Positions 1-37,763 of a stretch of DNA of 37,763 nucleotides are shown here, one piece after another (position 1 is the stretch's first letter; every line of letters begins with the position of its first letter). The stretch is taken from the NCBI GenBank assembly GCA_027306955.1, contig DAHUXX010000098.1:1-37763 (forward strand), written 5' to 3'. Source of the DNA: Acetobacteraceae bacterium. GTDB taxonomy: Bacteria; Pseudomonadota; Alphaproteobacteria; Acetobacterales; Acetobacteraceae. The position numbers and the translations under genes are program-made. A model generated the notes under the pieces. It did no database searches and was not told the DNA's origin. It worked only from the letters and a program-made list of their open reading frames with translations.

Positions 1-413
1 ACTCCGACCAATCTTTTCGATGGGTTGCAGGGCAGTAAATCCAAAAGACACAGGGACCGCTCGTTCATTCGTACCGCTGGCCCCTGTTGCATTTTGGAAC
101 CCGGATTCGTTGGCTGGAGGGCATCGACCACCAGCGCACACGGGCCCGCAGGCCGCAGTCCAACGGCATCGTCGAGCGGCTGCACCGCACCCTGCTCGAC
201 GAGCACTTCCGCGTCGAAGGCCGCAAGACTTGGTTTGAGACCATCGAGAAGATGCAGGTCGTGCTCGACACCTACCTCATCGGCTACAATACCAAGCGGC
301 CCCACCAGGGCCGCGGTATGAACGGACGCACGCCCGCCAAGGCGTTCCGCGACGGTATCCCCGAAGCCACCTCACGAAAGGTGATCTGCTCCCTGGAAAC
401 TGGATCGTTTTGA
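1..413 (+). pseudogene. IS481-like DDE transposase (rve/integrase core), 3' fragment, frameshifted and cut by the window edge
   Basis: Frame 3 (87..413) reads ...GIDHQRTRARRPQSNGIVERLHRTLLDEHF...YNTKRPHQGRGMNGRTPAKAF, the typical C-terminal third of IS481-type transposases (PQ[ST]NG..ER.HRTL...YN..RPH.G). The preceding segment (..DTGTA..) sits in a different frame, and an in-frame stop lies at 36-38. The N-terminal part is absent. Confidence 0.75.
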
Positions 414-886
414 GTTAGAGTTTTCTGCTTTTGTTCCCGTGGTTGGGAGGAGCGGAGGACGATGAAGGCATCGAAGTTTTCGGAGGCACAGAAGGCGTTC
501 ATCCTGAAGCAGGGAGCGGACGGCGTGCCGGGGCGACACGCGATCGGGTGTGCCGCGACGTCGGTTATCCGCGAACGCTCCGGGTCGACCAGGGGACGGA
601 TCTCGGCAGCCTAGCGACGGCCGGAGAACCTGGGAATGGCGACACCAAAGACATCATGCCGGATAACGCCTTCAACGAAGCCGTCAACGGTCGCTTTCGG
701 GCGGAGTGCCTGAACGCCCACCGGTTCCTGACGCTTGCCGACGCACGCGAGAAGGCGGCGGATTGGCGCAAGTACTACAACGAGGATCGGCCGCATGGGG
801 CAATCGGCAATCTGCCGCCTGCGGCCTTCATGACTGCCGGCAGCGCTACCAACCCGCTTCCGGAACGAGCTCGAAAACTCTAGGTT
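414..886 (+). mobile_element. IS3-family insertion-sequence remnant with internal deletions and retained terminal inverted repeats
   Basis: The start of an orfA-like reading frame is at 462 (MKASKFSEAQKAFILKQGADGVP..., a typical IS3/IS407-group OrfA N-terminus) and breaks after ~25 aa. OrfB catalytic-core pieces lie in frame 431..883: GYPRTLRVDQGTD, then DNAFNEAVNGRFRAECLNAHRFLTLADAREKAADWRKYYNEDRPHGAIGNLPP. The 10-bp sequence TAGAGTTTTC at 416-425 recurs as its exact reverse complement GAAAACTCTA at 873-882. The element is only ~470 bp, far shorter than intact IS3-family elements. Confidence 0.7.
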
Positions 887-1076
887 CGGGCGGTCCAACA
901 GCCGTTAGCGGCGCAGGGAGCCAGTCTCTCAACTTTACGGTGGGCCGAGAATCCAGGGACAGGTCAGCAGGTCGGGGTGCCGCGCACGAAGGCAACCGCA
1001 AAATCACCGACTGTTGTGAGAAATAGAACCGGAAAGGGTTGGGTTAAATCTGTCATTCAAAACCTCGCTGATCAGC

Positions 1077-1373
1077 CTATCTCCCCGCAACATGAAGAAA
1101 TCCCCAGCCCATGATGATCAGCATGACGCCAATATAGAGGCGCAGCCCCCAGAACGCGGCCTGCTGCCACGGCCGCAGAGCAACCCGCTCGATCGGCATG
1201 AGCGGCGTCAACCAGCCTTCCGTGCGGGCGATCGCGGCGATATCGGCACTGCTGTCACGAGCGGCGCGGTCGAGGTCGCGCTGGCTGGCCTTGGCCGCGC
1301 GCGGTACCGGTATCCGGCTGATGATTTTCGAGCGACGGGTTTCACGGGCAAGAAAAAGGTTGTCCTGGCTCAT
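1077..1373 (-). CDS. hypothetical small membrane protein (98 aa, single C-terminal TM), probably co-transcribed with the NRAMP-family gene
   Basis: The ORF lies 27 nt downstream of the transporter stop on the same strand. AGGAG sits 9 nt upstream of the ATG. The C-terminal stretch AAFWGLRLYIGVMLIIMGWGFLHV is hydrophobic. I recognise no family. Confidence 0.5.
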   Translation of the reverse strand: MSQDNLFLARETRRSKIISRIPVPRAAKASQRDLDRAARDSSADIAAIARTEGWLTPLMPIERVALRPWQQAAFWGLRLYIGVMLIIMGWGFLHVAGR

Positions 1374-1400
1374 GACTTTACGCTCCTGAGCGACGAATTT

Positions 1401-2774
1401 TCAAAGGGCATGGGGAAACACGGTCGCGATGCCGTAGAGGCCATTGCAGGTGATCAGCATGACCATGACGCCGACCGACAGGATGTTGCGGATCGGTGAA
1501 TTCACGTGGTCGCCCAGCAACTCCCGATCATTGAGCAGCATGAGCAGGAACAGCATGGCCGCCGGCATGAACACGGTCGCGATCACTTGGACGGTCAGGT
1601 TGAGGAACCCGACTGGCACGTGCGGCAGCATCAACACACTCGCCGCAATCGCGGTACCAACGATCGCCGGCCCATAAAAATACAACGACCGGCGCGGCGA
1701 GATGTTGACCGACCGCGGAACATCGAGCGCCTCGCCAATCGCCCAAGCAGTACCGGCGGTGATCACGATCGAGGCGACCAGGCCGGCTTCGAGCAGCCCG
1801 AGCGCGAAGATCACCATCGTGCCGTGGCCGAGACGCGACCCGATTCCGGCAAGTACCGAATGGTCATCCAGAGACGCGGCGTTCGTCAGACCGTGCAGGT
1901 ATTGCCCGGAAATCACGATGATCGAGGTGGCGACCACCAGCATCCCGATCACGCCGAGCATCAGATCGCGTCGGCTTGCTTTGATGTCCTGCGGCAGAAT
2001 CCCCTTATCGACGACGCAGGATTGCTGGAAAAACAACTGCCACGGCGCGATCGTGGTGCCGATATTCGCCGAAACCAGGACCAGGAACCCCGCGGAGAGC
2101 AACCCGCCGGGCAATGCCCAGCCGCTGCCGGTAAAAGTGCGGCCGATCGCGCCCCAATCGGGGTGCGAGACTAGCGCGAGCGGCACGAACATCAGGTTGA
2201 ATGCTGCAACCAACAGCGAAATGCGTTCCCATGTGTAATATTTCAGGAACAACAGGATGCTGACGATGAAAACGAACGCAGCCGGTATCGTCACGAGGTA
2301 GGGGACATGGAAAATTTCGCTGGCGACACGGATGCCTATGAATTCGGTCATGAGCGTCAGGATATTCGCGACGACCAGATCGATCAGCGAAAACGCGCCC
2401 CAGAACGCGCCGTAGCGCTTCCAGATCATCTCGGCATGGCCGCGGCGGGTGACGGCGCCGAGCCGGATGGTCATTTCCTGGACCAGATAGGCGATTAAGC
2501 CGAGCGGGATCATCAGCGGGATGAACAGGCTGAACCCGTAGGTGGCGCCGGTCTGCGCGTAGGTGATGACGCCACCGGCGTCGTTGTCGCCGAGCATGTC
2601 CAGGAGGCCAGGACCGACCAACGCAAGGCCAAGGGCGATGCGGCTGCCCAGGCTCTGCTTGCCGATACGCAGCCGCTGAATGCGCAGCCGATCACGCAGC
2701 CGAGCTTCAAGACCCTCGGGAAAAATGATGCGGGCGGTCTCGGGCGAGGTCAGGATATCGGTTTCGGCAGACAT
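1401..2774 (-). CDS. NRAMP/SLC11-family divalent cation transporter, NRMT-like (non-canonical metal site)
   Basis: 457 aa and polytopic. The TM1 region GPGLLDMLGDNDAGGVITYAQTGATYGF aligns to the NRAMP GPG...DPGN...Q.GA..GY signature. The TM6 region NIGTTIAPWQLFFQQS aligns to A..MPHNL.LHS. I chose the start at Met51 of the listed ORF (ATG at 2774, MSAETDIL...) because the upstream extension is Arg/Ser/Pro-rich and non-protein-like. Confidence 0.85.
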   Translation of the reverse strand: MSAETDILTSPETARIIFPEGLEARLRDRLRIQRLRIGKQSLGSRIALGLALVGPGLLDMLGDNDAGGVITYAQTGATYGFSLFIPLMIPLGLIAYLVQEMTIRLGAVTRRGHAEMIWKRYGAFWGAFSLIDLVVANILTLMTEFIGIRVASEIFHVPYLVTIPAAFVFIVSILLFLKYYTWERISLLVAAFNLMFVPLALVSHPDWGAIGRTFTGSGWALPGGLLSAGFLVLVSANIGTTIAPWQLFFQQSCVVDKGILPQDIKASRRDLMLGVIGMLVVATSIIVISGQYLHGLTNAASLDDHSVLAGIGSRLGHGTMVIFALGLLEAGLVASIVITAGTAWAIGEALDVPRSVNISPRRSLYFYGPAIVGTAIAASVLMLPHVPVGFLNLTVQVIATVFMPAAMLFLLMLLNDRELLGDHVNSPIRNILSVGVMVMLITCNGLYGIATVFPHAL

Positions 2775-3271
2775 GGCATGTCTCCGTGATCGGCAAATGT
2801 GAGGCGAAAATGATGCGGAAGTTGACGGTGATCCGGACCGGGTTCGGCCGGGAGGCTCGCCGTGTGGTTCCGCGACCACTTTCCAATAGGTCACGAGCCG
2901 CCCGAACTGTCGGAACGCCACCACGCGACAAGCCGGCGGCGCGGGAATTCCACGTCACTCGACACGGCGCTCCTGATCGGCGAAGACGACCGATCCGTTC
3001 GTTTTCTGCAGAAGATCATCGTGATCCCTCCTCCTGGTCAGCATTGGCTCGAACCCGGGAGGGATGGGCGGGGTTCAGCGCGTTGCGCGCATCACTCCAG
3101 CCGCGTATCCGGCCCGGGCAATCGTCCATCCCACGGTTGAACGGACAGCAAGCGAAAAGCGCTTACTATCGTCCTCCGAAGGCTGGCCGGTCGATCGCGG
3201 TTTCATCGGATCCTTGGAAAGTTGGTTGATCAAAACCGTGGAAATTCGCTTTCCGCGGCTACCTGCGCCAT

Positions 3272-3288
3272 ATACCCCCTCATAGTAT
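3272..3288. promoter_or_regulatory. candidate CsoR/RcnR-family operator (C5 tract flanked by ATAC/GTAT inverted repeat)
   Basis: ATACCCCCTCATAGTAT ends 14 bp before the regulator ATG. Its architecture resembles the type-1 RcnR/FrmR sites (TACT-G6-N-AGTA): an AT-rich inverted repeat flanking a G/C tract. It overlaps a possible -10 hexamer, TAGTAT. Confidence 0.45.
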
Positions 3289-3302
3289 CTGGTCAAGAGG
3301 CG

Positions 3303-3578
3303 ATGCAATACACCGAAAAGGAAAAACGCAAGCTGGTGAACCGGCTCAGCCGCATTCGCGGCCAAGTCGAGGCGATGCAGACAGCGTTGGAGGATGATGC
3401 GCGATGCACCGCATTATTGCAGCAGGCAACGGCGTGCCGCGGTGCGCTGGACGGGTTCATCGGCACGGTGATCGAGCACCATATCCGCCAGCATATCGTT
3501 GATCCGAAGCAGCAGGAGACCGATCGCGCCCAGGCCGCCGAAGAGCTGATCGGCGTGGTTCATTCTTACCTGACGTAG
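3303..3578 (+). CDS. CsoR/RcnR/FrmR-family metal-sensing transcriptional repressor (RcnR-like C35/H60/H64)
   Basis: 91 aa: MQYTEKEKRKLVNRLSRIRGQVEAMQTALEDDARCTALLQQATACRGALDGFIGTVIEHHIRQHIV... This matches the family pattern (K..L..RL.RI.GQ; C..[IL]LQQ..A.RGA; H...HI) at family-typical length. Confidence 0.85.
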   Translation: MQYTEKEKRKLVNRLSRIRGQVEAMQTALEDDARCTALLQQATACRGALDGFIGTVIEHHIRQHIVDPKQQETDRAQAAEELIGVVHSYLT

Positions 3579-3635
3579 GTTGAATTTCTGATCAAACCGC
3601 CCCAATGGCGACAGGGTCGGTCCCCAACAATTTGA

Positions 3636-4360
3636 TACCAAGCGGCTCATGGCGCCGACGATCAGCAGCTTGCGGATGTCGGTCTGCCCCATCTTGCTGA
3701 CGCCGCCGCGCCTCGTCTTGCTACCTGTCGAGCGTTGCCTGGGCACAAGGCCCAACCAGGCAGCGAAGTTCCTGCCACTCGAAAACGCGCGCAAATCGGG
3801 CGCGAACGCCATGATGGCGCCGGCGCTGACCGGGCCAACGCCCGGTGCCGAGCACAGACGCCGCATCTCGACGCTCTCCCGTGACGTGTCCTGCTGCCGC
3901 CGGGTCAGCTCCTGGGTCTTCGCCGTGAGATGGTCGATCTGATCGAGGTAGCGGCGAACGATCTCCTTGACCGTGTCCGGCACTTCTGCCGTGCCGGTCT
4001 CTGTCAGACCGATGACCTGCTTGAGGTGAGCCGGCCCTTGGGCGACCACCAGCATGAACTCGGCCAGATGGCCGCGCAGGGCGTTGATCAGCTGCGCGCG
4101 TTGACGGATGAAGCACTGATGTGTCCGGAAGGCGACTGCGCGCGCCTGATGTTCGGCTTTCTTGACCGCGACGCAATGCATGTTCGGACGCAATGCCGCC
4201 TCGGCAATCGCGGCGGCATCAGCCGCATTGTTCTTCTGCCGCTTGACGAACGGCTTCACGTAGATCGGCGGGACCAGGCGAACATTATGTCCGAAGCCTT
4301 GAGCCACCCGGCCCCAGCAGTGGCTCGTCGCGCAGGCCTCCATCGCCACGATACATGACG
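3636..4360 (-). mobile_element. IS110-family transposase remnant, truncated at both ends
   Basis: ..CIVAMEACATSHCWGRVAQGFGHNVRLVPPIYVKPFVKRQKNNAADAAAIAEAALRPNMHCVAVK...LCSAPGVGPVSAGAIMAFAPDLRAFSSGRNFAAWLGLVPRQRSTGSKTRRGGVSKMGQTDIRKLL is a classic IS110-family core. The ~40-aa N-terminus carrying the first catalytic Asp (GID..K) is missing. After ..GAMSRLV the sequence loses similarity and runs antisense into the regulator gene. Confidence 0.8.
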
Positions 4361-4369
4361 GCTGCGAAC

Positions 4370-5544
4370 TCAGCCGCTCGCGACGACGCCTCCGCCCACC
4401 AGCGGGCCCAGCGAGTTGCCGAGAAAGGTTGCCGACGCGGTCATGCCGAACACGGTGCCGCGGTCGGCGCGCGCCACCAGCCGCCCCACCAGCGCGTTCG
4501 CCGTGGGCAGGATGCCGCCGATGAACATGCCGAGCCCGAAGTGCTCCGTCAGGAACACACCGTAGCTGTGGGCAAAGGCCTGCGGCACGCTGGTCACCGT
4601 GGCACCGAACAGGCAGATCAGCAACACGCGGCGGTAGCCAATGCGGTCGCTGCGCTTGCCGAGGAAGGGCGAGGCGATGAGGTCCGCAAGCCCGGTGATG
4701 GAATAGGCGAGGCCGGCAAGGGTCGCGAGCGCCGGCACGTTGCCCGCCAGCAGCTGCACGAACAGCGTCACCATCGGCTGTGCCGCGCGCACCGCGAATT
4801 GCGCCAGCAGCAGCACCAGGAACAGCGGCAGCAGCGCCGCGGAGGATGCCGCCATCCGCAGGCTGGCGAGCAGGGAACGCCTGGCCTGCCCCTCCGGCGG
4901 CGGCGTGAAATGCTCCCGCACCACGAAATGCACCGAGATCGCGGTGAGGAAGGTCAGCAGCGAGGTGAGGTAGAACGGCACCCGGTAGCTGCCGGAGAGG
5001 TCGGACAGCGCGCCGCCGATCACCGGCCCGACCAGCGAGCCGACGAGCTGGCCGGTGCTGAGCCAGCCCAGCGCGTAGCCCAGCCGCCGCTCCGGCACCG
5101 CACCTGGCTCGCCACCAGGGCGATCGCGTTGGTGGAAAACCCGGCGAAGGCGCCCATCAGCGCGCGCCAGGCAAAGAACTGCCAGACATTGCCGGCGAAC
5201 CCCATCAGCGCGGTGAACAGCGAGATCGCGAAACCGGAGCGCAGCAACATCAGCTTACGCCCCTTGCGGTCCGCGAGCGTGCCCCAGAGCGGTGAGGCGA
5301 AAGCCGCGATCAGGGGCGTCGCCGCGGTCAGGATGCCGGCCCAAAGCAGGATGCTGTGGCGGTTGGTGACGCCGAGATCCGGCAGCAACAGCGGCATGAT
5401 CGGCGTCAGCACCGAGAACGACATGGTCATGACGAACTGGATGCCGACCATGGCCCAGAGCGTGCGCTGCCAGTTAGCGAAGAGCACGTGGTCCGTCACA
5501 TCGCCGGCCGCCCGCCCCGGTTCCGCGCCCTCCAATTCCTGCAT
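4370..5544 (-). pseudogene. MFS (DHA1-like) efflux transporter, frameshifted and 3'-truncated
   Basis: Two overlapping ORFs (5020..5544 and 4370..5098) together give TM1-TM11 of an MFS protein, with the motif-A-like segment GTLADRKGRK. The frames differ by 2 nt at a GCACC-GCACC tandem duplication (5095-5104). The protein ends after ..LGPLVGGGVVASG with no TM12, directly abutting the IS110 remnant. Confidence 0.8.
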
Positions 5545-5567
5545 TGCTCCGCGCCGACCTTACGTCA

Positions 5568-5587
5568 TGTGACACAAGCGTGTCACA
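5568..5587. promoter_or_regulatory. perfect 8-4-8 palindrome TGTGACAC-AAGC-GTGTCACA upstream of the MFS gene; candidate operator
   Basis: Read directly from the sequence. It lies 24 bp upstream of the MFS ATG (5544) and 70 bp downstream of the ugpC stop. Confidence 0.4.
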
Positions 5588-5656
5588 ATGAACGCCTGGC
5601 GGCGCGGCGCCAAAGCGCCTGGTGCCGGGCAGCCTCGCGGTTGACGCAGGCGCGCC

Positions 5657-6727
5657 TTAGCGGAGGGGATCGAGCCGCAGCCCGCTCTGGGCGTCGAAGA
5701 CGTGCAGGCTCGCGCTCGGGATCGCGATCTCGGTGCGCTCGCCGCCGGACCAGGCGCCATGCACCTTCACCGACAACATCGCCTCGTCCGGCAGGCGGCC
5801 GAGCAGCACCGTCTCCGAGCCCAGCGGCTCGACGAGGTCGATCGTGAGCGGCGTCCCGCCAGGCTCCAGCCGCACATGCTCGGGCCGGATACCCACGGTG
5901 AGCTTCTGTCCTTCCACCCCCTCGCGCCTGCCATCGGCGAATGGCAGCAGCATACCGCCCTCGAGCCGAGCCGCGGTACCGCCGGCGGTGAGCGTCGCGT
6001 CCAGCAGGTTCATCGCCGGCGTGCCGATGAAGCCCGCGACATAGCTATTGGCCGGCCGGTCGAACACCTCCATCGGCGTTGCGAGCTGCACCGGCACGCC
6101 GAGATGCAGCACCAGCAGCCGGTCGCCCAGCGTCATCGCCTCCACCTGGTCGTGGGTGACGTAGAGGCTGGTAACGCCGAGCCGGCGCTGCAGCCGGCGG
6201 ATCTCCGCGCGCATCGAGACGCGCAGCTTGGCGTCGAGGTTGGAAAGCGGCTCGTCGAAGAGGAACAGTTTCGGCTCCCGAACGATCGCACGGCCCATGG
6301 CGACGCGCTGGCGCTGCCCGCCCGAGAGCTGGCGCGGCTTGCGCGCAAGCAGCGCTTCGAGCCCCAGCAGCGCAGCCGCCTCGTGCACACGCCGCTGGAT
6401 TTCCGGCTTCGGCAGGCCGCGGATGCGCAGACCATAGGCCATGTTGTCGAACACGCTCATGTGCGGATAGAGCGCGTAGTTCTGGAACACCATGGCGATG
6501 TCGCGCGCCGAGGGGTCGAGCGCCGTGATGTCGCGCCCGTCGAGGACGATGCGCCCGGAGGTTGGTTCCTCCAGCCCCGCCACGAGGCGCAGCAGCGTCG
6601 ATTTGCCGCAGCCCGAGGCGCCGACGATCACAAGCATCTCGCCGGAATTGAGAGAGAGATCGATGCCGTGCAGCACCTCGATCGGGCCAAAGCTCTTGCG
6701 CAGCTTCTCGATCACCAGGGTCGCCAT
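5657..6727 (-). CDS. ugpC: sn-glycerol-3-phosphate ABC transporter ATP-binding protein
   Basis: [14 protein letters not shown]...[12 protein letters not shown] (Walker A)...[14 protein letters not shown] (signature)...[12 protein letters not shown] (Walker B), plus a MalK-type C-terminal domain. The start overlaps the ugpE stop (TGATG). Confidence 0.9.
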
Positions 6728-7557
6728 CACTTCTCTCCCTCGGTGAGGCCGCGCACGAACCAGCGCTGCATCGACAGCACGACGACCACGGGCGGGATGA
6801 GCGCGATCACCGCGGTCGCCATCACCTTGTTCCATTCCGTCGAGGTGTCGATGCCGATCATCTTCACGATGCCGATCACGATGGTGTCGAGGCTGGGGCT
6901 GGTCGCCACCACCAGCGGCCAGAGATACTGGTTCCAGCCATAGACGAAGAGGATCACGAACAGCGCGGCGAGATTGGCGGCCGAGACCGGGATCAGGATG
7001 TCCTTGAGGAAGCGCAACGGCCCCGCCCCGTCCATGCGCGCCGCCTCCACCAGCTCGTCGGGGATCGCGGCGAAGGTCTGGCGGAACAGCAGCGTCGCCG
7101 TCGCACTCGCGATCAGCGGCACGGCGAGGCCCGGGAATGTGTCGATCATGTGCAGGTCGCCCATCACCGCGTAGGTCGGGATGATCCGCACCTCGACCGG
7201 CAGCATCAGGGTGACGAAGATCGTCCAGAACGCGGTGCGGCGCAGCGGGAAGCGGAAGAACACCACGGCGAAGGCGGAAAGCACGGAAATCACGATCTTG
7301 CCGATGGCGATCGCCAGCGCCATACCGAAGGAGACCACCAGCATCCGCCACACCGGCGGCACGCCGGGCCCACCGTTCACCAACACATCCCAGAAGCTGC
7401 CGAGATGGTCGAGCCGCGGGATGAGCGACAGCTCGCCGCGATCAATCGCGGCCGGGTCGAGCGTCGCGGCGCAGAAGGCGAGCCAGATCGGCAGCGCGAA
7501 CAGCAGCGCGCCCAGGATCAGCACCGTATGCGCGAGCCAGTTCCGCGACCGCCTCAT
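6727..7557 (-). CDS. ugpE: sn-glycerol-3-phosphate ABC transporter permease
   Basis: 276-aa polytopic protein with the EAA loop ELVEAARMDGAGPLRFLKDILIPV. Its position in the ugpBAEC order supports the call. Confidence 0.88.
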   Translation of the reverse strand: MRRSRNWLAHTVLILGALLFALPIWLAFCAATLDPAAIDRGELSLIPRLDHLGSFWDVLVNGGPGVPPVWRMLVVSFGMALAIAIGKIVISVLSAFAVVFFRFPLRRTAFWTIFVTLMLPVEVRIIPTYAVMGDLHMIDTFPGLAVPLIASATATLLFRQTFAAIPDELVEAARMDGAGPLRFLKDILIPVSAANLAALFVILFVYGWNQYLWPLVVATSPSLDTIVIGIVKMIGIDTSTEWNKVMATAVIALIPPVVVVLSMQRWFVRGLTEGEK

Positions 7558-8435
7558 GTCCCGCTACGCCTGCCGATGAAGCGGAACTGCAAGGCCGTGA
7601 GCGCGACGACGCCCACCATCAGCACCACCGACTGCGCCGAGGACGAGCCGAGGTCGAGGTTGACCACACCGTCGTTGTAGACCTTGACCACGAGCGTCTC
7701 GGTCGCCATCGCCGGCCCGCCCTGCGTCATCGCCCAGATGGTGCCGAATGTGTCGAAGGCGGCATAGACGAGATCAACGATGACCAGGAAGAACAGGGTC
7801 GGGGAGAGCAGCGGCAGCACCACGGTGCGGAACCGGAACCAGCCGCGCGCGCCGTCCATCCGCGCCGCCTCGATCACCGCCTTGGGGATAGATTGCAGCC
7901 CGGCGATGACGAAGATGAAATTGTAGCTCACCTGCTTCCAGGCGCTGGCGAGGATCACCATCAGCATCGCCTGGTTGCCATTGAGCGCGTAGTCCCAGTT
8001 GACGCCGTGGCTGGTGAGAAACCGCCCGATGAAGCCGATCTGCGGATTGAGCAGCAGGATCCACAGCACCGCGGAGACCGCTGGGGCGACCGCGTAGGGC
8101 CAGATCATCAGCACGCGGTAGAGGTCGCGCCCGCGCAGTTCCCGGTCGGCGGCAACCGCGAGTATCAGGCCGAGCCCGAGCGAAAGTGCCGTGACCGCGG
8201 CACAGAACTCCACCGTGCGCAGGATCGCCGCGCGGTAGCGCGGGTCGGCGAACAGGTCGTGGAAATTCGCGAGGCCCACGAAAACCACATGCACCCCGAA
8301 CGCGTCGGTGCGCGTCAGGCTCTCCCAGCCGCCGACCAGCGCCGGCCAGTAGAAGAACACGATAGTGAGGACGAGCTGCGGGGCAACGAGCAGCAGCGGC
8401 AGCTTCCACCCTGCGAAGATGGTGCGTCGTTCCAT
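7554..8435 (-). CDS. ugpA: sn-glycerol-3-phosphate ABC transporter permease
   Basis: Starts MERRTIFAGWKLPLLLVAPQL.. (ATG at 8435). The EAA loop is VIEAARMDGARGWFRFRTVVLPLL. It overlaps ugpE by 4 nt. Confidence 0.88.
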   Translation of the reverse strand: MERRTIFAGWKLPLLLVAPQLVLTIVFFYWPALVGGWESLTRTDAFGVHVVFVGLANFHDLFADPRYRAAILRTVEFCAAVTALSLGLGLILAVAADRELRGRDLYRVLMIWPYAVAPAVSAVLWILLLNPQIGFIGRFLTSHGVNWDYALNGNQAMLMVILASAWKQVSYNFIFVIAGLQSIPKAVIEAARMDGARGWFRFRTVVLPLLSPTLFFLVIVDLVYAAFDTFGTIWAMTQGGPAMATETLVVKVYNDGVVNLDLGSSSAQSVVLMVGVVALTALQFRFIGRRSGT

Positions 8436-8500
8436 GCGCGAATGCGTAGGGGGGCCGCGACGGGAGGCACGGGCCGGGGTCGCCCCCGGCCCGCCCGGCC

Positions 8501-9865
8501 TCAGCCGCCGACCGACTTCTGGAACGCGCGCAGGACGGCGTTGCCGCGCGAGACGGTGTCGTCCAGCGCCTGCTTCGCCGTCTTTTTGCCGGCGAAGGCC
8601 TCCTCGCATTCCCCGTAGAGGATGTTGCGGATCTCCGGCAGCCGCCCGAGCCGCATGCCGCGCGTGTATGGCGTCACGGGACTGCGCAGCAGCGACTGGA
8701 TCGGCACGTCGGTGCCGGGGTTCTTCGCGTAATAGCCCTGTTTCTTCGAGAGCTCGTCACCCGCGAAGGTCACCGGCACGTAGCCGCTGTTCTGCGCCCA
8801 CATCGCGTCCTGCTCCGGCAGGGCGAGGAACTGGAAGAACGCGGCCACGGCCTTGTACTCGGCCTCCGTGCGGTGCGGCGCGGTCATCGCCCACAGGCTG
8901 GCACCACCGATGAACGTGTTGTGCGGCGTCTTGGAGACGGCCGGGTCCCATGGCATCAGCGCCTCGGCAAAGGCGAACTTGGCGTTGCGCACGATGTCGC
9001 CGCGCCCGGCCGACGAGCCGAAACCAATCGCGGCGACGCCGGAGTAGAACATCGGGTCAGGCGCGGAATCACGGCCGCCATACTTGAAGGTGCCTTCCTT
9101 GCCCATGTCCATGAAGCGCTGCAGTTGCGCCACATGCGCCGGCGAGTTGCACTCCAGCACCGCGCCGAGCCCGTTGAACCCGTCATCCTCGCTGGCAAAC
9201 GCGATGTCGTGGATGGCGCTGAACTCCTCGAACTGGATCCAGGTGAGCCAGGACGTGGTCAGCACATAGCGCGTCGGCCCGCCCTTGGCGTTCATGGGGT
9301 CCGCCCATTTCGCCTTCAGAACCTTCGCGGCGGCAACCACCTCGGGCCAGGTCTGCGGCGGCTTCTCCGCGTCGAGCCCGGCCATCTTGAAGGCGTCCTT
9401 GTTGTACCACATCACCGCCGTCGAGGAGTTGAACGGCATCGAGGCGAGCCGCCCGTCCGGCAGCGAGTAGTAGCCGCGCACCGCGGGGATGTAGGTGGAG
9501 GGCTTGATGTCCGCCCCGGTCTCCTTCGCGAGTTCCCAGATCTGCTTCACCGCCGGGCCCGCCGACAGCATCGTGCCGGTGCCGACATCGAACACCTGCG
9601 CCACGTTCGGCGCCTTGCCGGCGCGCCAGGCGGCGATCGAGGCGTTCAGCGTGTCCGGGTAGCTGCCCTTGAACACGGAGGTCAGCACGATGTCCTTGTG
9701 CGCCGCGTTGAACTGCTTGGTGATACGGTTGACCTGGTCGCCCAGCGCGCCGGACATCGAATGCCACCACGTGATGTGGACCGGCTCGGCGGCCAGCACC
9801 TTCACGACCGGCGCGGCGACGACCGGGGCCGCGGCGGCACCGGCAAGAAGCGTTCTGCGTTTCAT
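8501..9865 (-). CDS. ugpB: sn-glycerol-3-phosphate ABC transporter periplasmic binding protein
   Basis: Starts MKRRTLLAGAAAAPVVAAPVV.. (signal peptide, ATG at 9865), followed by a family-1 solute-binding protein sequence. It is the first gene of the co-directional ugpBAEC set. Confidence 0.88.
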   Translation of the reverse strand: MKRRTLLAGAAAAPVVAAPVVKVLAAEPVHITWWHSMSGALGDQVNRITKQFNAAHKDIVLTSVFKGSYPDTLNASIAAWRAGKAPNVAQVFDVGTGTMLSAGPAVKQIWELAKETGADIKPSTYIPAVRGYYSLPDGRLASMPFNSSTAVMWYNKDAFKMAGLDAEKPPQTWPEVVAAAKVLKAKWADPMNAKGGPTRYVLTTSWLTWIQFEEFSAIHDIAFASEDDGFNGLGAVLECNSPAHVAQLQRFMDMGKEGTFKYGGRDSAPDPMFYSGVAAIGFGSSAGRGDIVRNAKFAFAEALMPWDPAVSKTPHNTFIGGASLWAMTAPHRTEAEYKAVAAFFQFLALPEQDAMWAQNSGYVPVTFAGDELSKKQGYYAKNPGTDVPIQSLLRSPVTPYTRGMRLGRLPEIRNILYGECEEAFAGKKTAKQALDDTVSRGNAVLRAFQKSVGG

Positions 9866-9927
9866 TCCCAGAATTCCCTCGCTGTTGGGATAACGGTTGG
9901 GGCGTAGTGACCGCCCGTTTCGGACGT

Positions 9928-9945
9928 GTGACACTTATATGACAG
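9928..9945 (-). promoter_or_regulatory. PHO box (PhoB binding site) upstream of ugpB
   Basis: The minus strand reads CTGTCATATAAGTGTCAC. This matches the E. coli consensus CTGTCATA(A/T)A(T/A)CTGTCA(C/T) at 17 of 18 positions. The proximal edge is 63 bp upstream of the ugpB ATG. Confidence 0.6.
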
Positions 9946-10021
9946 AGCGGTGAAGGTCGAGAGCGCTTGCCGCCCTCCGGCGTGGGAAGCTAGAGGAATT
10001 CCGTCATCTCGCGAGCGCAGC

Positions 10022-10537
10022 ATGGACCTCAAGGACCACATCCGCGGCATCCCGGACTTCCCCAAGCCCGGCATCCTCTTCTACGACATCTCCACCCTGC
10101 TGCGGCACGCCGATGCCTGGCAGGTGGCGATGGGCCGCATGGCCCGCGTCGTCGCCGCCTGGCAGCCGGACCTCATCGCCGGCATCGAGTCGCGCGGCTT
10201 TCTCATTTCGGCCCCGCTCGCGCTCAAGCTCGGCTGCGGCTTCATCATGCTGCGCAAGCGCGCCAAGCTGCCGGGGGTCACCATCGGGCTCGACTACGCG
10301 CTGGAATACGGCTCGGACCGCATCGAGATCCAGGAGGACGCGATCCGCCCCGGCCACCGCGTCGTGATCGTGGACGACCTGCTGGCCACCGGGGGCACCA
10401 TGGCGGCCGGCATCGCGCTGTTGCGCCGCGTGGGCGCCATCGTGCCGGGGGCGGCGGGGCTGATCGAGCTGACCTTCCTCAACGGCCGCAAGAAGCTGGA
10501 CGTCCCCTTCGAGGCGCTCGTCGCGTATGACGAGTAA
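10022..10537 (+). CDS. apt: adenine phosphoribosyltransferase
   Basis: [24 protein letters not shown]... and the PRPP loop [13 protein letters not shown]. Length is 171 aa. Confidence 0.92.
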
Positions 10538-10590
10538 CGCCGCAGCTCACCGCTAACCCGCCGCTAACCCGCCGCCGCCATGCTCGGCGC

Positions 10591-11553
10591 ATGCGGCGCC
10601 TCCTCCTCGCGGACCGGGTCAAGGGACGGGCGGACAGCTTCCTCGCCCCCCTGATCCCGGCGCTGGAACGCGACTGGGAGGTGCGGTTCGTCTCCCTGCC
10701 GCCCGGCCCGGAACTCGCCGACGCCATCGCATGGTGCGACGTGCTGTGGCTGGAATGGTGCTGGGACCATGCCGTCTGGGTGACGCGGGAGGGCATCGCC
10801 GCCGGCCGGCCCACCATCCTGCGCCTGCATTCCGTCGAGGCGCTCAACACGGACTACCCGACCCGGATCGACTGGTCGCGTGTCGACCGCCTCGTCACCG
10901 TGGGCGAGGACATCGCGGCGCTGATCCGCCCCGGCGTGCCCGTCGCCCCGGCCGTCATTCCCAACGGCGTCGACCTCGCCCGCTTCCGCCCGGGGATGCC
11001 CGACCCGGCGCAGGTCGCCTGGATCGGCCATATCGAGCCGAAAAAGAACCCGATGCTGCTGCTGCAGATCGCGGCACGGCTGCGCGGGACGCACGAATTC
11101 CACGTCGCCGGCCCGTTCACCGACCTGCGCACCCGCCGCTACGTGCTGCACCTCGCGGCATCGCTCGGCCTCGGCGACACCCTGCGCCTGCATGGCCCCG
11201 TGGCAGACATGCCAGGCTTCCTCGCCGACAAGGGCGTGATCCTCTCGACATCGATGTACGAGAGCTTCGGCCTCAACATCGCGGAGGGCATGAGCTGCGG
11301 ACTGGCGCCCGTGGTGCACGACTTCCCCGGCGCGGACCGACTCTGGCCACCGGAAGCATTGTTCGCCAGCGTGGACGAGGCAGTGGCGCTGATCCGCGCG
11401 GCATCGCCAGGGCAGCACTGGCGCGATTGGGTTGGCCGGTACGGCCTGGATCGGCAGGCTGACGCTACCCGGGCACTGCTCGCGGGGCTCCGCCCCGCGC
11501 CCCGCCAGGGACCTCGGTCCCTGGACCCTATTTCTTCGGCAAGTCCAGTCTGA
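10591..11553 (+). CDS. glycosyltransferase, GT-B fold (GT4-like)
   Basis: The C-terminal half carries the GT1/GT4 signature ...[29 protein letters not shown]. The 3' end overlaps the convergent aspS 3' end by 26 nt, so the exact C-terminus is uncertain. Confidence 0.65.
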
Positions 11554-13303
11554 GCGAAAGTTCGCGCAGGCGCGCGGGGGGCACTTCCGCCGGCGCGCCC
11601 ATCATCAGGTCCTCGCCCTGCTGGTTGAGCGGGAACAGGATCACCTCGCGGATATTCGGCTCGTCCGCCAGCAGCATCACGATGCGGTCGATCCCCGGGG
11701 CCGAACCGCCGTGCGGCGGCGCGCCGTAGCGGAACGCGTTCAGCATGCCGCCGAACCGCGCCTCCACATCCGCCGCGGTGTAGCCCGCGATCTCGAACGC
11801 CCGGATCATGATGTCCGGCCGGTGGTTGCGGATGGCGCCGGATGACAGTTCGATACCGTTACAAACGATGTCGTATTGATACGCCTTGATCGAGAGCGGG
11901 TCCTGCATCTCCAGCGCCTCGAGCCCACCCTGCGGCATCGAGAACGGGTTGTGGCTGAAGTCGACCCTCCCGGTCTCCTCGTTGATCTCATACATCGGGA
12001 AGTCGGTGATCCAGCAGAAACGGAATGCATCCGGCTCGATCAGGCCGAGATCCTCGCCAAGCTTCGTGCGCACCTTGCCGGCGAACTTCGCCGTCTCATC
12101 CCCTTTGCCCGCGGCGAAGAAAACCGAATCCCCGGGCTTGAGGCCGCACGCCACCCGGATCGCCTCCGCCCGCCCAGCCTCGAGGTTGCGCGCGATCGGC
12201 CCCTTCGGACCCTCCGCCTCGAACTGGATGTAGCCGAGCCCGCCGGCCCCTTCCTCACGCGCCCACTCGTTGAGCTTGTCGAAGAAGCTGCGGGGATTGG
12301 CCGCCGTCCCCGGCGCCGGGATCGCGCGCACGATGCCGCCGGAGGCCGCGATCTTCGCGAACAGCCCGAAGCCCGAGCCCGCGAAATGCTCCGTCACATC
12401 CGTGATCGTGAGCGGGTTGCGCAGGTCCGGCTTGTCGGAGCCATAGGTCAGCAGCGCCTGCGCATACGGAATGCGCGGGAACCGCCCCTGCGTGACCGCC
12501 CGGCCGTTGGCGAACTCCTCGAACACGCCCGCGATCACCGGCTCGATCGTTTCGAACACGTCCTCCTGCGTCACGAAGCTCATTTCGAAGTCGAGCTGGT
12601 AGAACTCGCCGGGGGAGCGGTCCGCCCGGCTCGCCTCGTCGCGGAAGCAGGGCGCGATCTGGAAGTAGCGGTCGAAGCCCGCGACCATCGCGAGCTGCTT
12701 GAACTGCTGGGGCGCCTGCGGCAGCGCATAGAACTTGCCCGGGTGCAGCCGTGCCGGCACCAGGAAGTCGCGCGCGCCCTCCGGCGAGGAGGCGGTCAGG
12801 ATCGGCGTCTGGAACTCGGTGAACCCGGCCTCGATCATCCGCCGGCGGATCGAGGCGATCACCTGCGCGCGCAGCATGATGTTGCGGTGCACCCGCTCGC
12901 GCCGAAGGTCGATGAAGCGGTACTTGAGCCGGATCTCGTCCGGGAAACGTTCCTCACCCGCCACCTGCATCGGCAGCACCTCGGCGGCGGACTGTACCTC
13001 GAGCGCCTCGGCGCGCAGCTCCACCTCGCCGGTGGGCAGCTTCGGGTTCACCGTGCCCTCGGCGCGCGCCACCACGGTGCCGGTGACAGTGATGACGCTC
13101 TCCACGCGCACCTGCTCGGCGGCGGCGAAGGCCGGGGTGCCCGCGGCAAACACGCATTGCGTGATGCCGTAATGGTCGCGCAGGTCGATGAACAGCAGCC
13201 CGCCGTGGTCGCGCCTGGCGTGCACCCAGCCTGAAAGCCGGGCCGGCTTGCCGGCGTCGGACGCGCGCAGCGCGGCGCAGGTATGGGTGCGATAGGCGTG
13301 CAT
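11528..13303 (-). CDS. aspS: aspartate--tRNA ligase
   Basis: 591 aa. It has an N-terminal OB fold ([22 protein letters not shown]) and class II motifs ([12 protein letters not shown]..., GSAPGIDR). Confidence 0.95.
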
Positions 13304-13330
13304 GGCTGGTTCTCGGCTGGTTCTGGGCTG
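13304..13330. repeat. 11-bp tandem repeat (GGCTGGTTCTC / GGCTGGTTCTG / GGCTG), ~2.5 copies
   Basis: Read directly. It abuts the aspS start codon and so forms the last 27 nt of the aspS 5' leader. Confidence 0.9.
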
Positions 13331-13413
13331 AAGCGGGCGGCAAACAAGCCGCCGCCCCCCCGACTGTCAAGGCGAAGGGTGTCAAGCTTACGGGTCACGG
13401 TGTAGGGAGGGGC

Positions 13414-14592
13414 ATGCCCAGGCAAGATCGCCCTACCTTCCCGGCCCCCGTCCTCATCACCGACACCGCCAGCCTCGCCGCCCTGTGCGAACGCCTCGTC
13501 CGCGAGACCGTGGTGACCGTGGACACGGAATTCATGCGCGAGCGGACCTATTGGCCGGAACTCTGCGTGGTGCAGCTTGGCGGGGCGGCCGAGACCGCGG
13601 TGGTGGACGCGCTGGCGCCGGGCCTGGACCTCGCGCCCCTTGGCGCGCTGCTCGCCAATCCCGCCGTCACCAAGGTGTTCCACGCCGCTCGCCAGGATAT
13701 CGAGATCTTCGTGCTCAAGTTCAGCGCCGTGCCGACGCCGCTGGTCGACACCCAGGTCGCCGCCATGGTGGCGGGCTTCGGTGACCAGGTCGGGTACGAC
13801 ACGCTCGTCGCCTCGCTCACCGGCGGGCATATCGACAAGTCGCATCGCTTCAGCGACTGGTCGGCGCGCCCGCTCTCGCAGGCGCAGATCGCCTATGCGG
13901 CCGCGGATGTGACGCACCTGCGACTGGTCTACGAGAAGCTGATGGCGCGCCTGTCGCGCGACGGGCGCATCGAATGGGTGGCGGAGGAAATGGCGAGCCT
14001 GGCCGACCCCGCGACCTACCGCGTCGACCCGGAACGGATGTGGGAGCGGCTGCGCGCGCGCAGCAACAACCGGCGGATGCTGGGCATGCTGCGCGCCATC
14101 GCCGCCTGGCGCGAGCGCGAGGCGCAGCGCGCCAACATCCCGCGCGGGCGCATGCTGAAGGACGAGTCGCTGCTGGAGCTCGCGGCCAGCGCGCCCACCG
14201 ACGCCATCGGCCTCGCCCGCGTGCGAGGCATCTCCAAGGGTTTCGCGGAGGGCAAGCAGGGCGCCTCGCTCCTCGCCGCGATGGACGAGGCGCGCGCCCT
14301 GCCGGAAAGCGAGCTGCCCAGCCCGCCCGCCGACAGGCACGGCCCGCGCGCCTCGCCCGCGCTCGTCGCCCTGCTCAAGGTGCTGCTCGCCGCGAGCTGC
14401 GAGGCGCATGACGTCGCGCCGCGGCTCGTCGCCTCCTCCGACGATCTCGATCGCATCGCCGTGGGCGAGCCCGATGTCCCGGCGCTTGCCGGCTGGCGGC
14501 AGCGCGTCTTCGGCGAGCAGGCAATCGCCTTGCGGGATGGCAAGCTCGCCCTCGGCGTCGCCGGCAAGCGGATCAAGACGATTCCGCTGTGA
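13414..14592 (+). CDS. rnd: ribonuclease D
   Basis: The DEDDy exonuclease motifs are present (VTVDTEFMRE..., FHAARQDIE, AYAAADVTHL), followed by an HRDC-type region. GGGAGGGG lies upstream of the ATG. Confidence 0.9.
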   Translation: MPRQDRPTFPAPVLITDTASLAALCERLVRETVVTVDTEFMRERTYWPELCVVQLGGAAETAVVDALAPGLDLAPLGALLANPAVTKVFHAARQDIEIFVLKFSAVPTPLVDTQVAAMVAGFGDQVGYDTLVASLTGGHIDKSHRFSDWSARPLSQAQIAYAAADVTHLRLVYEKLMARLSRDGRIEWVAEEMASLADPATYRVDPERMWERLRARSNNRRMLGMLRAIAAWREREAQRANIPRGRMLKDESLLELAASAPTDAIGLARVRGISKGFAEGKQGASLLAAMDEARALPESELPSPPADRHGPRASPALVALLKVLLAASCEAHDVAPRLVASSDDLDRIAVGEPDVPALAGWRQRVFGEQAIALRDGKLALGVAGKRIKTIPL

Positions 14593-15291
14593 TCATGCCG
14601 CGTCGTGCAGAATGACGCCGAACGTCATTCGTGTCCCGGAACGGATGCGGCTCACGCCGTGGCGCAGCGCCACGCGGTAGGTCCCGCGCGTGCCCCCCAC
14701 CGGTCGCTCGCGGGTCGCGAACACCACCGCGTCCCCCTGCCCCAGCGCCACCACCTCGGCGCGAGACTGCATCCGCGGCCGCTGCTCCGTCAGCACGAAC
14801 TCGCCGCCAGCAAAATCCTCGCCCGGCCGGCTGAGCAGGATCGCCGCCTGCAGCGGAAACACCACTTCGCCGTAGATGTCCTGGTGCAGCGCGTTCCAGT
14901 CGCCCTCGCCGTAGCGCAGCAACAGCGGCGTGGGTCGCGTCTGTCCCGCGGCGGCGCAACGCGCGAGGAATTCCGCGTGCTCCGCTGGTAGGGCCTCGCC
15001 GCCAAGTGCCTGGCGCCATCGGTTCGCAACCGGCACAAGCCGCGTGTAGAGCAAAGCGCGCATCGCAACCAGCCAGGCCGGCAGCGGATCAGCGAAATAC
15101 TTGTACTCGCCACTGCCGAACCCGTGCCGCCCCATGACGATGCGGCTGCGGAACAGTGACTCGTGCCCGTAGAGTGCCGCGACCTCGGCGCAGGCCTCCG
15201 CCGTCAGCATGCCGGCGACCCGCGCGCAGCCCTGCGCGTCCAGCGTCTCGCCGATCCCTGACCAGTCGCCGTCCGGCACGATGCATGTCAT
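14593..15291 (-). CDS. 2OG-Fe(II) oxygenase superfamily protein (prolyl-hydroxylase-like)
   Basis: Contains NALHQDIYGE (H-x-D), a distal His and Arg in ...YRVALRHGVSRIRSGTRMTFGVILHDA, and a jelly-roll-like length of 232 aa. The substrate is unknown. Confidence 0.65.
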   Translation of the reverse strand: MTCIVPDGDWSGIGETLDAQGCARVAGMLTAEACAEVAALYGHESLFRSRIVMGRHGFGSGEYKYFADPLPAWLVAMRALLYTRLVPVANRWRQALGGEALPAEHAEFLARCAAAGQTRPTPLLLRYGEGDWNALHQDIYGEVVFPLQAAILLSRPGEDFAGGEFVLTEQRPRMQSRAEVVALGQGDAVVFATRERPVGGTRGTYRVALRHGVSRIRSGTRMTFGVILHDAA

Positions 15292-15343
15292 GCCCGGACC
15301 CTATACCGGCCGCGTATCGCGCACCCTCCGTCGCTTGCGCCGG

Positions 15344-16264
15344 CTAATAGATCGCCGGCACGAATTTCTGCTTGCTGAATTTCGACCGCCTGTAGCCCTG
15401 GTCGCTCTGCCGCGGCGGCAGGTCGATCTCCACCGGCACCATGTCGTGGTACGGCACCTGGCTCAGCAGATGCGCGATGCAGTTGAGCCGTGCGCGCTTC
15501 TTGTCGTCGGCATCCACCACATTCCACGGACTTGTCCTGGTGTCCGTCGCCGCGAACATCGCGTCCTTGGCGCGGGAATAATCCACCCACCGCCGCCGCG
15601 CCTCGAGGTCCATCGCCGAGAGCTTCCAGCGCTTGACCGGGTTGCGCATGCGCGCCTGGAACCGCTGCTCCTGCTCCTCGTCGCTCACCGAGAACCAGTA
15701 TTTCACCAGCACCATGCCGGAGCGGATCAGCATCTCCTCGAATTGCGGGCTGGCGCGAAGGAAGTCCTCGTATTCCTCCTGCGTGCAGAACCCCATCACG
15801 TGCTCCACGCCGGCGCGGTTGTACCAGGAGCGGTCGAACAGCACGATCTCGCCGGCCGCCGGCAACTGCGCCACGTAGCGCTGGAAGTACCATTGGCTGC
15901 GCTCGCGGTCGGTCGGCGTGCCAAGCGCCACGATGCGGCAGTAGCGCGGATTGAGGCTCTGCGCGATGCGCGTGATGACGCCGCCCTTGCCCGCGGCATC
16001 GCGCCCCTCGAACAGCACGCAGACGCGCAGGCCCTTGCGCCGCACCCATTCCTGCAGCTTGAGCAGCTCGAACTGCAGCTTCGCCAGTTCCTCGACGTAG
16101 TGGTAGTCCTTCGGCGGCTTGGCGAGCTGGGAGCGCCGGCCCAGCTCCCAGTACTGCTCGAGCTGCGCGGACTCGCCAACGCGCTCGGCGATTTCGCCGC
16201 CGTTGCCCGCGCCGCCGTTGTCGTCCTTGCCGTTCTTGCGGGCCTTACCGTCCTTCTTGCCCAT
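15344..16264 (-). CDS. ppk2: polyphosphate kinase 2 (single-domain PPK2)
   Basis: Contains LFEGRDAAGKGG (Walker A), ..FDRSWYNR.., and a lid region. The start is set at MGKKDGK.. (ATG at 16264) with GGAGG 5-10 nt upstream. Confidence 0.9.
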   Translation of the reverse strand: MGKKDGKARKNGKDDNGGAGNGGEIAERVGESAQLEQYWELGRRSQLAKPPKDYHYVEELAKLQFELLKLQEWVRRKGLRVCVLFEGRDAAGKGGVITRIAQSLNPRYCRIVALGTPTDRERSQWYFQRYVAQLPAAGEIVLFDRSWYNRAGVEHVMGFCTQEEYEDFLRASPQFEEMLIRSGMVLVKYWFSVSDEEQEQRFQARMRNPVKRWKLSAMDLEARRRWVDYSRAKDAMFAATDTRTSPWNVVDADDKKRARLNCIAHLLSQVPYHDMVPVEIDLPPRQSDQGYRRSKFSKQKFVPAIY

Positions 16265-16326
16265 CCAACGCCTCCCGGTTCGGCGGAAGCGTAGCATCCG
16301 GCCCGGCTCGCGTCAGGCGTCTCGTG

Positions 16327-17832
16327 TCAGGCGGCGAGCTCCGTCGTGGCATCGAGCCCCAGCGCCTCCGCCAGCCGGTCGAGCCGGCGCGTGACACTCT
16401 CGCCCGCGAACACGCCGCTGCCCTCAGCAAGGCGCAACGTCAGCGTGGCGCCCATCTCAAGCGCAGTGCCGGCGAGCAGGGCCGTGGTGCCGGCCGAGAG
16501 CGTGTAGGCGAGCCGCAGCGCAACACCCAGGATGGTCGCGCGGCGCAGCGCCTCCGGATTCAACAGCCCGCGCGCCAGGCCAAGAAAGGGCGCATCCGGC
16601 TCCGCCTCGTAGCGCAAGGCCAGCGTGGTCGCGAGGAAGGCGCGCGCGTGGTGGTCGAGCGCGATCCCGGGTTGGCGCAGGATACGCAGATAGGCCTGCT
16701 CGGCGCGGTATTCGGGGTGGTCGTGGCTGCCAATGTCGCTCATCCAGCAGGCGACCGTGCGCAGCCGCCGCTGCTCCGCTGTCTCGGCAGGGAACAGCGG
16801 CGTGGTCCAGGCCGCAAGCGCTGGCGGCAGCTCGGGGTCGCGGCCGAGCCGTACCGCGTATTCGCGCCCGGCGGAAAGCAGCGGGTCCTCGCGGCGCACG
16901 GCTTCCGGCACCTGCGCCATGAACCAACCCTCGCGCAGCCCGTTGGCGGAGAACACCACCCGCCGCGCCCCGGTCGCGCGCAGCAGCCGGCGCAGCACGA
17001 TCGCGGCATAGGGCAGGTCGTCGATGCGTCGCCGCGGCGCGCCGGCCATGCGTTCCAGGGCCCGCCGCCCCGCACCCGCGATCACACCGGCGAGGTCGCG
17101 CGCCTCATCCCGCCCGATCGTGTAGTGATGCACCATGTTGAGCGGATAGCGCGTCTGCGCGATGTGGATGCGCGCCAGCGCCCGCCAGGCGCCGCCCACG
17201 ACATAGAGGTCGCGGCCCGCTCCCTCGGCGAGCCAGGGCACCGTCGCCAGCTCTGTCTCCGCCAGCGCGCGCGCCCGCGCCGCGTCATCGCCCGCCCGCT
17301 CGGCCAGCCGGATGACGCCGATGGGCAGCGTCGCCGCGGCACCGCTGCGCCCGGCATCGAGCCGCACCAGTTCCAGCGAGCCGCCGCCAATATCGGCGAG
17401 GATGCCGTCGGCGCTCGGAATGCCGCACAGCACACCTGCGGCCGAGAGCGCCGCCTCCTCCGCGCCGGAAAGCACCCGGATCCTCGCATCGGGCATCCGC
17501 GCGGCCAGCGTGGCCACGAATTCGGGCCCGTTCCTCGCGTCGCGCACGGCGGAGGTGGCCAGCACCTCGAACGGCGAGGCGCCCATCGCCTCGGCGATTG
17601 CGCGATAGCGGTTCATCACCGTCAGCGTCTGCGCCACCGCCTCGGCGTTGAGCCGCCCCGTGGTGCTGACGCCGCGGCCAAGCCGCAGCACCGCCTTCTC
17701 GTTGAAGATCGCGATCGGGTTGCGCCCCAGCCCCTCGAACACGACGAGACGGACGGAGTTGGAACCGAGGTCGACCACCGCGGAACGCGATAGTCGGCCG
17801 GTGGGAAGCGACGTTTCGGAGGAAGACGGCAA
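16327..17832 (-). CDS. ppx: exopolyphosphatase (Ppx/GppA family)
   Basis: Contains VVDLGSNSVRLVVF.., ..ADIGGGSLEL.., and a C-terminal HD-like domain. Length is 501 aa. It begins 8 nt after the ppk1 stop. Confidence 0.9.
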   Translation of the reverse strand: MPSSSETSLPTGRLSRSAVVDLGSNSVRLVVFEGLGRNPIAIFNEKAVLRLGRGVSTTGRLNAEAVAQTLTVMNRYRAIAEAMGASPFEVLATSAVRDARNGPEFVATLAARMPDARIRVLSGAEEAALSAAGVLCGIPSADGILADIGGGSLELVRLDAGRSGAAATLPIGVIRLAERAGDDAARARALAETELATVPWLAEGAGRDLYVVGGAWRALARIHIAQTRYPLNMVHHYTIGRDEARDLAGVIAGAGRRALERMAGAPRRRIDDLPYAAIVLRRLLRATGARRVVFSANGLREGWFMAQVPEAVRREDPLLSAGREYAVRLGRDPELPPALAAWTTPLFPAETAEQRRLRTVACWMSDIGSHDHPEYRAEQAYLRILRQPGIALDHHARAFLATTLALRYEAEPDAPFLGLARGLLNPEALRRATILGVALRLAYTLSAGTTALLAGTALEMGATLTLRLAEGSGVFAGESVTRRLDRLAEALGLDATTELAA

Positions 17833-17840
17833 AGGCGGCC

Positions 17841-20066
17841 TCAGTCCTCGCTCACCCGATCGGGTTTGCGCCCGGCATGCGGCGCCGTCGCGTCGCCCCG
17901 CAGCGCGGAGCCGCGGCCGGACAGCGAGGGGTTGGTCATGAAGTGCTCATGGGCAGAGAAGCGCTTCTTGCCACCCGCGGCGACCCGCCGCCATACCCCA
18001 TCCGCGCCGAGCTCCCATGACTGCGCGGTATCACGCAGGTTGGTCACCATGATCTGGTCCAGAACCTGGGCGTGCACGGTGGGGTTGTGGATCGGCACCA
18101 GCGTCTCCACCCGCCATTCCATGTTGCGCGCCATCCAGTCGGCCGAGGAGATAAACACCAGGGCCTGGCGCGATGGCAGCGGCGCGCCGTTGCCGAACAC
18201 GCAGATGCGCGCGTGCTCCAGGAAGCGCCCGATGATGGATTTGACGTGGATGTTCTCGGAGAGGCCCGCAACACCCGGTCGCAGGCAGCAGATGCCGCGG
18301 ATCACCGCCTCGATCTTCACCCCGGCGCAAGACGCGGCGTAGAGCCGGTCGATCAGTGCCTCGTCCACCAGCGAGTTGAGCTTGACCCAGATCGCGGCGG
18401 GCTGCCCCGCGCGCGCGAACGCGATCTCCTGGTCGATCAGCTCCACCAGGGTCGAGCGGGTGGTGAGCGGCGAGAACGCCAGCGCCTCCATCCGCTCCGG
18501 CCGCGCGTAGCCGGTCATGTAGTTGAACAGCCGCGCCGAATCGCGCGTCAGCTCCGGCTCGCAGGTGAAGAAGCTGAGATCGGTGTAGGTCCGCGCCGTG
18601 ATCGGGTGGTAGTTGCCGGTGCCGAAATGCGCGTAGGAGCGCAGCGTGCCGCCCTCGCGGCGGACCACGAGCGACAGCTTCGCGTGCGTCTTGAGCTCGG
18701 TGAAGCCGAACACGACCTGCACGCCGGCGGCCTCCAGCTCCCGCGCGAGCCGGATGTTCGCCTCCTCGTCGAAGCGCGCGCGCAGCTCCACCATGGCGGT
18801 GACAGTCTTGCCGGATTCCGCCGCCTCGATCAGCGCCTTGACGATCGGGCTGTCGCGGCTGGTCCGGTAGAGCGTCTGCTTCACCGCCACGACGGCGGGG
18901 TCGCGCGCCGCCTGGCGGAGGAACTGCACCACCACGTCGAAACTCTCGAACGGGTGGTGGACGATGATGTCCTTGGCACGGATCGCGGCGAAGCAGTCGC
19001 CGCCGAAATCGCGGATGCGCTCGGGGAAGCGCGGCGTATAGGGCGCGAACAGCAGGTCCGGCCGGTCGTCGACGATCATCTGCCGGAGGTCGACGAGGCC
19101 GAGCAGCCCTTCGGTCACCTGGGTCTGGCTGGGAACCGCGCCGAGCGCGTCCGTGACCAGCTCGCGCAGCCCCTGCGGCATCGCGGCGTCGAGCGTAAGA
19201 TGGATCGCAACGCCACGGCGGCGGCGCTTCAGCGCCGTCTCGTAGGAGCGGACGAGATCCTCCGCCTCCTCCTCGAACTCCACGTCGCTGTCGCGGATCA
19301 GGCGGAACAGACCCTCGCCCACCACGGTCGCCGCCGGGAACAGGCGCGGTAGCGAGAGCGAGATCAGGTGCTCGAGCAGCACGAAGCGGATGCCGCCCCC
19401 ACTCGCGCCAGCATCGCCGCGCGGCGGCAGGCGGATGAAACGCTCAATCTGCGCCGGGATCGGGATGAGGGCGGGCGTCGGCGCCGGATCGCCCTCGCGC
19501 ACCAGCAGCAGCGCCATCACCAGGCCCAGATTGGGCACGAACGGGAACGGGTGGGCGGGGTCGACAGCGAGCGGCGTCAGCACCGGGAACACCCGCTCCA
19601 TGAACCAGGCATCGAGCCAGGCGCGGTCCTCGCCATCGAGCTCCGCGGGATCGACGACGCGGATGCCGGCCGTCGCGAGTTCCGCGCGCAGATCCGCCCA
19701 GGCGTGCAGCTGCTCGGCAACCAGCTCGCCAATGCGCGCCTCGACCGCAGCCAGTTGCTGCGACGGCGTCAGCCCGTCCGGCGAGAGCGCGGTGATCCCC
19801 GCCTTCGCCTGCCCGACCAGGCCCGCGACGCGGACCGAATAGAATTCGTCGAGATTGTCGGCGGAGATCGAGACGAAGCGCAGCCGCTCCAGCAGCGGGT
19901 GGCGGCGGTTCGCGGCCTCCGCGATCACGCGCGCGTTGAAGGCGAGCCAGGACAGCTCACGGTTGATGAACCGGTGCGGCGACTGGGCAGTGACGGGCTC
20001 CACAGCCGTCGACAGTCCGCGATGCGGCGGCTCGGCGGCGTGGATCGGCATGTCGGGGGCGTTCAT
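17841..20066 (-). CDS. ppk: polyphosphate kinase 1
   Basis: 741 aa. Contains [15 protein letters not shown], the catalytic-His region ..[14 protein letters not shown].., and two PLD-like C-terminal domains. Confidence 0.95.
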
Positions 20067-20089
20067 CCGGCGCTCCTGTGCCCGCGAGT

Positions 20090-20842
20090 TTACAGGAACG
20101 GCAGGCGAATTGGGGAGGCCGCGTCCGCCGCCATCGTGAAATCTTCATCAGGGTCCGGTTCCGGGGGATCGGACTCCGGTTCCGCCTCCGGCAGCACCAG
20201 GTCCGCCAGCACCGCTGCCGCCAACGATCGGGTCACGCGCCGCCCGAGGGCGAGGCTCGCGCGGTCGAGCCGCGCCGCCAGCTCGCGCAGCAGGCCGGGG
20301 TCGCGCGGCGCACGGCGCAGCAGCCAGGCCCGCAGCGCGGGCGTCAGCAACAGCTGCCGCTCGTCCAGCAGGCGCGCGAACAGCGCCTCCAGCAGCGCGT
20401 CCTCGGGAGGCCCGATCGCGACCGCGAGGCTCGCACGCATCCGGCTCGCGAGGTCCGGAAGCGCGATGTGCCAGCGCGACGGCGGCTCGCGCGAAGCGAG
20501 CAGGACCAGCTGCCCGGCCTCGGCGGCCGCGTTGAGCAAATGGAACAACGCCTCCTCGTCGAGGAGGTCCGCGTCATCCACCACGACCGGGGCGGGCGGC
20601 GCCGGCCGCTTGCCGCCGCGCCACGGCAGACCGCCATGTTCCGCGGACCAGAGCGCCAGCATGTGGCTCTTGCCCGTGGCCGGCCCGCCCCACAGCACCA
20701 GCCGACCCAGCGGCCAGCGATCGGGGGCTGCGAGCCAGCGCCGCGCCTCTGCATTGGACGGCATTTCGACCAGCGGCTCGCGCGCCAGGTCGGCGGCGGC
20801 GCAGGGCAGCGGCAGCGCCATTTGCCGCGCCATCACGGCCAA
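20090..20842 (-). CDS. hdaA: DnaA-related replication regulator HdaA (Hda homologue)
   Basis: An N-terminal clamp-binding-type hexapeptide QMALPL is present (compare E. coli Hda QLSLPL). The AAA+ Walker A is GGPATGKSH, with a Walker B-like VVVDDAD. Length is ~250 aa, and the start could instead be at 20833. Confidence 0.78.
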
Positions 20843-20846
20843 TCCG

Positions 20847-21950
20847 TCACGTCCCGCCCGCCCCTGCGGGCGGATCGAGATAAAGCGGGCTCTTGAGATA
20901 GCGGCGCAGCCAGAAGCGGCTCAGCACCCCGATCACCGCCGAAACCGGCACCGCCAGCAGCACGCCGAGGAAGCCGAAAGCCTCGGCGCCGGCAAACAGG
21001 GCGAAGATCACCCACACCGCGTGCAGCTCCACCCGGTCGCCGAGGAAGCGCGGATAGATGAAATAGTTCTCGAAGATCTGGCCGAGCCCGAACACCACCA
21101 GGATCTTGATGATCCCCGCCCACGTGCCCCATTGCCCGGCCGCCAGCGCCAGCGAGGAAACAAAGCCGGTGATGGTGCCAACATAGGGCATGAAGGAGAG
21201 CGTGCCCGTCGCCAGCCCCACGATCAGCCCGAGATCGAGCCCGGCGACCGTGAGCCCCGTAGCGTAGAACGCCGCCAGTGCCACGCAGCTCAGCGCCTGC
21301 CCGCGCAGCCAGGCCGAGAGAATCCGGTCCACCTCCCGCGCCTGCTCGCGGATGATGCCGGCGTAGCGGTGCGGCAGCCAGGAATCGACGCTCGCCACCA
21401 CCCCCGGCCAGTCCCTGAGGAGGTAGAACGCCACCAGCGGCGTCACCACCAACAGCATGATCACGTTGAACAGCGCGAAGCTGCCGCCGATCAGGCGCGA
21501 GGCCGCGGTGCCGATGAAGGACAGAACCGTCCCCGCCTCGCTGCTGACGAGCCCCTGGAGCTTGGTGTCGATCACGCCGGGGCCCAGCTGCTGCTGCAGC
21601 CGGTTGAGGGTCTTGTCCGCCAGCGCCTGCAGGTCGAGGACATAGGCCGGCAGCCGGCGCAGCAGCAGGCCCAGCTGCACCATCACCAGCGGATAGAGCA
21701 ACAGCACCGCCAGCGTGCCGAGCAGGATCAAGCCCACCACCAACAGCCCGGCGGCGTAGGGGCGGCCGATCCCGACACGGGTCATCCTGGTTGCCAACGG
21801 GTCCAGGAAATAGGCAACCACGGCAGCCGCGACGAAGGGCACCAGCACCGCGGAGAACAGCTGCAGCGCCAGCCAGAACCCCACCAGCAGCGCCGCGAGG
21901 AAGGCGAGCCGCTGTGCGCGCGAGGCGCCTTGCTGTGCGCTGTCGCTCAT
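20847..21950 (-). CDS. AI-2E family transporter (PerM/UPF0118 permease)
   Basis: 367-aa polytopic protein with a family-typical C-terminal half (..MPYVGTITGFV...FGFLGVLLAVPV..). The start at MSDSAQQG.. overlaps the upstream gene stop (ATGA). Confidence 0.82.
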   Translation of the reverse strand: MSDSAQQGASRAQRLAFLAALLVGFWLALQLFSAVLVPFVAAAVVAYFLDPLATRMTRVGIGRPYAAGLLVVGLILLGTLAVLLLYPLVMVQLGLLLRRLPAYVLDLQALADKTLNRLQQQLGPGVIDTKLQGLVSSEAGTVLSFIGTAASRLIGGSFALFNVIMLLVVTPLVAFYLLRDWPGVVASVDSWLPHRYAGIIREQAREVDRILSAWLRGQALSCVALAAFYATGLTVAGLDLGLIVGLATGTLSFMPYVGTITGFVSSLALAAGQWGTWAGIIKILVVFGLGQIFENYFIYPRFLGDRVELHAVWVIFALFAGAEAFGFLGVLLAVPVSAVIGVLSRFWLRRYLKSPLYLDPPAGAGGT

Positions 21951-22522
21951 GCCGCGCCGCCCCGCGCCACCACCAGCACATAGCCGGCGCCGGAGGCGAG
22001 CGTGCTCACCACCACCAGCGTCGTGAGCGCATCGATCACGTCGCCCGGCACCGGCATGCCCCCGGCGCGCAGCAGGGCCAGTCCGATCAACACGATCTGC
22101 AGCACCGTGTTGAGCTTGGAGAGCAACAGCGGGCGGATCTCGACCCGTTGTCCCAGCATCGTCAGCACCAGCACGCCGCCCACGATCACCACGTCGCGGA
22201 ACACCACCAGGATCGCCAGCCAGTCCCACACCTCCCCCACCGCGGCGAGGGTGACATAGGTGGAAACCAGCAGCGCCTTGTCGGCCAGCGGGTCGAGCAC
22301 CGCACCGATCCGCGTCGGCCCCTGGCGGCGCGCCAGCCAGCCGTCGACGCCGTCCGAGATGCCGGCGAGGGTGAACAGCGCGAAGGCGGCGAGGGAATGG
22401 TCGTGCAGCACCAGCCAGACCGTCGCGGGCACCGCGCAGATGCGCGCCAGCGTGATGACGTTGGGCAGAGTCAGCAGATCGCCGAGCAGGGGCGCCGTGC
22501 CGACAGGGCTACCGTCCGGCAT
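21947..22522 (-). CDS. CDP-alcohol phosphatidyltransferase family protein (PgsA-like)
   Basis: Carries the motif D-G-x2-A-R-x8-G-x3-D-x3-D as [27 protein letters not shown]. 191 aa, several TMs, and GGAGA upstream of the ATG at 22522. Confidence 0.8.
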
Positions 22523-22553
22523 CGTCTCCCCGATTGTCGGCGCCCGGCCGGTT

Positions 22554-22584
22554 GGCCGGATTGGGCGGGTGGGCCGGATTGGGC
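22554..22584. repeat. 13-bp direct repeat GGCCGGATTGGGC x2 (period 18 bp) in the divergent PgsA-like/purM promoter region
   Basis: Read directly: copies at 22554-22566 and 22572-22584. Function is unknown. Confidence 0.9.
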
Positions 22585-22637
22585 AATTGCGTCTCCTCGG
22601 TGGCGCTTTCGCTCGTGACCTTATACACGGCCCCGCC

Positions 22638-23696
22638 ATGACCGGTATGACCTATCGCGACGCAGGCGTGGACATCGAGGCGGGGGATGCGCTGGTCGAG
22701 CGCATCAAGCCCGCGGCCAGGGCAACCTTGCGGCCCGGCGTGCTCGGCGGGCTCGGCGGCTTCGGCGCCCTGTTCGACCCGCGCGCAGCCGGCTTCACGG
22801 ACCCGATCCTGGTCGCTACCACGGACGGCGTGGGCACCAAGCTGCGCGTCGCGATCGAGGCGGGCCGGCATGGCGGCGTCGGCCAGGACCTGGTCGCGAT
22901 GTGCGTCAACGACCTCGTCGTGCAGGGCGCCACGCCGCTGTTCTTCCTCGACTATTACGCGACCGGTGCACTCGATATTGACGCCGCCGCCGCGGTGATC
23001 GACGGCATCGCCACCGGCTGCAGGCTCGCCGAGTGCGCGCTGGTGGGCGGCGAGACCGCCGAAATGCCCGGCATGTACGGCAAGGACGACTACGACCTCG
23101 CGGGCTTCGCGGTGGGGGCGGCGGAGCGTGGCACGTTGCTGCCCCAGGGGGTCGCACCGGGCCAGACCGTGCTCGGCCTTGCTTCCTCCGGCGTGCATTC
23201 GAACGGCTTCTCGCTCGTTCGCCGCGTCGTCGCCGCCAGCAGCCAGGGCTGGGCCTCGCCGGCGCCGTTCGCCATGGACAACACGCTCGCGGAGGCACTG
23301 CTGGAGCCGACGCGCATCTATGTCCGGCCGCTGCTCGCCTTGCACCGCGCGGGGCTGATGCGTGCGGCGGCGCACATCACCGGCGGCGGCCTGCCCGGCA
23401 ACCTGCCGCGCGTGCTGCCTGCGGGGACACGCGCCGTCATCGCCGCGAACTGGACGCTGCCGCCGGTATTCCGCTGGCTCGCCCGCGCCGGCGGGGTCGC
23501 CGCCACCGAGATGCTGCGCGTGTTCAACTGCGGGATCGGCATGGCCGTGGTGACCGATGACGCCGCCGCCGCGACCGCGGTGCTGGAAGCGGCTGGCGAG
23601 ACGGTGGTCGAGCTGGGCCGCATACAGGCGCAGGAGAGCTCGCACGACGGCAGGCCCGACGTCGTGATCGACATCCCGCCCGGATGGCTCGGGTGA
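22638..23696 (+). CDS. purM: phosphoribosylformylglycinamidine cyclo-ligase (AIR synthetase)
   Basis: [25 protein letters not shown]...DGVGTKL...[10 protein letters not shown] are typical PurM segments. Confidence 0.95.
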
Positions 23697-24328
23697 AGCG
23701 ACGCGTCGGCGTCCTGATCTCCGGGCGCGGCTCCAACATGGTGGCGCTGGCCGAGGCGGCGCGCGACCCGGCCTACCCGGCCGAGATCGCGGTGGTGATC
23801 TCGAACGACCCCACCGCGGCCGGACTCGCACTGGCCGAGGCGCGCGGCATCGCCACACGCGCCATCCCGCACCGCGCCTTCGGCCGCGACCGCGCGGCGC
23901 ACGAGGCGGCGATCGACGCGGCGTTGGCTGCCGAGGAAGTCGAGGTGCTCTGCCTCGCCGGCTACATGCGCCTGCTCACCCCGTTCCTGGTCGGCCGCTA
24001 TTCCGGGCGGATGCTTAACATTCACCCCTCGCTGCTGCCCGCCTTCCCGGGGCTCGACACGCATGCGCGCGCGCTCGCCGCCGGCGTGAAGTTCCACGGC
24101 TGCACGGTCCACCTGGTCACCGAGGCGATGGACGAGGGCCCGATCCTGGCTCAGGCCGCCGTGCCGGTGCGGCCCGGCGACGACGAGGCGGCGCTGGCCC
24201 AGCGGGTGCTCGCCGAGGAGCACATCCTCTATGCCGCGGCGCTGGCCCGCTTCCTGCGCGGCGACCCTGGACGGGCACCGACGACCGCCTTGCACAACCC
24301 CTTGCCCGATGTGCTTCCTGCCCCCTAA
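23684..24328 (+). CDS. purN: phosphoribosylglycinamide formyltransferase
   Basis: Contains [12 protein letters not shown].., ..[12 protein letters not shown].., ..GCTVHLV...DEGPIL. It overlaps the purM 3' end by 13 nt. Confidence 0.93.
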
Positions 24329-24358
24329 AAATACGCCCAACGACAAGTGAGAGCGAGC

Positions 24359-24502
24359 ATGGCCACCTCCTTACAGCCCGTGACCGAGGAAGCCTTCACC
24401 GAGGACCGGAAGCATTTCCACCACAGCTTCGTCGCCTTCGTGACCATGGCCGCGACGGCGATCGCGGTACTGCTGATTCTGATGGCGTATTTCCTGACCT
24501 GA
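24359..24502 (+). CDS. 47-aa single-TM protein resembling bacterial aa3-type cytochrome c oxidase subunit IV (COX4_pro_2-like)
   Basis: It is not in the supplied track because it is under 60 aa. My own translation is MATSLQPVTEEAFTEDRKHFHHSFVAFVTMAATAIAVLLILMAYFLT*. The pattern D-x-[RK]-H-x3-[ST]-F-x2-F followed by a TM helix resembles Paracoccus/Rhodobacter subunit IV. The SD is weak. Confidence 0.45.
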   Translation: MATSLQPVTEEAFTEDRKHFHHSFVAFVTMAATAIAVLLILMAYFLT

Positions 24503-24516
24503 GCCACGCCATACCG

Positions 24517-24540
24517 GCCGGCGTCGCAACGAGCGCCGGC
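24517..24540. terminator. GC-rich hairpin (7-bp stem GCCGGCG/CGCCGGC, 10-nt loop) between convergent genes; possible bidirectional terminator
   Basis: Read directly. There is no flanking U-tract, so intrinsic-terminator status is weak. Confidence 0.25.
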
Positions 24541-24569
24541 GAATCCTCCGCGAACGGACGCGGATGGTT

Positions 24570-25157
24570 CTAGATCAGGTCTTCGGCCAGCGCCGCGCGC
24601 GTCGCCTCGGGCAGCACGGTCATATGCGCGTAGTGCGGGTGATCGAGGCCGAGGACGACGCGCGAACCCGGCTCCCGCAGAGCCGCCACCGCCGCCTCGT
24701 CAAGCGGAAAATGCACGAACTGCACGGAGGATGCCTTGCCCTGCGCCGTGGTGCGGTCCTGGTCGGTCTCCGCCGCCGCCTTGACGCGATGCCCACCGAT
24801 CTCGAGGAACGCCGTCTCCTCGATGCCGCCGAGCGTGGAGAGCACGCGCTTGCGGCGCTCCGGATCGTCGATCTCGATCATGAAGGTCGCGACCAGCTCC
24901 CGCCCGTTGGGGATGAGCGGGTTGTAGGCAGCGAGCTCGTCGGGCAGCTGCGCGTCGCCGCCCTTCTCGATGTGCAGCATCTCCTGCACCTGGTGCCACA
25001 TCGTGTGCCAGTTCTCGAAGAAGAAGGTGACGAACGGCCCCACCGCGACGCGGCGCGGCCGCTTGATCGCCGTCATCCGGGTCCGCCACTCGCGGCGCCG
25101 CGTCGCGTAGGTTTCCCACGGCAGGATGTCCGCGGGGTCGATCACCGTCTTCGCCAT
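24570..25157 (-). CDS. DUF3501-family protein (uncharacterised)
   Basis: ~195 aa: ..DILPWETYATRRREWRTRMTAIKRPRRVAVGPFVTFFFENWHTMWHQVQEMLHIEKG... I recognise this as DUF3501 from memory. The start is either 25157 (GGAG 9 nt upstream) or 25166. It begins 4-13 nt after the Fe-S gene stop. Confidence 0.75.
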   Translation of the reverse strand: MAKTVIDPADILPWETYATRRREWRTRMTAIKRPRRVAVGPFVTFFFENWHTMWHQVQEMLHIEKGGDAQLPDELAAYNPLIPNGRELVATFMIEIDDPERRKRVLSTLGGIEETAFLEIGGHRVKAAAETDQDRTTAQGKASSVQFVHFPLDEAAVAALREPGSRVVLGLDHPHYAHMTVLPEATRAALAEDLI

Positions 25158-25170
25158 CGCCGTCATCTCC

Positions 25171-26565
25171 TCAAACCTCGATCCCATAGGCGCGCGCCAT
25201 CAGGATGATCGGATGCGAAACGACCTCGGGCACCGGCGCGTCACCGCCGGCGCGGTGCATTGCCTGGTCCAGATGCATCGCCGCCAGCGGACACTCGGAG
25301 GTCGCGACCGGCTTGCCCGCGCCCTGCAGCGCGCGCGCCGCCGGCCGCCCGACCTTCATCGCCACCGCGAAATTCTCGTGGCGGAAGCCCCAGGAGCCGC
25401 CGTGTCCGGAGCAGCGCTCCACCACGCCGACATCCGCCCCGGGGATCAGTCGCAGCATCTCGGCTGCCTTCTGTCCCATGTTCTGCGCGCGCGCGTGGCA
25501 GGCCATATGCACGGCAACGCCGCCCGGCAGCGACGAGAGGCCGGGGGCGAGCCCCTCCTTCCTCGCGATATCGACGACGTATTCGCAGATGTCGAAGGTG
25601 GCAGCCGCGAGCTTCTTCACGCCCACATGCTGCGGCAGCACCAGCGGCCACTCGAATTTCAGCATCAGCCCGCAGGACGGAATCGGGGCGACGACGTCGT
25701 AGCCCTTCTCGATCCACGGCGCGAAGGCATCGGCGGCGCGCTTCGCGGCCTCCGCGACATCGGCAAGACGGCCCTGCTCCAGCAGCGGCATGCCGCAGCA
25801 GCCCGGGTGCAGCACCTCAGCCCTGATGCCGTTCCGCGCCAGCACGCCGAGCGCGGCGTGGCCGATCGCCGCGTCGTTGTTGTTCACCCAGCAGGTCGCG
25901 AACAGCACCACTTTGCGCCCCGCGGCGGGCGCGGTGTGGTTCACCTCCGGCGGGTCGGTGCGCGCGCTGATGGTGAAGCGATGGCTTTCGTAGCGCGGCA
26001 GTTCCGCCTCGCGGTCGAAGCCGACGATCTTCTCGAGGATCGGCCGCGTGACCTCGTTGCCGCGCTTGAGCACCCAGTTGGCCAGCGGGGCGGCAAGCGT
26101 GCCGAGGGCACCCACGACCTCGGTCGCGGCGAGCCTGCGGTCCAGCATGCCGAGCCTGTGCGCCTCCGCCGCGCGGGCGCGCAGCATAAGGTGGGGGAAA
26201 TCCAGATCGAAGGCATGCGGCGGCACGTATGGGCATTTCGTCATGAAGCACATGTCGCAGAGCGTGCAGGCCTCGGCGACGGGCTTGAAATCGGCGCTGT
26301 CCACCGCGTCCAGCTCGCCCGTCTTCGACGCATCGATCAGGTCAAACAGGCGCGGGAAGGAATCGCAGAGATTGAAGCAGCGGCGGCAGCCGTGACAGAT
26401 GTCGAAGACGCGGCGGAGTTCCGCGTCGATCGCCTCGGGATCGAGCCAGGCTTCGTCCTGCCAAGGGATCGGGTGGCGCGTCGGCGCCTCGAGACTGCCT
26501 TCTCTCATCGGGTCGTGCCGCGCGGCAACGTACCGGCCCCGGGCGAGGCCGGGACCGGAGTTCAT
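25171..26565 (-). CDS. (Fe-S)-binding oxidoreductase with two 4Fe-4S ferredoxin motifs and CCG cysteine-rich domains (HdrD/GlpC/GlcF-like)
   Basis: Contains [11 protein letters not shown] and [13 protein letters not shown]. The first CCG-type domain is ..FATCWVNN...HPGCCGMP...IPSCG... The second is degenerate: ..MACHAR...[10 protein letters not shown]...SECP. Length is 464 aa. Confidence 0.85.
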
Positions 26566-26580
26566 TGCGCCTGCGCGTCG

Positions 26581-27003
26581 TTACTTCGCGATCTCGTCCA
26601 GCGCGCGCTGGAAGCGCCCGGCGTGCGAACGCTCGGCTTTGGCCAGCGTCTCGAACCAGTCGGCGATCTCCTCGAAGCCCTCCTCGCGGGCGGTGCGGGC
26701 CATGCCGGGGTACATATCGGTGTACTCGTGCGTCTCGCCGGCGACGGCCGCCTTGAGGTTGGCGTCGGTCTTGCCAATCGGCAGGCCCGTCGCCGGGTCG
26801 CCCACAGCCTCGAGGAATTCGAGATGGCCGTGCGCGTGGCCAGTCTCACCCTCCGCCGTCGAGCGGAACACGGCGGCGACGTCGTTGAACCCTTCCACGT
26901 CTGCCTTCTGAGCGAAATACAGGTAGCGGCGATTGGCCTGGCTCTCGCCCGCGAACGCTTCCTTGAGATTGTGCTCGGTCTTGCTGCCCTTGAGTGTCGT
27001 CAC
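26581..27003 (-). CDS. rubrerythrin-family di-iron protein without a rubredoxin domain
   Basis: 140 aa with a GTG start and GAGGA 4 nt upstream. It has four-helix-bundle ligands: AGESQ, EGETGH (ExxH), AGETHE, KAERSH (ExxH). No CxxC pairs are present. Confidence 0.9.
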
Positions 27004-27188
27004 GTTGTCCTCGTTGCGTGAAAATCCCCACCCCGGTTATCGCGCCGGAAGGTCGACCGCAAGACGGGTTGCTGCATTGCACAAGGATTTTTGTGTGGGC
27101 CGTGCCCGATCGCTCCAAGGGCCCGGAAAGCCAGGCGGCGCCGGGGTTTGCCCACGGCGTCGCCCCATCCTTCCAGTCCAGCCCGCGA

Positions 27189-29488
<2,300 letters not shown>

Positions 29489-30391
29489 ATGTTCCAGATC
29501 AGCCTCCGACAGCTCCGCTATTTCGACGCCGTCGCCCGGCACACCCATTTCGGCCGTGCCGCGGCGGCCTGCGCCATCTCCCAGCCGGCGCTCTCCATGC
29601 AGGTCAAGGAGCTTGAGGAGGCGCTTGGCGCCGTGCTGGTGGAACGCGGTGCGCGCCAGGTGCGGCTGACCGCCTTCGGCGAGGAGGCGGCGCGGCGCGT
29701 GCGCGACATCCTGCGTTCCGTCGACGAGCTGGGCGACGTCGCCCGCGCCTCGCGCGACCGGCTGACCGGGCGGCTGCGCATCGGCATGATCCCGACCATC
29801 GCGCCCTACCTGCTGCCGGCGGTCATCGCCAACCTCAACCGCGCGCATCCGGAGCTCGACATCCTTGTGCGCGAGGCACTGACGTCCCGCCTCATCGTCG
29901 AGTTGACCGAGGGGCGGCTCGACACCGCGATCCTGGCGTTGCCGGTCTCCGAGCCGGCGCTCGCCGAAACCCCCCTTTTCACCGAGAATTTCCTGCTCGT
30001 CCGCCCGGCCGCCGATGCCGCGGCGCCGGTGCCCGGCCCGCAGGCGTTGCGCGAAATGAGGTTGCTGCTGCTGGAGGAGGGGCATTGTTTCCGCGACCAG
30101 GCGCTTGCCTTCTGCGACATGGAGGGCGCGCAGCCGCGGGAGATCATGGATGCCAGCTCGCTCGCGACCCTGGTGCAGATGGTGGGCGCCGGGCTCGGCG
30201 TGACATTGATCCCCGAGATGGCCGTCGCGCTCGAAACCCGTTCCGCCGATGTCACGGTCGCGCGTTTCGCGGACCCGCAGCCCGCGCGCACCGTCGGCAT
30301 GGTCTGGCGCAAGGCGAGCCCGCTGGTGGGACCGTTTCTGCAGTTGTCGGATGCGGTCGCCGCGGCCGTGCGAGGCAACTATCCGGACTAG
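29489..30391 (+). CDS. oxyR: LysR-family hydrogen-peroxide-sensing regulator OxyR
   Basis: Has an N-terminal wHTH (LRYFDAVARHTHFGRAAAACAISQPALSMQVKELE). The redox Cys pair is in the conserved context LLEEGHCFRDQALAFC (C200/C209, the same 9-residue register as E. coli C199/C208). It is divergent from katG. Confidence 0.85.
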   Translation: MFQISLRQLRYFDAVARHTHFGRAAAACAISQPALSMQVKELEEALGAVLVERGARQVRLTAFGEEAARRVRDILRSVDELGDVARASRDRLTGRLRIGMIPTIAPYLLPAVIANLNRAHPELDILVREALTSRLIVELTEGRLDTAILALPVSEPALAETPLFTENFLLVRPAADAAAPVPGPQALREMRLLLLEEGHCFRDQALAFCDMEGAQPREIMDASSLATLVQMVGAGLGVTLIPEMAVALETRSADVTVARFADPQPARTVGMVWRKASPLVGPFLQLSDAVAAAVRGNYPD

Positions 30392-30409
30392 GCGTTCCTT
30401 GGCGCTTTC

Positions 30410-31429
30410 TTACGGCGCGGGGATGTCCGTGCCCAGGTGGAACAGGCAGTCGCCACGTACGGTGCGGCCGGGGACGCGGCGAACCAGCACCAGGCCGTCG
30501 CGCGCGAAGTGCTGCACGGAGGGTTCGCTGCCCGGCGTCTCCGGCGTGTGGATGCGCGCGGCCGGCTGGCCCGCCTTCACCTCCTCGCCGGGTTCGGCCA
30601 GCGGTTCGAAGATGCCGCATTCCCGTGCGTGGACGAAATAATCGTCCCCGCCCACCGCGACGTAGCGCGTCTTGCCCGGCACGGCGCGCGAGGCGGGCAG
30701 GATGCCGATGTGCGCGAGCAGGTTGATCACGCCGCGCTCCGCGATCGCGAGGCCTTCGCGATTGAGCGTGCCCGCGCCGCCGAGTTCAGAACCCATGGTG
30801 GGGATGCCGAGCCGCTTCGCGGCCCCGGTCAGCGTGCGGTCGGCGCCGGTGCCCTGGCCGCCGGCCGCGACATAGGCGAGCGGGGCGGCGAACGCCGCGA
30901 GCGCGGCCTTGGTCCTGGCGAAGCGCGCGGCGTCGTCGTCGCGTTCGATCAGCGCGCAGGGCGTGTAATTGAGCGAGGAGCCGCCGGAATGCAGGTCGCA
31001 GGCAAGGTCCGCGAGCGGGGCGAGCTTCTGCGTGACGTAGGCCGCGATCTGCTGCGTCGGCGTACCGTCCGCGTCGCCGGGGAAGCTGCGGTTGAGGTTG
31101 CCGGCATCGATCGGCGAGGTGCGGCGGCCGGCCATCGCGGCGGGGAAGTTCATCATCGGCAGGATGATGACGCGGCCCTTGATCTCACGCGGGTCGAGCG
31201 TGCGCGCGAGGTTGGCGAGCGCCACCTGGCCCTCGTACTCGTCGCCGTGCGTGCCGCCGGTGAGCAGCGCCGTCGGCCCTGCGCCGTTGCGCACGACGGT
31301 AATCGGGATCGGGATGAAGCCGTAGGCCGATTCGTGGACGGAATGATAGAGCCGCACGTAGCCATGCTGCTTGCCGTCGCGCCCGAAATCCACTTCGGCC
31401 ATCAGCCGCGTCGGCTTCGTCTCGTTCAT
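30410..31429 (-). CDS. succinylglutamate desuccinylase/aspartoacylase (AstE/AspA) family zinc hydrolase (DoeB-like deacylase)
   Basis: Contains ..LLTGGTHGDEYEGQVAL.. (H-x-x-E zinc motif), ..NLNRSFPG.., ..DLHSGG.. Length is 339 aa. Confidence 0.78.
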   Translation of the reverse strand: MNETKPTRLMAEVDFGRDGKQHGYVRLYHSVHESAYGFIPIPITVVRNGAGPTALLTGGTHGDEYEGQVALANLARTLDPREIKGRVIILPMMNFPAAMAGRRTSPIDAGNLNRSFPGDADGTPTQQIAAYVTQKLAPLADLACDLHSGGSSLNYTPCALIERDDDAARFARTKAALAAFAAPLAYVAAGGQGTGADRTLTGAAKRLGIPTMGSELGGAGTLNREGLAIAERGVINLLAHIGILPASRAVPGKTRYVAVGGDDYFVHARECGIFEPLAEPGEEVKAGQPAARIHTPETPGSEPSVQHFARDGLVLVRRVPGRTVRGDCLFHLGTDIPAP

Positions 31430-31456
31430 TCCCGTTCCCCCGTTTCCCGTACGACG

Positions 31457-32509
31457 CTACGCCGTTTCTCTGGCCATCAAGGCCTCGACAGCCTGGTCGA
31501 CCAGCTCCTGGATGATCGAGGCGACCGGCTGCACCTCGGTGACCATTCCCACCGACTGGCCAGCCATCACCGAGCCTTCCTCCACGTCGCCCTCGATCAC
31601 CGCGCGGCGCAGCGCGCCGGCCCAGAAATGCTCGATCGACAGCTGCGCTTGCTCGCGCGTCATGTCGCCCGCCTGGAACTTGCGGATGGTCTCCGCCTGG
31701 TGCTCGAGGAACCGTTTCGTTCCGGCATTGGACAGGCCGCGTACCGGGATCACCGGAAAGCGCGGGTCAAGCTGCACGCTCGGTACCGCGTCGCGCGCCG
31801 CTGCACGGATGAAGGCCCGCTTGAAGTTCGGGTGCGCGATGCTCTCCGCACTCGCGGCGAAGCGCGTGCCGAGCTGGGCGCCGGACGCACCCATCTCGAG
31901 GTATGACAGAATCGCCTCGCCGCGCCCGAGCCCGCCGGCGACGAACACCGGAACCTCGCGCAGGTGCGGCAGGATCTCCTGCGCCAGCACCGTGAGCGAG
32001 ACGGGGCCGATATTCCCGCCGGCCTCGCTGCCTTCGATCACGATGGCGTCGGCGCCACTGCGCACCAGCCGCTTCGCCAGCACCAGCGCGGGTGCGAAGC
32101 AGACGAGCTGCGCCCGCTCCTTCACCGCGCGCACCGCGGGCCCGGGCGGGATGCCGCCGGCCAGCACCACGTGGCCCACGCCGGCGGCCAGCGTCACGCG
32201 GATCAGGTCGTCGAGCTCCGGGTGCATGGTGATGAGGTTCACGCCGAACGGCTTGTGCGTCAGCGCCTGCGTCGCCGCGATCTCCGCTTCCAGCAGCGCC
32301 GGCGTCATCGCACCGCAGGCGATCACGCCGAACCCGCCGGCATTCGAAATCGCCGAGACCAGGTGCCGCTCGCTCACCCAGCTCATGGCGCCGCCCATGA
32401 TGGCGACCTCGGTGCCGAGGAACATGGTGCCCCGGCGCCACAGTCCGTCGAGCCGCGCCCGCGCCGCGGCCCTCCGCCCGTCCGAGCTGTCGTCAGGCAT
32501 CGAGGCCAT
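31457..32509 (-). CDS. nitronate monooxygenase / FabK-like FMN oxidoreductase (NMO family)
   Basis: Contains ..IMGGAMSWVSERHLVSAISNAGGFGVIA.., ..FGVNLI.., ..IVIEGSEAGGNIG.., ..PVFVAGGLG.. The start is uncertain: 32509 overlaps the lysC stop by 17 nt, and 32425 is the alternative. Confidence 0.78.
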   Translation of the reverse strand: MASMPDDSSDGRRAAARARLDGLWRRGTMFLGTEVAIMGGAMSWVSERHLVSAISNAGGFGVIACGAMTPALLEAEIAATQALTHKPFGVNLITMHPELDDLIRVTLAAGVGHVVLAGGIPPGPAVRAVKERAQLVCFAPALVLAKRLVRSGADAIVIEGSEAGGNIGPVSLTVLAQEILPHLREVPVFVAGGLGRGEAILSYLEMGASGAQLGTRFAASAESIAHPNFKRAFIRAAARDAVPSVQLDPRFPVIPVRGLSNAGTKRFLEHQAETIRKFQAGDMTREQAQLSIEHFWAGALRRAVIEGDVEEGSVMAGQSVGMVTEVQPVASIIQELVDQAVEALMARETA

Positions 32510-33707
32510 AGGCGGTGTGCAGCGCGCGGACGGCGAGCTCCGTGTAGTCGGCCGCGATCAGCACCGAGACCTTGATCTCGCTGGTCGAGATCACCTGGAT
32601 GTTGATGCCCTTTGACGCCAATGTGGCGAACATCGTGCTCGCGACACCGGCATGCGAGCGCATGCCCACACCGACAACGCTGATCTTCGCGACATCGGAA
32701 TCAGCGAGGATCGCGCTGTAGCCGATCTTCTCCCTGGCGGCCTCGAGCGTCGCCTGGGCGCGCGGCAGGTCGGCGCGCGAGATGGTGAATGTGAGGTCCG
32801 TCGTGCCGTCCGCGGAGACGTTCTGCACGATCATGTCCACATTCATGCCCGCCTCCGACAACGGCCCGAAGATTGCGGCCGCGATCCCCGGACGGTCCGG
32901 CACGCCACGCACGGTCATCTTCGCCTCGTCGCGCGAGTAGGCGATGCCGCTCACGATCTCCTGTTCCACGATCTCCTCCTCGTCAACCACCAGCGTGCCG
33001 GGCTTGTCCTCGAAGCTCGAGAGCACCTGCACGCGCACGCGCTCCTTCATCGCCAGCTCGACGCTGCGCGTCTGCAAAACCTTCGCGCCCACGGAGGCCA
33101 GCTCCAGCATCTCCTCGTAGGCGATGCGCGGCAGCTTCTTCGCGCGCGGCACGATGCGCGGGTCGGTGGTGTAGACACCATCCACGTCCGTGTAGATATC
33201 GCAGCGATCGGCCTTGAGGGCGGCCGCCAGTGCCACCGCCGAAGTGTCGGAGCCGCCGCGACCCAATGTCGCGATGCGCTGGTCCGGCGCCAGGCCCTGG
33301 AAGCCGGCGACCACCGCGACCTGGCCCGCCTGCATGCGGCGGATCAGCTCCGTGCCCTCGATCGAGGCGATACGCGCCCTGCCGTGCTGCGCGTCGGTGC
33401 GGACGGGGATCTGCCAGCCCTGCCAGGAACGGGCATCCACCCCGATCTCCTGCAGCGCGATTGCCAGCAGTCCGGTCGTCACCTGCTCGCCGGTCGCCAC
33501 CACGGTGTCGTACTCGCGCGCGTCGTGCAGGGCCGAAAGCTGCTGGCACCAGGCGACCAACTGGTTCGTCACCCCGGCCATGGCGGAGACCACCACCGAC
33601 ACCTCGTCGCCCCCATCCACCGCGCGTTTGACGCGAGCCGCGACATTGCGGATGCGGTCGAGGTCGGCGACGGACGTGCCGCCGAATTTCATCACGATAC
33701 GGGCCAT
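32493..33707 (-). CDS. lysC: aspartate kinase
   Basis: Starts MARIVMKFGGTSVADLDRIRNVA.. (ATG at 33707). Contains ..VVVSAMAG.TN.L.. and two C-terminal ACT domains. Length is 404 aa. Confidence 0.93.
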   Translation of the reverse strand: MARIVMKFGGTSVADLDRIRNVAARVKRAVDGGDEVSVVVSAMAGVTNQLVAWCQQLSALHDAREYDTVVATGEQVTTGLLAIALQEIGVDARSWQGWQIPVRTDAQHGRARIASIEGTELIRRMQAGQVAVVAGFQGLAPDQRIATLGRGGSDTSAVALAAALKADRCDIYTDVDGVYTTDPRIVPRAKKLPRIAYEEMLELASVGAKVLQTRSVELAMKERVRVQVLSSFEDKPGTLVVDEEEIVEQEIVSGIAYSRDEAKMTVRGVPDRPGIAAAIFGPLSEAGMNVDMIVQNVSADGTTDLTFTISRADLPRAQATLEAAREKIGYSAILADSDVAKISVVGVGMRSHAGVASTMFATLASKGINIQVISTSEIKVSVLIAADYTELAVRALHTAYGLDA

Positions 33708-33788
33708 GGATCGGGCGGGGCGGTTGCTTGTGCGGGAAGGCGGCGTCACATCACGGACGCGCACCAGCGGAGCAACATCGGGGCCCAG

Positions 33789-34460
33789 ATGGCAGAGCAG
33801 GCGGAAATCGCGGGGTTCGAGCGGCTGGCGTCGCGCTGGTGGGATCGGCATGGGCCGATGGCGCCGCTGCACGCCATGAACCCGGCGCGCGTCGGCTGGA
33901 TCGCCGCGCGCGCACCCCAGGGCGCCCGCCTGCTCGATGTGGGCTGCGGCGCCGGCATCGCCGCCGAGGCCTTCGCCCGCAAGGGTTTCCGCGTCACGGG
34001 GCTGGACGCCGGGGCGGCGCTGATCGCGGCGGCCGAGGCGCACGCGGACCCGGCGCTGGGCATCGCCTACCGCGCCGGCCTGATCTGCGACCTCATCGCC
34101 GAGGGCGCGCGCTTCCCCGTCGTCACTGCGCTCGAGGTGATCGAGCACGTGGACGACCCGGCGGGGTTCGTCCTGGAACTGGCCCAATTGCTGCAACCGG
34201 GCGGGTACCTGTTCCTCTCCACCGTCAACCGCACGCCGGCGAGCTTCCTCACCGCCAAGATCGGCGCGGAATACGTCCTGCGCATGCTGCCCATCGGCAC
34301 GCATGACTGGAAACGCCTCGTCAAGCCGGGGGAACTCGGCGACATGCTGCGCGGCGCGGGGCTGCGCGTGGCGGATATCGCGGGACTGGCGCCAGGGTTG
34401 GCGGGGTGGCTCACCGTGCAACGCCCGGGAACAAACTACATCGTCGAGGCGCGGGCTTAG
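33789..34460 (+). CDS. ubiG: bifunctional 3-demethylubiquinol / 2-polyprenyl-6-hydroxyphenol O-methyltransferase
   Basis: Starts MAEQAEIAGFERLASRWWDRHGPMAPLHAMNP.RV.WI, with the SAM motif LLDVGCGAGI and ..EVIEHV.. It is divergent from lysC, a common alphaproteobacterial arrangement. Confidence 0.9.
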   Translation: MAEQAEIAGFERLASRWWDRHGPMAPLHAMNPARVGWIAARAPQGARLLDVGCGAGIAAEAFARKGFRVTGLDAGAALIAAAEAHADPALGIAYRAGLICDLIAEGARFPVVTALEVIEHVDDPAGFVLELAQLLQPGGYLFLSTVNRTPASFLTAKIGAEYVLRMLPIGTHDWKRLVKPGELGDMLRGAGLRVADIAGLAPGLAGWLTVQRPGTNYIVEARA

Positions 34461-34490
34461 GCGGAGTTCCGCCCTCGGCCCGCGGCCCCG

Positions 34491-34991
34491 TTAACTATCG
34501 GCTCTGGGAAGCCAGGGGATGCGGCTGACCCCGATGCCCTCTTCGGCCAGGACCTCGGCTTCCTCCGGGCTCGTCTCGCCGTAGATGCCGCGGCCCTCGC
34601 GCTCGCCGCTCTTGATGCGCCTGGCCTCGGCGGCGAACTCGTTGCCAACATAGTCGCAGCGCGCCTCAACCTCGGCGCGCAGCTTCTGCAGCATGGCCCG
34701 CATCTCGGCCGGCATGTCGGGGATGCTGGCGACCGTCTGGCCCGGCTTGGCGGGCGGCTTCGCCTCGGCGGGCGCAGCCGCCTCGGCCGGCGCCTCCGGC
34801 TCGCGGCGGTTGCGCGCGGGCGCGCCCTTGCGTGGCACCGCGGGGGCCATCAGCGCCCGCTCGACCTTGACGTCCCCGCAGCGCGGGCAGGCGATCAGCC
34901 CCGCAGCGACCTGCTTCTCGAAGCCGGCGCTGTCCACGAACCAGCCGTCGAAGCCGTGATCGGCGGGGCAGCGAAGTTGGTAATGAATCAT
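34491..34991 (-). CDS. DUF1178-family zinc-ribbon protein
   Basis: MIHYQLRCPADHGFDGWFVDSAGFEKQVAAGLIACPRCGD.. is the typical N-terminus of DUF1178. The C-terminus ..YGETSPEEAEVLAEEGI also fits. Recognised from memory. Confidence 0.75.
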   Translation of the reverse strand: MIHYQLRCPADHGFDGWFVDSAGFEKQVAAGLIACPRCGDVKVERALMAPAVPRKGAPARNRREPEAPAEAAAPAEAKPPAKPGQTVASIPDMPAEMRAMLQKLRAEVEARCDYVGNEFAAEARRIKSGEREGRGIYGETSPEEAEVLAEEGIGVSRIPWLPRADS

Positions 34992-35044
34992 GATCCAAAA
35001 TATGGGCATCCGCCCACCGGCGGCAAGCGACCGCGACGCGGGGA

Positions 35045-35305
35045 TCACTCGGTGGCGAGCAGCGTGTCCAGCTCGCCGGAGCGATCCAGCGCCACCAAGT
35101 CGTCGCAGCCGCCGATCGAACGCCCGTTGATGAAGATCTGCGGCACTGTGGTTCGCCCGCCCGAGCGTTCGACGGCCTCCGCCCGCGCCTTGGTGCCGCG
35201 CGGTGCGTCGATCTCGCGGAACGCCGCGCCCTTGCTGGTGAGGATGTGGATGGCGCGCGCGCAGTACGGGCACCAGGGCTGGGTGTAGATCTCGATCTCG
35301 GGCAT
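35045..35305 (-). CDS. grxC: glutaredoxin 3
   Basis: MPEIEIYTQPWCPYCARAIHILTSKG... (CPYC active site), ..TVPQIFINGRSIGGCDDL.. Length is 86 aa. Confidence 0.9.
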   Translation of the reverse strand: MPEIEIYTQPWCPYCARAIHILTSKGAAFREIDAPRGTKARAEAVERSGGRTTVPQIFINGRSIGGCDDLVALDRSGELDTLLATE

Positions 35306-35425
35306 CGGTCCCTGCCGGGGTTCTTGCTGGTCGGTGCCCGTGACGTGGCGCGATCGCGGCCGCGCCGCAAGCCCTCGAAACATGACATCACGCCAGCGCA
35401 TGGCGACGCTCGTCCCCCGCGCCGC

Positions 35426-36199
35426 TTACAGCCGCCTGAACGCCCGCGCGAGCGCCAGGACATCGACGCTGGCCGCCCCCGCCTCCAGGAGCGCCGCCGC
35501 GCAGGCGCCGGCGGTGGCGCCGGACGTCAGCACGTCGTCCACCAGCAGCACGCGCTTGCGGCCGAGGGCCGCCACGCGCGCGGGCCGCACGGCGAAGGCG
35601 CCCGCGACCTCCTGCGCGCGTTCCTCCCGGCCGAGATCACCGAGTGGCGCCGTCGGGCGCGTGCGCACAAGGGCGTCCAGCAGCGCGATCCGGCCCGGCC
35701 CGACCAATGCCCGCGCCAGCACCGCCGCCTGGTTGTAGCGCCGCTCGAACAGGCGCCGCCGGTGCAGCGGCACCGGCACGATCGCCTCTGCCTCCGCCAG
35801 CAGTGTGGCGCCGGCGCGCGCCATCAGCGGCGCGAGGTGGCGTGCCGTCTCCGGCCGGTCGGCATATTTCAGCGGCAGCACCAGGCGCCGAGCCACGGCG
35901 TCGTAGGCGAGCGCGGCCCGGGCCTGGCGCCAGGGCGGCGGGCGCTCCCGGCAGTCGCCGCAGAGGCCGTTGGCCCCGCCCTGCCCCGCGGCCTCGAAGG
36001 GCACGCCGCAGCGCTCGCACAGCGGCGGCGCGATGAGGTGGGCGCGGGAGAAGCACGCGGCGCAGAACTGCCCGGGCTCGGCGACCGGCCCGTCGCAGGC
36101 AAGGCAGAGCGGCGGCACCAGCGCGTCCAGCGCCAGCCGTCCCCAGCGCCGGAGGGCGGGCCGGGGAAAAAGCCTAGACGCCGAAACGGACGGTCCCAT
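35426..36199 (-). CDS. ComF-family protein (double zinc ribbon plus phosphoribosyltransferase domain)
   Basis: Contains CLACDGPV...FCAACF..., CERCGVPF...CGDC, and the PRTase loop VLLVDDVLTSGAT. The start codon is uncertain; as listed it overlaps the upstream rhodanese gene by 26 nt. Confidence 0.78.
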   Translation of the reverse strand: MGPSVSASRLFPRPALRRWGRLALDALVPPLCLACDGPVAEPGQFCAACFSRAHLIAPPLCERCGVPFEAAGQGGANGLCGDCRERPPPWRQARAALAYDAVARRLVLPLKYADRPETARHLAPLMARAGATLLAEAEAIVPVPLHRRRLFERRYNQAAVLARALVGPGRIALLDALVRTRPTAPLGDLGREERAQEVAGAFAVRPARVAALGRKRVLLVDDVLTSGATAGACAAALLEAGAASVDVLALARAFRRL

Positions 36200-37733
36200 C
36201 CCGCTCGATCTCGCGCACGAGGTCGATCTCCCAGGAGAGGTAGTCCTCCATCGCCGCCTCGACGCCGCTGTTGCGGTCGTAGGGGCGCAGGTAGACGTCG
36301 ACGCAGGCCTCGTCCGGCGGGTTGGCGCGGTCAGCCTCCAGCGTCAGTCCGGCCGCCCGCCAGGCCGCCATGCCACCCTCCATGACCCGCACCCTCGCAC
36401 CCGAAATCACGGCGACTTCGGTCGCGGCGTAGGCGGCGAGGCGCCCGTCCTCGCTCGTCACCACCACCTCGCCGGAGCCGGCCAGCTTCTCGCGCAGCCG
36501 GCCGAGGCGCGTGCGGATGCCCCACAGCGCCCCCGGCACGTGCCCAGCGCGGTAGGCGAGGCTGCGCGAGAGGTCGAGGAGCGGCGTGCCCGGCTCGATC
36601 CCTCCTGGCGCCACCGCGTTCACCAGCGGCAGCACCGGCGTGTGCAGGCGCGGCAGCGGCGGCAGGTCCGCCATGCGGATCGTATAGACCTCGCGATGGC
36701 CCATCAGGCGCAGCCACGCGGCTGTCATCGCCGCGCGCACGCCGTCGTCGTCCACCAGCACGATGCGCCCGCCGCGGGTGGCGATCCAGCGGTCGGTCGC
36801 CTGCACCAGCTGCCCGCCCGGCGCGTTGCGCGTGCCCGGCGCGTGGGCGGCGGTGAACTCATCGGGTGCGCGCACGTCGAGCACGTAGAGCGTGCGCGCG
36901 TCGTCCGCGGCGAAGCCCGCCAGCGCCGCGCTCTCGATGCGCCGCACGCCGGCCTCGCGCGCGAAGGCCTCGGCGCGTTCGAGCGCCAGATCCGCGCTCG
37001 CCGGGCGGCCGGGGGCGTAGGTCGCGCTCTCGCCGCGCGCCGGGCTGAGGCCCGCGAGCTCCCAGCCCATGGTGCCGTTGCGCAGGGCGACGACCTTGTT
37101 GGGAATGCCGGCGCGGCGCAGGCTCTCGGCGCCGAGGATGGAACGGGTGCGCCCCGCGCAGTTCACCACGACCAGCGTCTCGGGGTCCGGCGCCAGGTCG
37201 CCGATGCGGTAGACGAGCTCCGCCCCCGGCACGTCGATGCCCGTCGGGATCGACATCACCCGGAACTCCTCCATCGGGCGGGAATCCAACACCACCATCC
37301 TGCGGCCGGAACGGATCCAGGCATCGAGCTCCGGCGCGTCCACGCTTTCGGTGCCGTAATGATGCTCGACCCATTCGCCGAACGCCTTGGAGGGGACGTT
37401 GACGCCGGAGAACAGGACGTGGCCGGCCTCCGGCCCCCTCTCCGCCCAGGCCTTCGTGCCGCCGTCCAGCACCGAGACATCCGTGCCGCCCATCCGCTCG
37501 ACCAGGCTCGCGAGGCGCTTGGCGAGTCCGGTGTCGTCGTCAACGCAGACGACGCGGGTGCGCGGGTTGGGCAGCAGACCGGGCAGCAGCAGCTCCGCGC
37601 GCGACAGCGGAACGTTGACGGCCCAGAACAGATGCGCGGCGCCGAATTCCCCCTCCTCGCGCGCGTCGAGGATGGCGAGCTCGTGGCGGTCGAGAATCCA
37701 GCCTCGCAGCGCGTCGGCGGAGACCTGTTTCAT
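36174..37733 (-). CDS. multi-rhodanese-domain sulfurtransferase (four tandem rhodanese-like modules)
   Basis: 519 aa. One canonical active-site loop is present (VVVNCAGRTRS). The other three modules have Asp-rich or Cys-less loops at that position (VVCVDDDTG, VLVDDDGVRA, VVTSEDGRLA). Confidence 0.78.
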   Translation of the reverse strand: MKQVSADALRGWILDRHELAILDAREEGEFGAAHLFWAVNVPLSRAELLLPGLLPNPRTRVVCVDDDTGLAKRLASLVERMGGTDVSVLDGGTKAWAERGPEAGHVLFSGVNVPSKAFGEWVEHHYGTESVDAPELDAWIRSGRRMVVLDSRPMEEFRVMSIPTGIDVPGAELVYRIGDLAPDPETLVVVNCAGRTRSILGAESLRRAGIPNKVVALRNGTMGWELAGLSPARGESATYAPGRPASADLALERAEAFAREAGVRRIESAALAGFAADDARTLYVLDVRAPDEFTAAHAPGTRNAPGGQLVQATDRWIATRGGRIVLVDDDGVRAAMTAAWLRLMGHREVYTIRMADLPPLPRLHTPVLPLVNAVAPGGIEPGTPLLDLSRSLAYRAGHVPGALWGIRTRLGRLREKLAGSGEVVVTSEDGRLAAYAATEVAVISGARVRVMEGGMAAWRAAGLTLEADRANPPDEACVDVYLRPYDRNSGVEAAMEDYLSWEIDLVREIERDGTVRFGV

Positions 37734-37763
37734 CGCCGGCGGCCCGCCCCGCTCAGCCGCGCA

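Follow-up and report, generated by a model that had tools for sequence, protein, structure and literature searches.

Background

The closest described relative of the locus analysed here is a three-component system made up of an aerobic-type rubrerythrin (RBR), a COG0247-type Fe-S oxidoreductase (RFO) and a protein of the DUF3501 family, which was named by Cardenas, Quatrini & Holmes in 2016 (PMC5114695) and encountered in 185 of 4461 genomes; the same authors proposed RFO as a stand-in for the lost rubredoxin domain. Set against the 185 genomes with all three genes and 25 with RBR and DUF3501, their survey contains two exceptions. It also reports DUF3501-RFO gene fusions in Nitrosomonas, an unlinked RFO gene in Hydrogenobacter thermophilus, and Thermoproteales endowed with Rbr and DUF3501 but devoid of RFO (PMC5114695). 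RFO can therefore not be the universal electron donor. Subsequent work placed all three proteins in the mitochondria of protists and, in Sideroxydans, the module beside oxyR and dps. The Burkholderia pseudomallei genes bpss1837-1839 are co-induced by oxidative stress, and crystal structures have been published for the Burkholderia orthologues of Rbr and DUF3501.

The only biochemically studied bacterial relative is ferriperoxin of H. thermophilus, a peroxidase needed for aerobic growth, which is reduced in vitro by NADPH and ferredoxin:NADPH reductase (FNR) alone, without RFO or DUF3501; a dedicated reductase is therefore not strictly required. Peroxidase activity is also known for sulerythrin from Sulfolobus tokodaii. 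As for the Fe-S component, the CCG domains of HdrB, HdrD and EtfD carry Fe-S clusters of an unusual kind, which serve either for catalysis or as electron wires, the CCG-type domains of EtfD forming an Fe-S wire.

Organisation and identity of the locus

The window, that is the whole 37,763-nucleotide stretch of DNA from an Acetobacteraceae bacterium, contains an ordinary copy of the RBR-RFO-DUF3501 system (Table 1). Its identity rests on Pfam and NCBIfam assignments, on an rbr product about 80% identical to Burkholderia Rbr, which is itself encoded in the same type of operon, and on a third protein matching the B. pseudomallei structure 3fjv. The three minus-strand reading frames described in an initial annotation of this DNA all lie where they had been placed, and the trio is flanked by katG and purN.

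Table 1. Features of the rbr-rfo-DUF3501 locus and its upstream neighbours (positions in the window)
Feature	Position	Strand	Description
katG, catalase-peroxidase	27189..29375	-	728 aa, directly upstream of rbr
OxyR-like LysR regulator	29489..30391	+	300 aa, divergent from katG
katG-rbr spacer	27004..27188	-	185 nt
rbr, single-domain 'aerobic-type' rubrerythrin (erythrin)	26581..27003	-	140 aa, GTG start
rbr-rfo spacer	26509..26580	-	72 nt, assuming an RFO start at M20
rfo, GlpC/HdrD-like Fe-S protein	25171..26508	-	two [4Fe-4S] motifs and two CCG-type domains
DUF3501 gene	24570..25157	-	195 aa, PF12007

Gene boundaries needed some adjustment. RFO most likely starts at M20 (26508) and is 445 rather than 464 amino acids long, since its homologues measure 445-447 aa, share the conserved N-terminus MREGSLEAP and are called as 445 aa in near-identical contigs; the length of 464 aa and the 15-nt rbr-rfo gap given at the outset are thereby superseded, the gap becoming 72 nt. 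The DUF3501 frame is called from 25157, with other in-frame starts at 25166 and 25187, so that the rfo-DUF3501 gap, previously given as 4-13 nt, settles at the upper value of 13 nt. A GAGGA ribosome-binding site precedes the GTG of rbr.

The novelty that the initial annotation had implied does not stand: the three-gene set, RFO under that name and its proposed role as a replacement for the rubredoxin route were all in print in 2016 (PMC5114695), and again in 2020 and 2025. Its remark that the trio lacks biochemical characterisation agrees with literature searches, which returned no report on the biochemistry of RFO or DUF3501, or on an interaction of the three proteins. The trio itself being already known, this locus adds little to it; the details new here are the loss of cysteines in the second CCG domain of RFO together with invariant histidines, and a katG/oxyR-like context lacking irr and its box (see below).

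The rubrerythrin and the DUF3501 protein

Rbr belongs to the Pfam family Rubrerythrin (PF02915, 7.7e-30). It contains no cysteine in its 140 residues, hence neither a rubredoxin domain nor any CxxC, while the full set of seven di-iron ligands is in place (E20, E53, H56, E90, E93, E124 and H127), as had been read from the sequence at first sight. Along the same line, the NCBIfam rubrerythrin model covers it over positions 1-146 of 194 only, with 139 bits, under the 200-bit cutoff. The best PDB matches are B. pseudomallei Rbr (9onm/4di0, 2e-73) and sulerythrin (1j30, 6e-52), and the classical rubrerythrin 1b71 is matched at 4e-31. Among the three proteins conservation is highest by far in Rbr, with a median identity of 88% versus about 60% across the surveyed loci; a search for the exact sequence of the window Rbr turned up no further contig.

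The third protein was rightly assigned to DUF3501 (PF12007, 4.7e-62), the only Pfam family matched at E values up to 1. It matches PDB 3fjv (B. pseudomallei YP_111841) at 7e-30, and its AF2 model (pLDDT 95) superimposes on that structure with a TM score of 0.91; 3fjv / YP_111841 is presumably BPSS1837. A Foldseek search of the PDB gave nothing convincing outside the family itself, the next entry being 4eae (E 2.6e-3, TM 0.37, rmsd 9 A). The protein has no cysteine; its conserved residues are R21, F47, E48, E59, E74, P83, L106, H173 and Y176, and E48, E59, E64, E74, E95, H173 and Y176 make up a conserved Glu/His/Tyr set. The family comprises 2348 clusters at 50% identity, and its top 150 representatives are nearly all single-domain proteins. 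The longer forms among them carry N-terminal extensions resembling eukaryotic targeting peptides, apart from one read-through and one fusion of DUF3501 to an Rce1-like domain; no DUF3501-RFO fusion is found among the 150 listed.

The Fe-S protein RFO

Both ferredoxin-type 4Fe-4S motifs expected in the middle protein are present, as C57xxCxxCxxxC67 and C100xxCxxCxxxxC111P. The description of one good and one degenerate CCG domain is likewise accurate. Pfam recognises a single CCG domain (residues 219-303, 4.4e-9), which contains C256C257G and retains four of five cysteines (C225, C256, C257 and C298). In the second domain (CCG2) three of five are kept (C356, C385 and C425): C-S-G stands in place of CCG and C-P-L-A in place of CxxC, each at the cost of a cysteine that GlpC and HdrB keep. 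Three histidines of the same domain, His357, His388 and His431 (464-aa numbering), are invariant, the latter two being specific to RFO. Across 73 RFO sequences all eight cysteines of the ferredoxin motifs and seven of the CCG domains are invariant.

A search of the PDB with the single RFO sequence found no match, and a profile search gave only a marginal one to HdrB. Foldseek matched the AF2 model (pLDDT 87) to LutA, HdrB and EtfD with E values of 1e-9 to 2e-5. In structure the CCG half comes nearest to LutA (TM 0.80); the HdrB chains 5odc_B and 8rwn_B are matched at 4e-7 to 2e-5, with target-normalised TM scores of about 0.6. Taken together, the 15 invariant cysteines, the fold shared with LutA, HdrB and EtfD, and the Fe-S wire of EtfD suggest that RFO may serve as an electron wire. 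No membrane segment is predicted in it, which weakens the idea of quinol as the donor.

That the middle gene might simply be a GlpC or a 'ferredoxin', its clustering with rbr being incidental, has some apparent backing, for homologues are labelled 'glycerol-3-phosphate dehydrogenase subunit C' in databases and GlpC models are the top NCBIfam matches. Both of these scores are nevertheless below their cutoffs (PRK11168, 189.3 vs 278; TIGR03379, 111.2 vs 279.9), identity to Escherichia coli GlpC is 26% (3e-29), glpA and glpB are absent from the window, the cysteines of CCG2 differ, and rbr and DUF3501 accompany the gene almost without exception. With scores under the cutoffs and no glpA or glpB nearby, RFO is no genuine GlpC; the altered cysteines being a further count against it, the annotation was rejected, and the notion of an incidental neighbour is hardly credible.

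Conservation of the gene order

A genome scan with a 12-sequence query alignment yielded 80 loci, all from Alphaproteobacteria. The genes follow one another as rbr-rfo-DUF3501 on one strand in 75 of the 81 species-level loci, and in 70 of the 71 that are informative, in the sense of having enough upstream DNA. The sole exception is a lone DUF3501 gene whose neighbours (a DEAD helicase, MAPEG and SHMT) are uninformative. DUF3501 and the CCG protein are thus hardly ever found apart from rubrerythrin, in line with the two exceptions among 4461 genomes (PMC5114695), and the proposal of a conserved functional module around a rubredoxin-less rubrerythrin is borne out. The same order recurs in Burkholderia stagnalis, as well as on a metagenomic contig with a divergent DUF3501, where one junction is of 12 nt and the other overlapping; in the lineage of this contig a membrane domain resembling Rce1 is fused to DUF3501, a possible hint of membrane tethering. 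One locus that had passed for an RFO-less variant was discarded as such, for its RFO is present but frameshifted, in an assembly prone to errors.

The genes rfo and DUF3501 lie close together, the gap between them having a median of 29 nt across the loci and measuring 13 nt in the window; between rbr and rfo the relatives have a median gap of about 104 nt. Clustering of the reading frames of the 81 loci gave irr and housekeeping synteny only, and no conserved fourth gene or donor gene near the trio. The housekeeping synteny consists of NMO-like, pnp, fabI, fabB, 2-hydroxyacid dehydrogenase and thiF genes.

Regulatory context

Among the 68-69 alphaproteobacterial loci, irr and an Irr box (ICE) precede the operon in 58. 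Neither is found in the window: it harbours no Fur-family gene (irr), and the ICE box TTTAGAA-N3-TTCTAAA has no match at up to three mismatches in the whole window, nor at up to four in the 300 nt upstream of rbr. Instead, a katG gene overlooked in the initial annotation is located 185 nt upstream of rbr on the same strand (PRK15061, 1306.7 bits vs a cutoff of 981; Pfam peroxidase also matched), next to a divergent LysR-type gene with the Pfam domains HTH_1 and LysR_substrate, whose best NCBIfam match is OxyR (PRK11151) at 249.8 bits, under the 329-bit cutoff. The window trio has therefore swapped the irr/ICE control usual in Alphaproteobacteria for a place behind katG and beside an oxyR-like gene, and this is its sole distinguishing feature. 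Contigs of close relatives are cut short on the upstream side, and the katG linkage is known from the window.

With katG just ahead of it and an oxyR-like gene diverging nearby, the module is probably expressed within a peroxide response. The link to oxidative stress drawn at the outset is strengthened by this adjacency, by that of oxyR in Sideroxydans and by the co-induction of bpss1837-1839 in B. pseudomallei. Co-transcription of katG and rbr is possible, judging from the arrangement of the genes. Counting against it, the spacer between them bears a long GC-rich stem after the katG stop, with no U-tract (fold of -84.1 kcal/mol, z = -1.57). A promoter/terminator scan of the minus strand found no sigma-70-like promoter or intrinsic terminator. 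A scan for OxyR sites with the E. coli consensus was not discriminating: the best score is 9/16, at position 29454, while the katG-rbr spacer reaches 7/16 and shows no convincing site, which counts against OxyR control. The rbr-rfo spacer has a 10-bp GC hairpin just past the rbr stop (z = -1.5); in the relatives this spacer folds strongly, with a median z of -2.5, 64% of values below -2, and T-runs following in some cases.

Proposed mechanism and alternative explanations

The locus is a typical member of the published system, and it probably works as a peroxide reductase in which RFO would wire electrons to the di-iron site and DUF3501 would act as a non-redox adaptor. A domain-swapped di-iron Rbr would reduce H2O2, and probably organic hydroperoxides too, to water or alcohol at its E/H-ligated site, a reaction shown for relatives. 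Since Rbr lacks a rubredoxin domain, its di-ferric site, once oxidised, may be re-reduced by RFO, whose HdrD/GlpC architecture would provide an Fe-S chain of two cubane [4Fe-4S] clusters and one or two clusters in the remodelled CCG domains. For DUF3501, in which neither cysteines nor a recognisable cofactor motif are found, we infer a docking or adaptor subunit coupling Rbr to its reductase, although this role is a guess. The electrons might ultimately come from ETF, a thiol, the quinol pool, or a soluble route through a flavoprotein or NAD(P)H. A bolder version, unlikely as a whole but worth stating, would have RFO itself reduce the di-iron site under physiological conditions, by means of a previously undescribed, air-tuned and partly His-ligated Fe-S cluster in CCG2 (three Cys plus the invariant His357/388/431), with DUF3501 docking; this would amount to a new class of peroxide reductase that works without rubredoxin, draws its electrons from respiration or flavoproteins, and is conserved from Sulfolobales to the mitochondria of protists.

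Alternatively, Rbr might be reduced by a general reductase such as a ferredoxin:NAD(P)H reductase, with RFO and DUF3501 maintaining it through metal-site loading, reactivation or repair of over-oxidation. Ferriperoxin working in vitro with NADPH and FNR alone speaks for this, as do the existence of Rbr+DUF3501 pairs without RFO (PMC5114695) and the Glu/His/Tyr set of the cysteine-free DUF3501; moreover, B. pseudomallei Rbr binds metals promiscuously and native sulerythrin is an Fe-Zn protein, so that correct metallation is a real problem. Yet the Km of ferriperoxin for H2O2, about 1.6 mM with the surrogate FNR, suggests a less than optimal pairing with FNR, the 15 invariant cysteines in the 445 residues of RFO resemble an electron-transfer chain and not a chaperone, and DUF3501 matches no metal-chaperone fold; a maintenance role for the pair appears rather unlikely. 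It is quite improbable that RFO and DUF3501 form a substrate-oxidising enzyme after the manner of LutABC, GlpABC or GlcDEF, in which DUF3501 would bind the substrate and Rbr would be the terminal reducer of peroxide or O2, or a protector of Fe-S clusters, the whole being a metabolite:H2O2 oxidoreductase. Such systems do join a CCG protein to a further subunit, and in LutABC the role of one subunit is poorly understood; LutA is the nearest structure to the CCG half and GlpC the nearest sequence family, and no separate donor gene is conserved near the trio. DUF3501, however, has a novel fold without a cofactor or substrate-binding motif, and the greater conservation of Rbr fits it as the core enzyme. 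In addition, DUF3501 accompanies Rbr even where RFO is missing (PMC5114695).

The prevalence of irr and ICE boxes ahead of the operon in Alphaproteobacteria raises the question of whether the module is mainly concerned with iron, Rbr being a ferroxidase or iron buffer from which RFO would release iron reductively, rather than a peroxidase. The Irr regulon includes bacterioferritin and mbfA, and the rbr of Pelagibacter, annotated as a putative ferroxidase, is up 1.57-fold under iron limitation, according to the literature. Any iron-rich enzyme would nonetheless be just as likely to come under Irr control, the window copy has katG and an oxyR-like gene for neighbours and neither ICE nor irr, and the characterised relatives are peroxidases. 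The dimer of a 140-aa Rbr is not known to have a storage cavity. A function in iron handling is accordingly very improbable.

The peroxide-reductase reading bears on a widespread module, present in many aerobic bacteria and archaea and, according to published work, in mitochondria across several lineages of protists. Solving its electron donor and the role of DUF3501 would establish a new peroxide-scavenging pathway besides catalase, Ahp, peroxiredoxins and cytochrome c peroxidase, and give a function to a DUF whose crystal structure is already in hand.

Comparison with known systems

The nearest counterpart is the published RBR-RFO-DUF3501 system, for instance bpss1839-1838-1837 of B. pseudomallei, with which the window trio shares gene families, order and strand, and for which the same hypothesis, RFO replacing the rubredoxin domain, was advanced (PMC5114695); only the regulatory context differs, being katG/oxyR-like without irr or ICE. 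Ferriperoxin and sulerythrin are, like the window Rbr, single-domain rubrerythrins lacking a rubredoxin domain, but the window protein is of the mesophile type, nearest to Burkholderia and alphaproteobacterial proteins, and ferriperoxin, from an organism in which the RFO gene is unlinked, was assayed with NADPH and FNR rather than with RFO and DUF3501. The classical rubrerythrin/rubredoxin/NADH:rubredoxin oxidoreductase system of D. vulgaris and P. furiosus has the same di-iron four-helix-bundle chemistry and ligands; the window Rbr differs in having no C-terminal rubredoxin domain, no rubredoxin gene occurs in the cluster, and electrons are proposed to come from an Fe-S protein of the HdrD/GlpC type.

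With GlpC of GlpABC, RFO shares the architecture of a 2x[4Fe-4S] ferredoxin domain followed by two CCG domains, yet it has no GlpA or GlpB partners, shows CSG for CCG and CxxA for CxxC, and possesses the RFO-specific invariant His388 and His431. The CCG-domain fold is also common to HdrB, HdrD and mycobacterial EtfD. The Hdr proteins have two full CCG motifs (C-Xn-CCG-Xm-CxxC) with five cysteines each, whereas RFO keeps 4+3 of 5+5, and it has neither a cytochrome b or membrane domain nor HdrA, HdrC or HdrE partners in the window. Finally, electrons would flow from RFO to a di-iron peroxidase, while in Hdr and EtfD they flow to a disulfide or a quinone.

Organisation and conservation of the cluster

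The association described in the initial annotation is real: the ORF map of the window places the genes for a rubrerythrin (Rbr), an Fe-S oxidoreductase (RFO) and a DUF3501 protein consecutively on the minus strand, and their Pfam families bear this out. Its dimensions need amending, however, for RFO homologues are 445-447 aa long, their conserved N-terminus MREGSLEAP starts at M20 of the window ORF (residues being numbered in the longest ORF), and the RFO gene calls of near-identical contigs are likewise 445 aa, a length more likely than the 464 aa first proposed. Because the RFO start is likely at 26508, the rbr-rfo gap would be 72 nt and not 15 nt, whereas the rfo-DUF3501 gap of 13 nt stands, the DUF3501 gene call being 195 aa from 25157. 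Between purN and DUF3501 lies a 47-aa ORF (24359-24502, plus strand) matching Pfam COX4_pro_2 just above the cutoff (1.2e-4), a family of bacterial aa3 cytochrome c oxidase subunit IV; an ORF of this type is called at the equivalent position in three close relatives (L085-L087).

Features of the rubrerythrin cluster and its upstream neighbours in the window
Feature	Coordinates	Strand	Remarks
rbr	26581-27003	-	140 aa; Pfam PF02915, 7.7e-30
rfo, longest ORF	25171-26565	-	GlpC/HdrD-like Fe-S protein; Pfam CCG, 4.4e-9
DUF3501, longest ORF	24570-25187	-	PF12007, 4.7e-62
katG	27189-29375	-	same strand as the trio; 185 nt upstream of rbr
OxyR-like LysR gene	29489-30391		divergent from katG; best NCBIfam match OxyR, 249.8 bits, below the 329-bit cutoff

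Linkage was assessed in 80 loci from species-representative genomes encoding a DUF3501 relative, all Alphaproteobacteria, to which a Burkholderia locus was added (81 loci, 71 with upstream DNA sufficient to judge). The order rbr-rfo-DUF3501 on one strand is kept in 75 of the 81, with median spacings of about 104 nt (rbr-rfo) and 29 nt (rfo-DUF3501). Among the informative loci, L009 alone misses rbr and rfo, its neighbour genes being uninformative; the partners are thus clearly not found mostly without rubrerythrin, which the initial annotation had named as a result that would speak against it. A supposed RFO-less variant, L092, was rejected, its RFO being only frameshifted. Further instances of the trio are found in an AT-rich alphaproteobacterium, in a metagenomic contig with a divergent DUF3501 (L089, one 12-nt and one overlapping junction) and in Burkholderia stagnalis, with identities to the window proteins of 81% (Rbr), 44% (RFO) and 42% (DUF3501). 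Across species Rbr is far more conserved (81-94% identity to the window, median 88%) than RFO (44-67%, median 60%) or DUF3501 (42-72%, median 58%).

In 36 of 81 loci, DUF3501 is followed by a co-directional gene for a D-2-hydroxyacid dehydrogenase (e.g. L037:7289-8290, L094:5197-6183), and in about 20, irr is preceded by NMO-like and pnp genes. An arrangement of this kind is absent from the window and probably reflects conserved synteny, not functional partnership.

Features of the three proteins

Rbr contains no cysteine in its 140 aa and retains all seven di-iron ligands (E20, E53, H56, E90, E93, E124, H127); this makes it a single-domain erythrin with neither rubredoxin domain nor CxxC pairs, just as initially read. 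The NCBIfam rubrerythrin model gives it 139 bits (cutoff 200) and is covered at positions 1-146 of 194 only. Its best PDB matches are the B. pseudomallei Rbr (9onm/4di0, 2e-73) and sulerythrin (6e-52), both domain-swapped dimers, the latter showing peroxidase activity.

RFO carries two ferredoxin-type motifs, C57xxCxxCxxxC67 and C100xxCxxCxxxxC111P, and one CCG domain recognised by Pfam, containing C256C257G; no transmembrane segment is predicted. Its AF2 model (pLDDT 87) matches LutA (target-normalised TM 0.80), HdrB and M. smegmatis EtfD in Foldseek. An identity as GlpC was rejected, for the protein falls below both GlpC equivalog cutoffs and no glpAB genes are nearby; identity to E. coli GlpC is 26%. 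In an alignment of 77 RFOs from Alphaproteobacteria and Burkholderia loci, 73 of them ungapped at the Cys/His columns counted, all 73 retain the eight ferredoxin-motif cysteines, C225, C256, C257 and C298 of the first CCG domain, and C356, C385 and C425 of the second, Burkholderia included; C327 is found in the window copy alone. Of the five cysteines that GlpC and HdrB retain, the second domain has lost two (CCG to CSG, CxxC to CPLA), in line with the one good and one degenerate CCG domain noted earlier. His357, His388 and His431 are invariant there, and the latter two, within C385-S-G-H388 and C425-P-L-A...H431, are specific to RFO as compared with GlpC. In the EtfD structure, CCG domains with reduced cysteine sets carry unusual clusters, namely a linear [3Fe-4S] on four cysteines and a non-cubane [4Fe-4S] completed by His, which form an electron wire and for which adaptation to aerobic conditions has been proposed. 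By analogy, an unusual Fe-S cluster, perhaps with partial His ligation, may occupy the second CCG site of RFO.

Cysteine is absent from DUF3501, whose (nearly) invariant residues are R21, R35, F47, E48, E59, E64, E74, Y78, E95, R102, H173 and Y176. Nearly all members of the family (2348 clusters at 50% identity) are single-domain proteins of about 195 aa. The AF2 model (pLDDT 95) reaches TM 0.91 to 3fjv, the B. pseudomallei protein YP_111841, a PDB entry of function unknown; beyond it no PDB match is convincing, the next being 4eae (TM 0.37, rmsd 9 A). On the metagenomic contig, where the trio is intact, a 538-aa protein (P0240, L089:5001-6617) joins the divergent DUF3501 to a C-terminal Rce1-like/CPBP membrane domain, a fusion hinting that the complex can be membrane-tethered.

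Regulation

The 300 nt upstream of rbr were scanned for the Irr iron control element (ICE; TTTAGAA-N3-TTCTAAA, up to three mismatches), which occurs in 58 of 69 alphaproteobacterial loci against 16 of 690 random control segments. It lies about 70-250 nt upstream of rbr (loci within L012-L083), and in most ICE-bearing loci a -35-like TTGAC follows within a few bases. A co-directional Fur-family gene, Irr/IrrA by NCBIfam (above cutoff), is found 110-300 nt upstream in 58 of 68 loci (e.g. L036:3625-4038). These findings extend the prediction by Rodionov et al. 2006 of a rubrerythrin-like gene in minimal Irr regulons.

Whereas most alphaproteobacterial relatives have irr and an ICE before rbr, the window has katG and an OxyR-like gene instead: neither an ICE (27004-27188 included) nor a Fur-family gene occurs in it, and katG lies within 6 kb in none of 80 related species-level loci. 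A long GC stem, lacking a U-tract, forms in the 185-nt katG-rbr spacer, where scans for consensus promoters and terminators found nothing. Between the oxyR-like gene and katG, the E. coli OxyR tetrad consensus is matched at no more than 9/16 (29454-29490), a score reached or exceeded at 43 window positions; the scan does not discriminate. Co-transcription of the trio with katG is plausible, and so is control by OxyR.

In most loci (L004-L088) the rbr-rfo spacer folds into a strong hairpin directly after the rbr stop (median z -2.5 relative to shuffles, with 64% of values below -2), in some followed by a T-run; that of the window (spacer 26509-26580) is weaker (z -1.5). The hairpin suggests a partial terminator or stabiliser, through which Rbr would be made in excess of RFO and DUF3501.

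Proposed electron donation to the rubrerythrin

Peroxide reduction, of H2O2 as well as organic hydroperoxides, is established for related single-domain rubrerythrins, and aerobic growth depends on one of them, ferriperoxin. RFO would be an Fe-S wire re-reducing the di-ferric Rbr site; DUF3501, since it lacks cysteine, co-occurs with Rbr where RFO is absent and is fused to RFO in the literature, would serve as a docking or adaptor subunit. No conserved donor gene was found near the trio. It is unlikely that Rbr draws its electrons from a general reductase such as FNR, with RFO and DUF3501 serving to maintain or metallate it: ferriperoxin does work with FNR alone, but with a millimolar Km. There is a small chance that RFO and DUF3501 constitute a substrate oxidase of the LutABC type to which Rbr is coupled, and although Irr control might suggest an iron-handling role for the trio, such a role is very improbable.

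Relation to the published module

The novelty implied by the initial annotation does not survive a reading of the literature, for both the trio and the idea that RFO replaces rubredoxin are in Cardenas, Quatrini & Holmes 2016 (PMC5114695). These authors described an 'aerobic-type' rubrerythrin lineage without a rubredoxin domain, found the triple in 185 of 4461 genomes and RBR with DUF3501 alone in 25, with two exceptions only, reported DUF3501-RFO fusions in Nitrosomonas, and proposed that RFO compensates for the lost domain. Gray et al. 2020, who named this module the 'aerobic-type rubrerythrin system', reported its three proteins from Andalucia and further protists, all with mitochondrial targeting, and according to an ISME J 2020 paper the cluster adjoins oxyR and dps in Sideroxydans ES-1. 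Under oxidative stress in B. pseudomallei, bpss1837 (hypothetical), bpss1838 ('ferredoxin') and bpss1839 (rubrerythrin) are induced at near-identical values, and a 2025 preprint on BpRbr structures again hypothesised the operon partners as electron-transfer partner. That the trio had not been characterised biochemically agrees with the literature searches, which turned up no biochemical work on either RFO or DUF3501. The reductant of rubredoxin-less rubrerythrins and the role of DUF3501 make a real and testable question, which this locus does not newly raise. Both the module to which the window trio belongs and the hypothesis on it are already in print, and this copy is typical, apart from a katG/oxyR-like rather than irr/ICE context.
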